From NCBI GenBank assembly GCA_000092065.1, contig CP000589.1: a stretch of 64,000 bases of DNA; one strand, 5' to 3'. The DNA is from Ostreococcus lucimarinus (taxonomy: Eukaryota). Below are positions 1 to 64,000 of the stretch, one piece after another (the stretch's first letter is position 1; each line of letters begins with the position of its first letter). The position numbers were made by a program, and so were the translations under genes. The notes under the pieces are model-generated. The model did not search any database and was not told the DNA's origin. It saw only the letters and a list, made by a program, of their open reading frames with translations.

Positions 1-199
1 ATCCGCTATAGCGGGTACGAGGCTCGAATTCAACCCGGAGTACTTGAATTGGACGGCGCCGCCGATGTAGCTTTTAAAAACAATACCGTGAAATGTGAGT
101 TACAAAGACGAAATGCATTAATACAGAAAGAATTATTTTAGAATACTGCCAGACGCCAGACAAAGCACCGAGTGGTGTGCAGTGGGAACGAGAAGACAT

Positions 200-1510
200 C
201 TACGATGAAATCTCGACCCGTCCCTGTCGTTGCAAGCGCCGAATGGCGCCATTTGAGACCACTGATCGAACGGCTTTGGTCGCCGACGCGGCGACCGCGG
301 GAAGTGTGAGTGAGGATGGAGACACTCGAAGTCCGATTTTCAACGGCGACGAGTCCTCAACCGACTTCGCGCGCGTCAACTTGGCACCTCTCGGCATTGG
401 TAGTTTCCATCTCGTGCGTAAAAGTTGCGCCTCGACGCCTTTGGCGATACTTTTTGTGACGCTATTTTGTGCATCGAGAGCTAACGACAGCGCCGACCTC
501 CCGGTCTCCACGAGAAATCCTCCGAACGAAAGCACTTCGCGAACGATGGGGACGTTTTCGGAAGTTCCCGCCACGACGCCCGATCCCCACGTCACGAATC
601 GTTTAGCCGGAACAAATGGCATGAAGCGAGTGCCCATGCCGAACATGAGCGTCGCGCTGGCGAATCGCCCCGCCTTGTTCCAATTTTCTACGTTCTCGAC
701 GTCCGTCAAAGCCTTGGTTAACCACAGGTGATGCTCCCAAATTCGTCCCTTATTCTCCTCTAGTCTCTTCATGATGCCGTGCTTCACAAACTTACTGCTC
801 ACCGCGGTTTCTCGCGTCAAGTAGTAGCACAAGTCGTTGAGGTAATGCCGGCAATCGTTCACGTGTAACTCGTACACCATGTCGCGAGCGTCGTTGAAAC
901 CGCGAATATCGTCGAGCGACAAGTGTGTCGTCCCCACGAGATATGCTCCATCGGGTAACGAACGCACTTTGTGATCTCTAATCTCCCCCTGTACGCACGA
1001 CGACTTCCTTCGCGCTCTGTGCCTGCCCACGCGACCTCTCGTCATCGCGTACACCGTTTCCCGCGCGCCTTGTTCGCTCGATCTCAGCGTCTTCCCGCCC
1101 GCCAGCGCCAACCAACGATCGTGCACGTCTCCACCCACCGGTCCGAAATCAAACTGTCGCATCTCACCCGTTTTCAAATCTCTGTACACCAGCATGAAGT
1201 GCGCCACGCCCGCTGTCAACAGCGCCTCTCTCGCGCCTCGCGGCAACGCCGAGAATATCCCCTTCCCCCACTCTTGAAACGGTCGACTCACGCAGTACAC
1301 CTCCGCCTCCTTCGTCCCCGAGCGTTCGCGCGCTTCGAGTTCGTCATCGATCGCCTTATCTTTCTCGCTCGCGAATCCCAACCGCCGCGCCGTCGGTCGT
1401 CGTCGGTCGTCGCTCTTTCCCGAGAGACCCGCGCTCGTCGCGACTTTCCCTCGCCTCGCGCCGGGGAACAGCGGTTCGCGCGTCTCGCGCGTCGGCGACG
1501 CGTGCGTCAT
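200..1510 (-). CDS. hypothetical protein; possible PPPDE/DeSI-like thiol peptidase fold
   Basis: Long minus ORF. The upstream 110 codons are GC-rich low complexity, so I trimmed to the in-frame ATG (MTHASP...). The motif YELHVNDCRHYLNDLCYYL resembles the PPPDE/DUF862 catalytic N-C-N-H-F region. Product call is weak. Confidence 0.45.
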   Translation of the reverse strand: MTHASPTRETREPLFPGARRGKVATSAGLSGKSDDRRRPTARRLGFASEKDKAIDDELEARERSGTKEAEVYCVSRPFQEWGKGIFSALPRGAREALLTAGVAHFMLVYRDLKTGEMRQFDFGPVGGDVHDRWLALAGGKTLRSSEQGARETVYAMTRGRVGRHRARRKSSCVQGEIRDHKVRSLPDGAYLVGTTHLSLDDIRGFNDARDMVYELHVNDCRHYLNDLCYYLTRETAVSSKFVKHGIMKRLEENKGRIWEHHLWLTKALTDVENVENWNKAGRFASATLMFGMGTRFMPFVPAKRFVTWGSGVVAGTSENVPIVREVLSFGGFLVETGRSALSLALDAQNSVTKSIAKGVEAQLLRTRWKLPMPRGAKLTRAKSVEDSSPLKIGLRVSPSSLTLPAVAASATKAVRSVVSNGAIRRLQRQGRVEISS

Positions 1511-1836
1511 GATCGTCGCCTTCCCCGCGCCGGTTTCGCGCGCGGTCGCTCGCGCGTCGTCTCGCGCGCGCGCGCAAGATGCGTTGCGTCGGCTCGATCG
1601 ATCGCTTTCTGCGTCCAGGTCAACGCGCGTCGCGCCTCGGCGTCGCGGTCTTCGCCGCGCGCGCGCGCGGTCTTCGCCGCGCGCGGTCTTCGCCGCCGTC
1701 GCCTCGCCGCGCGTCCGTCGCCGCGCGTCGCGGTCTGCGACGCGCGCGTCGAAAGTTCTCGATGCGCCGCGACTCGTGGCTACGGTGCGATCTAAAATGA
1801 TTATTGATACACTATTGATTCCTAAAGCACAACGTA

Positions 1837-2469
1837 TCACGTCGCCGCGCGTTCGCGGCGGCGACGGTCGACGAGCGCGCGCGCGTCCTCGACGAGCGCG
1901 AAAGCGTCCGATGCGAATGCTTCCAACACCCGGTTCCGTCTGGCGGCTTCGTTCGCCTCTTCGGCGAGGGCGGCGCCTTCGGCCGCGTACTGTCTCAACA
2001 ACCCGTCCGCGTCGTCGCAGCGCCGCCTCAACAGCGCCTCCTCCGTGATCCGCGACGCGTCCTCGCCGCCGACTGGCGTCTCTACGGATTCCTCGCGCGC
2101 GCGCGGGGCGACCGCGCGCTCGAGCGAGCGCAACGCGTCGTCGCGTTCGCGCTCCGCGACGCGCGCTCGCTCTCCGAGCCGTCTCGTCTCAGCCTCGAAA
2201 GCCGCTCGAATCCCCGCCGTCGCGTCGGTGTTCGACGTCGACGTCGACGTCGTCGCGCGTTCGACGCGCGCGCGCAGCTCATCGATCGTTCGCGCGTCCT
2301 CCTCCGACTTTCGCTCGACTTGCTCGAGTCTCGATTTCATCGCGCCTAATTCTGCAGTCGCCGTTTCCGCGTACGCCATCGCCGCCGCCGTCGCGCGTCG
2401 CAGCGCACCGCGCAGACGCGCTATTTCTTCGTCTTTATCGTCGTCGCCGCGCGCCATCGCGCCCGCCAT
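1837..2469 (-). CDS. coiled-coil hypothetical protein
   Basis: Minus ORF rich in E/R/A heptad-like runs (RLEQVERKSEEDARTIDELRARVER). Start trimmed to ATG (MAGAMARG) to avoid overlap with the divergent neighbour. Confidence 0.4.
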   Translation of the reverse strand: MAGAMARGDDDKDEEIARLRGALRRATAAAMAYAETATAELGAMKSRLEQVERKSEEDARTIDELRARVERATTSTSTSNTDATAGIRAAFEAETRRLGERARVAERERDDALRSLERAVAPRAREESVETPVGGEDASRITEEALLRRRCDDADGLLRQYAAEGAALAEEANEAARRNRVLEAFASDAFALVEDARALVDRRRRERAAT

Positions 2470-2676
2470 CGCGCGTCGGTGTGCGGATAGAATTTTCGCG
2501 CCAAAAGCGTTGACATCTTCGCGGTGAACACGCGTCACATCGCGAACGAGATGCCGGGCGGTGCGGAGGACGCCGCGTGCGCCGCGACGCGCGTGCGCGG
2601 TGAACTTAACGCCTCGTGGCCGCGCGGAAGAACGCCCGCGAGCGGGTCGACGCCGCTCGTCGCGCTCGCGAAGAAT

Positions 2677-3975
2677 ATGTCCTCGGTGCTTCAACATTTT
2701 GAAGCGGTGAAGACGACGGATGCCGACGACGAGACGACGCAGGTGGCTTCGCTGCGCGCGTTTAGCGAGCGAGAGGTCGTGGTGGATGTGTACGATCGAT
2801 CGGGCGGGGCGACGCGAGCGGTGCGTGAGAAGTTGGGCGCGGTGGGCGGGACGCGGGTGCGGGAAGCCAGAGACGCGAGCGGCGACGGCGACGTCGGGTT
2901 GGTCGTCGTCGACGGGCAGGAAGAAGAGAGTTTCGAAGCGATCGGCAAAATTTTGAAGCAGTCAGGCGTGGCGTCGACGCGAGTGATCGTGCTCGTGTAT
3001 GGGGCGGCGGTGGGGACATTGGAGGAGGCGCGAGCGCGAGCGGCGCGAGAGACGCGAGCGCCGATTGAAAACGTCTTTGCGACGTTTGGGATTTTAGACG
3101 AGTCGACGAGCGAGCGGTTGGATTCGTTGTTGAAGAATCCTCCGCTAAGATCGACGTTGGAGACGTCCGCTGAAGTGAGAGTGTCTGTGCCAGAACCGGT
3201 GTCGGCGTTCGCCTTGGACGACGAAGACGAAGACGAAGACGAAGGTTTGACTTCGATCGCGTTGTCGGACGCGAAGGTCGAGCGTGAAGAATGGGAAACG
3301 ATCGTTCGTGAACACGCGGAGCGATGCTTCGAAGATGCCGTCGACGCCACTATGGAGCAGACGCGACAGTTTTGCTTGCGACGCGCGGAAAAGTTGGCTT
3401 TGCAGTACGAACCGCTGCGTAGTTCTTTATATCAACGGATTAGAGGCGAGCGTTCGAAGACAAAAATCGTGGAGCCGTCGATACAGGCTCGCGTGGCGCC
3501 GCCATCGCAATACGTCGAAGAAATGACGACGACACGTCCGTATAAATTGAATTCCGCGGCGTCGCAACCACTCGGTATCGATATGATCAAGCTTCAATCA
3601 GTGGCGATTTCTGGTGTCGAGCAAGGCGCCGTCGTTGCGTCGCAGGCGGCTGAAAAGGTTGGCTCGTTCCTCAACTGGATCGTAAGCGAGAATGAAGAGA
3701 GCGAGGACGAGCGTAGACGACGAGTTGAGCACGAGCGCGTCTGGCACGAAAGGCGCCAAAAGTTGTGGGATGCCGAGCGCGCGCAACGTGTGGAGACGCA
3801 AAACCGAGGCAAACACTCACCGACGGCGTCCTTCGTCGAAACGACGTCCAAGCTCGTAGACATCATAGACGGTTCGCTTGGCGGCGAATCTCAGCTCGAT
3901 CAAGCCAACGCGAGGATTCGCGCGCTCGAGGCTGCCCTCGCGCGATACGACCCGTCGCACGAGCTGTTGCGCTAA
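2677..3975 (+). CDS. acidic hypothetical protein
   Basis: Plus ORF 2524..3975 trimmed to ATG at 2677 (MSSVLQHFEAV). It has an acidic DEDEDEDE stretch and a C-terminal coiled coil. No recognisable domain. Confidence 0.45.
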   Translation: MSSVLQHFEAVKTTDADDETTQVASLRAFSEREVVVDVYDRSGGATRAVREKLGAVGGTRVREARDASGDGDVGLVVVDGQEEESFEAIGKILKQSGVASTRVIVLVYGAAVGTLEEARARAARETRAPIENVFATFGILDESTSERLDSLLKNPPLRSTLETSAEVRVSVPEPVSAFALDDEDEDEDEGLTSIALSDAKVEREEWETIVREHAERCFEDAVDATMEQTRQFCLRRAEKLALQYEPLRSSLYQRIRGERSKTKIVEPSIQARVAPPSQYVEEMTTTRPYKLNSAASQPLGIDMIKLQSVAISGVEQGAVVASQAAEKVGSFLNWIVSENEESEDERRRRVEHERVWHERRQKLWDAERAQRVETQNRGKHSPTASFVETTSKLVDIIDGSLGGESQLDQANARIRALEAALARYDPSHELLR

Positions 3976-4011
3976 ACTAGTATTTGTATTTAACATCCGC
4001 CCGCTTTGCTA

Positions 4012-4683
4012 CTACGTGTCGTCATCCATCAACGCCCGCACCGCCTTCAACTCGCTCAACAACACGCGAAACTTCTCCTCACTCATCTCCATATCCAAGC
4101 GTCCATCATCTACCGTATCCAACGTCAATCGCACCCCCAAGCTGTCTCCCGGCGCTCGATTCTCGTCATCGCCGTCGCTGCTTCCAAACGTCACTCCCCA
4201 CCCTAAATCCCTCAGCCCATTCACTCGCACCGTGGCTCCGAGCGCGGCTCGCCGTAACCCATCTCTGTCTTTCCCATACGACTTACACATCGCCTCGGCG
4301 TGCTCTTTCGGCAATCCAAGCTGCTCGAGCTCCCGACCCAGCGTCGTTTCGTCGACGTCGAAGCGCGTGGCGTTCGCGATCGCGTATTCCAACGCTGCCA
4401 CCACCGCTTCCGCGTCCTCGGGCGTGATGGCGTCGTCGACAACTTTGCGGAACTTGGAGTAATCGACCTGCACGCGCGGCGTCTCCGCGGGTGCCGTCGC
4501 GTCGTTGTCGTCGGTCGATTTCAATGTCCCGAACGGTTGCGCATTCGACGCCGCTGACGCGCGAACGGCGACCAAGTGCGAGCACAACAGGCGGACGCGC
4601 ACGCTGGAAAGCTTGGAGACGGTGAAGATCTCGGCGAGGAACCAATCTGGGGCGTCGCGGTCGCCGAAGATTTTAAACTTCAT
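4012..4683 (-). CDS. COMM domain-containing protein (COMMD-like)
   Basis: 223-aa ORF. The C-terminal ~70 aa (LGWGVTFGSSDG...LGVRLTLDT...MEMSEEKFRVLLSELKAVRALM) matches the COMM-domain beta-sheet/helix pattern. ATG start verified. Confidence 0.5.
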   Translation of the reverse strand: MKFKIFGDRDAPDWFLAEIFTVSKLSSVRVRLLCSHLVAVRASAASNAQPFGTLKSTDDNDATAPAETPRVQVDYSKFRKVVDDAITPEDAEAVVAALEYAIANATRFDVDETTLGRELEQLGLPKEHAEAMCKSYGKDRDGLRRAALGATVRVNGLRDLGWGVTFGSSDGDDENRAPGDSLGVRLTLDTVDDGRLDMEMSEEKFRVLLSELKAVRALMDDDT

Positions 4684-4727
4684 CGCGCCGACGAATGCGG
4701 GCGAGCGACGCGACGTTCACTACAAAG

Positions 4728-5903
4728 TTATGCTAATTTACCTTTTGAATCCTTCGAATCGACGTCGCCGATGGATTCTAAAATCTCACGCGTCTTTTCG
4801 AGCAAATCGTACATGTTCTCGCCCGCGTCCGCGCGGCGCGCGCGCTTGGGACCGATGACGTCGAGCGCGGCGTAGGCGAGCGTCGGGAAGAAACGCACGC
4901 AATACGTCAACGCCATGATGGGCTGTGGCGCCAAGACGAGCTCGTCGACGTCGGCGAGCGCAGAGCGTACGATGCGCGCGGCGACGTAATCGACGTTCAT
5001 GCGACCTTTCGTGGACGGCGGTCGCGCGGCCGTTCGCGAAATTGCCGTTTTTGACGCGCTCGGCGACGGCGTGGAATCCGCCATATTCTTGCGAAATATG
5101 ACGCGCTCTTGGCCGTTCATCCCCGTCGCGATCGGACCTGGGTACACACACACCACCTTCACGCCCGTGTTCGCGATTTCAGAGCGCAACGAGTTTAAAA
5201 ACGCAGCATACGCCGATTTCGCCGCGGCGTACACGGACTGGCCCGGCGCCGGAACTTTGCTCGCGACGCTACACACGCCGACAATCTTCGGCGCGATCGA
5301 GCCCGCCTTTCGCCGACGCGCCGCGGCGACCATTCGCTTCGCGACTTCCTTCGTCAGAGAAATCGCCCCGATCGCGTTTAATTGAAACAACGCCTTGTCC
5401 ACGTCTTCGTCGTCGCCCGCCAAAGCGCTGCACGCCTGCGACCCGCCCGCGGCGTTCACGAACACATCCACCGTCCCACCCGCCGCCTCGAACGCCCTCT
5501 CGCACGCTTCGCTCAGCTCGCTCCGCGTTCCGCACACGTCAAACACCACGCATTTCGCGCTCGCCGCTCCCAACCGCGCGCACTCCTCCGCGACTTCCGC
5601 GCACCGCTCGGCGCGTCGTCCCGACACCACCACCCTCGCCCCGAGTCTCGCGCACGCGCGCGCCGTCGCCTCTCCGAGCCCCTGCGACGCCCCCGTGATC
5701 CACACCGCGCGTCCTCGAAGCGCGCGCGCCGGTCCCCGTCGCGCCGTCGCCCGCGCGACGACCGCGCGCGCCAGCCACGCGAGCGCGAGCGCGAGCGCGA
5801 GCGCGACGCGACGCCGCGCGCGCGCGAGCGCGACGACCGCGACGACGGGCGCGAGCTCGCGCGCGATCGCCGCGCGACGTCCAGCGCGCGCGAACGCCGA
5901 CAT
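4728..5903 (-). CDS. short-chain dehydrogenase/reductase (SDR) with N-terminal hydrophobic anchor
   Basis: TGASQGLGEATA Rossmann glycine motif, YAAAKSAY catalytic Y-x3-K, N-terminal Ala/Leu-rich TM segment. ATG verified at 5903. Confidence 0.8.
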   Translation of the reverse strand: MSAFARAGRRAAIARELAPVVAVVALARARRRVALALALALAWLARAVVARATARRGPARALRGRAVWITGASQGLGEATARACARLGARVVVSGRRAERCAEVAEECARLGAASAKCVVFDVCGTRSELSEACERAFEAAGGTVDVFVNAAGGSQACSALAGDDEDVDKALFQLNAIGAISLTKEVAKRMVAAARRRKAGSIAPKIVGVCSVASKVPAPGQSVYAAAKSAYAAFLNSLRSEIANTGVKVVCVYPGPIATGMNGQERVIFRKNMADSTPSPSASKTAISRTAARPPSTKGRMNVDYVAARIVRSALADVDELVLAPQPIMALTYCVRFFPTLAYAALDVIGPKRARRADAGENMYDLLEKTREILESIGDVDSKDSKGKLA

Positions 5904-6046
5904 CCCGCGTCGCGCGGTGCGGCTGGTCGGCGCGCGCGCGGCGAACGCGAGAGGCGAGAGGCGAAGCCGCGCGCGGTCGTTCGTGAGATTACGATCACAA
6001 GCCGTCGGACGACGAACGCGACGCGCGCGATGAAGATCGATCGCGC

Positions 6047-7129
6047 TTAATCGAGCTTAAAACCGGGGATCGGGGCGTACAAGAAGGGCTCGCGGGCGAG
6101 CGGCATGCCGAGGAGCGCGAAGACGCCGCCGGCGGCGGCGCCGACGAGAATGATCGTGACGCCCCATTGCACGCCCTTGCGCACGAATTGAGCGACGACC
6201 TCGGGATCGTTTTCGTTGGCGGTCGCGTTCGTCGTCGTGAGCTGACGCCGGACGTCGATACCGAGAAGCTTGCGCTCGGCGGCTCTCGCCGTTTGCTCGC
6301 TCGCTCGACTCGTCAACGCCAGGGCGTTAAATTCGATACCCTTCTCGGCGCGCATCGCGCGCAACACTCTAGCCACGCTCGCTCGCGTTTCGACGACGGC
6401 CCATTTTGCGATTTCGCTCTTCGAGCCAAACTTCTTCGACGCGTACGTCGCCCCCTCCAACGCGACGTACGCGAATTCCGCGCCGTCGCCGCCCTCGAGC
6501 GCGAACGCCCGCGCCCCCTCCTCGAAACACCGCAACTCTCGCTCGACGTACCCTTTCGCCCGACCGAGCGCATCGACGTCGCTCTTCTTCAAAACTTTCA
6601 AGTCGTCGCTCCCGAAGCACGCCTCACGATCGAACAACGCCTTCGTCTTCGCGCGTTCGCACCCGTCGCCTTCGCCGTCGGCGATCGCCTTCGCCGCGTT
6701 CGACAATCCCACCGCACCTTCGACCCGCACCTCCCGCCGCGTCACCCCTGGCACGTCCCAAACATCTGCACCGCCATCCGCCACGATCGCGTCGTGCGCG
6801 AACGTCAAGAACCTTCCCTTTCTCGTCCCCGCGCCGTCGCTCGAGCGTCGCGCCGCGAACCAAATCTTCTCCTCGTCCACCGTCGCCCGCACGACGTCGT
6901 CGCGCGCCGAGACGCCCTCCGCGACGAGTCCGAGCGACGCGCGCGCGATGACGGCGAGCTCATCGAGCGTGATCGCGCGCTTCATCGCGTCGTCGCCCGT
7001 CGAGAGCCATCCATCGGTCGTGGCGTCGAAAAACGTCCCGGCGGTCTCGCGCGTCGCGCGCGCGACGTCGCAGCGCGCGACGAGCGCGACGAGCGCGATC
7101 AGCGTCGCGGCGACGCGCGCGCGAGGCAT
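6047..7129 (-). CDS. secreted/type-I membrane hypothetical protein
   Basis: The in-frame ATG gives MPRARVAATLIALVALVARCDVARA, a signal-peptide-like N-terminus. A C-terminal TM helix (WGVTIILVGAAAGGVFALLG) follows. The upstream 7130..8170 part of the ORF-track entry is antisense to the Vps18-like gene and judged spurious. Confidence 0.5.
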   Translation of the reverse strand: MPRARVAATLIALVALVARCDVARATRETAGTFFDATTDGWLSTGDDAMKRAITLDELAVIARASLGLVAEGVSARDDVVRATVDEEKIWFAARRSSDGAGTRKGRFLTFAHDAIVADGGADVWDVPGVTRREVRVEGAVGLSNAAKAIADGEGDGCERAKTKALFDREACFGSDDLKVLKKSDVDALGRAKGYVERELRCFEEGARAFALEGGDGAEFAYVALEGATYASKKFGSKSEIAKWAVVETRASVARVLRAMRAEKGIEFNALALTSRASEQTARAAERKLLGIDVRRQLTTTNATANENDPEVVAQFVRKGVQWGVTIILVGAAAGGVFALLGMPLAREPFLYAPIPGFKLD

Positions 7130-7217
7130 GGCGACGTTCGACCGACGCGCGCGCGCGGCGTCGCGGTTTGACGATAGATTCCGCGATTCACGACACTCAT
7201 CCGCGCGCGGTCGCGCG

Positions 7218-10200
7218 ATGTCGCGTCCGTTACCCGCGGGTGCGGCGCTGTTGGACGATCCAAACGCCAGGGCGTCGTTCGACGCGTTCGCGCGCCGCGA
7301 CGGGGTCGCGCGCGATGAAGAAACAGACGAAAACGCGCGCGATGTTGATTTGGATGCATCGGCGTCGCGGCCGAAATTCGCGGCGCTGAACGTCGGCGCG
7401 ACGTTGATGACGCCCGGAGTGGAGTCGGATGATGTGGACGATCGCTTAAAGGCGTTCGTGTTGGGTGGGGGTTCGAACGGGCGCGCAGTCGTGAGCGACG
7501 GCGGCGGCGGCGCGTTCGTCGGGCGGTTGGGCGACGGCGCGCGCGACGGCGTCGATGACGACGCGATCGCGCGGAAGATCTCGAGCGAAAACGCGGAAAC
7601 GTCGACGAGCTTGATCGTCGTGGACGATTGGTGCGGCGAACACTGCGTGATCGGGGTGATGGGTCGAGGCGACGGCGCCGGGGACGGGGCGCGATATTGG
7701 CGGCGAGGTTGGGCGGCGGCGCGGCCGCTCGCGGGTTTGCGTGGCGTGCACTGCACGTGCGCGACGTTCGTCAAGGGGAAAGACGGCGACAACGATGGGG
7801 CAAGGATCCTCTTGGGCTCGAGCGATGGGCGCGTGTTCGACGTGCGCGTGGACGCAGCGGACACGCGACGGTTTGAAAAATCGTGCGAAGTGGCGTTAGA
7901 GTTGCGAGACGGGAAAGCCATCACGGGAGTGTGCGCGACGAAAGATCGCGCGAGCGATGGTAGTGAAAGGTTCGGGGCACTGATTACGACGCCGTCGAAA
8001 TTGTACGCGTTCGTGGGGTCGTATTCATTAGAGTCCGTGCTCGCCATGGCACGCGCCCGACCGAGCGGTTTCGAGGCGGCGGTTGAGATGCCCGTGGAGA
8101 GCGATAGGAGTAAGCTGTGCGTGTGGCGAAAGCGGCGATCATCAACGCCTGATCGCATGGCGTGGCTCACCGGGGCTGGGGTTTATCGCGGGAAGCTGAA
8201 TTTCAAAGTCGACGACGCTTCAAGCGTGTTGGAGCAACACGGCGCGCTCCCCTTTCCAAAACTAGAAGACGACGAATCGGGGAACGACGCCCCGATTTCG
8301 CTTGCGATGACGGAGCATCACATTTTATTGCTATACTCGACGCGTTTGGTGGCCATGAATTCAATCACGGGAGATGTGGAAGGGACGATTAAACTACCCC
8401 TAGGTGGCGCGTCGACATTCGCTTTCACCGATCCTGCGACGTCTGTTCCGTACGCGGCGAACGCAGAGAATTTGCTACAAATCGTCGTTACAAACGAAGA
8501 TGCAAACATGTGGCGAGTGTACTGCGACCAAAATGATTACGACCAAGCGATTACGGCGTGCAAGTCTGATTTACAGCGGCAGTTCGTGTACACTGCTCGA
8601 GCAGAACGCGCGTTGAAATTGAAACGCTTCGACGAAGCCGCGACGGCGTTTGCCAACGCCGGCATCGCGCACGCAATCGAAACGATCGCAAAAACGTTCG
8701 TTGACTTGAACGCAAAAGACGCACTGTATGCGTACATGGAAGGGCGGTTACGCGGCTTACCGCAAGACGATGCGGCACGACGTTTGATCATCGCCATGTG
8801 GTTGCTTGAGGAGTACGTCAAGATTGCGAGCTTCTCTCGCAACGAGGCGAACGACTTCAAGGTTCGAGAGTTTTTGCGAGAAAATTTCGAGAGCCTGGAC
8901 GAACGGGAAGCGTTGCGAATTTTAAGCGAAGCTGGTCGTATCGATGACGAAATTTACTTTGCCGAACTGTGCGGTGATTACGACAGGGTATTGGATCATT
9001 TCATGCAAATCGGCGACGCGAGAAAAACTTTAGAAATCGCGGCTTCGCCTAAAGTACCGCGTTCAACGTTGAATCGAGTGTTGCCGACACTCATTAAGGC
9101 ACTGCCAAAAGACTCGATCGATTTCATGCTATCACGCCCGAAGACGGATGACGATGTGAAAATTATAGAGGCTTTGGCTCGCGACGATGCGTCCTACGCG
9201 GCGTCAGAGACGAGTGAATCGCTGGCTGCATACTTGACGAGATATTTAGAGTCCATCACGGCGAAACCGGACGGCGCAGCTCGCGGCGACGCCACGGTGC
9301 ACGATCTTCTGCTCGATGTGTACATCAAACAGCTAGAATCCTCACCCACCGTGGTGGCAACGTTGAACAAGTACATACTCGACGCCGTGGATGAAAGCAC
9401 TAATGCGCCGTACTACGACGTACATTATGCGATTCGTATGTGCGAAAAACATGGCGCACATCGAAGCGCTGTGTACGCATACTGTGTATCTCGGGATTTT
9501 GACATGGCCATGCACGTCGCGTTGACGACGCTTCAAGATGTGGAGTTGGCAAAAACCGTGACGAAAAAAGCCGCCGAGTCGAAATCAGATGATCCAAACG
9601 AAGACGAAATCACGCAGAAAAAACTGTGGATTGAGATTGCAAAGTGGTCGATTCGCAAGTCTGGTGCACTGGACAAGGCAATGGCATCGATGGACGAAGA
9701 CGAAAAGCGCACCGCGATTCGCAGCGCGCTGAGCTTTTTGAATGAAACCAACGGCGCGTTGCGTGTGGAGGACATTCTTCCTCTCCTTCCCGACTTCACC
9801 ATCATCGACGACGTGAAGGACTTGGTGCTGCAGTCTCTCACAGAGCATCGAACGGAGATCGAACAATTGAAAGAAGGCCTAGAAGAGATCACCGCCTTCA
9901 CGCAAGACGTCCAGGACGATATCGAGGAGATGGAACAGAAAACCATCGTCATCTCCAAGGATACGAAGTGCTTTGAATGCGGCAAGCCTGTGGTGCGTTT
10001 GCGTCTGATGGAGACGGCGGATGATCCAAACTTACTCGCCCCTTTCTATGTCTTTCCGTGCGAGATGGCGTATCACACTGAGTGCCTACTCCGACGCACG
10101 CTACCTCTCATGCTCATCGATCAACGCAAACGAGCGTTGGCGCTCATGCGTGCGCTCAAGGTGCCGCTCCCGCGACGGCTCAAGCCCGAGACAAAGTTTT

Positions 10201-10514
10201 GGGGCGCGCCGCCGAAATCTGCCACCGGTCTCACCACCGCCGAAGCCGTGAGTGAGCTCGAAGACATCTTATGCGCAGACTGCCCAGATTGTGGCGCGCA
10301 CGATTTACGTCTCATAAACCTCCCAATCTTGACACCAGAAGAGGAAGCCTTGGACGAGGAACTCGTGCGTTTGCTCCCGCCCGAGTGGTTCGAGCCCATG
10401 CACGCAGCCATCAACATGAACGACCCCGCGGAGACGTACCTGACCATGGAAGATTTCAAAAAAATAGATCTCGGCGAGGGATGGCCCGATCACGACTTCT
10501 TCCGCACGTTTTAG
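7218..10514 (+). CDS. VPS18: class C Vps (HOPS/CORVET) subunit, Vps18/Pep3-like, with C-terminal RING-H2 zinc finger
   Basis: ORF 6270..10514 trimmed to in-frame ATG at 7218. It carries beta-propeller/clathrin-heavy-chain-repeat-like central regions and a C-terminal C-x2-C...C-x-H-x2-C RING (KCFECGKPVV...FPCEMAYHTEC), as in Vps18/deep-orange. Confidence 0.7.
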   Translation: MSRPLPAGAALLDDPNARASFDAFARRDGVARDEETDENARDVDLDASASRPKFAALNVGATLMTPGVESDDVDDRLKAFVLGGGSNGRAVVSDGGGGAFVGRLGDGARDGVDDDAIARKISSENAETSTSLIVVDDWCGEHCVIGVMGRGDGAGDGARYWRRGWAAARPLAGLRGVHCTCATFVKGKDGDNDGARILLGSSDGRVFDVRVDAADTRRFEKSCEVALELRDGKAITGVCATKDRASDGSERFGALITTPSKLYAFVGSYSLESVLAMARARPSGFEAAVEMPVESDRSKLCVWRKRRSSTPDRMAWLTGAGVYRGKLNFKVDDASSVLEQHGALPFPKLEDDESGNDAPISLAMTEHHILLLYSTRLVAMNSITGDVEGTIKLPLGGASTFAFTDPATSVPYAANAENLLQIVVTNEDANMWRVYCDQNDYDQAITACKSDLQRQFVYTARAERALKLKRFDEAATAFANAGIAHAIETIAKTFVDLNAKDALYAYMEGRLRGLPQDDAARRLIIAMWLLEEYVKIASFSRNEANDFKVREFLRENFESLDEREALRILSEAGRIDDEIYFAELCGDYDRVLDHFMQIGDARKTLEIAASPKVPRSTLNRVLPTLIKALPKDSIDFMLSRPKTDDDVKIIEALARDDASYAASETSESLAAYLTRYLESITAKPDGAARGDATVHDLLLDVYIKQLESSPTVVATLNKYILDAVDESTNAPYYDVHYAIRMCEKHGAHRSAVYAYCVSRDFDMAMHVALTTLQDVELAKTVTKKAAESKSDDPNEDEITQKKLWIEIAKWSIRKSGALDKAMASMDEDEKRTAIRSALSFLNETNGALRVEDILPLLPDFTIIDDVKDLVLQSLTEHRTEIEQLKEGLEEITAFTQDVQDDIEEMEQKTIVISKDTKCFECGKPVVRLRLMETADDPNLLAPFYVFPCEMAYHTECLLRRTLPLMLIDQRKRALALMRALKVPLPRRLKPETKFWGAPPKSATGLTTAEAVSELEDILCADCPDCGAHDLRLINLPILTPEEEALDEELVRLLPPEWFEPMHAAINMNDPAETYLTMEDFKKIDLGEGWPDHDFFRTF

Positions 10515-10598
10515 AATTTTAGACATCCATGTTGAAATCGACGGAGCCGTCGCTTATCCACAGCCCGTGCGCGCGCAGAGTCTCCACAGCGCGACGTG

Positions 10599-11876
10599 AT
10601 GCATCGCGCCCTCGCTCGAACTTCTCTGCGGGTATCGCGTCACGACTTAACGACATCAATCTCCAGTCCCGCGTCGCACGCGCGTCGTCGCGCGATGCCC
10701 GCGCTGTCGTCCCGAGCCGACGCCGACTCGAAATCTGTCCCCACCGGGTCGCGAGAGCCACACTTTCGGTTCGGTTTGCTCGCCGACATACAGTACTGCG
10801 ACGGCGACGACCGCAAAAACATCACCGGAACGCAAATGCGGAGGTACAGGAACACGCTGAACGTCGCGGAACGGGCGGTGGAGTATTTTAACACGCACGA
10901 GTGTGACTTTTTGGTGCACAACGGAGACATCACCGACCACCAGTGCGCGTTTGATTTCGCGAGCGATGATTTTAAGCCCATCGAGCGCGGAAGAGAGGAT
11001 TTAGGGGCGGTGATGCGGATATTGAGCCGAGCGAAGTGCGCGGAGTGGTTGTTCACGGTTGGGAATCACGAGCTGTATAATTTTACGCGAGAGGAGTTGC
11101 GCCAAGGCGTGGCGAGTCCTGGGAATTCGTTGAATTTGAAATGCTCGAACGCGGATGGGGAGTTTTATTACTCCTTCAAAGCCGGACCGGGATGGCGAGT
11201 GATGGTGCTGGATCCGTACGCGGTGAGTATTTATCGCAAAGGTCGCCAGCAAGGGCTGTGCGAGGAAGCGGTGGAGCTGTTGCGCAAGCACAACCCAAAC
11301 GTCGACTTGTTCGTCAAGGAAAATCCAGACGTGATAGAGACCGAACGCATGAGCGGGACTTTTCCGTACTTCAAAGACATCGAGGGGCTGGCTGGGCGAT
11401 GGGTGCCGTTTAACGGAGGATTGGGGAAAGAGCAAATCGCCTGGGCTCGCGAGACGATTCGCGCCGCGAGCGCCGCAGACGAAAAGGTATTAATCTTCTC
11501 TCACTTGCTCATCCACCCGCACTCCACGGCGAAAAGATCGGGCAAGACTTTGATGTGGGACTACGACGAAATTTTAGAAATTATCGAGGCCGAGGAAACG
11601 CGAGGGTGCGTGAAGTGCGTAGTCTCCGGCCACCAACACGAAGGCACAAAGTGGCAGTGCGAGAAAACGGGCGTGCATTACATCGGCATGGAGAGCCCGA
11701 TGCTAGCCATGGACGTGTCCCCGGGACCATTTGCCATCGTTGAAGTCTTCGATGATGAAATTGTATTCAAAGGGTACGGGCGAAACGAGGACTCGCTCTT
11801 ATTCCCTTTCGATCCAGAAGAACCACCGACGGAGCCGTTGTTGTGCAGTCTTCGTGTGAATTCGCATGATCCTTAG
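10599..11876 (+). CDS. calcineurin-like metallophosphoesterase, ADP-ribose/CDP-alcohol diphosphatase (ADPRM)-like
   Basis: FRFGLLADIQY...GDDRKN...HNGDITDH...GNHE motifs match Mn-dependent ADPRibase. The first in-frame ATG is at 10599, and an alternative ATG at 10695 (MPALSS) is possible. The N-terminus looks like a targeting peptide. Confidence 0.7.
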   Translation: MHRALARTSLRVSRHDLTTSISSPASHARRRAMPALSSRADADSKSVPTGSREPHFRFGLLADIQYCDGDDRKNITGTQMRRYRNTLNVAERAVEYFNTHECDFLVHNGDITDHQCAFDFASDDFKPIERGREDLGAVMRILSRAKCAEWLFTVGNHELYNFTREELRQGVASPGNSLNLKCSNADGEFYYSFKAGPGWRVMVLDPYAVSIYRKGRQQGLCEEAVELLRKHNPNVDLFVKENPDVIETERMSGTFPYFKDIEGLAGRWVPFNGGLGKEQIAWARETIRAASAADEKVLIFSHLLIHPHSTAKRSGKTLMWDYDEILEIIEAEETRGCVKCVVSGHQHEGTKWQCEKTGVHYIGMESPMLAMDVSPGPFAIVEVFDDEIVFKGYGRNEDSLLFPFDPEEPPTEPLLCSLRVNSHDP

Positions 11877-11879
11877 AGC

Positions 11880-11970
11880 GCCCATCACACCACGTGTTGT
11901 ATTACTTTTACAATCCTTGTTAGTCATATTCTGTCGCTTTGCGATCGTCGCGCGCTTTCATCGGACGAAA
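11880..11970 (-). promoter_or_regulatory. candidate SECIS element region in the MsrA 3' UTR (unverified fold)
   Basis: Minus-strand 3' UTR read 5'->3': ...ccgATGAaagcgcgcgacgatcgcAAAgcgacagaatATGActaacaaggattgtAAAagtaatacaacacgtggtgTGATggg. It contains the SECIS core elements (AUGA, unpaired AAA, UGAU) at plausible spacing. I could not verify the helices by eye. Confidence 0.3.
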
Positions 11971-12064
11971 TCTCAGACGCAATGGCGTCTTTTGCGATTT
12001 CGTCGTCACGCGCGCGCGGACGTCGCTGCGCGAAAACAAATCTACTACTTTGACGCGACGAAAA

Positions 12065-12673
12065 TCACCACCCGAAACGCGACACGCGCGGTTTATTGTA
12101 GTACTTTTGATGGTACTCTTCGGCATCCCACCACGGTGTCGCTAAAGAGACCTCCGGCGGGTAGATATCGGTGAAGAACTTTCGCTGCACTTGCTTCTCG
12201 CGCGCTTCCTTGGACGCCACCGCTTTTTCGTACTGCTCGGGCGTCTGCGCCCAAATAGCGCTCTTATACTGCGCTTTGCTTTCGTACGTGGGTTGATGCT
12301 CGCTCCAAAACTGTTCCAACAGCTTATCGAAGCTCGTCGTCGCCGCGTCGTACGCCACGTAATACCCCTCCGTGTGCCCGGTTCCTCCGGCACACACCGC
12401 TGAATACGTCGGGAAATCGCTCTCGCCTCCTGTGTACCCGACCCTGACGTTCTTCACGCCCTTGAGCGCGCTGAACGAGGCGTCGGGCCCCCAAAATCAC
12501 CCAGAGGCGAAGACGGCGAGTTGGCAATTTTCCGGGACGACGAAACCATCGCCGCGGTCGGTGCGCCGCGCGTCCTTGCTCGCGGGCATCGCGGCGAGCG
12601 CGCGGACGTTTCTTTTGTTCGCGGACGCGCGCGAGGGAGCGGCGACGCGCGCGGTCGCGACGGCAGCGCGCAT
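12065..12673 (-). CDS. MSRA: peptide methionine sulfoxide reductase A, selenocysteine-containing (in-frame TGA at 12497-12499 replaces catalytic Cys of GCFWG)
   Basis: Two same-frame ORF-track entries (12497..12934 ending ...ENCQLAVFASG, and 12065..12457) are separated only by TGA. Read-through gives AVFASG-U-FWGPDASFSALKGVKNVRVGYTGG...TGHTEGYYVAYD...EHQPTYESKAQYKSAIW, a textbook MsrA with Sec at the catalytic position. Start trimmed to ATG (MRAAVATARVAAP, presequence-like) at 12673. Total length 202 aa. Confidence 0.8.
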
Positions 12674-12845
12674 CGGGACGCGCGTCCCGGTGTGACGTGG
12701 CCGCACAGATTTCGACCGCGCGGGCGCGCGCGGTCGAAATCTGAGGCGCACACCGGCGCGACGCGACGCGCGCGCGAGACGAAAGCTAGAGATATGATGA
12801 GTAAAAATATTAATCTCGCGCGCGACGACGACGGCGAGCGCGCGA

Positions 12846-13400
12846 TCAGCGCAGGATGACCAGAGACCAATCCGGGAACTTTGCGTTCCAGTATCGAACG
12901 CCCATCTGCGCGAGCGTTCGCGAGTTATCGTCAAACTTCTTCCCCGCGTACGCCAAGCGCACGAGCCCCGGCATGACTCCAGTTTTATCCGCGATGAGCT
13001 TTTTCACCTCGTTCACGCGCGTGGTGTCCGAGACGTCGATCCAGAACGGCCCTCCGTACTCGCAGTCGACGTGCAGCATGCTCGTGACGAGCAGACGCAG
13101 CGTCTTCGGCGGCTTTCTCATCGCCGCCACTTTCGCGTCGATGAAGCTCCCGAGCGGAATCCCTTTCGCCACGGCCTCGGCTTTATCCTTCAAGTATTCC
13201 TCGCGCGTCGGATCGTACATGGGCGTCCACTCCGAGCTCACCCCTCCCTCCCCGCGCGTCGCCGGCGCGTACCTCTCATCCTCCTCGTACCACGGGTACC
13301 CACCGTTCGGCGGGATCGTCGCCGTCGCCCCCGACCCCCCGGTCCCGGGCGCGTTGTTATACTTTGAAAACGCGAGGTCCGAGCTTCGATACGTCGGCAT
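12846..13400 (-). CDS. ubiquitin-like domain protein
   Basis: 184-aa ORF with verified ATG. The C-terminal ~75 aa (LRLLVTSMLHVDCEYGGPFWIDVSDTTRVNEVKKLIADKTGVMPGLVRLAYAGKKFDDNSRTLAQMGV) has a beta-grasp/ubiquitin-like pattern. Confidence 0.5.
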   Translation of the reverse strand: MPTYRSSDLAFSKYNNAPGTGGSGATATIPPNGGYPWYEEDERYAPATRGEGGVSSEWTPMYDPTREEYLKDKAEAVAKGIPLGSFIDAKVAAMRKPPKTLRLLVTSMLHVDCEYGGPFWIDVSDTTRVNEVKKLIADKTGVMPGLVRLAYAGKKFDDNSRTLAQMGVRYWNAKFPDWSLVILR

Positions 13401-13581
13401 CGCGTCCGTCCGCGTCGTCCTGTGCCGTTTTTCGCGGCCGTTTTTCTCGAGAGATCCAAACCGTTTTTTATCTGACGCGACCGCGCGAGGCGACGTCGCG
13501 CGAGTGGATAAGGCGCCTCACCGCGCCGCGCGCGCGCGCGACGCGCGCGGAGGCGCCGAAAAGCTAGGACCGCGCTCGAGA

Positions 13582-14628
13582 ATGACGCGCGCGTCGATCT
13601 GTCGCGCGGTGCCCGCGCGCGCCGCGCGCGCGGCGCCGCGCGCGCGCGCGAACGCGCGACGTGCGGGACGCATCGCGACGACGACGCGCGCGGCGTCGAC
13701 GACGGACTTCCCGAGCTTCTTCCCGCCCGAAGTGCGCGAACTCGAGGAACCGGCGGCGATCGCGATGGCGCGGCGGTGCCGATCGGTGTCGGTGGACGTC
13801 CCGGGGCGGGCGAAGGCGGTGCTGACGTCGTGCGCGGGCGACGCGGGGCCGGCGGGGAGCGACGCGGCGCCGTTCGTGCTGCTGCACGGATTCGATTCGT
13901 CGTGTTTGGAGTACAGAAGGTTGTTTCCGAAGCTCGCGGCGAAGGCGGAGACGTGGGCGGTCGATTTGTTGGGCTGGGGGTTCACGGACGCGCAGGATGG
14001 AGGGATCGGGGATTACTCGCCCGAGGCGAAGCGAGCGCACTTGTACGCGTTTTGGAAGGCGAACGTCGGGCGGCCGATGGTGCTGTGCGGTGCCTCGCTC
14101 GGGGGAGCCGCGGCGATAGATTTCGCGACGAATCATCCGGAGGCGGTCGAGAAGCTCGTGTTGATCGACGCGCAAGGTTTCATCGAAGGTCTCGGGCCGA
14201 TGGGCGCGTTGCCGCGGCCGGTGGCGAAGATGGGCGTGAACATTTTGCGCACGACGGCTTTGCGCAACGCGGCGAATCAAATGGCGTATTACGACAAAGC
14301 GACGTTCGCTACCGATGATGCGCTTCGCGTCGGGCGCTTGCACACGTTTGCGCCGCAGTGGTGCGACGCGACTTTGTCGTTCATGCAATCCGGCGGGTTC
14401 AAGGTGAGAAACTCCATCGCGAAGGTGCCGATGGAGACGCTCGTGTTGTGGGGTCGTGAAGACAAAATCTTGGAGCCCAGCTATGCTGAAAAGTTCATGA
14501 AGGAGCTACCGAACGCACGATTGGTGTGGGTCGAAAAGTGCGGGCACGTCGCGCACTTGGAGCAACCCGAGTTCATGTGCCAGACGCTTTGGGATTTCGC
14601 GGGAAAGACGAGCGCGGCGACGGCGTAG
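13582..14628 (+). CDS. alpha/beta-hydrolase fold protein with N-terminal transit-like peptide
   Basis: ORF 12856..14628 trimmed to ATG 13582 (the upstream part overlaps the Ubl gene). It has the HGFDSS oxyanion region and GASLGG nucleophile elbow (GxSxG), with a C-terminal His region (CGHVAHLEQPE). Confidence 0.8.
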   Translation: MTRASICRAVPARAARAAPRARANARRAGRIATTTRAASTTDFPSFFPPEVRELEEPAAIAMARRCRSVSVDVPGRAKAVLTSCAGDAGPAGSDAAPFVLLHGFDSSCLEYRRLFPKLAAKAETWAVDLLGWGFTDAQDGGIGDYSPEAKRAHLYAFWKANVGRPMVLCGASLGGAAAIDFATNHPEAVEKLVLIDAQGFIEGLGPMGALPRPVAKMGVNILRTTALRNAANQMAYYDKATFATDDALRVGRLHTFAPQWCDATLSFMQSGGFKVRNSIAKVPMETLVLWGREDKILEPSYAEKFMKELPNARLVWVEKCGHVAHLEQPEFMCQTLWDFAGKTSAATA

Positions 14629-14716
14629 AACTGAAATTTCCATAAATTGCGTTGAAATATATATTGCATCAGATCGTTAGTGCATAAACGCTTTTCTTAT
14701 TCGAATTAAAGTCGAA

Positions 14717-15838
14717 TTAAACGACTTGCAACGGCATCGTCGTTTGCGGCTCGCCGACGAGGATAAAGCTCACGGTGTATACCGGAGCGGCGCCGATCGG
14801 CACTTGCAGCGCGCCTCCAAACATCGACATTCCGGGCATTGCGTACATTTTCCCCAGGAAAACGCCCGGGTAAATCGGTCGCAACTCATCGCGGAAGTAC
14901 GTAAAGTCGTGATTGAACGAGCTGTAATCGACGACGACAGCGTTCGTGCCCGGCTGAAAGTTGGAAGAACTGATTTCGGCTCGGCCCGGGTAGAGTTCGA
15001 TTGGCTCCGCCAGTCGTGGGAAGACGCTGTTCAGTAAGGTGCCGTAATTCAACTGAATCAGATTCCTTACTGACGCAGGATCGATTTGATCAAAGACTTT
15101 GCCGCGCCAGCTGTCGAAATTGAATGTTCTACGAACGCCGTACGCGCGGGCGATCGCTTCGTACGTCCCGGTACCGAGGATACACCCCTCGTAGCGACCT
15201 CGAGGAATTTCTGTGCCGGAAAAGTCCGCGGCTTGCCAGTACGCGTCGTCCATCGCCGTGTCGTCGAGATTCGCGCGCAAGAAATCAGAGCCACACACAT
15301 CGTTTTCGACAAATTTACTCACGTTCAACGGGTTGTATCCAAACTGGCCGTCGTCATCGACGTACGAATATAGATTTTGGGCAAAGGTTGAGTTCCAGCT
15401 CGTCGGCGCGAGCGCCGCTCTCGCGCTTTCATCTGACTGGCGCTCGACCGTGGCTGTCAAATTGAACCGCAAGAGCTCAGAAAAGAAAAAAGTCGTGGCG
15501 CGATTCACCACGCGCTCGACGAACGTCGTCGGCCCGAAGAGGGTGTTATCGGTCGCAAAGTCCAGAAAGTAATCTAGCACGGGCGTCGACGTTTCCTCGC
15601 CGCTTTGTCGCGCGAGAATCCAATCCAACACTGGCGTCGCAGTTTCCTCACCGCTTTGTCGCGCGAGAATCCAATCCAACACTGGTGTACCGTCGCCCTG
15701 AGATCCCAAGAGCTTTCGTCGAGCGATCGCGCTGGTGTACTCCGAATCCGACGTCCGGTCGTCGAGCGTCCTCGCGCTCGCCGCTGTCGCGCAGCCCAGC
15801 GCCGCCAAAACCAGCAGCGCCGTCCCCGCCTTCTTCAT
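14717..15838 (-). CDS. secreted hypothetical protein with internal 17-aa tandem duplication
   Basis: In-frame ATG gives MKKAGTALLVLAALGCATAASA, a signal peptide. TPVLDWILARQSGEET is repeated twice, encoded by a 51-bp DNA tandem duplication. There are several NxS/T sites. Confidence 0.55.
   Translation of the reverse strand: MKKAGTALLVLAALGCATAASARTLDDRTSDSEYTSAIARRKLLGSQGDGTPVLDWILARQSGEETATPVLDWILARQSGEETSTPVLDYFLDFATDNTLFGPTTFVERVVNRATTFFFSELLRFNLTATVERQSDESARAALAPTSWNSTFAQNLYSYVDDDGQFGYNPLNVSKFVENDVCGSDFLRANLDDTAMDDAYWQAADFSGTEIPRGRYEGCILGTGTYEAIARAYGVRRTFNFDSWRGKVFDQIDPASVRNLIQLNYGTLLNSVFPRLAEPIELYPGRAEISSSNFQPGTNAVVVDYSSFNHDFTYFRDELRPIYPGVFLGKMYAMPGMSMFGGALQVPIGAAPVYTVSFILVGEPQTTMPLQVV
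15591..15692. repeat. 51-bp perfect-ish tandem duplication (x2) inside the CDS of the secreted protein
   Basis: gtttcctcgccgctttgtcgcgcgagaatccaatccaacactggcgtcgca is followed immediately by a near-identical copy (3-4 mismatches). Confidence 0.85.
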
Positions 15839-16071
15839 CGCACATCGCGCGCCCTTCACGAACCGCACGTTCACGAAGAATTTTCGCGTCATTTTCCGTC
15901 GCGTTCGTCTCGCGTTCGTCGTGCGCGTCGCGTAATGCCGCCGCCTCGAAACGCTCAATGTGACGGTTAAAATCCATTCGCCTCGAAACGCGCGACTTCG
16001 CGCCTCGAAACCATCGACGGTGGCGTCGCGCGTCCGAGTCGACGCGCGGCGCGCGAGCGCATTCGCACTCC

Positions 16072-17103
16072 ATGTCCGCGTCGCCCGCGTCGCTCGTCGC
16101 TCTCGCGCGTCGCGTCGCGCAGTGGCGCGCCGTCGACGATGACGCGCGTGGCGGCGGCGTCGTCGCGCGCGCGAATCCCAAGGCGTCGCGCCGCGCGCGC
16201 CAGCGGAGAGAACCGAACGAAAGCCACCCCAAACGCAAGTACACGATCGAGGAGCGTTTGAAGCACAAGGGCGTGGACGTCGAGCGGGCGCGGATGGGCG
16301 GCGCGCGGGACCGGGACGACGCCGGCGGCGGGGCGGCGTCGAGCGCGGCGGTTTCGACGAGTGGAGACGTCCCGAAGGGCGAAGACGTGTGCGAACGCGT
16401 GGCGGAGTTGGCGTTCAGGCAAGACGCCGAGGGGTGGCCGGCGCAAAAGACGGAGGCGTGGGCGTTCGCGCGGGCGAGCGCGTTGACGGCGAGCGACGTC
16501 GGGCGAGTGTTGAGCGGCGACGGCGCGAAAGTCTTGATGCGCAAACAGCGCACGCGAGCCGCGGAGCAGGCGTTAGAGCGCGACCGTGCGACTTCGGCTT
16601 TGGTGCGAGAGGTAACAGAGGCGCCGGTGGCGACGGGGTCGTCGAAAAAGGAAAGGAAAGGGAAGGGCGGAGGTACGTCTCCCGCGATTCGACACGGTAA
16701 CGAATTTGAATCCGAAGCCTTGGCGCACTACGAAGCCGTATTGGGGACAAAGTGCCTGGAATTCGGACTCAAAATACATGACGTGCACTACTGGCTCGGC
16801 GCTTCGCCCGATGGCGTGCATCCCAGCGGTCGCATCGTCGAGATAAAATGTCCGTACTCTCGACCAATCATCGCGCGTCGGCGCGCGATGGAGCACTATG
16901 CCCAAATTCAAACCTTGTTGGAAGTCTTCGACCTCGATTATTGCGACTTTGTGCAGTACAAGCCCGCGGGACGCGGCAAAGGCCGTTCGGGCGACCCTGA
17001 CGCTCCGGAATTCCTCTGCGAAACCATCGCTCGAGACGCCGAGTGGTGGTCGACGCACTTCGACGAGCTCCAAACTTTCGCCGCGAGCCTTCCTTCGCCC
17101 TAG
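16072..17103 (+). CDS. YqaJ-like (lambda-exonuclease/PD-(D/E)xK) recombination exonuclease domain protein
   Basis: ATG verified. QKTEAWAFARASALTASDVGRVL ... GASPDGVHPSGRIVEIKCPYSR is the canonical YqaJ motif set (TE(E)W..R.G.ITAS; G.SPDG; EIKCP). Confidence 0.7.
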   Translation: MSASPASLVALARRVAQWRAVDDDARGGGVVARANPKASRRARQRREPNESHPKRKYTIEERLKHKGVDVERARMGGARDRDDAGGGAASSAAVSTSGDVPKGEDVCERVAELAFRQDAEGWPAQKTEAWAFARASALTASDVGRVLSGDGAKVLMRKQRTRAAEQALERDRATSALVREVTEAPVATGSSKKERKGKGGGTSPAIRHGNEFESEALAHYEAVLGTKCLEFGLKIHDVHYWLGASPDGVHPSGRIVEIKCPYSRPIIARRRAMEHYAQIQTLLEVFDLDYCDFVQYKPAGRGKGRSGDPDAPEFLCETIARDAEWWSTHFDELQTFAASLPSP

Positions 17104-17302
17104 CGCGCTGTGCACGCATGTAAACATTTATTGGTTTCTCGCCGCACTCCGGACGTCGAGCGCGCTCGTCGACGCGCGCGCATTCATCCGCGCGTCGTCG
17201 CGCGCGCAAAAATTTGAAATTTCCCACAGCTCGAGCCGTCCCGTCGTGCCCATCGCGCCGTCGCCAAACCGCGCCTCGCGCCCGGGGCGTCATCCGCTCG
17301 CC

Positions 17303-20300
17303 ATGGATTGGGCGTGTCTAAACGACGCCTCGCAACCCCCCGACGACGTCGAACGCCTCGCGCGTCGCACGGCGGAGGCGGAAGAGTCGCGATTGATTTC
17401 CTCGTACGAACACGCCGTGCGGAGAGCCGCGTCCGGAAACGCGCACGAAGCGATCGAGAGCCTGCGCGCGGTGCTCGCGCACGCGCTGACGAATCGCGAG
17501 GACGTCTCCGCGCGATTGCTCCGGGTGAAGTTTCTGTCGCTGAAAAATCTCGGGCGATTGCTGGATGAACGCGGGACGGCGGCGAGCGAAGACGACGAGG
17601 CGGCGCGAACGGATCGAGAGGAGGCGGTGCGGTGCTACGCGAGCGCGGTAGAGATAGACGACACGGATGCGTTGGTGTGGGGAAGATTGGGACGCGCGGC
17701 GGTGGCGGTGGGCTCGATGGCGGTGGCGAGGATGGCTTACGAGAGAGCGGTGAGCGCGAGCCCGCGGAATCAGCTGTTTTTGGAAGACTTGAGCGAAGTG
17801 TGCCTGAGCGCGGGGGATTTTGAAACAGCCAAGGCGTTGGCCGGGGCGGTGATGGAGATTGACCCTGGAAATGCGCGCGCGCGAGCGATGAAACGCGCGC
17901 CGGAGGCGCTGGAACCGACTCGGGCGATGAAGGTGGCGAGAGAAAGAGCGGCGTCGGCGGCGTCGACGAGGGATGAGGGAGAAATCGCGATTCGGTTGAG
18001 CGCGGACATGGACAAGAATTGGGGGGTGATAACCGCATTATTAGCGCGCCTCGGTGGTGCTCCGACTCCGGAATCGATCACGAGGAGCGGCAAAGCGAAG
18101 GATGCCGCTGAGCCCGAGACGCCCGCTGAGGCGGAGAATGCCGACGCACCGGCTACACCGACGCAGTCAAAAGAGGTGGACGTGGTGCCAGGATCGGCAA
18201 CGGCAGACGACGAGGATGTTTCGGAAGATGATGTGATTTCTTCTTCATTCGCAAAGTATATGCGCCACGTGCGAGACGTCCACATCCCGAGAGATGTGAT
18301 AGGGAGAAAGGTTCGATTCGTGTTTGATTCGCCGTCTTCGATGCCGATGGAATTAGGAACGACTGATGTCGTCGATCTGACGGACAAAGACGTTTTGACA
18401 CAACCATCTGTGGACACGCCATCTACATCCCAGCCGGTGAGCGAAGTGAGTGCAAGCCAAGCCAACAAAACGCCCTCCAAGGCGGCTGCAAAGGCCAAGG
18501 CGGCTGCAAAGGCGCAGAAAGATGTCGCTACAATTCGGAAATCGCGACGTCAACTGGAATTAGACGAGAAAAAAGCGCTCGAAGACGAAAAGATGCGCAT
18601 TATCGCCGAACAGGAAGCCATTCAAAAAGCGCTAGAAAAGGAGGAGAAGAGAAAAGCTGCCGAGGCAAAGGAATGGAAACCGGAATCGAACATCTCTCGC
18701 GCTCTGTTGAATTTGATAGGCGCTGAAGACCCAGTCGTGTCAGCGGTAAAAAAAGCAACTACCGACGTCGCGGGTGCCAGAGATCGTGCGAATACCATCA
18801 AAAAGCAACATCAGAGAGAATTGAAGGAGGCAGCTGCGAAGAGGGCGAAAGAGGAGCGTGAAATGAAGACGCATAAGCGAGTTTCTTCATTCGTTAACGC
18901 CATTGACGATGTGCATGCAGGCGCCGCGCACATCGCTTGGCGATTCTTATCTACAACAGCTGCTCGCTGGCGACCGGACACTGAAGATGATTGCTCGCCA
19001 CCTCCTTGGTCGATCATTTACCTGTATCACATCTTTGGCGTTGGACAGGGAGACGAGCTCGCGCCCGTGGCGCGAATATTGTTGTGCATCGCTGACACCG
19101 CAATTCTTGCGGCGCGCGAATGTGCGCTTGGACATCCGGGGCGCACGTACTTCAGAAACATGGCAGTCGGGTTGTTAGACGAGGTATCTTTAGTGATGAA
19201 CCGTGATCCGAAACAAGACTTTCACGCAGAGAGCCTGTTCTTACGTCATAAGCTTGTGGATCTAGATGGCGAAGATCGAAGTGTGAGCATGTTCTACCTT
19301 GAACGGGCGCAAGAAGTTGCTCCGGATGATGCAGATCTCCCGCCGGCACCTGCCTCAATCGAAGATGCCGCACCCGCACGTTTCAGTAAGCAGTCATTAC
19401 GTGCCGCGATGGACGCAATGAAGGTGAAGGAAGTTGTCATTGGCGCCGCGGCGAGATTTGCCAAGGGGCAGACTACCGAAGTAGTATCAACGTTGACACC
19501 TCTACTCTTACCCGATGAAGATCAGGAAGAATCGACCGATAATTTGGACGCGCTTTGCTTGACGCAATCAGAAAAGCAAAATGCACTTAAGGTGCTCGCG
19601 GCGGCGGCGAAAAGGCAAGGTCCATCGTGTGTCGTTATTCAGATAAAAGCTCTCAAGATGGCTTACGACTTGGACGTAACGAAACATCACTCGATGCTGA
19701 GACTCATCGCTGAGGCACTGGAATCCACCGACCGCGCACACACAAAGCAAGCGCTCGAAGTCGTTGAATCTATGGGATTAGCGGCGATCGCGGCGTCGCT
19801 GTTTGAGGCGCATTACACCGAGTTCGCGATGGCACCTGGAGTGAAGAAGAAAAACAAAGCTTCGCGTTATGCTGCCGCAAGCTTGGAGGCTTCAGCACTA
19901 CTAATCTCCGCTATCCAGCGAGCTTCAAAGCCAAAAGATTTGGAACTCATTGAGTTGCATGAGAAACTTCATGATCGCCTCGCGGACTGTCGATGCTGTT
20001 GCGGCGACTATCGGAAAGGAGTGTTTCTGAAGTCGTCTCTTGTCCAGTTGGCCAAATGCAGAAATCGTATTACAAAGGCGCGAGATCAACGACACGCTAC
20101 TGAACCCACAAAAAAGCGGACAACGAAAGTCACCATCGAAAACCGTAGCAAGGACACTTCCGATAAGGTGAAAAGGAAAAAGAAGGTGGATGCGGATGAT
20201 GAGGGTGAATTCCGCCGACGTGTGCGTCGTCAGCGTAGCAGCATCAGTAGCATCGAAGACGACGATAGAACACCGCAAGACAAGGCTGATCGTAAACTTC

Positions 20301-23300
20301 TAGATCGGTTGGATAAACTCATAATCCAGCTGTGTCACTGCGTGTATGGATTTACATTGGATCAGCCCACTCGGAATTGCCGAGAAGAATATGGCGCATG
20401 TACGACCACACTTCATATTTCGAACGAAATGGAAGCCGCCAACCTTTGGTTGGCCATTCAACCTTACGCCATGGTGAACAAGGAAAGTATTCCCAGCGCC
20501 GTCATTGAGGAGATCCGCAAGAAAATATCCGATCCACCGAAGACCGAGCAAGCTACACTTATCGAGAAGTACTTGTCCACAGGCTCAGACGACCTTGCGT
20601 GCTCGTCTATCGCAAACTTTGGAGAGATAACCGAGCAAGATCGACAGCTCGCTCGAGAGCTAATCAGCACGCCGACCGCAGATGAAGTCATCGTTGCTCG
20701 ACAAGGAGGCTCGACTCCGAAGAACGGCCCCAGCGCGCCGCCGACTCCGGTTGTCACTACAGACGTCATGCATTATCTCACGAGTACTCCAACTACAGAC
20801 CGTGCGCTTCGCACCGTTCAATCCGATGAGAAAATTTCGTTGTTTGCGAGCTTTTACAAAACTTTCTTGCAATTTTGTGCAGACATGGACGTTGTTGCGC
20901 TCGAAACATTGCTCGAGGACGAACAAACAGATTATGATCAACTTCATGCGTTGCTTGGAAGTGTTGCATCGTCGACTCCCACGGCGCAGCAATCTGCTGT
21001 GGCGGCCAAGAGCGAGGAGGTGACGAAGCTGTACAAGTTTGACGTCGAGTACAATCCCACGCGCCCGCAAAGTTGGATCGCGCTGGCCGATCACCTGGAT
21101 AACATCAAAGATATCGTTCTTAACGATGCCGCCAAAATCTTGGCAGTCGGCACCTTCCGCGCGTCTCCAATGTTGACAATGCTTCAGTCGACGCAGCTGG
21201 CGATTCGACGGGCGTTGATTGCGGCGGAAGAGGCTTTAACAATGACTCATTATCCTGGACACCCGGAGACGGAGTGGGTGCGGTCACAAATTTACGAGCG
21301 CCTCGGCCAAACTGCGTACGAGCTCGTACAGGATGCTCCACCAATATACGACTCTCGCAAGTTTGCTTTGGTCAAAACTACTCCTACGTACGCATCCACG
21401 CTTGCGTTGTGCAAACAAGCGTTCACGAAAGCTTCCGAAGCTTATCCCGACAATTGGATATACCCCCACTACCTGGCGAAGATCGCGAAAAAAGATGGCC
21501 AACCTTTATCACACGTTCTCGAAACCCACGCACAGGCGCTCGCGATAAAGCCGGGCTGTTTGGAAGCAATCTATCAAGTGACGAATATTCGTTTGCACAT
21601 GCTCTTGTCCATCGAGGTTAGCGGAAGAAAGAAGATGACTCCAGAGTCACAAGCAATCACGCTTTGCGTACTCAAGCAACCGTTTAACCCAGGAGACATG
21701 CAAAATAGTTGGATCGGTGCATATCGAGATTGCATCGTAGCGTTGCTCTTCATCAACAAGAATTATCCCAAGTTCCACAAGGCGAGCTATCGTCTTGCGT
21801 GGGCTCGCTTGAAAAAGTCTCCGGGAGAACTCGGGCACTGTCAAAAAGCTTTGGAGTACCTGAACCCTCTATTCAAAAGTCCTCGGACTGGAACGTTCAA
21901 GATTTTCATGACTGAAATCGATGACACAAATTTGGGCATCAAGACTCCCGTGGAGACGGTCGACGGAAATATTGCGTATGAGTGCGGTATCAGCGAATCT
22001 CGACGACGCTTCATAGCGAACGTTCGCCGTACGCTTCGCTTGTACTTGACGTTGCTTTACACAAACGAGGACATGGGTACACTTGCGGCGGTAGTTTCTT
22101 ACATCACGGACTATTCCAAAACCGCCACGAAAACGCGTCTGCCAATCATCGCGAACTCACAAGACGTGCGCTTCTTTGCTTTCGGACTTTTGTTGCGAGC
22201 CCTTGCGGCAAGGCTCTCGGTTGTGGGTCGAAGAATTCAAGAATCATTGCAGAAAGAACAAGCGTCCATGCTCGCTGGAAAAGAAGGCGCGAATACAGAA
22301 GCGGGTACGCCACAAGCGGCGTCGGTCGCATCGACCAAACTAGATGTGTACCTCGAACAAGCGTACAATGTTTGGTTTGACTTCGCGGTTCCCGCTCGAG
22401 GAAATATGTTGTCTTGGGAGCAAAATGTCGACGAGGCTTTCACACAACTTGAAGTCGAGGAAAGCCGCACCGACGAAGGCCCTGATCTCGTCAAGGAACC
22501 TTACAAGACGGCGTTCAGTAGCGCGAGCAAGTTCACGAAGTCATCACCAGAGATGAATTTCGAACAGTACGCTCTCGAGTGCATAACCGACTTGGAAGCC
22601 AAATCTGACTTGAATACGCTCGCCGCACGGCTATCCCTCTGTCAAAAACGTTTCAGGGAAATCGAACCTGAAGCCGACGCGCAAGTGAAAGAATCAGGCA
22701 TGAATCGTTTGAAGATTCTTGGTAACGCGTTGAAGGATGCGTTCATCAGATGCTCTGCGCCGACGATTGAACTCTTGGCAAAAGGGGAAATCAAGTTATG
22801 CCCGGGTGGTTTAGAAAACGTCGAAGAAGAGACCTCGAAGAAGGACAACGATGCTGTCGTCGACGAAGCGAAAGAAGGTACCGAGGCTGTGAATTCGCCG
22901 CAAAAGTCTACGCCAACCAACTTCACCGAAATCGTCCTCGTCACTGCGCGGCGTCTTCATGTGGTAACGAAGACAGAATCTACGGCACGACTGTACGAGT
23001 TCGCTGTCCAACGACGCAATTCATTGCAAGCTCTGATCGATGCGATTGATTCTGGTAGCACACCAACGGACATGGAAGACCCGAGCGTGCCTGTCGTCGC
23101 TAAACTTCACGCGGAAGTCACCAAGCTAACGGCAAAAATTGCCGAGCTGAAAACAAAGCACAGCAATTTGGTCGAAAGCGCGCTCGTCGCCGAAGGCCAG
23201 ACGACCGATCCAGAACAACTAAAGCTCGTCAAGGAAACGTACGAGGAGCTCACCACTACGATTGTTCGATGTGAGAAACTCAAGGCGGATCACGCCTGTG

Positions 23301-23571
23301 AAGTGGTCAATTACCGCAAAGAGACGAGCCAGCTCGCGGATGAAATGGGCAAGCGCGACATTGGCAACGCTGATTCGACAGAATACATCCTGCGCGTGAT
23401 GAGCGCCGTGCTCCAACGTGAAGTGACCGATATCGATGAAGCCGAACGCGAAGCCGAAATCGCCATCGGAGAGCTGAGAAGGTTGCGTTCGGACGTCGCG
23501 AAAACGAAACGCGCGAAAGTCAGTCGCGGTCGCTCAAAAAAATCCGCGGCGACAAACGCGACGGAAGCCGT

Positions 23572-23609
<38 letters not shown>

Positions 23610-23716
23610 TCGAACCTCGCCAAGAGCTCGAGCCCCCTCGGCCCGAGCCCGAGCCCACCTCTGACGTCACCATGCTCGTCGCCGACGCCGTCGCCGACGC
23701 CGTAGCCGACGTCTGA
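17303..23716 (+). CDS. giant TPR-repeat protein, CABIN1/Hir3-like (HIRA-complex component candidate)
   Basis: 2137 aa from in-frame ATG (MDWACLND). The N-terminal TPR region (VRCYASAVEIDDTDALVWGRLGRAAVAVGSMAVARMAYERAVSASPRNQLFLEDLSEVCLSAGDFETAKAL) matches the Hir3/CABIN1 signature. It also has long coiled-coil/K-E rich segments and a C-terminal DADADADA microsatellite-encoded tail. Confidence 0.5.
23573..23610. repeat. (GCCGAC)n hexanucleotide microsatellite encoding a poly(Asp-Ala) tail
   Basis: gccgacgccgacgccgacgccgacgccgacg. A second degenerate copy is at ~23671-23706. Confidence 0.9.
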
Positions 23717-23758
23717 GGTCCCCGTTGTAAAAACATCCCCACTCGCCCACTCGGGCGC

Positions 23759-25840
23759 ATGCGAACGACCACCTCTCTGTTCGCGCAACGTTTGACCCTC
23801 ATCAGTGGCCTACGCGCGTTCACCACCACGCGCTCCGCGCCCCGTCGCGCGCTCCACGCGTCGTCGTCGTCGATCGTTTTCGCCGCGCGCGCGACCCCGG
23901 ACGCGAATCGCGACATGTTTCGCGACGGTCCCGACGCCGGTGGGCGCGGACAACCGCGCAAGCGCCCTCGAGGCGGTCGAGGCAACGGCGGCGCGCCCCG
24001 TCCGCGCAGCGATGGCGCTCGAACGCACGTGAACGATCGACTCGAGAAGCCGTGGGAAGGTCAGGACGACGCGCCGAGATCGAGCGCGCCGCCACCGCGA
24101 CCGAATTTGATGAAAAACACGCACGGAGGCGCGCTCGCGCAGGCGCAGATCGTGGAAGTCGCGACGGGGAACGCGCCGAGCACGACGGCGGCGTTCGCGA
24201 ACATGGGACTCACGGAGGCGTCGATGCGAGCGATTCACGAGGTGATGGGATTCACGCACGCGACGGCGGTGCAAGATTCGACGCTGCCGCACATCATGCG
24301 AGGATTGGATGTGCTCGCGCGCGCGAAGACGGGAAGCGGGAAAACGGTTGGATTTTTGTTGCCGGCGATCGAACGGTTGGCAAAACAAGGAGCGCCGCGA
24401 AAGGGGGACGTGTCGTGCCTGGTAATTTCGCCGACGAGAGAGTTGGCGTCGCAAATCGGCGAGGAGGCGAAGAGTTTGTTGACGTATCATCCGTTCAATT
24501 GCCAGGTTGTCTTCGGTGGGACGAACATTAACAGCGAACGAAAGCGATTGACGTCGCAAGGGGTTGAATTTTTGGTCGCTACTCCCGGACGGTTGATCGA
24601 TCACTTTGAGTCGAGCAACTTGGCGCGCGCGTGCCAAAACCTCGACGTCTTGGTGCTCGACGAGGCGGATCAGCTTCTCGACATGGGTTTCCGACCGAGC
24701 TTGGAAAAAATTTTGTCTTATTTGCCTACGCAGCGACAGACGTTGTTGTTCTCCGCCACGGTGCCGAAAACGGTGCATCAAATCGCTGCCAACGCTTTGC
24801 GACCGGGTCATCAGTACATCGACTGCGTCGGCGACGACGCACCGGCGACGAATTTGCAAGTTAAGCAATCGCTCATCGTCGCCTCGTTTCACGACCACTT
24901 GACGCTGATGACGCAAGCTATTGAAGAACATCAGGCGGAGGAACCAAATCACAAGATCATGGTATTCTTTCCCACCGCTCGTTCGACGCAACTCGCGTCA
25001 GAAATGTTCGAGGCGTGCGGCAAACCCGTCTTTGAGATTCACAGCCGCAAGTCTCAGGCTGTTCGTACGAAGGCGGCGGATAAGTTCCGCGAAGCCCGCG
25101 CGGCGGTCATGATGTCTTCTGATGTCACCGCACGCGGTATGGACTTTCCAGACGTGACGATGGTTATTCAAATCGGTGTTCCGTCTGCTCGCGAGCAATA
25201 CATTCATCGTCTTGGTCGAACCGGGCGCGCAGGCAAGACGGGCAAAGGCTTGCTCATGCTCGATCCCGCGGAGAAGTTTTTCCTCAACGGCGTTCGTGAC
25301 TTACCCATCGAAGTCTTAAACCCTGCGATTGATTCTCAAGTCGACCAGCGCGTGCGCAAGGCCATCAGCAGAATCAATCCGGATACCAAGGCGCAAGCAT
25401 ACAGCGCATGGTTGGGCTTTTACAACGGCTCGAGCGGAAAGATGAAGTGGAGCAAGGACGATTTGATCTTTGCAGCCAACAACTACGCCTTGGAGACCTT
25501 GCAGTGCGAAAGTTTGCCCGGTCTTTTGAAGAAGACTGTGGGTAAGATGGGTCTCAAGGGGTTCACCGCGAACTTGAACATTGTCTCCGAGTTGGGCGGC
25601 GGCGGCGGCGGCGGTCGCGGCGGCGGCGGCGGCGGTCGTGGCGGCGGTGGCGGCGGTCGCGGTGGCGGCGGCTTCGGTGGTGACCGCGGCAGTGGTGGAT
25701 TCGGCGGTGGTGGCGGTGGTCGCGGTGGTCGCGGCGGTGGTCGTGGTGGCGGCGGTGGTCGCGGCGGCGGTCGCGGCGGCGGACGCGGCGGTGGCGCCAA
25801 CGCGACGAGCATGAACTGGCAACAGCAAAGCTTCTATTGA
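23759..25840 (+). CDS. DEAD-box ATP-dependent RNA helicase (Mss116/plant RH-like) with presequence and C-terminal RGG/GGR repeat tail
   Basis: Motifs present: AKTGSGKT (I), PTRELA (Ia), VLDEADQLLDMGF (II), SAT (III), HRLGRTGRAGKTG (VI). The N-terminus (MRTTTSLFAQRLTLISGLRAF) is mitochondrial-presequence-like. The C-terminus is (GGRGGG)n. Confidence 0.9.
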   Translation: MRTTTSLFAQRLTLISGLRAFTTTRSAPRRALHASSSSIVFAARATPDANRDMFRDGPDAGGRGQPRKRPRGGRGNGGAPRPRSDGARTHVNDRLEKPWEGQDDAPRSSAPPPRPNLMKNTHGGALAQAQIVEVATGNAPSTTAAFANMGLTEASMRAIHEVMGFTHATAVQDSTLPHIMRGLDVLARAKTGSGKTVGFLLPAIERLAKQGAPRKGDVSCLVISPTRELASQIGEEAKSLLTYHPFNCQVVFGGTNINSERKRLTSQGVEFLVATPGRLIDHFESSNLARACQNLDVLVLDEADQLLDMGFRPSLEKILSYLPTQRQTLLFSATVPKTVHQIAANALRPGHQYIDCVGDDAPATNLQVKQSLIVASFHDHLTLMTQAIEEHQAEEPNHKIMVFFPTARSTQLASEMFEACGKPVFEIHSRKSQAVRTKAADKFREARAAVMMSSDVTARGMDFPDVTMVIQIGVPSAREQYIHRLGRTGRAGKTGKGLLMLDPAEKFFLNGVRDLPIEVLNPAIDSQVDQRVRKAISRINPDTKAQAYSAWLGFYNGSSGKMKWSKDDLIFAANNYALETLQCESLPGLLKKTVGKMGLKGFTANLNIVSELGGGGGGGRGGGGGGRGGGGGGRGGGGFGGDRGSGGFGGGGGGRGGRGGGRGGGGGRGGGRGGGRGGGANATSMNWQQQSFY
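25595..25798. repeat. GGC/GGT-rich low-complexity tract encoding the RGG/GGR tail of the DEAD-box helicase
   Basis: ~200 bp of (GGCGGC/GGTCGC) units. Confidence 0.9.
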
Positions 25841-25958
25841 GCGCGGTGTCACCCTTTTTTCAAATAAATTCGCAGTAGATTACATTCTTTTATCCGTCGT
25901 GTGGACTAGAACCCTATTCGACTAGAACCGTGATTGTATCAAACGCCTACTCTCCTCT

Positions 25959-27419
25959 CTATTTCACGCACTTCTTTAGATGCCTCAGGACGTCGCCGAC
26001 CAAATACAGACTGCCAGTGACGAGGACGTTGACGCGCGCCGGCGCCACCTCTCGCGCTCGATGTCGAATGAGACTGAGCGCTTGATGAATGCTCGAAACC
26101 ACGACACCTCGAGTGTCTTGAGCTTTTTCTGCGAGCACGTTCGCACGTTTGACGATGATATCGTCCCACGTACGCGCACACCTGTCTTGCCAAGAGGTCG
26201 CCTTTGCGTCCCCGCACTTGTCTAACCCGCTCGTGGTGCTATCCGGCGGGCTAAAAATAGCGCGCTCTAACTGTACGTTTGAAGTCGTGTGGAAAACATC
26301 CGCGACCGGTTCGAGTAAATCCTCCGGTTTGCGATCATCCATGCAGTTGAAAAGCATGATGTTGTGCTCCGCCGTCACCGCTCGCGCGGTGCTCGTAAAC
26401 CATTCGGCGCTGTGGCGCATGGATTCGATGGTGTGCGCGCCGTCGAGATAAAACGTCAAGTTCATCACATCGGGATCGTGCATCACCTGCGATCGACCCG
26501 GCCACGTCGTCTTCTCTAACCCGACGCGAAAGCTCTCCGGTAACTCGTTTCGCGCGAACGAAGCCTCCATCTCCTCCGCCCACGGCTGGTTCGTGGCGTT
26601 CGCCCACTCCCGCACCAACTCCACGGCGACGGCGGCGTTGACGCGTTGGTGCGGTCCCGCCAACCCGACTTCGATCTCACTCCCGCCCTCATAGCTGTCT
26701 AAATCTCTCGCGACGACTAACGGCGAACCAACCTCGGCGGCGCGACGCTCGAGCGCGACCATCGCCTCGGGTTTTTGCGGCGCCGTAAACGTTCGCACGC
26801 CCGGCTTCATGATCCCCGCCTTCTCCGTCGCGATTTTCCCCAAAGTATCCCCTAAAATATCCACGTGATCCATCCCGAGCGACGTGATCCCGCACGCCGC
26901 CGGCGCGCGCACCACGTTCGTCGCGTCCAGGCGCCCCCCCAACCCCACCTCCAGCACGCACGCCTCCACCCCCGCGCTCGAGAAAATTCGCAGCCCCAAC
27001 AGCGTCAAAAACCTAAAGTACGCCGGCATCCCCAGATCTCCGCACCGCGCCGCGATCGCGTCCCGCGTCCACCAAAACTCCCTCGCGAACGTCTCCTCGT
27101 CCACCATCGCCCCGTCGATCCGAAATCGTTCTCGCACGTCCATCAAGTGCGGGCTCGTGAACGTCCCCACCCGCGTCCCGCTCGCCCTGAGCATCCCCTC
27201 CACCATCGCGCACGTCGATCCCTTCCCCTTCGTCCCCGCCACGTGCACCACGTCGAGCGCGTCGACGCGCCCTCGCAGGTCCAGCCTCGAGACGTACGTC
27301 TCCAGCTGCGCGAACTGCGCCTCCCACGTCACCGCGCCCGGGTCCGCGCGTTTTTTACCCGTGATCGTCTTCGCGAGCTCGCGCACCGCCGCGTCGTACG
27401 TGCGGTCGTCGTCGCGCAT
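25959..27419 (-). CDS. FPGS: folylpolyglutamate synthase (FPGS, Mur ligase family)
   Basis: HVAGTKGKGST P-loop, LEVGLGGRLDATNV, and the C-terminal Mur-ligase domain. ORF trimmed from 27740 to in-frame ATG 27419 (MRDDDRTYDAAV), removing the low-complexity leader. Confidence 0.85.
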   Translation of the reverse strand: MRDDDRTYDAAVRELAKTITGKKRADPGAVTWEAQFAQLETYVSRLDLRGRVDALDVVHVAGTKGKGSTCAMVEGMLRASGTRVGTFTSPHLMDVRERFRIDGAMVDEETFAREFWWTRDAIAARCGDLGMPAYFRFLTLLGLRIFSSAGVEACVLEVGLGGRLDATNVVRAPAACGITSLGMDHVDILGDTLGKIATEKAGIMKPGVRTFTAPQKPEAMVALERRAAEVGSPLVVARDLDSYEGGSEIEVGLAGPHQRVNAAVAVELVREWANATNQPWAEEMEASFARNELPESFRVGLEKTTWPGRSQVMHDPDVMNLTFYLDGAHTIESMRHSAEWFTSTARAVTAEHNIMLFNCMDDRKPEDLLEPVADVFHTTSNVQLERAIFSPPDSTTSGLDKCGDAKATSWQDRCARTWDDIIVKRANVLAEKAQDTRGVVVSSIHQALSLIRHRAREVAPARVNVLVTGSLYLVGDVLRHLKKCVK

Positions 27420-27814
27420 CGTCGTCGTCGTCGCGCGGGTCGTCGTCGTTCGATTCGTTTCGATGTTTCGTTTCGATTCGACGCGTTCGTCGCCTTCCGC
27501 GCGCGAGTTCGACGCCGTCGAATTCCGCGGATTATTTTTATCTCGCGATTCGCCGCGTCGGCGATCGCGGCGCGTTCGCGCGCGCGCGCGTCGCGCGATC
27601 GCGCGCGCGGCGCGCGGTCGAGGCGGCCTCGTCGTTTTATATAGCGAAAGTGTCGTATTTAAGGAGTCTCTCGTTCGCGTTGAGTCACGACCCGTCGAGA
27701 GAGTCGTAACACCCCCGCGATTGTGACGGCGCGCGCACACCGCGACGCGCGCGGTCGCGTCGCGCGCGCGTCGCCGCGGTCGCTCGGACTCGATTCCGAC
27801 GACGCGCGCGCGCG

Positions 27815-28855
27815 ATGGCGTCGCCCGCGCGACGGACGCGCGAGACGGACGACGCGACGGTGAACGCCATGGGTGGCGATCGAAACGTGTTCGCGTCGCG
27901 CGCGTGCGACGCGTGCCGCGCGCTCGGGTCGTTCATGGTGCTCGTCGTGCTGGCGATCGTCGGGCTGACGTACTACGCCACGGTGGTCGTCGTGTACGGA
28001 CCGTTGGCGGCGGAGGGGGGGGAGGACGCGGGCGTGGCGACGGGGGCGCTGTGCGCGTATCACGTCTTCGCGTTCATGCTGCTGTGGTCGTACTTTGCGT
28101 GCGTGCTGACGGCGCCGGGAGACGTGCCGAGGGGGTGGACGCCGGCGCCGGAGGATCCCGAGGAGGCGGCGTCGGAGGCGAAGAAGTCGAACAGCGAAAA
28201 GAGACGGCGGTTTTGTAAAAAGTGCGCGGCGTGGAAGCCGACGCGGACGCACCACTGCTCGGTGTGCAAACGATGCGTGTTGAAGATGGATCATCACTGC
28301 GTGTGGGTCGCGAATTGCGTGGGGGCGTATAACTATAAATTTTTTCTGCAGTTTTTGGCGTACACGTTCTTGGCGACGGTGCTGGATGCGATTTTACTGT
28401 TGAGCAATTTTATAGATTTCTTCAAAGACGTCGAGGAGAGTCAGGCTGCGGGAAGCCAAGGGGCGGACGCGAAGGTCGATCCGGCGGAAGGAACGGAGTT
28501 AGCGGTGGTGTTTGTGACGTTTATAGTCAACGTGGCGTTCTCGGCGTCGTTACTGGGCTTTTTAGTGATGCACGGTAACTTGATCCTGAGCAACATGACG
28601 ACGATCGAAATGTACGAAAAGAAAAAGACGCTTCCGTGGAAGTACGACTTGGGAAGGTTCAGAAACTTCAAGGAAGTGTTTGGAGAGAACGTTTTCATGT
28701 GGTTCCTCCCCGTGCATTCGAGCTCGCACTTGGAAAAGATGCGCGTGAACACGGGGATTTCAGACGGGGAATGTTTAGAAGGCGCCGCGTACGCCAGGGC
28801 GTGCGAAAGCGCGCAACGAGAGGCGACGATCGGGAATAGAAAAGGTCGAGCGTAG
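27815..28855 (+). CDS. DHHC-type protein S-palmitoyltransferase
   Basis: CKKCAAWKPTRTHHCSVCKRCVLKMDHHCVWVANCVGAYNYKFF is the DHHC-CRD. Four predicted TM segments flank it. ATG verified. Confidence 0.9.
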   Translation: MASPARRTRETDDATVNAMGGDRNVFASRACDACRALGSFMVLVVLAIVGLTYYATVVVVYGPLAAEGGEDAGVATGALCAYHVFAFMLLWSYFACVLTAPGDVPRGWTPAPEDPEEAASEAKKSNSEKRRRFCKKCAAWKPTRTHHCSVCKRCVLKMDHHCVWVANCVGAYNYKFFLQFLAYTFLATVLDAILLLSNFIDFFKDVEESQAAGSQGADAKVDPAEGTELAVVFVTFIVNVAFSASLLGFLVMHGNLILSNMTTIEMYEKKKTLPWKYDLGRFRNFKEVFGENVFMWFLPVHSSSHLEKMRVNTGISDGECLEGAAYARACESAQREATIGNRKGRA

Positions 28856-29254
28856 ATTTATTGGATGCAAGCATAGATTTGTCGAGCGCGCGTCGCGTCC
28901 ATGGAGATGTCGACGTCGCGAGCGATACAAGTGACTAGAAAGACGAAGCGCGGGACTATTGTGTAGTATACATGCACTCGCTACTGTCTGCGTCTTTCGC
29001 TACCCTCGCCTCGGTTTGCTCATGATTTCTTTCAACATCTGCCGCCTCGCCAGCTCTCTCGGCGCGTTCGCCGCCTCTATTTTCTTCTCCAGCGCCAACT
29101 TCTTCTCGCTCAAATTCTCCAACAACTCGTATCGCAGCTGCGGCATCGCTCGCGAGCGTCTATCGTAATTCTCAATCGCCGTCTTCGCGCTCGAACTGCG
29201 CGTCATCCGAAGCGCACGTCGACGCATTCGTCAGTCACCCGCGCGCCTTCGTCG

Positions 29255-29668
29255 TTACGCGTCGCCGTCGAGTCCTCGCGCGCGCTCGCTCGGCTCGCAA
29301 CACCAATCGCACCTCATCGCCTTCACCGCCCGCTCGAGCGTCGGCAAATCGCTCGTCGCGCTCGCCTCGCTCTGTATCGCCGCGTTCAGCGTCGTCGTTC
29401 GCAGCACCTCCGCCGCGTCTCGCACGTTCGCCGCCGTCGCGTCGACGCACGCGCGCGCGAACCCATCGACGAAGTGCGTCCCGCGCTTCGCGATGAAACT
29501 CGCGACTTCGCCCCCCCCCGCGCCGTCGCCGCCGCCGACGAGCGCGTGCATCGCGCCCTGCGTCACCGTGTCGCTCACCGCGGACGCCGCGGTGGAGAGC
29601 GTGGACGAGAGCGCGTCCATGGCGCGTCGCGATGTCGCGCGCGGGGCGCGACTCGACGCGCGCGGCAT
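29255..29668 (-). CDS. small hypothetical protein
   Basis: 137-aa minus ORF (MDALSSTLSTAASAVSDT...CDWCCEPSERARG). No recognisable domain. May be a real small gene or GC-driven. A further same-frame 75-aa ORF at 29000..29227 follows, after a TAA. Confidence 0.25.
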   Translation of the reverse strand: MPRASSRAPRATSRRAMDALSSTLSTAASAVSDTVTQGAMHALVGGGDGAGGGEVASFIAKRGTHFVDGFARACVDATAANVRDAAEVLRTTTLNAAIQSEASATSDLPTLERAVKAMRCDWCCEPSERARGLDGDA

Positions 29669-29901
29669 TTCGCCGCCGTCGGCGCGTCATGCGCGCCGTC
29701 GTCTCGGCGCGCGCGCGAAGCGCGCGAAGCGCGCGCATCGAGGCGTCGACGAGCGGCGCGACGGCGCGAGGACTCGCGGCGCGCGCGCGCGGCGCGAGGA
29801 TTCGCGATCGGTGTGGAACGGTTTCGACGACCGTCGAACGACGCGCCGTCGCGCGCGCGCGCGGCGGACGCGAAAGCGACGGGACGGACTCGTTCGACGC
29901 G

Positions 29902-30429
29902 ATGTTTCGCGATCTCGAGCGAGAGACGCGGTGGATGTTCGAGCGCGCGGCGCGCGAGTCGAGGGCGCTCGAGGGACGCCGGCGCGAGGCGCTCGAGCGG
30001 CGGCGAGCGGCGCCGCGCGACGCGGGAATCGGGGACGATTGGCGACGAGAGGAGCGCGGAGAAAAGCTTCTACCCGGAGGTGGGGTGCACAGGTATTACG
30101 TCAGCGAGCGGGTGACGACGTACGGAGGCGCGCCCGCGCGAGGCGCTCGCGTCGGCTCGGCGGTCGGCTCGAGCTCGGGGTTCCTCGCGACGTGCCTCGC
30201 GCTCGGCGTCGCGGCGACGTACGCGAGCCTGGGGAGAAAGTTTTTCAAAGGCTTCGACAGGACGTCGTACAAAGAGGACGCGAAACTCGGTCTCACAGCG
30301 CGCTGGCCGCTGTTGTACGCGTCTTCAAGCAGGTTTCGGGACGAGTTCGCCGCGGCGACGGCGGACCCACCGCGCGACGACGACGATCGCGGCGCGAAAA
30401 AAGACGTCGACGTCGACGTCGACGAGTAG
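29902..30429 (+). CDS. hypothetical protein with C-terminal hydrophobic segment
   Basis: ORF 29632..30429 trimmed to ATG (MFRDLERETRWMF). Contains GFLATCLALGVAATYASLG, a TM-like segment. The DNA ends in a (GACGTC)n repeat. No family assignment. Confidence 0.3.
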   Translation: MFRDLERETRWMFERAARESRALEGRRREALERRRAAPRDAGIGDDWRREERGEKLLPGGGVHRYYVSERVTTYGGAPARGARVGSAVGSSSGFLATCLALGVAATYASLGRKFFKGFDRTSYKEDAKLGLTARWPLLYASSSRFRDEFAAATADPPRDDDDRGAKKDVDVDVDE

Positions 30430-30472
30430 CTCACGTAGCGTTCAGACGTGTCCATTTCAACACTTTGTGCGA

Positions 30473-30520
30473 TTCAAAAAACCATCCGGGCGTCGGTTCA
30501 AAAAACCATCCGCGCGTCGG
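30473..30520. promoter_or_regulatory. 24-bp direct tandem repeat (x2), ~115-160 bp upstream of the HAD-fibrillin start codon
   Basis: ttcaaaaaaccatccgGgcgtcgg / ttcaaaaaaccatccgCgcgtcgg, one mismatch. An A-rich core in an otherwise GC-rich region. The position is promoter/5'UTR-like. Confidence 0.5.
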
Positions 30521-30634
30521 TCGCCGCACAGTCAGCGTCGTCCGCGGAATATCTTTCTAGAAAGTCGACCCCGACCCCGGCAAACCTCCGCGCGCGCGCG
30601 CGCCGCCGGACGCGCGCGCGCGCGCACGAGCGCC

Positions 30635-33154
30635 ATGGACGCGACGTCGGCCACCGCGCGCGTCGCGACGCGCGCGCGCGGCATCGGCGTGCGAAACGCT
30701 GCGCGACCGGGTGTCCCCGCGCGCGCGCACCGCGCGACGCGTCGCGCGCGACGCGACGCGACGGCGAGAGCGTCGGAGCGCGCGGACGACGAACGCACCG
30801 CGGGACCCGACAGTCTGCGCACGCGGGCGCGAACGGCGGTGGACGCGGCGAACGCGGCGCTCGGGACGGGCTCCGCGGCGCGTTCGCGCGAGAGCGCGGC
30901 GGGACGACGGCGCTCGAGCGAGCCCGCGCGCGTCGAGGCGAACGATGGGGTGGAGTACGACGTTAAATTAATCGTCACTGATGTCGATGGAACGCTGTTG
31001 GACTCGAAGCAGCGGTTGAGCGAGAGGACGGCGGCGGCGCTGCGGGAAGCGGCGGAGTTGGGCGTGCGCACCGTCGTCGCCACGGGGAAGACCAGAGGGC
31101 CGTGGGCGCGCAAGCTGTACGACGAGCTCGGGCGGGATAACAAGAAGATGCCTGGGTTATTCATACAAGGTCTCATCACGTGCGACGGACTCGGGAAGAC
31201 GATCAAGAGTCGGACGCTGGATAAGGCGTACGTGAAGGATATTTTGCGCTTTGCGCAAGCGCGAGACTGCACGATTGTGGCGTTTTGCGACACTAAGATC
31301 GTGTGTTCGACGCGAAATGAGCTCACGGACAAAGTCTTAGACTACGGCGAGCCAGAACCGGTGGAGTGCGGAGATTTATTGGCCAAGAGCGATGAGTACG
31401 ACGTCAACAAGTTGTTACTCTTTTGCGACGACGCCGACGTGCAACGATACCGCCTCGAGGTGCGCGGAAGCTCGCTCTCCGACGCATGCGATGTTACCGT
31501 GGCCGTGTCCGGTATGTTAGAATTCTTACCGAAAGGTGCGAGCAAAGGCGCCGCTGTTCGCGAGCTGTGTGAGTCGTTGGAAATCGATTTAGCCAACGTC
31601 CTGGCGCTGGGCGACGGTGAAAACGACAAGGAAATGCTAACCTACGCGGGTGTCGGCGTCGCCGTCGGAAATGCGAGCGACGCCACGAAAGCGGTGGCGG
31701 ATATTGTTTTGGACGAAACGAACGATGATGACGCCGTGGCTGTGGCTATAGAAAGGTACGTGCTTCCGGTATTGAGACGCGAAGCCAAAGCCAAGGCGGA
31801 GGCAGAGGCGGAAGCAAAGCGCAAGCTGAAAGAAGAAGCTAAAGCCAAGGCCACAGCAAAGGTTCAGGCAGCGAAAGAAAAAGCGGAGTATCAAGTGCTT
31901 TTAAGACAAAAGACCGAAGACGAGCGCAGAGAGGCGGAAGCTGAGCTCGAGGCTGAGCTCGAGTTGAAGGTCGAAACTGAGGAAAAATTGCTCGGATTGG
32001 TCAGAGCAGTGGCGCAAGGCACACAACGCGTCAGCGAAGCGCTCACGCCGCAAGAAATTGAAGCGAACGAAGCTAGAGACGCGGCGTCGACGACGTCTTC
32101 GTCGGTGGAAAGTGAGACCACAACCGACGAGAGGCAGGCGCAGCTCGACGCGATCGAAGCGTTGGCCGCAAAGCAATCGCAAGAGTTGCTTGAACGCCAA
32201 CGCGCGAATCAAGAGCGTTTGAAAAGACTGCAGCTCGAGTACCAAGCCGCCAAGGCGGAGCTCGCAAAGGTTGAAAAGAAAAGCACGGCAAAAATGGCTG
32301 CAAAAGTTGTCAAAGTTGACGACCGCGCGACGTCCACCGACGCCGAGGAAGACGAGAAGGAACGCATTCGTTCTGAGACAAACATCATCAAGGCTCGTAC
32401 ATCTCTCAAGAAAGCCGCTCAAAAGGCGAAGAGTGACGCCCGAAAGTCTGAAAAAGAAGCGCGCGTACAGGAAAAGCGCCAAGTGGAGGAGACTGGCGTA
32501 ACAACTAAGGACGCGGTGAACGGTGCAAATCTCTTCGCCGGCTTCGTCGCCTCGGCGCTTAAAACCGTCGCCACGCTGGGCGGAGCGGAAGTTTTGCGTC
32601 GTCGTCAAGAGGCTGATCGCGATGCGTCGAAAGCGCGCTTACTTTTGGAATTGGTGGATGTCGACGGCGGCCGCGAATGTAGTCCAGACACGCTCGAGCG
32701 CATCAACGAGGCAATCGCCACGCTCGAGGCGTTGAATCCCACAAAAAAAGGAGCGAAGAGCACTCTGATGCTCGGCCTTTGGAGCTGCGCGTTCACGAAT
32801 TGTCCGCAGATTCTGGGAACGGAAGGCATCAACATGATGAAACAGAAGGGCGCGACCACATTCTTTAGCTACGATCTCGACACCGAGCGGTGCGAAATCG
32901 ACCGAGGGTGGCCTCTGAGACGTCTGCGAGCGAGCGTATCGTACAGAACTGATTCTTCGTTCGAGCTCGATATTCCCCTGGCTCCCATATCTAAAGTGTT
33001 CGGGATTTCGTTATCCAACGAAGAGCGCAACTACTCCGCCCTGACGGTGACGTATCTCGATCCGGACATGCAAATTTGCCGAGGTCGCGACGATACCGTG
33101 TACGTCTTCGTGCAAAACGACCCGACGCACAGGCTCGATCTCATCGGCGATTAA
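30635..33154 (+). CDS. HAD-superfamily Cof-type hydrolase fused to coiled-coil region and C-terminal PAP/fibrillin (plastid lipid-associated protein) domain
   Basis: N-terminal transit-like peptide. LIVTDVDGTLLDS (HAD motif I), GKTRGP, GDGENDKEM (motif IV). A ~250-aa E/A/K coiled coil follows. The C-terminal IATLEALNPTKKGAKSTLMLGLWSCAFTN...YLDPDMQICRG matches the fibrillin domain (ALEALNPTP...LxGKWxLxYTS). Confidence 0.65.
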   Translation: MDATSATARVATRARGIGVRNAARPGVPARAHRATRRARRDATARASERADDERTAGPDSLRTRARTAVDAANAALGTGSAARSRESAAGRRRSSEPARVEANDGVEYDVKLIVTDVDGTLLDSKQRLSERTAAALREAAELGVRTVVATGKTRGPWARKLYDELGRDNKKMPGLFIQGLITCDGLGKTIKSRTLDKAYVKDILRFAQARDCTIVAFCDTKIVCSTRNELTDKVLDYGEPEPVECGDLLAKSDEYDVNKLLLFCDDADVQRYRLEVRGSSLSDACDVTVAVSGMLEFLPKGASKGAAVRELCESLEIDLANVLALGDGENDKEMLTYAGVGVAVGNASDATKAVADIVLDETNDDDAVAVAIERYVLPVLRREAKAKAEAEAEAKRKLKEEAKAKATAKVQAAKEKAEYQVLLRQKTEDERREAEAELEAELELKVETEEKLLGLVRAVAQGTQRVSEALTPQEIEANEARDAASTTSSSVESETTTDERQAQLDAIEALAAKQSQELLERQRANQERLKRLQLEYQAAKAELAKVEKKSTAKMAAKVVKVDDRATSTDAEEDEKERIRSETNIIKARTSLKKAAQKAKSDARKSEKEARVQEKRQVEETGVTTKDAVNGANLFAGFVASALKTVATLGGAEVLRRRQEADRDASKARLLLELVDVDGGRECSPDTLERINEAIATLEALNPTKKGAKSTLMLGLWSCAFTNCPQILGTEGINMMKQKGATTFFSYDLDTERCEIDRGWPLRRLRASVSYRTDSSFELDIPLAPISKVFGISLSNEERNYSALTVTYLDPDMQICRGRDDTVYVFVQNDPTHRLDLIGD

Positions 33155-33330
33155 CGCGACGCGCGAAGCGTTCGTTCCTCGCCTCGCCTTAGCTCTCGCG
33201 TTGTGATAGAGGTGCCCGCAATCGTCCCTCAACTCCCCCCCGGTGCCCGGATTTTCAGAGAATCGCGATCGCGCGCAGAACTCGGAGACGAGCGCGCGCC
33301 GGCGCGGCGCCACCGCGCGTCGCGCGCGCG

Positions 33331-35892
33331 ATGTCGAACCCGCTCGAAGAACGCTTCCGCAGGTCATGGTTCGAACACCTCAGTCGCCTTCGAGAAGTCG
33401 AAGCCGCGTGCGCGCCGGAGATCGAAGGCGATCCGGCCCTCCGGTACAGCGTGCCCCGGATCGTCTGCATCGGTGAAGAGTCCTCTGGGAAATCCTCCAC
33501 GCTCGAGCGCGTGGCGATGATGAGCGTGTTTCCGAGCGACGAGAGACTGTGCACGCGGGTGCCGATCGAGCTGCGGCTGAGGCATCGCGATCGGGAGAGT
33601 TTGGCAAAGGAGGAAGAGCGGTTTAGGGACGGGTACGTCGTCATGAAAATGGCGCCGGGCGAGGATTCCAAGTTAAACGCGGACGTTTCCTCACAGATGC
33701 ATCCCGATGAAGTTCCGGCGCAAGTTCGCACGTGGATGGAAGAGCTAGTCGCGGCGGCGAACGGCAAAGTGACGGGCGTGACGGATGACCGGATAATCAT
33801 CGAGCTGTACTCTCCGCTGTGCGTCAACCTGGATTTGATCGATTTACCTGGGATCGTGGCTGGGAGCATACCAGGGGAGCCTACGGACATGATGGACCGC
33901 ACGAGAAATCTATCGGCATCGTTCTTGAATGATAAGGCGCATCCACATACGTTTGTCATCGCCGTCGCATCGGCGCGCGAGGCGAGAATTCGTAACTCGC
34001 AAGCGATGGAATTGGTGCAGCGTTACAATAAAGTGCAATTCACTATTGGTGCTTTGACGATGGCGGATCTTTCAGCAGACAGTCGCCGTGAATCACCATA
34101 TACGAGACTGATCGAACGTTTGAATGCACAAGCGGACGATACGCCGGAGCTCGGTCTTGGGTACGTGGCTCTCAAGAATCGCGACACCGTTACGGCGACA
34201 CGAGAAAACCAATCGAGAGAAGAACTCGAGAAGGCCAACCAAGATGAAAAAGAATGGTTTGCTGAGCATCTTTCCGGACATACTGAACGCTGTGGCATTG
34301 AAAGTCTCGTCGATAGACTCGTGCAAAAAGTTGACGAGTACACCAGGGGGCCATGGATCGTAGCCGAGCGCGAGCGCATCGAGACTGAGCTCGTGAAAGT
34401 GCGACAAGAATTAAGCGACATGGGCGAGTTCCTGCCGAACGATTTGAATGAACTTATTTCTTACTTTTCCAGTGAGATAGAGAAGCAGTGTAAACCTTCG
34501 TTTGAAACACTTCTTGAGTTTGTTCCAACGGTGACATCCGGCAGCGCCGGACTGCAAGATATCTACGACGCCGCAAACTTTACGATTTGGCAACACAGCG
34601 ATATCCACTCGCTAATGCCGTCAATTTCTCCAACCACTTTAAAGACATTCGACGGTCGAATGTTCTACGGCGAACCCACCTTTACAAAAAGATGGTCGCC
34701 GTTTGTGAAAATCACGCACAAACATCTTTTTGGGCAAGACACGCAGACACCTGAGACACCGTCCCATGCCTCATCAAATGGCGTTTGGACAATGCGGCGT
34801 GACGCTATAAACACAATTTCAGATCACTTCAATCAGACTTTTTGTAACGGTAGCCTGCTATTCGTTGGCCGACGTTGCTCATACGACGACGATGGTTGCG
34901 GTGGTGACAAGTTGGTTGGATTCTTTATCACACAGGACATGATACAACAAAGAAGACACGATATTCAGACCATGTTGGCGGCGTTGGGCAAGCGTGTGCC
35001 AACAGACAACCGTTCTCCTTGGACGAAGAGAGAGAACCATGAGAGCGATTCTCAGGATTCGAATTCTCAGTCACCAAATAATGTTGGAACAGGCACTGGT
35101 TTTGATTTTGCTCCGAACCTTTTTACTCAGCGTGCAGAGCGCGGACCGTTTCGTCGCGCGCGACGTTCAACGCGCGGCGGTCTCGAACAAGATGGGGAAG
35201 TAGTTGTTCTTTACCACCCTGCACGACCAGCTTTCAGAGCGAAGTTAGAGATATCTGAGGACCTGGAGAAATATTATGAGAACGTCTTGCATCTGCGCGA
35301 GTCTGTCGTTCGGATTTTCCAGACGAATGCTCGCGCCTTCTTTAAATCATCAATCACGGACGTATTGGACGTTCTGAAAGCAAAGGATGCGCGATTTTCT
35401 GTGTTTTTCGAATCGCTCTCTGTGATTCTTGATGATTGGTGCGAGGTGTGTGTTCGGAACGTAACCACTGAATTTGCTGAGTGGCTTACGAGGACAGGAG
35501 CCGTATCAGAGAATCGTGATGCGCATTTTCAAATCACCGCTTCGTATTTTACTAACTCGATAACACGCAAAATGCGCGAAATGATATTCTTTCATTACGC
35601 TGATTCAAGCATTGCCAAAGTTTTCGAATCAGGCGAGCTCAATGAAATCATGCGGCGGCACTGCGACGAGCATAACATCGATGTAGACGATCTTTACGTT
35701 GAAAACTGTGTTGAACAGCGTAAGAAAGCGGTGATGAAAATGGAAATGCTGACAACCATGAAGAACAGCCTACATCAAATATTTACGAGTGAAGTGGACG
35801 AACAAAGTAACGAACAACTTCCAAACACGCCAGAAGCAGATGCGGCACCTGTCCCGACTCTCTCGCACTCTCTCAGTCGAACTTCGATCTGA
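33331..35892 (+). CDS. dynamin-superfamily large GTPase (Mx/DRP-like)
   Basis: PRIVCIGEESSGKSSTLERV (G1), ...TRVPIEL (G2 region), DLIDLPGI (G3), and LTMADLS (a TKxD-like G4 region). Long alpha-helical C-terminus. ATG verified. Confidence 0.75.
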   Translation: MSNPLEERFRRSWFEHLSRLREVEAACAPEIEGDPALRYSVPRIVCIGEESSGKSSTLERVAMMSVFPSDERLCTRVPIELRLRHRDRESLAKEEERFRDGYVVMKMAPGEDSKLNADVSSQMHPDEVPAQVRTWMEELVAAANGKVTGVTDDRIIIELYSPLCVNLDLIDLPGIVAGSIPGEPTDMMDRTRNLSASFLNDKAHPHTFVIAVASAREARIRNSQAMELVQRYNKVQFTIGALTMADLSADSRRESPYTRLIERLNAQADDTPELGLGYVALKNRDTVTATRENQSREELEKANQDEKEWFAEHLSGHTERCGIESLVDRLVQKVDEYTRGPWIVAERERIETELVKVRQELSDMGEFLPNDLNELISYFSSEIEKQCKPSFETLLEFVPTVTSGSAGLQDIYDAANFTIWQHSDIHSLMPSISPTTLKTFDGRMFYGEPTFTKRWSPFVKITHKHLFGQDTQTPETPSHASSNGVWTMRRDAINTISDHFNQTFCNGSLLFVGRRCSYDDDGCGGDKLVGFFITQDMIQQRRHDIQTMLAALGKRVPTDNRSPWTKRENHESDSQDSNSQSPNNVGTGTGFDFAPNLFTQRAERGPFRRARRSTRGGLEQDGEVVVLYHPARPAFRAKLEISEDLEKYYENVLHLRESVVRIFQTNARAFFKSSITDVLDVLKAKDARFSVFFESLSVILDDWCEVCVRNVTTEFAEWLTRTGAVSENRDAHFQITASYFTNSITRKMREMIFFHYADSSIAKVFESGELNEIMRRHCDEHNIDVDDLYVENCVEQRKKAVMKMEMLTTMKNSLHQIFTSEVDEQSNEQLPNTPEADAAPVPTLSHSLSRTSI

Positions 35893-35969
35893 TACTTTTG
35901 TGGAACCCGTGGAGTAAAGAGTCGTAACAACAATGAATCAAATATACAACATGTTTTCTATGTTTTCTT

Positions 35970-37787
35970 CTACAAAAGTCCCGCGCGCGTTATCTCGAGC
36001 AACTCGTCCCCTGGCGCCGAGCGCACGTGAAAGTTCACCAGCGTCGGTTGCATGTACGCGATGGAAATGGACATCGCGAACGGGTACACGGGATGAAAAA
36101 CGTACTGCACGCGTCGCTTGCTTCGTCCGTTATTCGCCAGGGAGTTGTTCAGCATTAACTTGAAACTCACGCGACGCCGTTGACCCTGTTGCGCGCTGAC
36201 GAATTTAATGCCAAAGTCCACGTGCGGCTGCAAGCGGTCGATGGCGGTGATCGTGCGCTCGTCGTAAGAGAAGAGCCTCTTGTCAAAGTACGGCGACAGC
36301 GACCTGAACTGCGGTGGGTAATCTTGCGTACGGAACAAGCGCGTGGCGATGGTGTTGAACGCATCCTCATCGTCGTCATCGATCTCCGCCGTGGACGTGT
36401 TACACACAGCCAGCGCCTCTCCTTGGCTCCCCGCGAAGCGCGCCCAGGGAAAATCGCCGCGCGGCGGAGCGTTTAACTCTTCGTCCACCATTCCATTCGT
36501 ATCGCTCATGCTCGTCGCCGTCTGCGTAAATGCATTCTTACTCAGATCGAAGACACCATACATCGTCGGCCCGATGACGTTGTCCCCGCGCCGCGCCAGC
36601 GCGTACTCGGGCGTGCCAAACTTGATGAGGAGCAAATTCGCGTCCAGGATGCGCACGCGAAGCATCACCAACGACACGTATCGCTCAAAGTTTCGGTGCA
36701 ACAGTCGCAGCGCGTCCGGGCTCGACGATCGTCGCGCGTCGTGATATAACGATGTCACCAAACGCTGCGTCAATCCGGTGAGCATCGACCGCCCCGAGGC
36801 GGCGAATCCCGTCGCGCGCGTTCGCGCCTTCTCCGCCGCTTGCGGTTCGGCGTCCATCCAAGCCCGCTCGCGCGCGTCTTGTGCGGCTACAGTTTCCTTG
36901 TCCTCGTTCGTGATGTGCTCACCGATCGATGCGACTTCTTCGAATCGTCCCTCTTCGTGCACTCGCAGAAAAATCACGCGCTGATGCTTCATCGACAACA
37001 CCGCGAGCGTGTCGCCTCGAAGACTCACCGCGCCGTTCCGCGGCAGGTGCATGAAATCGTCTCGAAACGTGAACGAGTCCAATTTCTCGCCCGTCTTCGT
37101 GCGCACGAGATGTAACACGATGCGCTGCATCGAAGGCGCTCCCGAAATCCCGCCCGACGTCTCCTGCGTCTCCGTTCCGCGTCGCCCTCTCGCTCGCGCC
37201 GCCGCTCGCGCCGGCGCCCCGTCTTCGTCCTCTCGCATCGCCCCTCCCGCGGCGACCGACGACCCATCCAACGGCGTCGCGCTCGCCGCGACGATGTACT
37301 CCCCATCGTGCACCTCGAGCATGAAATCCTTCACGATCGCGTCGTCTCCATCGCTCAGATGCGTCGTCCACTTCTCTTCAAAGTACGACCAAAACGATCC
37401 CATCGCCCGCTCCGTCGCCTCGCTCGCCACCACCTCCCCTCGCTTATCCCGCCTCAGGCACGCCCGCATTCCCCTGAACGCGTACCCCACCAGCTCTTGC
37501 TGATGTCTCGACACGCACAGCAGCATCGACCCGTCGTTCGTGAACTTTCTCGGCGCCACGTCGGGAAAATCGCACACGCGACACGTCGCGTTCGGCGTCA
37601 CCCCGCTCGCGTACACTCGCCGCGCGTTCGCGTGATCGTTCCCCGCGCCTCGTCCCAGCGCCGCGCGATCGAGCGTCCACCTGAAGACGCTCGCGCGCGA
37701 CGTCTCCGCGTCGCCGTCGCGTCTTCCGCGCGCCATCCCGTCGCCATCGTCGCCGTCGTCGTCGTCGCGCCGCCGCTTCTTATCCAT
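35970..37787 (-). CDS. DET1: DET1 (de-etiolated 1) homolog
   Basis: C-terminal SLSPYFDKRLFSYDERTITAIDRLQ...VQYVFHPVYPFAMSISIAYMQPTLVNFHVRS aligns with the conserved DET1 C-terminus (SPYLDLSLFSYDD...VAFTFHPFEPFAISVQR...VVNFHMR). ORF trimmed to in-frame ATG (MDKKRRRDDDD). The upstream 37788..39017 part of the ORF-track entry is a pure CG repeat and antisense to the next gene. Confidence 0.75.
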   Translation of the reverse strand: MDKKRRRDDDDGDDGDGMARGRRDGDAETSRASVFRWTLDRAALGRGAGNDHANARRVYASGVTPNATCRVCDFPDVAPRKFTNDGSMLLCVSRHQQELVGYAFRGMRACLRRDKRGEVVASEATERAMGSFWSYFEEKWTTHLSDGDDAIVKDFMLEVHDGEYIVAASATPLDGSSVAAGGAMREDEDGAPARAAARARGRRGTETQETSGGISGAPSMQRIVLHLVRTKTGEKLDSFTFRDDFMHLPRNGAVSLRGDTLAVLSMKHQRVIFLRVHEEGRFEEVASIGEHITNEDKETVAAQDARERAWMDAEPQAAEKARTRATGFAASGRSMLTGLTQRLVTSLYHDARRSSSPDALRLLHRNFERYVSLVMLRVRILDANLLLIKFGTPEYALARRGDNVIGPTMYGVFDLSKNAFTQTATSMSDTNGMVDEELNAPPRGDFPWARFAGSQGEALAVCNTSTAEIDDDDEDAFNTIATRLFRTQDYPPQFRSLSPYFDKRLFSYDERTITAIDRLQPHVDFGIKFVSAQQGQRRRVSFKLMLNNSLANNGRSKRRVQYVFHPVYPFAMSISIAYMQPTLVNFHVRSAPGDELLEITRAGLL

Positions 37788-38184
37788 CGCGTCGTCGCCT
37801 CGCGCGCGCGGTCGCGGTGCGCCGTCGTCGCGCGCGCGCGCTCGCTCGCGCGTCGCCTCGCGCGACGCGTCGCGCGCGCGGCGTATCGTATTTTCGCGCG
37901 CTCGGCGTTCGCGTCGCGCGCGTCGCGCGCGGTCGCGCGCGCGGTGTGCGGCGCCGACGCGACGACCGACGTCACCGCGGGACGTTTCGAGCGTTTCGCC
38001 GTCGATTCGCGTCGACGCGCGCGTCGCGACGCGCGCGACGCGAACGCGCGCGCGCGCGCGGTCCGCGACGGAGAAAAATTTCGCGCGCGCGGTCGCGCGC
38101 CGTCGCGCGCGGACGCGCGTCGCGCGCGCGTCGCGACGCGTCGCGACGCGCCGTCGTCGCGAATGCGCGAATTCGCGACGCGCG
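37788..38184. promoter_or_regulatory. CpG-alternating (CGCG)n-rich island forming the DET1 / glycosyltransferase divergent intergenic region
   Basis: ~400 bp, almost exclusively C and G, with long (CG)n and GCGCGCG runs (e.g. gcgcgcgcggtcgcggtgcgccgtcgtcgcgcgcgcgcgctcgctcgcgcg). Confidence 0.6.
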
Positions 38185-39615
38185 ATGCGATCCGCGTCCG
38201 CGCGCGTCGCGCGATCCGCGACGCGCGGCGCGCGGTGTCGACGCCGACGCGCGCGCGTCGCGCGATCGACGCGCGCCGCGAGGCCGACGGCGCCGTCGAT
38301 CGCGTTCGTCGGGTGGGAGTGGATCGAACCGTCGTCCTCGGCGGCGGGCGCGCGGTCCGTCGCGCTCGTCGCGGAGGCGCTGCGGCGAGGGTGGCGCGTG
38401 ACGTGCGTCGCCAGCGCGGAGGCGCGCGCGGGGCAGGAGGACGCGCTCCGCGCGATGGGCGCCGAGACGCGCCGGATGAAGGCGAATCGAGGGGATGAAT
38501 TGCGCGCGCTCGTCGAGGCGGCGAGACCGGATTGCGTCGTGTTCGATAGGTTCCTCGCGGAGGAGGCGTACGCGGGGAGGCTGCGGGAGATCGCGCCGAG
38601 CGTGGTGCGAGTGCTCGACATGCAGGACGCGCACGCGCTGCGAAGGGCGAGGGAACGCGCGGCGAAGGCGGCGAAGACGCGCGGCGAAGACGCGGCGAAG
38701 GAGGTTTTGAAGAGCGCGCCGAACGCGAGGGACGAGGATTTGATGCGCGAGATCGCGAGCGTGCAGAGGAGCGATTTAACTCTGGTGTGCTCGCCCGTGG
38801 AAAAGGAGTGGTTGACGCGCGAGTGCGGCGTGGCGGAGAGGAAATTACGCTTGGCGTCCTTCTTCGTCGATTCCGTCGACGCCGAGGCGATGAAGAGGGA
38901 TTTTAGCGCGCGGAAGGATTTCGCCACCATCGGTACGTTCATGCATAAACCAAACGTAGATTCTGTAGAGTGGTTGTGCGAAGAGGTGTGGCCGTTGGTG
39001 CGCAAACAGCTCCCCAACGCGACGATGCGCGTGTACGGATCTTACGCCACCGAAAACCATCGTCGACGATTTCACAAACCAGCGCAAGGATTCTTGTTCG
39101 AAGGTTTCGCGGAGGACTTGGGCGAGACGTTGCGCGCGCATCGCGTGTTGCTCGCCCCGCTTCGGTTCGGCGCCGGTATCAAAGGCAAGATTCTCGACGC
39201 GTGGCGATACGGATTACCCGCGTGCACGACGCCCATCGGCTCCGAGGGATGCGTGCCGGACGTCGTCGAGTTTTGGTCGCCCACTTCGAGCGCGCCGATA
39301 GACCCCGAGCACGGGTGGGGCGGGTTTGGCGATTTCACAAACCCGCAAGATATCGCCGACGCCGCCGTTCGTCTTCACGAAGACGAAAATTTGTGGCGTC
39401 TCGCTCGCGGAAACGGCGCCGACCTCCTCGATCGCCTCTTCTCCGCCCGCGTCAACTTACCCGACGTCTTCGACGCCATCGAGCGCGTCATCGACGATGT
39501 CGATGCCGTTCGAGACGCGGATTATTTCGGCCAGTGCTTATGGCGAGAAGACGTGCGTTCGACGACGTACTTTTCCAAATGGATCGAAGCGAAAGAAACC
39601 GGCGCGACGAATTAG
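38185..39615 (+). CDS. GT-B fold glycosyltransferase (GT4-like)
   Basis: The C-terminal FEGFAEDLGETLRAHRVLLAPLRFGAGIKGKILDAWRYGLPACTTPIGSEG matches the GT4 'E..G.....EAma.G.P.v' sugar-donor-binding region. The N-terminus is R/A-rich and transit-like. ATG at 38185. Confidence 0.6.
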   Translation: MRSASARVARSATRGARCRRRRARVARSTRAARPTAPSIAFVGWEWIEPSSSAAGARSVALVAEALRRGWRVTCVASAEARAGQEDALRAMGAETRRMKANRGDELRALVEAARPDCVVFDRFLAEEAYAGRLREIAPSVVRVLDMQDAHALRRARERAAKAAKTRGEDAAKEVLKSAPNARDEDLMREIASVQRSDLTLVCSPVEKEWLTRECGVAERKLRLASFFVDSVDAEAMKRDFSARKDFATIGTFMHKPNVDSVEWLCEEVWPLVRKQLPNATMRVYGSYATENHRRRFHKPAQGFLFEGFAEDLGETLRAHRVLLAPLRFGAGIKGKILDAWRYGLPACTTPIGSEGCVPDVVEFWSPTSSAPIDPEHGWGGFGDFTNPQDIADAAVRLHEDENLWRLARGNGADLLDRLFSARVNLPDVFDAIERVIDDVDAVRDADYFGQCLWREDVRSTTYFSKWIEAKETGATN

Positions 39616-39654
39616 TTTCTAGTCTTGAATTGTATCGTGATAGATGGTCGTTAA

Positions 39655-41139
39655 TTAAATCGTGCAAATCGGGTTGTTCTTCACCGACGTGATTTGCATC
39701 TTCGAGCCGAACAAGTCGCGAATGTTGTCGATGCCGTACATGATCATCGTCGGTCGCTCGAGCGAGAGACCCCAGGCGATGACGTTGACGTCCTCGGGCA
39801 GACCCATCGGCTCGAGCATCTCCGGACGAAACATCCCGGAGTTACCGACCTCGACCCACTTGTCGAGCATCGGGTGGAAGGCGAAAATTTCCATTGAAGG
39901 CTCGGTGTACGGGTTGAACGCGGGCTTGAATCGAAGCTGCGTCATCCCGAGACGCTCAAAGAATTGATACAACACGCCGATGAGATCGCCGAGCGTGAGA
40001 TCTTTGTCGCAAATAACACCCTCGACTTGGTGGAACTCGGCGAGGTGCGTGCGATCGACGGCTTCGTTGCGAAACACGCGATCGATGGAGAACATTCGCG
40101 CCGGCTTGAAACCGGTTTGCGCGATGTCGTACAGCATGCGCGCGCTCACCGCGGTGGTGTGCGTGCGAAGAATATTCTTATCCGCCTCTGCGCGCTTCCA
40201 CGCGTACTGATGACCGATCGAACCGTTCCCCCCGGTCTCGTGCATCTTACGCACGCGTTCCACGTAATCCTCCGGCGCAAAGTTCATCGTCGCCGGCGTC
40301 TTCATAAAAAACGTGTCGTGCGCGTCTCGCGCCGGGTGCTGTTGCGGTTGAATCAGCGTGTCAAAATTCCAAAATCCACTCTCCACGAAGTTATTCGTCG
40401 GCATCTCCGAGAACCCCAACGAGAAGAAAATCTCCCGAAACGCCTGTCGAACCTTGAGCAACGGGTGCACGTGCCCGCTCGCCGGCTGCGCCCCCGCCCC
40501 CGGCACCAAATTATACGCCTTAAACGCCTGTCCCCTCCACGACCCTTCATTCATCATCTCCTTCGTCAAATCCGCCGGCAGCACCTTGCGCTCGAGCGCG
40601 AACTCCGCCCCCTTCGTCAATTCGTACTCTTTCCACCGCTCCTCCTTGGCCAATTTTCGCTTCTTCGTCAGCGTCTCCAGCGTCTTCGCATCCACGGTTT
40701 CTCCACCCCTCAGCGCTCGCAGCGCCTCCCGCACGTCATCCTCGATCGTCTCCACCCGTCGCTCCACCCTCGGCGTCGCTCCCTTCACCATCGCCAACCA
40801 ATTCCTTTGCATCGCCTGCTTGAACCCGACGTCCGCCGCCCCCGGTCCCGCGCGCGTCCTGAACGCGTCCAGCTCGATCCCCTCCTCCGGCACGCACGCG
40901 AACGCGCGCGCCTCGGGCGATCCCTCATCGACGCACCGCTCGCCCTCCGCCGTCAGCGTCGTCCTGGAGCGCTCGATCGCGCGCGCGACGACCATGTTCG
41001 CCGCCGTCAGCCGCTTGACGACGCCGACGACCGCCTGATGATCGACGCCGTGGCGCGCGCTCGCGGACGCGGTGTCCGCGATGCCGTCGCGGGCGATCGC
41101 GGCGAGGACATCGCGCTCGATCGCGTCGGCGTCGGACAT
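39655..41139 (-). CDS. FARSA: phenylalanine--tRNA ligase alpha subunit (cytoplasmic type)
   Basis: QQHPARDAHDTFF, FKPAFNPYTEPSMEIF, VEVGNSGMFRPEML and AWGLSLERPTMIMYGIDNIRDLFG are near-identical to eukaryotic FARSA class-II motifs. Trimmed to in-frame ATG (MSDADAIERD). Confidence 0.95.
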   Translation of the reverse strand: MSDADAIERDVLAAIARDGIADTASASARHGVDHQAVVGVVKRLTAANMVVARAIERSRTTLTAEGERCVDEGSPEARAFACVPEEGIELDAFRTRAGPGAADVGFKQAMQRNWLAMVKGATPRVERRVETIEDDVREALRALRGGETVDAKTLETLTKKRKLAKEERWKEYELTKGAEFALERKVLPADLTKEMMNEGSWRGQAFKAYNLVPGAGAQPASGHVHPLLKVRQAFREIFFSLGFSEMPTNNFVESGFWNFDTLIQPQQHPARDAHDTFFMKTPATMNFAPEDYVERVRKMHETGGNGSIGHQYAWKRAEADKNILRTHTTAVSARMLYDIAQTGFKPARMFSIDRVFRNEAVDRTHLAEFHQVEGVICDKDLTLGDLIGVLYQFFERLGMTQLRFKPAFNPYTEPSMEIFAFHPMLDKWVEVGNSGMFRPEMLEPMGLPEDVNVIAWGLSLERPTMIMYGIDNIRDLFGSKMQITSVKNNPICTI

Positions 41140-41299
41140 CGTCCGCGGCTCGCGCGCGGCTCGAGCGTCGCGCGATGGCGCGCGATGGCGGATCGACAGA
41201 CCCTCGAACGCGCCATCGACGGTTCGTGACTCAAGAAGAGAGGGGGTCGACGACGCGGGCACGCGACGCACCGCATCGGCGCGACCGCAGACGGCGACG

Positions 41300-42568
41300 A
41301 TGGCGCGCGCGCGCGCGAGCGATCGGCGGCGACCCGCGGCGGCGCTCGCGGTGGCGCTGACGCTCGCGTGCGTCGCGCGCGCGACGACGCGAGGCGCGGC
41401 GCCACCGACGCGCGTCGAAAAGATGACGACGCGACGCGCGGCGCGCGACGCGTTCGCGTCGACGACGAGCGGCGACGCGAGGACGCTCGACGACGCGCGA
41501 CGCGCGTTCGCGTTCGCGAGCGATCGCAAGGCGCACGCGCTGGTGACGGGCGGCGCGGGATTCATCGGGTCGCACTGCGCCGAGGCGCTGCTGCGGCGCG
41601 GCTACGCGGTGACGACGGTGGATAACATGAGCCGAGGGAACGCGGGCGCGGTCGAGGCGCTGCGAAGGATGGCGCCGAAGGGAAGCCTGCGAGCGGTGCG
41701 AGGGGATCTGGGCGTCGTCGAGGACGTGGACGCGGCGTTCGGGAACACGAACATGCCGGTGGACGCGGTGTTTCACTTCGCGGCCATCGCGTACGTGGGG
41801 GAGTCGATGGCGGATCCGGTGAGGTATTACTCGAACATCACGACGAACACGGTGAATTTATTGCGAGTGATGCAGGCGAAAGATGTGAGGAAGATGATTT
41901 ACAGCTCGACGTGCGCGACGTACGGGAACGTGGAGAAGTTGCCCATCACCGAGTCGACGCCGACGAGGCCGATTAATCCGTACGGCAAGTCCAAGTTGTA
42001 CGCCGAAAACGCGATCAAGGATTACGCGCTGGCGAATCCAAAGTTTAAGGCGTCGATTTTGCGGTATTTCAACGTGTTCGGGGGCGATCCCGAGGGCGTG
42101 TTGGGCGAGTTGCCGCGCGCGGAGTTGCGCGAGCACGGGAGAATTTCCGGCGCGTGCTTCGACGCGGCGATGAAGAACATCGACAAGCTCACGGTGATGG
42201 GGACGAAGCACCCGACGCGGGACGGGACGACGATACGAGACTTTGTGCACGTCGTAGATTTAGTGGACGCGCACATAGCGGTGGCGGAAAAGAACAAATT
42301 TGATAATCCTCCGTCGTTGTACAACGTCGGCACGGGGAGCGGCGTGAGCATGCGAGAGTTCGTGGAGACGTGTAAAAAGGTGACGGGCGTCGACATAGAG
42401 ATTCACTATCGCGCTGAACCTCGGCCCGGAGATTACGCCGAGGTGTACGCGAACGTGGACAAGATCAAACACGAGCTCGGGTGGGAGGCAAAGTACACGG
42501 ATTTGCACGAGAGCCTGACGCACGCGTGGAAGTTTAGAAAAACGAAGGGCGACACCTGGGAATTGTAA
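41300..42568 (+). CDS. NAD-dependent UDP-sugar 4-epimerase (GalE/UDP-arabinose 4-epimerase MUR4-like, type-II membrane anchored)
   Basis: VTGGAGFIGSH Rossmann, YSSTCATYG...PINPYGKSK (SxnYxxxK). The N-terminal hydrophobic anchor (AAALAVALTLACVA) resembles Golgi UXE/MUR4 enzymes. Trimmed to in-frame ATG (MARARASD). Confidence 0.8.
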   Translation: MARARASDRRRPAAALAVALTLACVARATTRGAAPPTRVEKMTTRRAARDAFASTTSGDARTLDDARRAFAFASDRKAHALVTGGAGFIGSHCAEALLRRGYAVTTVDNMSRGNAGAVEALRRMAPKGSLRAVRGDLGVVEDVDAAFGNTNMPVDAVFHFAAIAYVGESMADPVRYYSNITTNTVNLLRVMQAKDVRKMIYSSTCATYGNVEKLPITESTPTRPINPYGKSKLYAENAIKDYALANPKFKASILRYFNVFGGDPEGVLGELPRAELREHGRISGACFDAAMKNIDKLTVMGTKHPTRDGTTIRDFVHVVDLVDAHIAVAEKNKFDNPPSLYNVGTGSGVSMREFVETCKKVTGVDIEIHYRAEPRPGDYAEVYANVDKIKHELGWEAKYTDLHESLTHAWKFRKTKGDTWEL

Positions 42569-42605
42569 ACGAGCTGTAATTGTACTACCGTAGCAACGAA
42601 TTTTT

Positions 42606-43538
42606 CTACAAATCGCTAAGTGTCTGCGCGAACGCGCCCTCTAACATCGCCATCTCTTCGAACACATCGTCTCGAGACCCGTCGAGCGCGCGCGCGTCGC
42701 GTAAGAGCGCGCGTCGCGCTTCGTTCGCCGCCGCCGCGACGGCGGCTCGTCGGGCGTCCGCGGCGTCGGCGACGACGCGCGACACGCTCGCGCGCGCACG
42801 AACATCGAGCGCGTGCAACGCCGACTTCGCCGTCTCCGCGCGCGCGGCCTCGCGTTCGAGCTCGCGTTCCGCTTCGCTCGCCGGAACATCCGGCGCCGGT
42901 CCCCAAAACTCGAGCGCGCGCGACCACGCGGCGTCCACGTCCGTCTCCTCCGTCGCGTCCACGACGAACGCCGGAAACGTCGCCCCATCTCCCGGCGTCG
43001 TCACCGCCGGCGCCTCGAACGCGCGCGTCATGCGTTCGAACACCTCCTCCGGAACCGCCTCCGCGCCCTCGCGATTTCGATTTCGCCGTCTCGCCTCCTT
43101 CGTCGGCGCCGTCACGTGCGCGCACGCGCAGCTCGCCCTCGCCTCCCTCGCCGCGCGAAACACCTCCCACCGCATTCCTCTGTAATACATGTTATCGTCC
43201 ACGATCACCACCGTCTTCACGCCGTCTTCTCGCGCGTTTCCTCGTCTCGTCGCCGCGTCGACGTCCGCCGCCGCCTCGGCGCGCGCCGCTCGCCACCGCG
43301 CCGGCTCGAACGCCGTCGTCCCGTCCTCGCGCGTCATCGCGCGCAGCTCGCGCGCGTCGTAACGCGCGTGATGCGCGTCGTGCCCGCTCTCGCGCGCGCG
43401 TCGCGCGAGCGCGCGCGCGAGCGTCGTCTTCCCGACCCCCGGCAGGCCGCACAGGACGAGCACGAGCGTCTTGGACGCGTCCTCGCGCGGCGCGCGCGCC
43501 GCTCGCGGACGCGACGCGGCGTCCGAGGCGGTGGCCAT
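42606..43538 (-). CDS. PSTK: probable L-seryl-tRNA(Sec) kinase (PSTK); KTI12/PSTK P-loop kinase family
   Basis: LVLCGLPGVGKTTLARALA P-loop. VVIVDDNMYYRGMRWEVFRAAREA matches the PSTK D-D-N-x-Y-Y-x-x-M-R-x-E-V motif (human LVLDDNFYYQSMRYEVYQLARK). The downstream segment (...CAHVTAPTKEARRRNRNRE...VPEEVFERMTRAFEAP) parallels PSTK (CQLFLDCPLETCLQRNGQRP...LPPETIHLMGRKLEKP) better than KTI12 (DSLNYIKGFRYEL). Trimmed to in-frame ATG. Confidence 0.5.
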   Translation of the reverse strand: MATASDAASRPRAARAPREDASKTLVLVLCGLPGVGKTTLARALARRARESGHDAHHARYDARELRAMTREDGTTAFEPARWRAARAEAAADVDAATRRGNAREDGVKTVVIVDDNMYYRGMRWEVFRAAREARASCACAHVTAPTKEARRRNRNREGAEAVPEEVFERMTRAFEAPAVTTPGDGATFPAFVVDATEETDVDAAWSRALEFWGPAPDVPASEAERELEREAARAETAKSALHALDVRARASVSRVVADAADARRAAVAAAANEARRALLRDARALDGSRDDVFEEMAMLEGAFAQTLSDL

Positions 43539-43616
43539 CGCGCGCGCCGCGCGCGGCGGCGCGCGCCGCGCCGCGCGCGACGCGGCGCGACGCAGCGCGC
43601 CGCAGAGCGCGACGCG

Positions 43617-44498
43617 ATGTCCCGCGGCGGCAGGAAGACGCACGCGCACGACGATCAGTACGGCGAGGTCGGACGCGGCGACGACGGCGACGCGCGCGAC
43701 GACGGCGCGCGATCGACCGGCGGCGCGGGCGCGCGGAAGGGCGCGAAGGGGAGCGTGGCGTACGTTCGAAGATTGCCAAAATTTCTAGAGGCGCACGCGG
43801 GACTTCTGGGCGCGACGACGACGACGCGCGACGACGACGACGCGCGAGCGACGGTGAACGACGCGGTGAACGCGCGGACGGAGGCGGTGCGCGGCGAGAC
43901 GGACGCGAGGGCGCGGACGGGGGCGGCGCCGCGGCGGTCGGCGTTGAGCGCGCTGGGATTCGACGACGACGAGTCGATCGCGGAGATGGCCGCGGTGCAC
44001 AAGGGCGAGGGGAACAGGGCGTTTCAAGAGAAGCGATTCGAAGACGCGGTGGCGTCGTTTTCGCGCGCGGCGGCGCTGGAGCCGAAAAATTGGGTGTTTT
44101 TTAGTAATCGGAGCGCCGCGTACGCCGAGCTTGGGCGGTACGACGACGCGTTGGATGACGCGAAGGAGACGATTCGATTGAACTGCGAGTGGACGAAGGG
44201 GTACGTTCGACTCGCGACGGCGTGCTCGGCGCTGGGTAGGTTGTCCGAGGCGACCGCGGCGTGGAGGAGGGCGTGCGAATTGGACGACGAGAACGCGTCT
44301 TTGCGGGAATCGCTCGCAAAAGCGGAAGCGGCGGAAGAGTCGTCCTTGAAGGAAGGCAAGTTCAAGTTTCAAGGGTCGAAGCGTAAAGAGACGGCCGGCG
44401 ACGGTGAAGACGTCGCCGGAGGCGATGTGACGGAGGCGAAGAAGAAGAAAAAGAAGCCGCCTCCCGCGACGCTGTCGTTTGCGGATGACGACGGGTGA
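43617..44498 (+). CDS. TPR-repeat protein (Hop/STI1-type TPR module, Lys-rich C-terminus)
   Basis: AEMAAVHKGEGNRAFQEKRFEDAVASFSRAAALEPKNWVFFSNRSAAYAELGRYDDALDDAKETIRLNCEWTKGYVRLATACSALGR is three canonical TPRs. Trimmed to in-frame ATG 43617. The upstream part of the ORF-track entry is antisense to PSTK. Confidence 0.65.
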   Translation: MSRGGRKTHAHDDQYGEVGRGDDGDARDDGARSTGGAGARKGAKGSVAYVRRLPKFLEAHAGLLGATTTTRDDDDARATVNDAVNARTEAVRGETDARARTGAAPRRSALSALGFDDDESIAEMAAVHKGEGNRAFQEKRFEDAVASFSRAAALEPKNWVFFSNRSAAYAELGRYDDALDDAKETIRLNCEWTKGYVRLATACSALGRLSEATAAWRRACELDDENASLRESLAKAEAAEESSLKEGKFKFQGSKRKETAGDGEDVAGGDVTEAKKKKKKPPPATLSFADDDG

Positions 44499-44540
44499 GT
44501 TACGGTAGAAGTATTAATAATGTACCATGCGAAACGATTA

Positions 44541-46775
44541 TCAATCTACATCCTTTAACGAAGAGGCCGCGCGCGCGGACGTATTTTCGACGGTCGCGCT
44601 CTCCGATCGCGCGACGGATAAAACTTCGAGTTTTGCCTTCATGTCGGCGAGTTTCTTGGCTTGCTCCTCGGCACGCTTTTCCTTCATTCGCTTTTGCAAC
44701 CGACCAACCTTGTACAAGTCTTCGTAATTCGTTATCACCGCCACGTCCGGGTTCTCGCGTATGGCCTTGTCTTCCGCCGTTTCCTCGTCTTCCGATTCGG
44801 TGTCCCAACCGAAATCGTCGTCGTCGCGCGTGAAATCCGCCTTCGCAATGATTTCCCAATCTCTGGCGAGATCGTTTGGCACGGGCGCGATGGATCCTTC
44901 GGGTACGCGCGCGTCACCGCTCGGCATTTTTGACTCATGAGAGCTAGCGTGCACGCGAAGCGCGTATGGACTCGAGCCCATGAGCACGTCTCGACACGAC
45001 ACGACAAGACGGTAAAAGCCATCCTCGACGGGCTCGTACGAAGCCACGAATCGCCCGCGTCCGTCGTCTTCAATCTTCACTCCATCCTTAGTTTTGATTT
45101 CGTGTCCGTTGACGTCGGTGACCGAGATTTGCAAAGGAAGCTGCTCGCTTAAGTTTCCAAACACATCGTTATCGAATTCATCGCGAGCCTTGATCGTAAA
45201 CGATGCGCGCTGTGAAACCGCGGCTCGCCTCGTACCATCGCCTTCGACGACGCAATGCTTTGCGCTCGCACGCGCGGGCTCGACCACGACGTCGTATGGA
45301 GAGTTTCCGCACTGTTCGTCGTTTCCAATGATGACTTCGCACTGATACGCGCCGGCGACCGTGCACGTGTAGTACGCCACATACGTCCCGTCGCCGTTAT
45401 CCGTCACGGTGCCGTATTCGACGAGTTCGTCGTCCGTCTCCATGGAATCCACGTGTGTTAGCTTGACGGTAAATATATCTCCCCCGCTCAAGCGTTTATT
45501 CTTCAACTCATCCTTCGCCTCGATGCCAATCATGCTCGCTTCCCCCGCGCGCGCTTTCACGACGCCCGGCCCGAAAACTTTCGTAAACGCCGGTTCGGCG
45601 GTACTTTGGCACCAGCAATCGCGTTCCCATTCGCCGCGATACTTTGTGCCATCGGCGAAGACGCACACGCCGTAACCGTGTCGCTCGTCTCGCACCCACT
45701 CGCCTTGATATTCATCACCGTTGGCGTACGTGCACGCGCCTTTGCCGTGTCGCTTACCGTCACACCACTCGCCCTGGTAAATTGTGCCGTCGGCGTACAA
45801 TCGCTTGCCTTTGCCGTTTTCGGCGTCTTCGTCGAACGCGCCGCGATACTCCTCACCGAGGTCGGTGAATTTGCAAACGCCCTGTCCTTTTCGACGACCC
45901 CCTTCAAAGTCTCCAACGTACTCGAACGTCGCTGTTTTCAACACGCCCTTGCCGTGATACTGATCGTCTCGCCACTCGCCGTCGTACGTCGATCCCGTGG
46001 CGAGTTCGCACTTGCCTCGCCCGTGCCTGAGATCGTCGCGCCACTGCCCTATGTACTTGTACGACCCAACGGCGGCAAACTTACCGCGACCATGCCGATA
46101 ATCACCGCGCCACTCTCCGTCGTACTCCACCGATCCGTCCTTCGCCGCGTACCTTCCGCGCACTCGCGATCCCGAAAGCGTCGCGCCGTTAAACGTGGAC
46201 CCGTCCGCGTACGTATACATCCCATTACCCTCGACGATATCATCCACCCATTCGCCCTCGTACACGTCCCCGCTCGCGAAACGTTGCGTACCCCACCCCC
46301 AGCGATGATCATTCTTCCACTCACCCTCGTACACGTCGCCGTTGACGTACTCGCACCTCCCTCGCCCGCACGTCTTGTCGTCTTCCCATTCGCCCTCGTA
46401 CTTCAATCCCGACTTGAATGTCATCGTCCCTCGTCCGTGTCGCTTATCGTCCCTCCAGTACCCATCGTACACGTCCCCAGTGCTACACACGTGTCTCCCT
46501 CGTCCGTGTCGCGTCTCATCGACGCACTCGCCCACGTACTCGTCGCCGTTCGTGTACTCGAGCGCGCGCTCGTCGTAATACCGAGGCTCGAGCGCTTCCG
46601 CCTCATCCACGATCGCGCGCGACTCCGCGTCGTCCTCGGCGCGCGCGAGCATTTCCCTTCGCACCGCGCGCAACCGCTCGAGCTCCGCGCGCATCTCCTC
46701 CGTCGTCCGTTTCTTCCCTCCATCATCCGCCTCCGCCTCGCGCGTCCCGACGATTCGTCCATGATCGACGCTCGC

Positions 46776-46808
<33 letters not shown>

Positions 46809-46841
46809 CGCGTCCTCGTCGCGCAATTCTTCGATGATCAT
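44541..46841 (-). CDS. MORN-repeat protein with two C-terminal filamin/IPT-type Ig-like domains
   Basis: Roughly 15 consecutive YxGxWxxxxxHGxG MORN units (YDGYWRDDKRHGRG, YEGEWEDDKTCGRG ...), followed by FGPGVVKARAGEASMIGIEAKDE...YTCTVAGAYQCEV and a second filamin-like repeat. Trimmed to ATG (MIIEELRDED). The upstream 400 codons of the ORF-track entry are Pro/Ser/Arg low-complexity. Confidence 0.8.
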
Positions 46842-47243
46842 TTCCCTCGACCGAACGCGCGCGCGCGTCGCGCCGTCGCGTCGCCGTGTCGCGCGCGCGC
46901 CGCGTTCGCGCGCGCCGTCGTCTCGAGCGTTACGCGTGCGTTTCTCGCGCGCGCTCGACGAGTCGACGCCGTCGCGCGCGCGCGCCGTCGCGCGCGCGTC
47001 GCGCGTCGCGCGCCATCGACGCGAGAAATTTCGCGTCGTCGGTTCGTCGCGCGCCGTCGTCGCGCGCGGCGTCGCGCGCGCGCGACGGCGTCGATTCGTC
47101 GCGTCGCGTCGCGCGTCTCTCGCGCGTCGCCTCGACCGCTCGAGGTCGCGCGCGCGATCGAGCGAGGGGTCGTCACTCGCGCGCGCACGACGCGGCGACG
47201 TCGGCGCGCGGGCGAGCGCGCGCGCGCGATCGACGCGCGTCGC

Positions 47244-47266
47244 GGTCGGTCGGTCGGTCGGTCGCG

Positions 47267-47297
<31 letters not shown>

Positions 47298-47349
47298 AAC
47301 GCGACGAAAGTTTGGATTGGATTGGATTGGACTGGTTTGGATTGGATTC
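47244..47349. repeat. microsatellite cluster: (CGGT)5 at 47244-47263 and (TTGGA/TTGGAC)n at 47312-47349
   Basis: cggtcggtcggtcggtcggt ... tttggattggattggattggactggtttggattggatt. Lies in the divergent intergenic region between the MORN gene start (46841) and the gene starting at 47354. Confidence 0.85.
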
Positions 47350-47353
47350 GACG

Positions 47354-48220
47354 ATGTCGGACGCGGTGGCGGGCGCGGATGAGACCGTGGGGCGACGGAC
47401 GACGCGACGGGGCGCGGACGGCGGCGCGGGGAGCGCGCAGGCGGCGGCGAGGCGGGAAACGATCGAGATGCGGACGGAGCGGTACGCGAATTGTAGGGTG
47501 CATAAGAATTGCGGGGACGCGTACTGCGAGTTTCGGAAGCTGGCGTGGGAGTTTCGAGCGGTGCGGGATCGAGCAGAGGCGAAAGGGTCGAAGGCGAAGG
47601 CGGTCGCGGAGGCGTGGGTGAGAGCGGCGATGAAGGAGGACGACGCGTGGAATGAGGCGGCGGAGAGGGAGCGGAAGAGGTTGCGGGCGGAGGCGGCAAA
47701 GGTGACGAAGGCGATGGAGCTCGCGGCGAGAAGCGCGCCGACGGAGCGAGAATTGAGACGCGCGCGGGCAAAAGAGTTGAAGCGTCTCGATGGAGACGCC
47801 GATGTGAGCGAAGAACCGTCGCGCGCGGGGACGCCACCGCCGGAGACGGAGGAGGAAAAGAAGACACGACAGGCGATGGAGATTTACGAGAAGCGCATGC
47901 AGCGCGTGCGCGACTTGACCAAACGCCGCGCCATGCTCTTGGCTCGCGCCAGTACGGTGGTGGTGCACCCGGGAACAAACAAGGTGATCGCGTTGTCAAC
48001 GCCCGAAGAGCTGTCAATCGTGCTGAAGATTGAGGCAAAGAAGAAGGCGCAGATGGAACAGAGGCGGCGTCAACGCGGCTTGAAGCGTCCGATGAAGGGT
48101 CCGAACATTGGCGACATGTACAGAATGCCGCGTCTTTTCGAGGAAGTCTGGCTGTATGAAGACAGCAACGTGGACGAACCGACTATTTCGGATTTGATTC
48201 ACATGAACATAGGAATGTAG
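47354..48220 (+). CDS. hypothetical K/E/R-rich protein
   Basis: ORF 46886..48220 trimmed to in-frame ATG (MSDAVAGADE). Charged coiled-coil-like middle region and a CRVHKNCGDAYCEF Cys cluster. No family recognised. Confidence 0.4.
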   Translation: MSDAVAGADETVGRRTTRRGADGGAGSAQAAARRETIEMRTERYANCRVHKNCGDAYCEFRKLAWEFRAVRDRAEAKGSKAKAVAEAWVRAAMKEDDAWNEAAERERKRLRAEAAKVTKAMELAARSAPTERELRRARAKELKRLDGDADVSEEPSRAGTPPPETEEEKKTRQAMEIYEKRMQRVRDLTKRRAMLLARASTVVVHPGTNKVIALSTPEELSIVLKIEAKKKAQMEQRRRQRGLKRPMKGPNIGDMYRMPRLFEEVWLYEDSNVDEPTISDLIHMNIGM

Positions 48221-48259
48221 CTCTCTACCAATACAATTAAAGAGAATTCTAAAGACTCT

Positions 48260-50359
48260 TCACGACGACTTTTCTCGCTCGACGATTTCGTCAATCTTAC
48301 GGAACTGCCACGGCCATCGCACGTTGTACAGGAACTGTCGCTGATCGAATCTATTGTCGTCCGGCGAGTAATTTTCAGCGTGATACGACGGCGTGAGCGT
48401 TGTCATCTTGTGCCTGTTGCACGAATAAAAGAAGAAAAATTTCTTCACCTTTTCGGCGATTTCGCTCGCAGAGAGCCCGCGATCCGCCCACTCCACGGTG
48501 TACAGACGCTTGAACATCGCCACTGGTCCAAGACGGGCGATTTTACGCAACCTTCCGTAAACACCGAGATCGTCGTAACTCATACCCATGTCCTCTTCGT
48601 CGGTTTGTACGTAGTCATCGCGAATAGGTTCGAGTTCCGCGGTAGGCGGCGCCTTTTCGACTTCTGCGAGCGTGGGATATCCCAAATTCATCGCCCCCCA
48701 GCGCAAGAACGATCGCAAATCGGCTTTGCTGATGCCGCCAATCGGATTTACGTCGGCACTCGAGCAATCGTACTTGGTCATGTATCCTCTCAATCCCTCG
48801 TCCACGTTCGCGCTCCCCAACACGAGCAAAAAGCCAGATTTACCTCGAACCCAAGGCAAAAGTTGCGCGAAAAGGAAGGACAAAACCATGCGCACGCGAG
48901 CTTGGATGTTTTGAAGCGCCAAGTTTTCCGCGTTTGACCCGCCGTCCACCTTAAATTTCGGCGTTTTCCCAGTCACCGTGGTGAAGAATGTTACGACGGC
49001 TGTCACCACGACGTCGATGGCGACGCTCAAATGCGAGGCGCCGATATCATTCGCGAGCGCCGCCGCGCGCGCGCGCGTCTCCGCGCTGCTGTTGTCCGTG
49101 CCAAGGTAAACAGTCGTAAATATCATCTTCGCCAACTCTTCGGCGCTCGGGATCGGGACGTCGCTCGCAAGTTGGGCGACGCGACGAATATCGTCGGCGA
49201 CAATCGCGTCCCCCGCGCTCGCCGCCCTGGTGACTAGTTGACACATGCTTCCGACGATGGCGGCCGTGCTGGCCGAGTCGGCGCCTCCGGAAAGCGGCAA
49301 AAAGTATCCGCTCGCGCCCGAGCGCCTGAGATAATCCCACAACCAGCACGCTGGCCCGAGCGCGATTTCCTCCTCGGGCGCATGAAACGAAATTGCCCGC
49401 TTCGGCGTCACCTTGAGATTCTCAGAAACGCACAGCTTGCCCGATACACGCACGGTAGGTATGCGCTTCACACTCGCCGCTTGTACACTCATCGATTGAA
49501 ACGCTCCTCGATGCGATTGAACTTCATCGAGATCCACCGTCGCGGCGACGACTTCGACGTCGCTCACGTCGAATTGTTTCCCTTGCGCCACGATTTCCCC
49601 ATTCACCGCGATGCACGCGCATCCATCGTAGTACAATCGCCCACCGTCACACCCGCGCTGATTGGAGTACAAATACACCCCACCCGCCTTCCCACTCGCG
49701 CTCTTGATCAAATTCATCCTGGCGTCCAACTTTCTCAATTGGTGGTGCGACCCGCTCCCGTTGCTCACGATTTCAATCCCATTCAACGCCAACGCGATGT
49801 GCGGCGCGTCGGGCGTCCACAACTCCTCACACGTCTCGCATCCTAATCCCGCGTCGTCGAACACCACCGCTCCGTCCCCGAACGCCACGCTCGTTTTCCC
49901 GTCCATTCCGAACCTCGCGCAACTCTCCGGCAGCGTAAACTCCTCCACTTCGTTCGCGCGCGTCCACGCCGTGAACCACCGCGACTCGCGATAATTCCCA
50001 TCATCCGCCAGCGCTCTCTTCGGTCGCACGAACGCGATCGCGCCGTCGACGATGATGACTCGACAATTATACCTCGCCCCGCGCGTCGTCGCCGGCGCGC
50101 CGACGTCCACCACCGCCCCGCGCATCAATTCCTTCTCCTCGCACAGCTTCGCGATCACCTCCCACGCGTGCGTCTCCGTGTCGCGCTCGTGAAAGTGATC
50201 CTCGCACCCGTACCCGCACGTCTCGAGCTCGGGCCCGACGCGATAGCGCGCGCCGAGTCTTTTCGCGCGCAGGATGCTCTCTCGAATCCGCGCGTAATTT
50301 CCATCAAAGTCCAGCGCCCACTGGTTCAGCGCGCAGCACGCGACGGCGACGACGCGCAT
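48260..50359 (-). CDS. NADSYN1: glutamine-dependent NAD(+) synthetase (NADSYN1-type: N-terminal CN-hydrolase plus NAD synthase domain)
   Basis: MRVVAVACCALNQWALDFDGNYARI (nitrilase-like N-terminus), LPLSGGADSASTAAIV PP-loop, and the C-terminal ...YHAENYSPDDNRFD. Trimmed to in-frame ATG 50359. Confidence 0.9.
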   Translation of the reverse strand: MRVVAVACCALNQWALDFDGNYARIRESILRAKRLGARYRVGPELETCGYGCEDHFHERDTETHAWEVIAKLCEEKELMRGAVVDVGAPATTRGARYNCRVIIVDGAIAFVRPKRALADDGNYRESRWFTAWTRANEVEEFTLPESCARFGMDGKTSVAFGDGAVVFDDAGLGCETCEELWTPDAPHIALALNGIEIVSNGSGSHHQLRKLDARMNLIKSASGKAGGVYLYSNQRGCDGGRLYYDGCACIAVNGEIVAQGKQFDVSDVEVVAATVDLDEVQSHRGAFQSMSVQAASVKRIPTVRVSGKLCVSENLKVTPKRAISFHAPEEEIALGPACWLWDYLRRSGASGYFLPLSGGADSASTAAIVGSMCQLVTRAASAGDAIVADDIRRVAQLASDVPIPSAEELAKMIFTTVYLGTDNSSAETRARAAALANDIGASHLSVAIDVVVTAVVTFFTTVTGKTPKFKVDGGSNAENLALQNIQARVRMVLSFLFAQLLPWVRGKSGFLLVLGSANVDEGLRGYMTKYDCSSADVNPIGGISKADLRSFLRWGAMNLGYPTLAEVEKAPPTAELEPIRDDYVQTDEEDMGMSYDDLGVYGRLRKIARLGPVAMFKRLYTVEWADRGLSASEIAEKVKKFFFFYSCNRHKMTTLTPSYHAENYSPDDNRFDQRQFLYNVRWPWQFRKIDEIVEREKSS

Positions 50360-50582
50360 GTCGAACCTTTTCGCGCGTCGTTTCGCGCGCGATTCGGCGC
50401 GCGCCGTTCTCGCGCGTCGGCGCGCGGCGCGCGAATCGTCGAATTTCCGGGAAATCGCACCACCGGACGCGTCAGAGACCGACGCGCGTCGGACCGTCGG
50501 CGACGGACGCGCCGCGCGCGCGCGCGAGGCGTCGCGCATGACCCGCGCGCGCGCGCGGACGTGATCGAGCGACGCGCGCGCG

Positions 50583-52637
50583 ATGCGCCGCCGCGCTCGC
50601 GAACGCGACCGCGCGCGAAGCGCCGCGGCATCGCGCGTCGTCGCGCTCGCGCTCGCGCTCGCGGGCGCGGCGAACGCGCGCGCGCGCGCGGCGAACGCGG
50701 GCGGGGGCGGACGACCGTCGTTCGAGGCGGCGGTGCTGCCGCCGAGCGCGTTCGCGGGACGGACGAGCGCGGTGACGGTGCACGGTTTGAACTTTTTGCC
50801 GGGCCGGGACGCGGCGTGCGCGGATTGTAACGCGAACGGCGCCGCGACGACGCGGTGCGCGTTCGGAGACGCGAGGGATAACGGTGCGGTGAGCGCGTTC
50901 GATGGCTCGGACGCGAGCGCGTTTGAGTGCGCGGTGAACGCGGTGGACGGGGCGACGGGGACGCCGAGGCTGGGCTTCGCGCGCGGGAGTTGGAGCGCGA
51001 ACGGAGGGTACGATTGGGCGGTGTTCGGGGGCGAGAGCGGGGGGGGGGAGGATGGCAGCGTGCACTTCATGAAGATACCGAGCGTGGATGACGTCATCGC
51101 GAGCGTGGCACCGATGGGAATGCCGACGTACGCGACGGGTGGAGATTTCGCGCGAGGCGCGCTCGGGTGTTACTTTGAGTCCAGAAACGACGCGGGGTCG
51201 TGGGTGATGCGGGCGACGGGGACGGCGGCGGAGGCGGCCGAACACAGAGGGCTGTTTGTGAGCTCCGCGCTGTATCGATGCGAATCGCCGACGTACGAGA
51301 GGACGACGCCGTCCAAGGCGACGCTGGCGCGGTTCGCCGTCGGCGTCTTGGGAAACGACGGCGGCTCGCTGACGAATGTGGTGAGTTATAAGGAAAACTA
51401 CTGGCTCACCCCGGGCGCGGCGACCGTGAGTAGTGGGACGTACGGTCTCACTGGGGGAGAGACGATCAGCGTCGGAGTGAGCGATTCGGATGGAGATTGG
51501 GCAAACATCGGTTGTCTCGTGGGAACGACGCGCGTGAGCGCGCGGTCGGTGTCTACGTCCACGGTGACGTGCGTAGCCCCTGCGCGCGCGGAGGATGATA
51601 TTGCGAACGTGCCGATCATGGTTGGCGTACGGTATGCCGAACAGAGCGCGTCGGTCGTGACGAGATCGACGGACGTGACGACGTACTCGGGCGGTACGCC
51701 AAAGCCGACGAGCCCGTACGAACTCCTCAACGACGAGTTATTCCTATTCGGTCGCGGGAAACAAGTCATGCAAGTTTCTTCAGAAGAAGATTTCACGTGC
51801 GTGTTGACTACGGTTGTCGACAACGTGACTTCGGTGTTCAAATCGACGACGGCGAACGCGTCTCCCTTTGACCAAATCTTAAACTGTCTCCTTCCTTTGA
51901 ACGTCGAGGTGGGATTCGTGGCGATGGGCATCACCGGTGGGAAATACGAGGGCGTGACGCAAGTCATGTTCGTCGATCCACCGCGGGCGATCAGCGCGTC
52001 GCCAAGACGAAGCCCGAGCGAAGGCGGTGGCATCGTGTGGGTGTACGGCTCGAATTTGAACGCCGGCACCGATCCGTACTCGTCGTGCGTGTTCACTGCC
52101 GACGAGTCGTCGAGTTTCAAATGGGCAGTGGGAACCGGCGCTCGCGCGAGTTCCGCTCTCGTCGCGTGCGAGCTACCGCCCGCGGCGTCCGTGGTGGTGC
52201 AGAACAATCAGCGAACAACGGCGGTGGCCGTCGTCATGCGTCCTGCTTCGGCGAGCGCGAACGCCTTGGATTCGGGAGCTTCGATCGAGTATGCCGTAAA
52301 CGTCGCGTCGGCGTCCATATCTCCAGTGCGTGGATCGTTAGAAGGAGGGACACCCGTGCGCCTGGATCCGACTATGACGTGGGTCGTGTCGCAAAGCTCG
52401 TCGGGGACGCCAGATACGGATGATTTCGGCACGGGTGGGTGTCGCTTCAGCGCTGTCACCGTGTCCGCGCGCGTCGCCGACTCGGGAGCGATCGAGTGCG
52501 TGTCACCGTCGCTAGGTAACTTTCCGTACGCCAACGCACCGGTCGCGATCGCGGTGGATTGGCGAACGAGCTCGTCGCCCCTCGTCTTCTTTACGAGTAC
52601 GAACACGTTTCTCAACTTTTCATACGTTCGATTCTAG
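50583..52637 (+). CDS. secreted repeat protein with IPT/TIG-like Ig-fold domains
   Basis: ATG verified. N-terminal signal-like hydrophobic stretch (VVALALALAGAANARA). Repeated segments of the form SxSPxxGSLEGGTPVRL / VSPSLGNFPYANAPVAI are typical of IPT/TIG domains. Gly/Ser/Thr-rich. Confidence 0.5.
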   Translation: MRRRARERDRARSAAASRVVALALALAGAANARARAANAGGGGRPSFEAAVLPPSAFAGRTSAVTVHGLNFLPGRDAACADCNANGAATTRCAFGDARDNGAVSAFDGSDASAFECAVNAVDGATGTPRLGFARGSWSANGGYDWAVFGGESGGGEDGSVHFMKIPSVDDVIASVAPMGMPTYATGGDFARGALGCYFESRNDAGSWVMRATGTAAEAAEHRGLFVSSALYRCESPTYERTTPSKATLARFAVGVLGNDGGSLTNVVSYKENYWLTPGAATVSSGTYGLTGGETISVGVSDSDGDWANIGCLVGTTRVSARSVSTSTVTCVAPARAEDDIANVPIMVGVRYAEQSASVVTRSTDVTTYSGGTPKPTSPYELLNDELFLFGRGKQVMQVSSEEDFTCVLTTVVDNVTSVFKSTTANASPFDQILNCLLPLNVEVGFVAMGITGGKYEGVTQVMFVDPPRAISASPRRSPSEGGGIVWVYGSNLNAGTDPYSSCVFTADESSSFKWAVGTGARASSALVACELPPAASVVVQNNQRTTAVAVVMRPASASANALDSGASIEYAVNVASASISPVRGSLEGGTPVRLDPTMTWVVSQSSSGTPDTDDFGTGGCRFSAVTVSARVADSGAIECVSPSLGNFPYANAPVAIAVDWRTSSSPLVFFTSTNTFLNFSYVRF

Positions 52638-52678
52638 CTCATCGATTAGCACATGTATTTCAGCAGCGTCTAGATCCA

Positions 52679-54313
52679 CTAAATCTCGCTATCGCTCGAG
52701 CTCAACGCACCCTTGGTCGTGATCGCAATCGCCAAAGCGCGCTTCAACGTCGCCACTTCAGCGTATCCAGGCTCATCGCCGTAGTCGTGCAAGAGTAACA
52801 AAAAGTCATCCGTCTTCATCGACATGATATATTGCTCGGAAAGCGCTTCATTGATCTGCACTCGAGGGTCGTTGAATGTGGGATCACCGCGCTTTCTCGC
52901 CGCGTGCTCGACAAAATCTACGACGACTTCGTCGAGAGTGACGTACGGCACGTTGAGAATGTTCATTTCGGAACGGAATTCAGACACATACATTTGGCCG
53001 ACGTACTTGAGCATCGCCGATGTCGTGCCGGGTGTGGAGACGACGTTTCTAGGATCGATACCACTCTTACGAATCGCGGCCGACTCCATATCGTCTGACT
53101 CGAATTGATTGTACTTGCCCGCAAGCGTCGTCGTCGTCGTCGTCCTCGTCTCCTTTGCGTCGAATTCAAACGAGGACGTCGAATCTTCTCTGGCGTTGAA
53201 CGAACTCGGCGTTCGCGCGTCTTCATAGATCGACTCGTCCACGGTGTTGTCAAACTCCCAATAATCACTCATTCCCGGCGTCGCTTGCGGCACGCGCGTC
53301 GACTTCGAGGACGCGGGCGTGTCCTCGAAAGGATTTCCTCGCGCCGCCGTCGACTTTTTCGCCGTCGATGTGAATCGCCACGCTTCGTCTCGCACCGCCG
53401 CAATTTCCGCGTCCGTGGGCGATGGATAATCGTCCATATCGTTGAACACGTGCTTACCGCGCCAGCTTCCGATCGCGCCCGCGGGTGTTGACGGATTCAC
53501 GTCGTTCGAACGCTTCTCCAAGCTCGGCAGCGGATCGAGCTCGACGACGTGCGGCTCGGGCGACGCCGCCATCGGCGACGCGCGCGCGAACGGATTCACC
53601 GGCACGATCGGCGACGGCATCTCATCGGGAATAACGCGCGGACCCAGCTTCGCCCGCCCCGCGTCGATGATATCCGCTTCGATCGCCCGCAGTTCCTTCG
53701 CGAACCCGTCCGCGAGCGTCTCGAGCAACGTCTCGCACTCGAGTTCGACGTCCACCTGATACTGCGCCTCCGTCTCGCTCGCGCGCTCGTACGCCGACCA
53801 CGCGCGAAACGCCACGAGCGCCGAGCACTTCCTCTCCACGCGCCCCTCCAAAATCACATCCTTCCTCGCGCACGACCGCAGCGTAATTTTTCCGTCTCTC
53901 CGCGTTCCGCCCGCGAGCGCCCACTGCGCCTCCCGCGTCACCGCCTTCGTCTCGAACCGCATCACCGTCTCCCCCTTGTGCACGGTGACGTACTTCCCAT
54001 AACACCCAGCGTCAAAATTCCCATCGCGCACGACGAACGCGTACTTCGCGCCCTCTTTACCGTTCCCTCCCTCGTCCCCGCGCGTTATTCGAACCGCCGT
54101 CAACCGCGGCGCCGTCGTCTCGTCCAACACCGCCTCCCCGAACGCCTCCCGCGCGCTCCTCGCGCCGCGCACTCGTCGCACGACGATCACGTCTCCATCG
54201 CTCAGCGGGTCCTCGCGCGCGCGCGCCTCCGCGTCGCGCCGCAGCGCCTCGAACGCGTCGTCGTTCTTCGCTCGACGCGCCGCCTCGCCGAGCTCCAGCG
54301 TCGCCTCGCCCAT
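52679..54313 (-). CDS. hypothetical protein with PH/GRAM-like N-terminal domain
   Basis: ORF 52679..54385 (the first codon there is GTG). The in-frame ATG is at 54313 (MGEATLELGE). The N-terminal KYAFVVRDGNF...VTVHKGETVMRFETKAVTREAQWA is PH-like. The conserved-looking C-terminal block (YVGQMYVSEFRSEMNILNVPYVTLDEVVVDFVEHA...FLLLLHDYGDEPGYAEVATLKRALAIA) has no family I can name. Confidence 0.45.
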   Translation of the reverse strand: MGEATLELGEAARRAKNDDAFEALRRDAEARAREDPLSDGDVIVVRRVRGARSAREAFGEAVLDETTAPRLTAVRITRGDEGGNGKEGAKYAFVVRDGNFDAGCYGKYVTVHKGETVMRFETKAVTREAQWALAGGTRRDGKITLRSCARKDVILEGRVERKCSALVAFRAWSAYERASETEAQYQVDVELECETLLETLADGFAKELRAIEADIIDAGRAKLGPRVIPDEMPSPIVPVNPFARASPMAASPEPHVVELDPLPSLEKRSNDVNPSTPAGAIGSWRGKHVFNDMDDYPSPTDAEIAAVRDEAWRFTSTAKKSTAARGNPFEDTPASSKSTRVPQATPGMSDYWEFDNTVDESIYEDARTPSSFNAREDSTSSFEFDAKETRTTTTTTLAGKYNQFESDDMESAAIRKSGIDPRNVVSTPGTTSAMLKYVGQMYVSEFRSEMNILNVPYVTLDEVVVDFVEHAARKRGDPTFNDPRVQINEALSEQYIMSMKTDDFLLLLHDYGDEPGYAEVATLKRALAIAITTKGALSSSDSEI

Positions 54314-54472
54314 CGCGCGCGTCGCGCCGTCGCGCGCGCCGGCGCGCGCGTTTCGTTTCTTCGCCGCGAGGTCTCGCGCGTCCACGGGCGCGTCGCGTCG
54401 CGCTCTGGCGCGCGATCGATCGCGCTGGATGATTTTGAATTCAAATCGAGCCGTCTCACTCGCGCGCGCGCG

Positions 54473-55426
54473 ATGCCGCGCGCGCGCCGCGCCGCGACGC
54501 GCGCCGCGGACGAGAGCGCGCGCGACGAAAAAAAATCACCGCCCGCTCGCGCGACGCGCGCGCGCGGCGCGACGCCGGCGCGCGCGCCGCCGCCGCCGCG
54601 ACCGACCGACCGACCGCGACGACGCGCGACGGCGACGACGACGACGACGCGCGCGACGCGCGCGCGGTCGAACGCGCGGTCGCGCGCGGTGCTCTTGGTC
54701 GCGCTCGCGGCGGCGCTCGCGCTCGGCGCGCTGCGCGCGCGACGCGCGACGACGACGGGACGCGGCGGCGGCGCGGACGCCGACGCGGCGGCGCGCGCGA
54801 CGACGCTGCGGCGCGCGCTCGACGCGGTGACGCGAAGCGCGAGCGCGGTGGAGTTCTTCGTCGAGGACGTGGCGACGCGACGGGCGTCGCACAAGGCGCC
54901 GACGGTGCTGGTGGCGGCGAACACGCCGGAGGGGTTGCGCGCGGCGCGGGCGAGTCTGGAGGCGACGCTGCGGAGGGGCGCGCGCGGGCGGTGCGCGATG
55001 ACGCTGGACTGCGCGGCGGCGAACCTGCGGGAGTTGGACGCGGACGAGGCGCGAGGGCGGTTGCAGCGCGCGCTGGCGCGACACTTGGCGGGATGTTCGC
55101 GCGACGAGGACGGCGCCGTCGTGGTGCTGCACGACGTCGCGAACATGTCGCCCGAGCACGTCCCGGCGTTGCTTCCCGCGCTGAGCGAAGACGGGGCGTA
55201 CGCGTACGATGGGGAATCGATCTCGACGACGAGAGGCGTGTTCGTTCTCACCGCGCACCTGCCGGCGACTCGAGCGGCGGCGGCGGCGCCGACGGACGAG
55301 AAGACGTTCACGAACGCGGCGAAGATGGCTTTATTGGACGCCATGCGCGCGAAAACTAGCGACGACGACGCCACGGCGTTGGCGTTTAGACGTAGAATAG
55401 ACGTCGCCGTTCCGGCGAACGCGTGA
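54473..55426 (+). CDS. hypothetical single-pass membrane protein
   Basis: ORF 53549..55426 trimmed to in-frame ATG (MPRARRAAT). Thr/Arg low-complexity, then a TM helix (AVLLVALAAALALGAL), then a ~200-aa luminal-type domain. No family recognised. Confidence 0.4.
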   Translation: MPRARRAATRAADESARDEKKSPPARATRARGATPARAPPPPRPTDRPRRRATATTTTTRATRARSNARSRAVLLVALAAALALGALRARRATTTGRGGGADADAAARATTLRRALDAVTRSASAVEFFVEDVATRRASHKAPTVLVAANTPEGLRAARASLEATLRRGARGRCAMTLDCAAANLRELDADEARGRLQRALARHLAGCSRDEDGAVVVLHDVANMSPEHVPALLPALSEDGAYAYDGESISTTRGVFVLTAHLPATRAAAAAPTDEKTFTNAAKMALLDAMRAKTSDDDATALAFRRRIDVAVPANA

Positions 55427-56129
55427 CGGCGCGTAAAATGTAACCGTAACCGTTACTATTTTCAACCGCACGTACTGTAACTGTTTTCAAAAATCCGCGC
55501 GTCGACGCGGCACCGCGCGCGACGTCGCGGGAACGAACCGCGACGACGACGCGATCGTGACGTGCACGATCCATCGCCGTCGCGTCGGCGCGTCCATCAT
55601 CGCGGACGCGGCGCCGAACGAATCGGCGTTTTCGCGTCCCGAGTCACTCCGCCTTCGTCCCCGCGCGCCGCGCGTCGTCCCGCGACCGCGCGCGCGCCGC
55701 CGCGCGTTCGCCTACCGCGCGTTCTCGCCGAGCGCGCGCTCCACGGCGCTCAAGATGCGCTCAATCTTCACCGGATCGTCGACGTACCCGTCGCCTCGCG
55801 TCAACTTTGAGTGCACTAATTCGCCGGCGACTTTGACCTCGAGCGCGCCGCTCGTCGTCGGCGTCGGCTCCGCGGCCACGGAGGCTCGCGGAAATTTCGC
55901 CACGATGGCGCGCTCGATCGCCGTCGCGAAGCGCAGGTAGCCTCAGCCGCCTCAGTAAGTGATGTGTACGAGAGGATTCATCACGACGAGCGTCGCGAGT
56001 CGCGAAGTGACGACGAGTCGAGCGAGGACTGAAGGAATGTCGGAATACCGATGTTCGCGCGCGTGTCTAATGATATGGTTTCTAAAGCTACTGCGGCGCT
56101 GGCTACGGTGCGCGCGGCGCGCGCGGTGG

Positions 56130-58157
56130 TCAGAGAATGACGACGCGTTTAGCTTCTTTGCGCCTGGACGGCCTGGACGGCGCCGTCGCGACGCGAACGT
56201 CGTTGTGAGGAATGACCAAGGCGACCGTGTCTTCGAGCGCGCGGTTCGCCGTTTCGAGGACGGCGTACTTGACGTAAATCGCACCCACGACGCACACGAC
56301 GGCGAAGAAGACGTGGATGGCAGACGCGCCGAAGGCGTCGAGGGCGAGTTCGTACGCGAACGTCTCTACGAAGACGTACGACCAGTACAGCGTGAGCGTG
56401 AGCGAGATTGCCGTACCGCGCGCGTGCTGAGGGAACAGCTCAGCGGCGATGAGCATCGGTATCGCCGCCATGCCAAGTCCGTAGAAGAAGGCAAATGAGA
56501 TGATGGCGACGTCGAGCGCGTCCCGCGCCGAGCCCAAGGCGTAGCCGGCGGCGGCGCTCGCCATGGCGAGGTTGCAGAGACACATACCCGCTAAAGATGC
56601 CAGCATGCACGGCTTCCGCCCCATGTAATCTACCATTCTCGAACACACCATGATGCCGAACAAGAGCGTGACGACGTATGCGATCCGAGTCTCCGTCGAC
56701 GACGGCACCGCGCCGTTCGACGGAATTTCGCCGTCGTCGTGCACGGCGAGCGACAGTCCGCCGAGCTGTTGGATCCCGACGAGCGCACAAGCGATCATCA
56801 TCGATCTCGATAGATGCGAGTCAAGCAATAGATCGTACCACCTGAACGCGGCAAACGCGCCGGGTGGTGAAGTCTTTGCATTTTCGCGAGCGACGATGTT
56901 CGCGACATCCTCCATTGCCTCGCGTTCCTTATACGCCCCTCGAAGCGTTGTGAACGCTTCCACCGCCTCGATGCGCATTTCTCGCGCCAGCAACCATCTT
57001 GGAGATTCCACTACGCATATAATGGCGATGATCAGAGCGATGACGTTGAACATAGCGCACACGCCGGCTAAGTGTCTCCAGTGCATCGTCACCGGACTCA
57101 ACGGGCTCAGATACATGAACAACACACCCTTTACGATGGCCAAATTAGGCAAGATCGCGTGCGCACCGCGCATAGATTTTGAACTAGCCTCAATGAGTAA
57201 CAAGGGCGCCGCAGTGGTGACAATACCCACAGAAATGCCCGCGAGCACCCTCCCAACCATCGCCGTCGTCGAAAACGCAGGCGCGCAAGCCGCCAGCGCC
57301 CACCCTAAGATCGCCGGTATCGTCGCCGCAACAACCGTTCGGCGCCTACCAAACCTATCGCACCCCCAACCCGCGCGCGCTGCGCCCACAATCGCCCCCA
57401 GGAAGAGCGCCGCTTGTAAAGTGGCGATTTCGTCCTCGTTCGCGCCATCCGTCCCGCACGCCGCCGTCTCGCCACCGCACGACATCGTCTTCCTAGCCGC
57501 AAACGGAAACCCGATAGCCAACCCCACGGTGAAGCACGTGAGCGATACCGATGCCGTCGCCGCCCACGTGCGCCAGGTTTTCGGCACCATCGCCGCGACG
57601 ACGCTCGATGTCGAGTGCAGGTTCGCTCCCGACACCCGAGCGCTCACGCCGACGCCGCGTTCAACTTCATCCAGCGTCCGCAGCGCGTCCCGCGTCAACC
57701 GCGTGTACCCTCGCGCGCTCGTGCTCTCCACGAACATCCGATTCGCGCGTGCATCGCCGGCGTCATCGTCATCGCTCGACGTCGTCGACGACTCGCCGCC
57801 GTCAACACCCCGCGATTTTTTGCTCGACGACAGCGTCGTGCGCGCGTCGTCCGCGTGCGTCGTCCCGGTGTCGCTCGTCGCGTACCCTCGATCATTTCGC
57901 AGTAATTCCTCGCGTTCGCCGTCGTTGGCGCGTCCGACTTTCGGCGCGCCGCTGAAGAGCGTCTTCAACATCCCAGAGACTGAAGCGCGCGGGGACGCGC
58001 TGGAATCTCGACTCGCGCTCGCGCGACGCGCGCGTCTCTCGCGCCTGCGCGACTCGCGACCGTCGCGACGATCATCTCTCGCTTTCTTCTCGGCGCGCGC
58101 CTTCTGGAACAGGCGCGCCTTGTTGGCGAGCTCGAGTTCCTCCTTGCTCGGCGGCAT
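56130..58157 (-). CDS. MFS sugar porter-family transporter with long hydrophilic N-terminus
   Basis: GCDRFGRRRT (DRxGRR), VESPRWLL (PESPRW), 12 TM-like segments, PMLIAAELFPQHARG. Trimmed to in-frame ATG (MPPSKEELEL). Confidence 0.8.
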   Translation of the reverse strand: MPPSKEELELANKARLFQKARAEKKARDDRRDGRESRRRERRARRASASRDSSASPRASVSGMLKTLFSGAPKVGRANDGEREELLRNDRGYATSDTGTTHADDARTTLSSSKKSRGVDGGESSTTSSDDDDAGDARANRMFVESTSARGYTRLTRDALRTLDEVERGVGVSARVSGANLHSTSSVVAAMVPKTWRTWAATASVSLTCFTVGLAIGFPFAARKTMSCGGETAACGTDGANEDEIATLQAALFLGAIVGAARAGWGCDRFGRRRTVVAATIPAILGWALAACAPAFSTTAMVGRVLAGISVGIVTTAAPLLLIEASSKSMRGAHAILPNLAIVKGVLFMYLSPLSPVTMHWRHLAGVCAMFNVIALIIAIICVVESPRWLLAREMRIEAVEAFTTLRGAYKEREAMEDVANIVARENAKTSPPGAFAAFRWYDLLLDSHLSRSMMIACALVGIQQLGGLSLAVHDDGEIPSNGAVPSSTETRIAYVVTLLFGIMVCSRMVDYMGRKPCMLASLAGMCLCNLAMASAAAGYALGSARDALDVAIISFAFFYGLGMAAIPMLIAAELFPQHARGTAISLTLTLYWSYVFVETFAYELALDAFGASAIHVFFAVVCVVGAIYVKYAVLETANRALEDTVALVIPHNDVRVATAPSRPSRRKEAKRVVIL

Positions 58158-58248
58158 CGCCGCGCGAGGCGCGAACTGAGGACGACGCGAGCGAACGGGC
58201 TGTCGTATTATTCTCGAGCTATCGAAATCTAACTTTCTATCGAGCGCG

Positions 58249-59973
58249 TCATCGCTCCTTCTTACTCTCGTTTTCGGTCGCATCGTCCTTCTTACTCTCG
58301 TCTTCGGCGCCGGCGTCGGCGACGTAGCCGAATTCATTCGCGCGAGTTTCGTCGACGCGATAGACGCGTCTCTGATACAAGAATAAGAGGAAGATGACGT
58401 CGTCTCTGAAGACGGAAATGCGGTGAAGTGTGGGCATCTTGATGACGAAGGCGAATAAGTCGTCGATGATGGTGTTTAGGAACTTGTAGCCCATCTGTTT
58501 CCACGGCATAGCGGCGACGCTCTTGAGTTTGTAGTTGACGTACAGCTGAGGCGTCATGCTGATGAAACCAAAAGTATAGACAGCCCCGACGAGCGTACTC
58601 AGGACGAACGACCACCAACCTTTGTGTTCGTGCGTGCGCAGGCTGTACACGGCGTATACTCCCACGAGTGGATATAGCGCGTACGACAAATAGCGCATGG
58701 CGTCCGCGTCGTGTCGAGCGGTGTCGCTCTTGAGCGCGCTCGCCTTGTCGGCGACGCGAAGCCGCGGAAAGCGTCCGTCTCGATCAACAGAGACGTCCAT
58801 CGCGCGCGTCACCTTCCAAAACTCAATAACGACGCCCAAACCACTGGAAATAAGTATCATCCACGACGTTTCGTTGTCGCACAGGTACAAAAAGATGACG
58901 AGCTGACAAAAGGCGTTCAAAAGAACGCTTCGAGCGGACAATCCTTCGAGACTTTTGCGATTTCGCCAAAACTGCACGTCGTGTTTGAATGCAAAGAAAT
59001 CAAATATCGTGTGTAGCAAACTCACAACTGTCGTCACCGCGAGCAACGTCGGATTTCCTTCGAGAAACACGCGCTTCATGTTGTCCGCGTCGTGTTCTCC
59101 CGCCGCGCCGAACGCGCGTTGCGTCGACCACGTCTGCTCCATGGACTCTTCCATCTGCCAACGAAACTGAGAAATCGTCTCGAGGTTCAAGTTTATCTTC
59201 ATCTCGCGCGCGCTCGTTTCGTTCAGCTCGCGCAGATGGCTCTTGATGATCCAAAACTCGTTAAAATACACCGTGGGATAGTATCCCGACCGCCGCTCGT
59301 CCGAAAATCGCATTCGCCTCGCCAGGATGTCTGGAATCGTCGCCCCGCGATACGCCGCGAAATCATCCACCACGGTCAACGTCGCGTTGGGTTTATAATA
59401 CGCCTGATAATACTCCATCCCATCTTCCAACCCCTCCGTCCCGTCCTCGCGCGGCTCCGCCCGCGCCGAATCCTCGCCCAAGAGCTTCCTCCTTCGCGCG
59501 ACTCTTCGTCTTCGCCAAATCGTCGCGTCGAAAGACACTCGCAAAACGTCCCCATCGTCGTACCCCTCGTCCGCCGGATCCAGCGACGCGCCTAAACGCG
59601 AAACGATCGCGTGCAATTTCACGCTCACGTTTCTCGCCACCGCGTCCACGAGCGCGACCCCGAGATCCAACTCGACGTCGCGCGTCGCCGACGCCAGCGG
59701 CGCCGTCGTCCCCCACAGCGGCGTCTCCGCGTGAAAATTCACGCTCGACGCCTCGTAATCCTCCGCGAGCGCGTGCACGCGCACGTCAACGACTTCGTCC
59801 CGGCGCCACAGGTTCCGACAGACGTCCGCGTACGCCGTCGTCGTCGTCGTCGTCGTCGCGACGTCTTGGAACGCTTTCGGCGCGGAAACCGTCGTCAAGC
59901 TTCGCGTCAGGCGCACGGCGAAGCCGTACATCGCCGCGAGGCGCGCGATCTTGAGCGCGCTCTGCGCTCGCGA

Positions 59974-60007
<34 letters not shown>

Positions 60008-60018
60008 TCGGTCGACAT
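58249..60018 (-). CDS. CLPTM1: CLPTM1 (cleft lip and palate transmembrane protein 1) family membrane protein
   Basis: YYQAYYKPNATLTVVDD, YYPTVYFNEFW, MKRVFLEGNPTLLAVTTVVSLLHTIFDFFAFKHDVQFW, SARSVLLNAFCQLVIFLYLCDNETSWMIL are diagnostic CLPTM1 blocks. In-frame ATG at 60018. The C-terminus ends in an ESKK-repeat encoded by a 30-bp tandem repeat. Confidence 0.85.
58256..58315. repeat. 30-bp tandem repeat (x2) at the 3' end of the CLPTM1 CDS
   Basis: tccttcttactctcgttttcggtcgcatcg / tccttcttactctcgtcttcggcgccggcg. Encodes ESKKDDATENESKKER on the minus strand. Confidence 0.8.
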
Positions 60019-60039
60019 CGCGGCGCGGCGCGGCACACG

Positions 60040-60528
60040 ATGACGCCGCTCGAAGACGAAATCGCGTCGAGAATCGCGCGACAGCGCGCGCTGGCGCGCG
60101 CGAACGCCGCGGAGTTGGCGTGCGCGACGCTCGCGTTGACGCCGCGCGCGCGGCTGCGCGAGGCGCGGGCCGCGGCGGAAGAGATGGCGAACGCGTCGGC
60201 GGACGCGGCGACCGTTAGAGCGCGCGTTCGCGATTGGCGCGACGCGCAGAGGCGCGCCGAGGACGCGCGCGCGAAGGAAACGACGCGAGCGATGGACAGT
60301 GAACGACGCGCGCGCGCGCGGGAGGCGACGGTGGCGCGAGAGGCGCGAGAGACGAGGATCAGAGCGCGCGCGGCGTCGAAGGCGCGGCGACGCGCCGAAG
60401 CGGAGGCGGCGAACGCGCGAGCGGCGAACGCGCGAGCGACGAGTCGCGCGGCGAACGAGGCGATGATTTCGTTATTTCAGGTGCGCATCGCGACGCGCGA
60501 ATGGGTCGGTGAACGACGGAGGGACTGA
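60040..60528 (+). CDS. small Arg/Ala/Glu coiled-coil ORF (uncertain). A second ORF 60509..60898 follows in the next frame
   Basis: In-frame ATG (MTPLEDEIASRIARQRALARA). Composition is dominated by GC bias. The two ORFs could be one gene with a frameshift, or noise. Confidence 0.2.
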   Translation: MTPLEDEIASRIARQRALARANAAELACATLALTPRARLREARAAAEEMANASADAATVRARVRDWRDAQRRAEDARAKETTRAMDSERRARAREATVAREARETRIRARAASKARRRAEAEAANARAANARATSRAANEAMISLFQVRIATREWVGERRRD

Positions 60529-60985
60529 CGACGCGCTCGTTTCGTTTGGTTCGCGCGCGAGGCAGGCTCGAGACGCGCAAACGGTACGACGACGCCGCGA
60601 CGCCATCGCGGCGTTAGACGTGGAAATAGCCGAGCGCGAATTGCGATTGGAAACTGCGACGGCGCGCGCGCGCCCGTTCGTGCACCGCTCGAGAGAACGC
60701 TTGTCGAGTTGGACGGAGGCCGCCGCGCGCCGTTTCGTGGCGACGACGCTCGAGCGCGAGCGCGTCGAGGATCTCGACGTTTTCGCGCGCGCCGCGCGTC
60801 AGGGGTGGGTCTTAGACGCGCACAAGTACCGTCGCACCGCGCCGCGTTGGCGCGTGTTAGATCCTCGATGCGGCGGCGTCGTCATTCGCGAGTATTAAGT
60901 CGCGCGTCTGGGTAGTTAGAGTAGCTCGTCCCGAACAACAGTCGTTGATCGTCCGACTTCAGACGCCGCCTCTCGCCTCGCCACG

Positions 60986-63820
60986 ATGCGCGCGAACCGC
61001 GACCGCGCGTTTCACGGCATACACTCCGACGCCACCGTCGCCGGAAGCGACGGCGCCGCGCCGCGTCGTCGCGACGAGCGCGAGCTCACCGAGCTCGACG
61101 TCTTCGGGACGCTCAAGGAAAAGCACCACAAAAACACCGTGAAAACGATGCGCGCGATGTACGCGGACGTCCGCGAGCGACGGCGAAGGGCGATGGAAGA
61201 TTTAACGCCGCTCCAACGCCGGGCGCGGGCGAGCGGAGGCGTGAATCCGTTCGATTGGTCGGATGGACACGTGGGACACTTTTACGAGTTCATGGTGGCG
61301 GAGAACGCGGCGAGCGAACGAGGAGCGAAGTCGCGCGCCATGGTGTTCGAGAGACAGGATGAGTCGGGACAAAACGTGGTGGAGGAATTATTCGATAGTT
61401 TTAGGGCGGACTACGCGGATCGGTGGCGGGCGGAGGTGGTGTGCGGGATCGACGCGAGCGCGGGGGCGTGCGAGCGGTATAGGGACGCCGCGGCGGAGGC
61501 GTGCGAAGCGTTGCTGGGAGACGACGACGCACGAGAGATGGGGGCGTGCGAGACGTATTTGCACACGTATGGGATCGTGCACGAGCATTGGCACGTGGAA
61601 GATTACGTGCAGGCCAGGAATACGTTGGGATACTCAAAGCCAAAGATGGAGGCGCCAAAGCGATATCCGGCGAATTTGTGGGGAGACTCGGTCTTGGCGC
61701 GCTCGAGAAACGGGGAATGTTCGGCCTGTAGTACTCAAGTGATCACTCTTCAAGGATATGTCGACGTGGATGTGGGGACGACCTATTCTTTAGGCGCCGA
61801 GCGAGAGGACAAGTGGGTGTTCGACGCCGAGCGATGGGCGCACGACGTACCAATGACAAAGTTCAAAATTGCGAAGACGTGTTGCACGAACGCGCAATTC
61901 GCGTGCTTTGTCGAAACAGGAGGTTATGCCGACAGAAGTCTTTGGAGTCACGAAGGGTGGCGATGGGTGGAAAAACGACGCGCCGCGGGTGAATTGTTGG
62001 CGCCTCTCGGTTGGAAAGTGTCGCCGTGCGTGAAATTCTTAAGCAACGGCGAAGAAGCACCCGCGTGTGAGAGTTGGCGATGTGCGTACTTTGATGAAGC
62101 GCCACGCGCACTACATCCGCAGCACCCTGTGTGCCACGTGTCGTGGTACGAAGCCGAGGCGTATTGTAACTGGATTGGCGCACGTTTACCGACTGAGGCG
62201 GAATGGGAAGCAGCCGCGAGAACGACGACGAGTTGGTCGACGGACAAACAAACCACAAAGCGTCGCACGTATCCGTGGGGTGAAGAATCTCCTTCAGAAG
62301 ACAAAGCAAATCTTGGTGGACACTTTGGAGGTACTATTGATGTCAGTGCTTTGGGTGCGGGCGATAGCGCGCACGGTTGCCGACAGATGTTGGGCAACGT
62401 TTGGGAATGGACGGCGTCGGCTTTCCTGCCTTTTCCCGGTTTTCAAATGGACTACCCGTATCGCGAAAACAGCTGTCCGTGGTTTGGGTATAGAAAAGTC
62501 GTCAAAGGCGGGTGTTGGGCGACGAGCGCGCCCATCGCGCGTGCGGCATATAGACACTCGTTTTGGCCGCACATGCACAACACGTTCAGTGGATTTCGCG
62601 CCGCTATCGGTGGCTCGCAAAAGCGCGCGCTTTGCATTCTTCCGCAAAAAATACAGAGCGGCGCAAAATGTGGCAACGTGGTCACGATGGAAAGAATTTC
62701 TTCGCATCTCGAGAAGAATCACATCATGAGCATCACGCGTTCGATTTTTGATCTGCCGCAGTCAAAGGAGGATTTGGCGAACATAATACACGCGATGAAC
62801 GTCGATTTGATCATCGTCTTGCACGCTTTCAAGTGCGGTGCCGTGATCGATACCGTACAGGCATATAAAGACATGCTCCCGCCTATCGTTCTAGTGCTCG
62901 GCGGCACCGACGTCAACGTGGATTCTCGAAAGTCTGCGCTCGCTGAGGAACAATTTCGCCGACGCGTTGACGTCGCGACAAAAGTTGTCTCGTTTTCCTT
63001 GTCCATGATAGAAGCCGCACCCAAAGGTGCGTTGAAATTTATCGAGTCGGACTCGACATCTAAAACCAAACTGATACCGCAAGGAGTCATGCTCCCGAGC
63101 ACGTTGAAGGCTTCAAAGCGCAAAAGGCTTGCAGATGAAACTGTGGAAACACCCGGCGAGCTTCAAGGCACCTCGCGGCCTGCGGACCTATCGATACCGA
63201 TCATGTTCCTACCTGCGGGATTACGCCCAGTCAAGGACGTGTGCTTCATAAACGACGCATTGACTGCGTATAACTCAAATGGAATCAAAGCACATCTGAC
63301 TGTGTGCGGCCCTTTCCTCGATTCGGCGTACGCGAAACGCGTGCGATGTCAGTTTGACGGTCGTTCCGATTGTACCTTGCTAGCAGGTGTCGATCGCGCG
63401 ACGCTTGTAAGGTTCATCGGCGAGGCGAAAGTTTTGTTGAACACCTCGGTATCGGAAGGTCAAAGCGGAACCATCGCTGAAGCGATGATGGTGGGGACTT
63501 TAGTCTTCGCGCGAGATATTCCAGGCAATCGTCAGCTCTTTGAGTTGTGCGAAGCGAGAGCGCTCGCAGCACTCGGTCCTGCGACGATAAAGGAGATGAA
63601 GGGCGATGGATGGGAGGTTCACCCGGTGGGAGTACTATTCTCGACTCCAGAGGGTTGCATGCGCGCTTTCGAAGCATTAGGTCTCGAAAGAGAGTCGACC
63701 GAAGACGTGGATGTATCGTTGATTAGACTCCGCGCGCGCGAAGGCGTCGCCGAACTGTCATTGAACGAAGCGAAGCGTTGGACGGAAATTTTAGACGAAA
63801 TCACCGCGCACGGTTCATGA
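60986..63820 (+). CDS. fusion protein: DinB-like/FGE-sulfatase (EgtB/OvoA/SUMF-like) domain plus C-terminal GT4-like glycosyltransferase domain
   Basis: ATG verified. The middle region (HPVCHVSWYEAEAYCNWIGARLPTEAEWEAAAR...YPWGEE...MLGNVWEWTASAF...KVVKGGCWATSAPIARAAYRHSFWPHMHNTFSGFR) is a complete FGE-sulfatase/C-type-lectin-like fold. The upstream HEHWHVEDY His cluster suggests a DinB-like metal site. The C-terminal 350 aa end in SEGQSGTIAEAMMVGTLVFARDIPGNRQL, a GT-B donor-binding motif. Confidence 0.65.
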   Translation: MRANRDRAFHGIHSDATVAGSDGAAPRRRDERELTELDVFGTLKEKHHKNTVKTMRAMYADVRERRRRAMEDLTPLQRRARASGGVNPFDWSDGHVGHFYEFMVAENAASERGAKSRAMVFERQDESGQNVVEELFDSFRADYADRWRAEVVCGIDASAGACERYRDAAAEACEALLGDDDAREMGACETYLHTYGIVHEHWHVEDYVQARNTLGYSKPKMEAPKRYPANLWGDSVLARSRNGECSACSTQVITLQGYVDVDVGTTYSLGAEREDKWVFDAERWAHDVPMTKFKIAKTCCTNAQFACFVETGGYADRSLWSHEGWRWVEKRRAAGELLAPLGWKVSPCVKFLSNGEEAPACESWRCAYFDEAPRALHPQHPVCHVSWYEAEAYCNWIGARLPTEAEWEAAARTTTSWSTDKQTTKRRTYPWGEESPSEDKANLGGHFGGTIDVSALGAGDSAHGCRQMLGNVWEWTASAFLPFPGFQMDYPYRENSCPWFGYRKVVKGGCWATSAPIARAAYRHSFWPHMHNTFSGFRAAIGGSQKRALCILPQKIQSGAKCGNVVTMERISSHLEKNHIMSITRSIFDLPQSKEDLANIIHAMNVDLIIVLHAFKCGAVIDTVQAYKDMLPPIVLVLGGTDVNVDSRKSALAEEQFRRRVDVATKVVSFSLSMIEAAPKGALKFIESDSTSKTKLIPQGVMLPSTLKASKRKRLADETVETPGELQGTSRPADLSIPIMFLPAGLRPVKDVCFINDALTAYNSNGIKAHLTVCGPFLDSAYAKRVRCQFDGRSDCTLLAGVDRATLVRFIGEAKVLLNTSVSEGQSGTIAEAMMVGTLVFARDIPGNRQLFELCEARALAALGPATIKEMKGDGWEVHPVGVLFSTPEGCMRAFEALGLERESTEDVDVSLIRLRAREGVAELSLNEAKRWTEILDEITAHGS

Positions 63821-64000
63821 AGTAACTTATCATTTATTATTTCACGTATTATTTCCTCACCTAGTGCATCGCCGCGGCTAAGCAACCGAAGTTCACGACC
63901 GCCATTTCGTATTATTCGTTCGCTGACTATTTCTCTCTTCAGAGATGGTGCTCCTGCTGGCTCTTTCGCCTCTGAAACGACGCGAGAATATCCAGTTTTG

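Follow-up and report, generated by a model that had tools for sequence, protein, structure and literature searches.

[quoted passage not shown] The gene itself is already known: the reference genome contains it, JGI annotations list it as PSTK, and published surveys of the selenocysteine (Sec) machinery cover it. It belongs to a well-known family, of which it is an unremarkable member. The names given in different sources conflict, and the PSTK assignment was therefore tested directly. In JGI/IMG, most of the annotated members of the 90%-identity cluster to which the protein belongs are called "O-phosphoseryl-tRNA(Sec) kinase" and one is called "Kti12". In RefSeq, the corresponding protein is labelled "predicted protein, partial", that is, unnamed. 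The orthologue from O. tauri (XP_003081177.2, 52% identical) is labelled as a P-loop NTPase or a KTI12-domain protein. With PSTK, Kti12, "KTI12-domain protein" and "P-loop NTPase" all in use, database names were set aside as functional evidence. According to the analyses described below, the locus very probably encodes PSTK and not KTI12.

Reading frame and genomic neighbourhood

The frame runs from an ATG at 43538-43536 to a TAG at 42608-42606 and comprises 310 codons plus the stop, without introns and without interruption; the earlier note had given the coordinates of the gene correctly but had not named the strand, which is the minus strand. The G+C content around this frame is 68%, and two ORFs that overlap it in other frames (494 and 561 aa) were dismissed as artefacts of high G+C. 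In such a stretch an ORF by itself is weak evidence, and the coding status of the predicted 310-aa product rests on homology. G+C at codon positions 1, 2 and 3 of the frame was 0.75, 0.59 and 0.84, respectively. The complete coding sequence was assigned to the whole of 42606-43538 by the ORF list with its translation, by the identity with XP_001419760.1 and by the alignment of Mamiellales orthologues from end to end.

Homologues were collected by an exhaustive profile search, which was used instead of a word-indexed search, the latter returning only eight Mamiellales sequences. Among 1.84 billion representative proteins, 1566 matches were obtained at E<=0.001, 565 of them at E<=1e-10. Eight orthologues, with 51-59% identity to the protein, and one near-identical copy could be aligned with it over the full length. 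G31, G36, T38, D61, D114-Y119, G121-R123, R150, R152, N153 and R156, among others, are invariant in the alignment of the Mamiellales orthologues.

The reference protein of O. lucimarinus CCE9901 (XP_001419760.1 / ABO98053.1), a model of 245 aa in the same 90%-identity cluster, agrees with the ORF at every position from residue 1 to residue 245 (100% identity) and lacks the final 65 residues, which are part of the presumed tRNA-binding domain. This shortening is a matter of annotation, and the ORF in the DNA is full-length.

The PSTK gene is followed by a convergent gene of the UDP-sugar epimerase type, the stop of which lies 37 nt from the PSTK stop, and then by the gene for PheRS-alpha; its upstream neighbours are a TPR gene and a MORN/filamin gene. 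The order PSTK-epimerase-PheRS was also found on a near-identical metagenome contig and on a contig with a 52%-identical orthologue, and the MORN/filamin neighbour is kept beside the O. tauri orthologue. This shared gene order supports the orthology of PSTK across Mamiellales.

Assignment between PSTK and KTI12

Were the protein the KTI12 of the alga, it would be a tRNA-dependent ATPase which aids Elongator in the modification of wobble uridine, and its likeness to PSTK would be superficial. The best Pfam match is indeed the family named KTI12 (PF08433; 83.9 bits, E 1.7e-23, cut-off 22), one member of the JGI cluster bears the name Kti12, and the O. tauri orthologue is named after the KTI12 domain. 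The search against PF08433 had been suggested by the earlier note; it gave the match, but membership in this family does not discriminate between the two, because the family contains both PSTK and KTI12.

The reference sequences used for the comparison were checked beforehand. Human PSTK scored 511 bits on the NCBIfam model TIGR03575 (cut-off 382), the PSTK of Methanocaldococcus jannaschii (MjPSTK) matched PDB entries 3A4L/3ADB exactly over 248 residues, and the KTI12 queries retrieved named KTI12 proteins of plants and yeast, these database sequences being the ones used in the trees. By phmmer, the protein scored 48.9 bits with human PSTK and 37.7 bits with MjPSTK, and yeast Kti12 gave no phmmer match to it. 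Human PSTK outscored yeast Kti12 for each of the best 150 matches of the profile search (150/150). Among solved structures compared by sequence, MjPSTK was the best match (E 4.5e-9), and Chaetomium Kti12 was found at E 1.6e-4.

In the AlphaFold2 (AF2) model of the protein (mean pLDDT 74, pTM 0.67), three long helices come after a P-loop kinase domain. When this model was compared with the PDB by Foldseek, the top eight matches were chains of MjPSTK (E 7e-10 to 1e-8), aligned over 279-295 columns and both domains, and Kti12 (6QP0) appeared at rank 16 (E 1e-5), amid generic kinases of nucleotides and polynucleotides, which are aligned over the N-terminal domain only. The presence of those kinases bears on another explanation, namely that the protein is some other P-loop kinase of the DxTN/AAA_33 type, like polynucleotide or gluconate kinase, and unrelated to selenocysteine. 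A score of 58 bits with Pfam AAA_33 and the mammalian and bacterial polynucleotide kinases found by fold at E of about 1e-6 to 1e-5 speak for such a kinase. These fold matches cover the N-terminal domain alone (about 170-200 columns), however, and MjPSTK is matched over both domains; moreover, a helical C-terminal domain (CTD) with LHxxDxxxRxxVS is exclusive to PSTK and KTI12 (PMC2275090), and the best relatives by sequence are all of the PSTK type. A generic kinase is thus a most improbable identity for this protein, and PSTK is the preferred one.

Two HMMs, one of PSTK-type proteins and one of KTI12, were built without any Mamiellales sequence. The protein scored 254 bits on the former versus 35 bits on the latter, and the alga's own KTI12, described below, scored 73 and 250 bits, respectively. 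The NCBIfam models were rejected as a decisive classifier. The two PSTK models were the best NCBIfam matches of the protein, with 67 bits on TIGR03574 (archaeal; cut-off 290) and 64 bits on TIGR03575 (eukaryotic; cut-off 382), far under the cut-offs, and a true KTI12 was lower by only about 20-30 bits (45 and 31 bits, respectively). That these cut-offs were not attained could be counted against PSTK and in favour of KTI12. The other PSTK-type proteins from the profile search scored 29-107 bits on the same models, which appear too narrow to settle the question.

The two paralogues can also be told apart by short motifs. The block that follows strand 3 in KTI12, DSLNxIKG(F/Y)RYEL, is absent from the protein, which has VDDNMYYRGMRWEV there. 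The PSTK-type signature DDNMYYRGMRWE occupies residues 114-125 (43164-43199, minus strand) in the alignment with PSTK and KTI12 references; the longer block VIVDDNMYYRGMRWEV, to which the earlier note had drawn attention, is found at residues 111-126. A highly conserved Trp stands in KTI12 where PSTK has Arg (Krutyholowa et al., PMC6511879), and at the position of this Trp (W123 in helix alpha-4 of yeast Kti12; PMC6511879) the protein has R152. Neither NRWDSPLF nor the longer CTD of KTI12 with LxELRRLRRxF is present; TTPGDGATFPAF and a short CTD of the PSTK type are found instead. DDNxYY versus DSLNxIKG and RNxxR versus xWN can be used as a quick discriminator of the two paralogues wherever the family name "KTI12" in Pfam is misleading.

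A second gene of the family, a bona fide KTI12 for which the earlier note had proposed to look, was found in the species. The KTI12 profile search of the protein database gave only land-plant and yeast KTI12 among the matches listed. When metagenome contigs were scanned with an alignment of KTI12, several picoalgal loci of high G+C were obtained, with products that contain DSLNAIKGFRYELWC and NRWDSPLF. By exact-sequence look-up, the product of one of these loci was identified as XP_001419870.1 / ABO98163.1 of O. lucimarinus CCE9901, with the JGI name "protein KTI12". The protein under study has 25% identity to XP_001419870.1 over 155 residues. By sequence, then, O. lucimarinus appears to have one gene of each type, PSTK and KTI12, which is the pattern expected for a eukaryote that uses Sec.

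All trees were constructed by the neighbour-joining (NJ) method with Poisson-corrected distances. The PSTK-type set was recruited by a profile seeded from the family of the protein and was anchored by MjPSTK and by human and Branchiostoma PSTK. In the first tree (136 taxa, 297 columns), KTI12 was separated from the rest in 100/100 bootstraps and the Mamiellales group was recovered in 98/100, and KTI12 was joined with the Mamiellales group in 0/100. When this tree was rooted on KTI12, MjPSTK was basal, followed by the clade of animal PSTK, and the group of the protein was placed deep among the remaining eukaryotic sequences. In the second tree (39 taxa, including five Mamiellales KTI12), the corresponding values were 299/300, 293/300 and 0/300, respectively, and the group was placed near the PSTK-type proteins of the green algae Myrmecia, Apatococcus and Mesotaenium. 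With KTI12 and this group joined in 0/400 bootstraps, the preference for PSTK over KTI12 in the earlier note is upheld by the phylogeny. The KTI12 reading, the chance of which is put at next to nothing, is refuted by the phylogeny together with the second paralogue, and the locus is treated as PSTK in what follows.

Active site, predicted mechanism and selenocysteine use

The N-terminal kinase domain (42912-43469, minus strand) consists in the AF2 model of a parallel sheet of five strands flanked by helices, and MjPSTK is its best match by both Foldseek and phmmer. The active site of PSTK is composed of GxP(G/A)xGK(S/T), Asp41 and R116-N-x-x-R120, residues which have been probed by mutagenesis (Sherrer et al., PMC2275090). 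The string LCGLPGVGKTT, noticed earlier as a P-loop, lies at residues 29-39; within it, G31-L-P-G-V-G-K-T38 (43425-43448) fits GxP(G/A)xGK(S/T) and corresponds to G14, K17 and S18 of MjPSTK. The Walker B Asp61 (43356-43358) is aligned with Asp41 of MjPSTK and does not vary among the aligned Mamiellales orthologues. The ATP-binding motif RNxxR is represented by R152-N-R-N-R156 (43071-43085), aligned with R116 and R120. In the alignment, all seven catalytic and ATP-site residues of MjPSTK are kept.

The C-terminal domain (residues 222-308; 42615-42875, minus strand), delimited by the AF2 model, Foldseek and an alignment of CTDs, contains LHALDxRxRxxVS, and its three helices extend over residues 222-258, 261-283 and 292-308 in the model. 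It is presumed, by analogy with MjPSTK, to be the domain that binds the D-arm of tRNA(Sec).

From the homology to MjPSTK, the following mechanism may be proposed. The C-terminal helical domain would bind Ser-tRNA(Sec) at the unusual D-arm, and the acceptor CCA-Ser end would enter the N-terminal P-loop domain. ATP would be held by K37 and T38 of the P-loop, by Asp61 via Mg2+, and by R152 and R156, and the seryl hydroxyl would receive its gamma-phosphate, with Sep-tRNA(Sec) as the product. SepSecS would then convert Sep-tRNA(Sec) to Sec-tRNA(Sec) for about 20 selenoproteins, including the Sec-MsrA of the window. Residue conservation and fold underlie this scheme, in which catalysis and tRNA specificity are ascribed by homology; the kinase activity and tRNA(Sec) specificity of the protein itself are likewise putative.

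The W-D/E motif after the FExP helix, which occurs in all other aligned PSTK and KTI12 proteins, is replaced by PGDGATFPAF, and the confidence (pLDDT) of the AF2 model is low at residues 176-186, the region of the replaced motif. The W-E motif is kept in non-Mamiellales green algae and replaced in Mamiellales. Identity within Mamiellales is 52-61% for PSTK versus 69-73% for KTI12, and PSTK evolves faster. The fast divergence and the replaced motif both count against the PSTK assignment. A descendant of PSTK with a lost or changed function, either a decaying gene or an enzyme with altered substrate recognition, could have these properties: the lower identity, the replacement of an otherwise universal Trp motif with low pLDDT over that region, and the shortened reference gene model. 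Yet the ORF is intact, the shortening being in the annotation and not in the DNA, and the catalytic residues are all invariant across species; the many selenoproteins require PSTK (PMC6627142), and no other candidate surfaced in the searches made. Loss or change of function is accordingly considered very unlikely, and a working PSTK is preferred. It also seems rather doubtful, with congeners and sister genera compared, that the PSTK of Mamiellophyceae forms an atypical, fast-evolving lineage marked by the replaced W-D/E motif at the junction of the N-terminal domain and the linker. [quoted passage not shown]

PSTK is expected only in organisms that use Sec. A complete Sec machinery including PSTK has been described for Mamiellophyceae, and 20 selenoprotein genes are cited for O. 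lucimarinus (Liang et al., PMC6627142). The window itself contains the Sec-MsrA gene that the earlier note had cited at about 30 kb from PSTK. Its CDS is located at 12065-12673 on the minus strand, about 29.9 kb from PSTK, with an in-frame TGA at 12497-12499 in the context G-U-F-W-G. A SECIS-like hairpin, spotted by eye and folding, lies 45-120 nt beyond the MsrA stop, with a GUGA...GA core, a helix II of 9 bp, an AAAA bulge and a mini-stem (-41.9 kcal/mol, z -3.46); a GUGA_GA core has been reported for SECIS elements of Ostreococcus (PMC11227280). Rfam gave no SECIS or other family at the gathering score in the whole window and none at E<=5 around MsrA, and no tRNA gene, tRNA(Sec) included, was found in the window by ARAGORN. 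The Sec-MsrA in the same window and the published survey (PMC6627142) support the consistency of a PSTK with the Sec use of this organism. PSTK confirms the archaeal/eukaryotic route to Sec-tRNA(Sec) in a picoalga and accords with reading the TGA of MsrA as Sec.

A functional linkage between PSTK and MsrA was considered and obtained no support: the two are separated by about 30 kb in which many unrelated genes lie, and on the contigs of O. tauri and other Mamiellales conservation is limited to the genes next to PSTK. The view that the proximity is probably coincidental, expressed before this analysis, is reasonable, and no sign of linkage was found.

Comparison with known systems

KTI12/DRL1 has PF08433 and the two-domain architecture in common with the protein, and KTI12 and PSTK both bind tRNA (PMC6511879). 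The protein lacks DSLNxIKGxRYEL, the Trp of xWN, NRWDSPLF and the longer CTD of KTI12/DRL1, and has DDNMYYRGMR and LHALDxRARxxVS.

MjPSTK (PDB 3A4L, 3ADB) consists, like the protein, of a P-loop kinase domain and a three-helix CTD. G14/K17/S18/T19, D41 and R116/R120 of MjPSTK correspond to G34/K37/T38/T39, D61 and R152/R156, respectively, although the identity between the two proteins is only about 18-20%. Compared with MjPSTK, the algal protein is extended by 23 residues at the N-terminus, the helix that comes after its Walker B strand is longer, and the Trp motif KYKWDEP is absent from it.

Animal PSTK (human; Branchiostoma, XP_019615146.1) has in common with the protein the DDN(F/M)YY-SMR-YE block, RNxxR and LHxxDxxLRxxVS in the CTD, and it falls on the same side of the split between PSTK and KTI12. 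The insertion between the Walker B and DDN strands of animal PSTK is absent from the algal protein, which is shorter for this reason. The nearest relatives in the tree are the PSTK-type proteins of green algae, namely those of O. tauri (XP_003081177.2), Myrmecia bisecta (KAK9813223.1), Apatococcus lobatus (KAK9817333.1) and Mesotaenium (ME000053S08224).

Selenoprotein MsrA and its flanking hairpins

The MsrA coding sequence was located at 12065-12673 on the (-) strand, with an in-frame TGA at 12497-12499 that occupies the position of the catalytic Cys in the motif FASG-U-FWGP. This MsrA is read as a selenoprotein, because the TGA lies at the catalytic Cys position and the frame remains open past it as far as the TGA stop at 12065-12067. 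A SECIS-like hairpin was found within the MsrA 3' UTR (11945-12020, (-) strand). Its core is GUGA...GA and its helix II spans 9 bp; it also has an AAAA bulge and is capped by an apical mini-stem. Folding gave an MFE of -41.9 kcal/mol with a z of -3.46. No SECIS match was obtained for this hairpin in Rfam, either at the gathering score or at E<=5.

A second, G+C-rich hairpin with a stem of about 14 bp (12709-12759, (-) strand) lies between the MsrA start and an upstream ORF with a ubiquitin-like domain (12846-13400, (-) strand). In Rfam this hairpin gave a weak, sub-threshold match to a Burkholderia sRNA, in the terminator-like end of that RNA; as a family assignment the match probably means nothing.

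Gene model and neighbourhood of PSTK

The RefSeq model XP_001419760.1 ("partial", 245 aa) ends at residue 245 of the PSTK ORF, and the 65 residues beyond it (42606-42803, (-) strand) are present in the ORF and in all orthologues. The reference annotation is truncated, and it carries no name. In the tRNA-binding domain, these last 65 residues make up the final two helices.

The PSTK stop TAG (42606-42608, - strand) is convergent with the stop TAA of an epimerase-type gene (42566-42568, + strand), and only 37 nt separate the two stop codons (42566-42608), so the 3' UTRs of the two genes must either overlap or be extremely short. On the other side, a candidate start ATG of the TPR gene (43617-43619, + strand, MSRGGRK...) is separated from the divergent PSTK ATG by about 78 nt (43539-43616); if TPR translation starts there, both genes would share a very short upstream region.

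Local synteny around PSTK is partly kept in other Mamiellales. Epimerase and PheRS-alpha are retained near PSTK on L083, the contig encoding the 52%-identical orthologue P0009, and the MORN/filamin neighbour is retained on the O. tauri contig L082, where no TPR gene was called within the 260 bp separating MORN/filamin from PSTK.

Divergence of PSTK and KTI12

Identities across Mamiellales lineages were 52-61% for PSTK (proteins P0002, P0008, P0009 and P0010) and 69-73% for KTI12 in comparable lineages (P0351, P0366, P0381 and P0396), so Mamiellales PSTK is evolving markedly faster than its paralogue.

The O. lucimarinus KTI12 (XP_001419870.1) was located at 2054-2929 of L041 and 2124-2999 of L043, two metagenome contig loci. 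KTI12 proteins of other Mamiellales, of plants, of yeast and of humans keep the conserved Trp (xWN), for which stacking on adenine has been proposed, whereas O. lucimarinus KTI12 has Met (AQMN), followed by a 4-residue deletion.

In PSTK, the Trp-Asp/Glu motif site corresponds to residues 175-186 (42981-43016, (-) strand), a segment with pLDDT <50 in the AlphaFold2 model of the window protein. The motif is KYKWDEP in M. jannaschii PSTK, NAWEHN in the human enzyme and NRWDSPLF in KTI12, whereas Mamiellales PSTKs have TTPGDGATFPAF in its place.

Follow-up and report, generated by a model that had tools for sequence, protein, structure and literature searches.

A fused SenA/OvsA-like iron enzyme and SenB-like glycosyltransferase as a candidate organoselenium biosynthetic enzyme in a marine green picoalga

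In tuna and other marine animals, organic selenium occurs chiefly as selenoneine, and animals excrete selenium as selenosugars. To our knowledge, the ecological source of selenoneine has not been established, and the dedicated pathways described so far (sen and ovs) are bacterial only. The closest described systems are SenB plus SenA of the bacterial selenoneine (sen) cluster of Variovorax paradoxus (bioRxiv 10.1101/2022.04.13.486033; PDB 8fbx, 8jjn, 8k5i) and the Halomonas utahensis selenoxide synthase of ovoselenol formation, OvsA (PMC11030361; PDB 8u41/8u42). SenA and OvsA belong with EgtB and OvoA to the non-heme iron sulfoxide/selenoxide synthases (NHISS). Residue roles have been assigned in SenB (PMC10891094 and PMC11237966), where N20/T23, K158 (Se-P cleavage), R155, E231, and E239 are critical by mutagenesis and N20, H58, T83, G84, and T85 form the selenophosphate pocket, and in SenA, where the reference residues are H71/H167/H171, N63, E68, and R120 (PMC11237966). 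A further relevant family comprises the animal "glycosyltransferase 1 domain-containing protein 1" (GLT1D1), for which a function in PD-L1 glycosylation has been proposed (PMC7191186), and NF038229, the "GPMC system family 4 glycosyltransferase."

The window analyzed here is a 64-kb stretch of Ostreococcus lucimarinus DNA, and all features of the fusion gene lie on its plus strand. A neighboring PheRS gene places the host among the chlorophytes, but no more precisely. A complete open reading frame (ORF) at 60986..63820, with its TGA stop at 63818-63820 and no internal stops, encodes one polypeptide of 944 amino acids (aa), beginning MRANRDRAFH and consisting of an N-terminal extension, DinB-like and FGE-type domains, a linker, and a GT-B glycosyltransferase (GT). 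The extension (aa 1-50; 60986..61135) carries the motif RDRxFHGIH, which sequence comparison found in all eukaryotic relatives; orthologues whose first residues are this same motif support the start codon. An earlier note, made from the sequence alone, had read the locus as a one-protein fusion, and this reading held: the ORF is uninterrupted, the three domains are present, and the exact protein occurs on many marine metagenome contigs. The strings quoted in that note were also all located (HEHWH at 199-203, WEWTAS at 473-478, GGCWATS at 508-514, RHSFWP at 523-528, and SEGQSGTIAEA at 823-833). An index search found the identical 944-aa protein in 569 blocks of public assemblies, and an AlphaFold2 model of the whole chain was confident overall, with a pLDDT of 85.4 and a pTM of 0.88, but of low confidence in the active-site loop at 496-522.

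Could two genes have been joined by a sequencing or assembly error? A stop codon does part the two halves in sister lineages, where a single in-frame TGA lies at the junction; the earlier note had named an intervening stop as the sign of two genes, and such a codon is thus found in those lineages but not in the window. However, six contigs of 58 to 157 kb from different samples carry the exact protein with the same eukaryotic neighbors, and orthologues at 60 to 68% identity have an equally continuous, one-piece architecture; the ORF is therefore neither an assembly nor a frameshift chimera. One-piece fusions also occur among more distant relatives, and the "split" forms share one frame and lack a start codon ahead of the conserved GT motifs. 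A gene-merging artefact is thus very unlikely. Two other features of the stretch were considered and set aside. The GC content drops inside the ORF, but the drop begins at about aa 200 rather than at the domain boundary, and neighboring genes fall in the same range, so it was rejected as a mark of recent fusion or transfer. Another GT, encoded at 38185..39615 of the window, has no similarity to the fused GT and is not its paralogue.

The NHISS half consists of a DinB-like four-helix domain (aa ~51-215; 61136..61630) and an FGE-type C-lectin domain (aa 250-545; 61733..62620), identified by Pfam, alignment, and fold. Pfam FGE-sulfatase matched residues 257-540 (E value of 1.8e-45), and DinB_2 matched residues 60-202 under the family cut-off (E value of 0.0056). 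This half aligned full-length to OvsA, EgtB, and SenA. Among solved relatives, its family profile scored highest against the selenoxide synthase OvsA (373 bits, full length, E value of 1e-110), followed by EgtB-I (285 bits), SenA (249), EgtB-II (204), FGE (~120), and OvoA (114). OvsA was likewise the best Foldseek match (8u41, E value of 5e-26, TM 0.81-0.83). The top NCBIfam model was SenA, with 292 bits versus 220 for EgtB, and this order, with a margin of about 70 bits, was unchanged in every relative.

Catalytic residues are present in both domains. The Fe(II) ligands H95 (61268-61270) and H199/H203 within HEHWH (61580-61594), all in the DinB-like domain, align with OvsA and correspond to SenA H71/H167/H171. 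Almost all members of the window's clade retain this triad, and those without it are divergent or partial sequences. Tyr492 (62459-62461), which lies in the FGE-type domain together with N495, is the predicted catalytic tyrosine: its context DYPYRENS aligns unambiguously with HPYRDYS of SenA, it is kept throughout the clade, and its reference counterparts are MthEgtB Y377, SenA Y363, and OvsA Y398. Donor-pocket residues N87, S92, Y143, and R146 of the DinB-like domain were placed by alignment with OvsA and with SenA N63, E68, and R120, and both SenA selenosugar contacts, N63 and R120, have conserved counterparts. By these comparisons, the N-terminal half is predicted to be an intact non-heme-iron sulfoxide/selenoxide synthase, in agreement with the DinB-like iron site and EgtB/OvoA-kind FGE fold that the earlier note had recognized and that Pfam, alignments, and Foldseek now bear out. 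That note had also entertained an alternative sulfatase-maturation route. The Pfam FGE-sulfatase match and the presence of FGE structures among the detectable relatives would fit a formylglycine-generating enzyme, but FGE reaches only ~120 bits against 373 for OvsA, FGE/SUMF1 alignment is limited to the C-lectin part, and the protein has an additional DinB domain with the three-histidine iron site, as well as the catalytic tyrosine of sulfoxide/selenoxide synthases. We regard this alternative as exceedingly improbable.

The pocket residues set the protein apart from characterized NHISS enzymes. The acceptor-pocket triplet H524-S525-F526 (62555-62563) and M530 lie in the FGE-type domain, and the composite motif of the window protein reads N-S-H / Y-R / H-W-H / Y-N-H-S-F-M, which over 17 positions matches neither SenA nor OvsA. 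Compared with the SenA motif, xNEH--HRHxHYYN(F/Y)(F/Y)R (PMC11030361), six positions differ: among them, E68 is Ser (E68A greatly impairs SenA), Y366/N395/F396 are N/H/S, and R401 is Met. Compared with the OvsA motif, xNEH--HRHxHYMQAYR, M-Q-A-Y-R reads N-H-S-F-M and E reads S, while the shared positions are N, the iron-binding histidines, R, and the catalytic Y. Comparison with the composite motifs of EgtB types I and II, OvoA, and EgtB-IV found none of the EgtB/OvoA donor residues (S/D, R87, D416/R420, or the leading R..Y..D of OvoA), and scores were 220 bits against TIGR03440 (cut-off of 360 bits) and 116 bits against TIGR04344 (cut-off of 400 bits). Scores also lay below the equivalog cut-offs of the other curated models: 292 of 420 bits for SenA (NF041186), 62.6 of 300 for SenB (TIGR04348), and 150 of 400 for NF038229. 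On the motif evidence, the Y-N-H-S-F-M pocket is placed outside every characterized subfamily, so the product may be new, differing from both selenoneine and ovoselenol. In the N495/H524/S525 pocket, the aromatic and Asn side chains that hold the hercynine trimethylammonium group are missing, so hercynine seems a less likely acceptor than unmethylated histidine or some other imidazole.

The C-terminal half is a GT-B enzyme, as the earlier note had concluded, with Pfam matches (Glyco_trans_1_4/Glycos_transf_1, residues 745-853, ~1e-6, over the cut-offs) and SenB fold matches. Its N-terminal Rossmann domain (aa 546-735; 62621..63190) was identified by alignment, model, and fold, and its C-terminal nucleotide-sugar domain plus C-terminal helix (aa 736-944; 63191..63817) by these and Pfam. 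NF038229 was the best match for all 23 aligned family members, and TIGR04348 also matched 23 of 23 (best E value of 7e-24); for the window GT, the latter was the second-best curated family (3e-17), and the next scored 23.6 bits. Full-length homology and the common motifs GN..T, H, GGTD.N, GLRPVKD, SEG..EA, and GN place the GT in the GLT1D1/NF038229 family, a sister family of SenB at ~17 to 18% identity. The invariant positions of its alignment are H69, G96, T97, D98, G201, R203, V205, K206, S277, E280, E288, G303, and N304.

Structure searches pointed to SenB. The best PDB match of the GT family profile was RsSenB (8k5u; full length, including the GN..T motif; 5e-25); with the single GT sequence, SenB chains were the only matches with an E value of <1, at a weak ~0.13. 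Among the 50 Foldseek matches listed, every GT-B structure was a SenB (TM 0.76-0.80). The window GT has counterparts of SenB N20 and T23 (N564/T567 in GNVVT, 62672-62686), H58 (H613, 62822-62824), T85 and D86 (T641/D642, with G640, in GGTD at 639-642, aligned with SenB T83-D86, 62900-62911), R155, V157, and K158 (R747/V749/K750 in GLRPVKD, 63218-63238), and E231 and E239 (E824 and E832 in SEGQSGTIAEA, 63452-63484). Most of these residues vary little or not at all across the family alignment, with full invariance at H58, T85, D86, R155, V157, K158, E231, and E239 (SenB numbering); T83 (G639) and H235 of EGGAHV (G828) are lost in the window GT. By sequence and fold, then, the GT half falls within the GLT1D1/"GPMC GT4" family, and its nearest solved relatives are SenB selenosugar synthases.

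The profile score alone would place the GT family about equally near BshA (89.8 bits) and SenB (91.4 bits), and GTD and R-x-V-K motifs are found in BshA too. This near-equality (BshA structures 2jjm, 1.6e-24, and 3mbo, 1.9e-24) is compatible with a sulfur version of the pathway, in which the NHISS half would be an ergothioneine/ovothiol-type sulfoxide synthase with a thiol donor and a BshA/MshA-like GT would build the sugar scaffold of that glycosylated low-molecular-weight thiol. EgtB-I as the second-best solved NHISS relative and the two selenosugar-pocket residues unlike SenA (E68 to S and R401 to M) also fit. However, the donor residues of EgtB-I/EgtB-II (S/D, R87, D416/R420, or the YY insertion) are absent too, SenA leads EgtB in every relative, the GT-B structures among the listed Foldseek matches are SenB throughout, and the N-terminal GN..T motif falls outside the BshA alignment. 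Moreover, a thiol on a BshA/MshA scaffold requires a deacetylase and a Cys ligase, neither of which is tied to this locus, and bacterial family members adjoin selB/selA rather than bacillithiol or mycothiol genes. We therefore consider the sulfur version rather unlikely.

Other genomes give the following context. Three Bacillales genomes have a GT-family gene that overlaps selB at its 3′ end; selA lies ~1.7 to 3.4 kb downstream in two of the three, and selU is also found ~8 kb upstream in one. In one deltaproteobacterial genome, an NF038229-family GT adjoins a Mur-ligase-like gene. A Mantoniella transcript encodes a stand-alone GT of the GLT1D1/NF038229 family. Mamiellophyceae have a complete Sec machinery, SPS among its components (PMC6627142), which would supply the selenophosphate. 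The 64-kb window has no selD/SPS, EgtD, or OvsM-type gene, an absence that says little in a eukaryotic genome but lends no support either.

The NHISS and GT modules are linked recurrently. One-piece NHISS-GT fusions form at least three clusters at 50% identity, the reverse order, GT-NHISS, is found as well (frequently behind an EgtD-type histidine methyltransferase at the N terminus; P0031, P0032, and P0039), and in further relatives GT and NHISS ORFs are adjacent in the same frame. Three pocket variants (HSF, SFY, and NFF) are all tied to one GT family. When metagenomes were scanned for the locus pattern with the NHISS profile, the matches were largely FGE-like loci of bacteria, and only two loci (L015 and L016) were useful.

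The earlier note had correctly remarked that the fusion partner, here a GT4-type GT-B, is not the usual methyltransferase. It had proposed an uncharacterized pathway to a glycosylated product; it had missed the SenB-SenA/OvsA precedent, which accounts for the pairing with the GT. In that proposal, the NHISS half would convert histidine to a sulfoxide or thiol, and the GT joined to it would glycosylate this product or another acceptor. The pairing by itself is compatible with such decoration, and GT-B enzymes vary in their N-terminal domain, where the acceptor binds (PMC10702425). Yet it is precisely in this domain that the SenB-specific selenophosphate binders N20, H58, T85/D86, and R155 are conserved. 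In addition, bacteria and animals without an NHISS partner have stand-alone GTs, which in Bacillales lie in selenium loci, suggesting that the acceptor is small, universal, and related to selenium and is not a histidine derivative. Product decoration thus appears improbable. The likeliest role of the GT is to provide the chalcogen donor, not to glycosylate a thiol, because both halves are closest to SenB and SenA/OvsA, where the SenB selenosugar is the selenium donor.

Sister lineages have a single conserved in-frame TGA, in a CUG-UGA-C context, between the NHISS and GT halves, at the position homologous to the inter-domain linker IGGSQKRALCILPQK (aa 541-555; 62606..62650) of the window protein, and this conservation would imply UGA recoding. 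An Rfam scan of four split-type loci and the window gene's locus found no SECIS element at E values up to 5, and a manual search found no AUGA core within ~340 to 500 nt of the 3′ UTRs of two loci (L008 and L098). Selenocysteine at the junction is disfavored by these empty searches, although SECIS prediction often fails in Mamiellophyceae (PMC6627142). Folding z-scores of −1.6 to +0.4 versus shuffles for the 90 nt 3′ of the TGA do not support a stimulatory RNA structure. The conserved UGA is a candidate for programmed recoding in green algae and, if real, could couple half-to-half stoichiometry to translation conditions or selenium status.

Taken together, the domain identities, intact catalytic residues, closest relatives, and recurrent linkage shown here are best explained by a two-function enzyme with which a marine green picoalga would build organoselenium compounds of the selenoneine/ovoselenol type, one that probably makes a selenosugar and then uses it to selenylate a histidine-type substrate. 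We infer the use of selenium rather than sulfur, the sugar, the acceptor, and any channeling. The SenB-like GT-B domain would take selenophosphate, from the alga's selenophosphate synthetase, and a UDP-sugar, form a C1-Se glycosidic bond, and hydrolyze the Se-P bond (Lys750, SenB K158) to yield a 1-seleno-sugar. The DinB/FGE module, as a SenA/OvsA-like non-heme Fe(II)/O2 enzyme, would bind the imidazole substrate on iron (H95, H199, H203), and with Tyr492 as catalytic acid the selenosugar Se would be coupled to an imidazole carbon, giving a selenoxide that would shed the sugar to leave a selenohistidine-type selenol or selone. Covalent fusion could keep the oxidation-prone selenosugar beside the module that consumes it. 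A bolder reading, which we offer tentatively as less likely true than false, is that the window's clade makes an undescribed selenohistidine-type metabolite, because its N-H-S-F-M acceptor pocket is unlike those of SenA and OvsA; that all GLT1D1/NF038229 GTs, including the animal ones, are selenosugar synthases; and that the sister-alga UGA makes the selenosugar-synthase half depend on recoding, by read-through or, less likely, Sec insertion.

If the organoselenium assignment is right, abundant phytoplankton may make selenoneine-like antioxidants: the SenB-like/SenA-like fusion of this picoalga turns up in hundreds of marine metagenome assemblies, and its divergent pocket may hold new chemistry. 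The repeated independent fusions, like the selB/selA placement in Bacillales, support a putative function for the orphan GT family to which animal GLT1D1 belongs. On the bolder reading, GLT1D1 would become a candidate for the enzyme behind the selenosugars of animal selenium excretion. Our literature search found no account of a eukaryotic SenA-SenB fusion and no tie between GLT1D1 and selenosugars or selenium.

The proposed scheme most resembles SenB plus SenA, in which a GT-B enzyme makes a selenosugar from selenophosphate and a UDP-sugar and a DinB/FGE iron enzyme then forms a C-Se bond on a histidine derivative. Among curated models, SenA fits the N-terminal half best, and the nearest solved fold to the C-terminal half is SenB, with catalytic residues largely kept; however, bacterial SenB and SenA are separate genes, whereas the window encodes a single polypeptide in a eukaryote, with no senC adjoining. 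By sequence as well as fold, OvsA is the solved protein nearest to the N-terminal half, and the two share a small residue (Ser525 in the window protein, Ala431 in OvsA) where hercynine-using enzymes have an aromatic one, which suggests an unmethylated histidine acceptor. OvsA differs at the M-Q-A-Y-R pocket and is not fused to a GT, and no OvsM-type methyltransferase was found in the window. GLT1D1 of shrimp and starfish and a Capsaspora homologue align with the window GT over most of their length and share its GN..T, H, GGTD.N, GLRPVKD, SEG...EA, and GN motifs, except where the Capsaspora N terminus is truncated, but these proteins stand alone. Egt1, EgtB, and OvoA use cysteine or gamma-Glu-Cys as the donor, through binding residues absent from the window protein, and their fusion partners are methyltransferases and never a GT. 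They nonetheless share its NHISS fold, three-histidine site, and catalytic tyrosine, and they provide the precedent for joining pathway steps in one chain: fungal Egt1 unites EgtD with EgtB, and OvoA unites a sulfoxide synthase with a methyltransferase.

The fusion gene (60986-63820, + strand) is a single, uninterrupted ORF of 944 codons, and every peptide string that the earlier note had cited for its product was found in the translation. Pfam placed an FGE-sulfatase domain at residues 257 to 540 (E value of 1.8e-45), a GT4-type glycosyltransferase (GT) domain (Glycos_transf_1/Glyco_trans_1_4) at residues 745 to 853, and a sub-threshold DinB_2 match at residues 60 to 202. In public assemblies, 569 indexed blocks contain the identical 944-aa protein. 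Six contigs of 58 to 157 kb from different marine samples carry it among unchanged eukaryotic neighbors, flanked upstream by CLPTM1 and an MFS sugar transporter and downstream by PHM7/CRAL-TRIO/RMI1, and orthologs of 60 to 68% identity (921 to 956 aa) keep the one-piece architecture. Because an identical protein occurs on many independent contigs and its orthologs are in one piece, the fusion of a non-heme iron sulfoxide/selenoxide synthase (NHISS) half with a GT half, as the earlier note had proposed, is real and conserved.

The other genes of the window are ordinary green-alga housekeeping genes (Det1, PAP-fibrillin, DHHC, Vps18, PheRS, and NAD synthase). All relatives of this PheRS that bear a name belong to Viridiplantae, and the host is probably a marine chlorophyte with a compact genome, of the Mamiellophyceae type. 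In the fusion ORF, GC/GC3 is 0.66/0.79 over codons 1 to 100 and falls to about 0.53/0.57 further on, with a shift that begins near codon 200, away from the domain boundary; the L015 ortholog has a similar GC trend, and the remaining window genes span 0.51 to 0.65. A second Glyco_trans_1_4 ORF (38185-39615, + strand; listed as 476 aa), whose 5′ part overlaps the opposite-strand Det1 ORF, is not a relative of the fused GT (BLASTP E value of 1.4). Between CLPTM1 and the fusion gene lie Arg/Ala-rich ORFs at 60509-60898 (+, 129 aa) and 59611-60528 (+, 305 aa); the gene calls for this interval in matching metagenome contigs are of 129 and 162 aa, neither with a Pfam match. The two ORFs may be spurious GC-rich ORFs or may lie where the fusion gene has its promoter/5′ UTR.

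Among curated models, the N-terminal half scored best with SenA, the selenoneine synthase (292 bits), followed by EgtB (220 bits) and the OvoA N-terminal model (116 bits), and it fell under the equivalog cutoff of each. The closest solved structure in a single-sequence search was OvsA, the ovoselenol selenoxide synthase of Halomonas utahensis (4e-57), and a profile of 24 family members matched OvsA over its full length (about 1e-110, 373 bits). With the same profile, EgtB-I scored 285 bits, SenA 249, EgtB-II 204, EgtB-IV 162, and OvoA 114; a generic FGE was rejected as the identity of this half, since FGEs reached about 120 bits versus 373 for OvsA. OvsA was also the top match (E value of 5e-26, TM score of 0.81 to 0.83) in a fold search with an AlphaFold2 model of the fusion protein (pLDDT, 85.4; pTM, 0.88).

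Residues were assigned from alignments to solved NHISS enzymes and published residue roles. By alignment, H95, H199, and H203 form the three-His iron triad, and the catalytic Tyr (SenA Y363, OvsA Y398) is Y492. N63 and R120, which contact the selenosugar in SenA, have N87 and R146 as their counterparts; SenA E68 is replaced by Ser92. The histidine/hercynine pocket reads N495-H524-S525-F526-M530, in contrast to Y-N-F-F-R in SenA and M-Q-A-Y-R in OvsA. Across 143 homologs for which pocket and active-site positions were read out, the motif N-(S/G/A)-H-(H/Y)-R-H-W-H-Y-N-H-S-F-M was invariant in the window clade, fused or "split"; a second eukaryotic clade, including a Haptolina sequence, ended in Y-Q-S-F-Y-R, and canonical SenA-motif proteins, taken here to be bacterial, ended in Y-Y-N-F-F/Y-R. 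None of the six characterized NHISS composite motifs compared fits the fusion protein. Judged from its sequence, the N-terminal half is an intact NHISS of a subfamily outside those six motifs. Ser525 occupies a position that is aromatic in hercynine-using enzymes and Ala in the histidine-using OvsA and OvoA, which, we infer, argues for unmethylated histidine or another imidazole as the acceptor. Internally, pLDDT drops below 50 only at residues 496 to 512 and 520 to 522; the loop spanning residues 496 to 522 (62471-62551), which links Tyr492 to the HSF pocket triplet, is probably a mobile active-site lid.

A single-sequence PDB search with the GT half gave E values of <1 for three entries only, all of SenB, the bacterial selenosugar synthase, and these were weak (about 0.13). 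Database relatives are stand-alone GTs of 300 to 590 aa and include shrimp and starfish GLT1D1 ("glycosyltransferase 1 domain-containing protein 1"), a Capsaspora hypothetical protein, and bacterial proteins; the transcriptome of Mantoniella (Mamiellophyceae) also holds a stand-alone member. A 23-member alignment gave the signature GN..T, H, GGTD.N, GLRPVKD, GP, NTS.SEG....EA, GN. The best solved match of the GT profile was RsSenB (8k5u; 5e-25), aligned over its full length including GN..T; BshA-type GT4s scored almost equally (1.6e-24), in an alignment that begins after GN..T. Since BshA has both GTD and R-x-V-K too, these motifs alone do not discriminate. Among curated families, NF038229 ("GPMC system family 4 GT") ranked first for each of the 23 members, all of which also matched SenB TIGR04348 (best E value of 7e-24); for the window GT domain, SenB was the runner-up with 62.6 bits, against 23.6 for the family after it. 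Among the 50 fold search matches listed, all GT-B structures were SenB (TM score of 0.76 to 0.80). Equivalents of residues critical in SenB mutagenesis are present (N20/T23, H58, T85/D86, R155/V157/K158, E231, and E239), K158 being the residue that cleaves the Se-P bond in SenB, whereas T83 and H235 are not conserved. The animal GLT1D1 and Capsaspora homologs in this family (P0187, P0190, P0207, and P0192; GT-family alignment A1) share most SenB-like signature residues; the N-terminal part is missing from the Capsaspora sequence. In the literature found, GLT1D1 is treated only as a putative protein glycosyltransferase, and our search found no GLT1D1-selenium link.

Four proteins (P0029, P0035, P0043, and P0370) have the GT before the NHISS, opposite to the order in the window, and three (P0031, P0032, and P0039) are EgtD-GT-NHISS triple fusions; the N-terminal domain of P0032 matches EgtD TIGR03438 (1.3e-51). 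By analogy with selenoneine biosynthesis, the fused EgtD would supply hercynine. Of two more distant one-piece NHISS-GT proteins, P0367 has the pocket YRNFF, the canonical SenA-like form, and P0366 (906 aa) combines intact GT motifs with a degenerate NHISS half (two iron ligands replaced, H95 by S and H203 by N, and the catalytic Tyr by Phe), which may be a pseudo-enzyme domain retained as a scaffold. Because the GT family is the same in both domain orders and across three pocket variants, the association is best explained by NHISS and GT catalyzing consecutive steps of one pathway.

In three Bacillales genomes (GCA_035776675, L011 1-1396; GCA_000787375, L013 1045-3982; GCA_035701065, L014 8107-14013), the last 20 to 35 nt of selB overlap with a GT-family gene; selA lies about 1.7 to 3.4 kb downstream in two of the three and selU about 8 kb upstream in one. 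This selB/selA context is an independent, conserved selenium link for the GT family. A Syntrophotaleaceae genome (GCA_041390365, L009 10001-12304) differs in having its NF038229 GT immediately before a Mur-ligase-like gene, with selO on the opposite strand 0.8 kb upstream.

Some relatives are called as two adjacent genes. In all six distinct loci of this kind, which are related by descent, the GT frame is the NHISS frame and one stop separates the two: a TGA at L007 1897-1899, L008 4582-4584, L016 4684-4686, L095/L096 7756-7758, L097 7705-7707, and L098 7624-7626. Each follows Leu (CTG or CTC) and precedes C; as a caveat, besides the common descent of the loci, TGA-C is more frequent than any other stop context in these GC-rich contigs. 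The ATG check covered L007, L008, L095/L096, L097, and L098: L008 has an ATG 15 codons past the junction, and the other four run from the TGA into the conserved linker and GN..T motif without any ATG. Because no ATG lies between the TGA and the GT motifs, the sequences of the ATG-less loci imply that their GT half would need UGA recoding. The window linker IGGSQKRALCILPQ is homologous to the post-TGA sequence, with Ser at the stop position of the relatives, and fused orthologs have S, T, or a gap there, not Cys. No SECIS was found in the split-type loci scanned, AUGA was absent from two of their 3′ UTRs, and RNA structure downstream of the junction TGA was not significant. Given the lack of SECIS, the two AUGA-less 3′ UTRs, and the lack of Cys in fused orthologs, we favor programmed read-through over Sec insertion at the junction UGA.

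The Sec machinery is complete in Mamiellophyceae, and their selenoproteomes are large (PMC6627142). In the proposed mechanism, selenophosphate from the alga's SPS would react with a UDP-sugar in the GT half to give a selenosugar, which the NHISS half would couple, with Fe(II) and O2, to an imidazole carbon; the resulting selenoxide would collapse to a selenol/selone. SenB discriminates 10- to 20-fold against thiophosphate, which is not a known metabolite; for both reasons, selenium would be the likelier chalcogen. On balance, we consider it somewhat probable that the protein is a fused selenosugar synthase and selenoxide synthase acting on an imidazole-type acceptor; we are far surer of the domain identities and their functional coupling than of the chalcogen, sugar, or acceptor.

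Read in this way, the fusion enzyme would be a testable eukaryotic source of marine selenohistidine compounds, and an orphan GT family gains a proposed function. The divergent pocket hints at a new product, and relatives of the gene may join both halves through UGA recoding. Our literature search found no eukaryotic or fused SenA-SenB version. Tested against the cutoffs and composite motifs of the SenB and SenA/OvsA equivalogs, the fusion protein reached none of the cutoffs and fitted none of the motifs. Although it thus falls in neither equivalog, by analogy it would work as SenB and SenA/OvsA do together.
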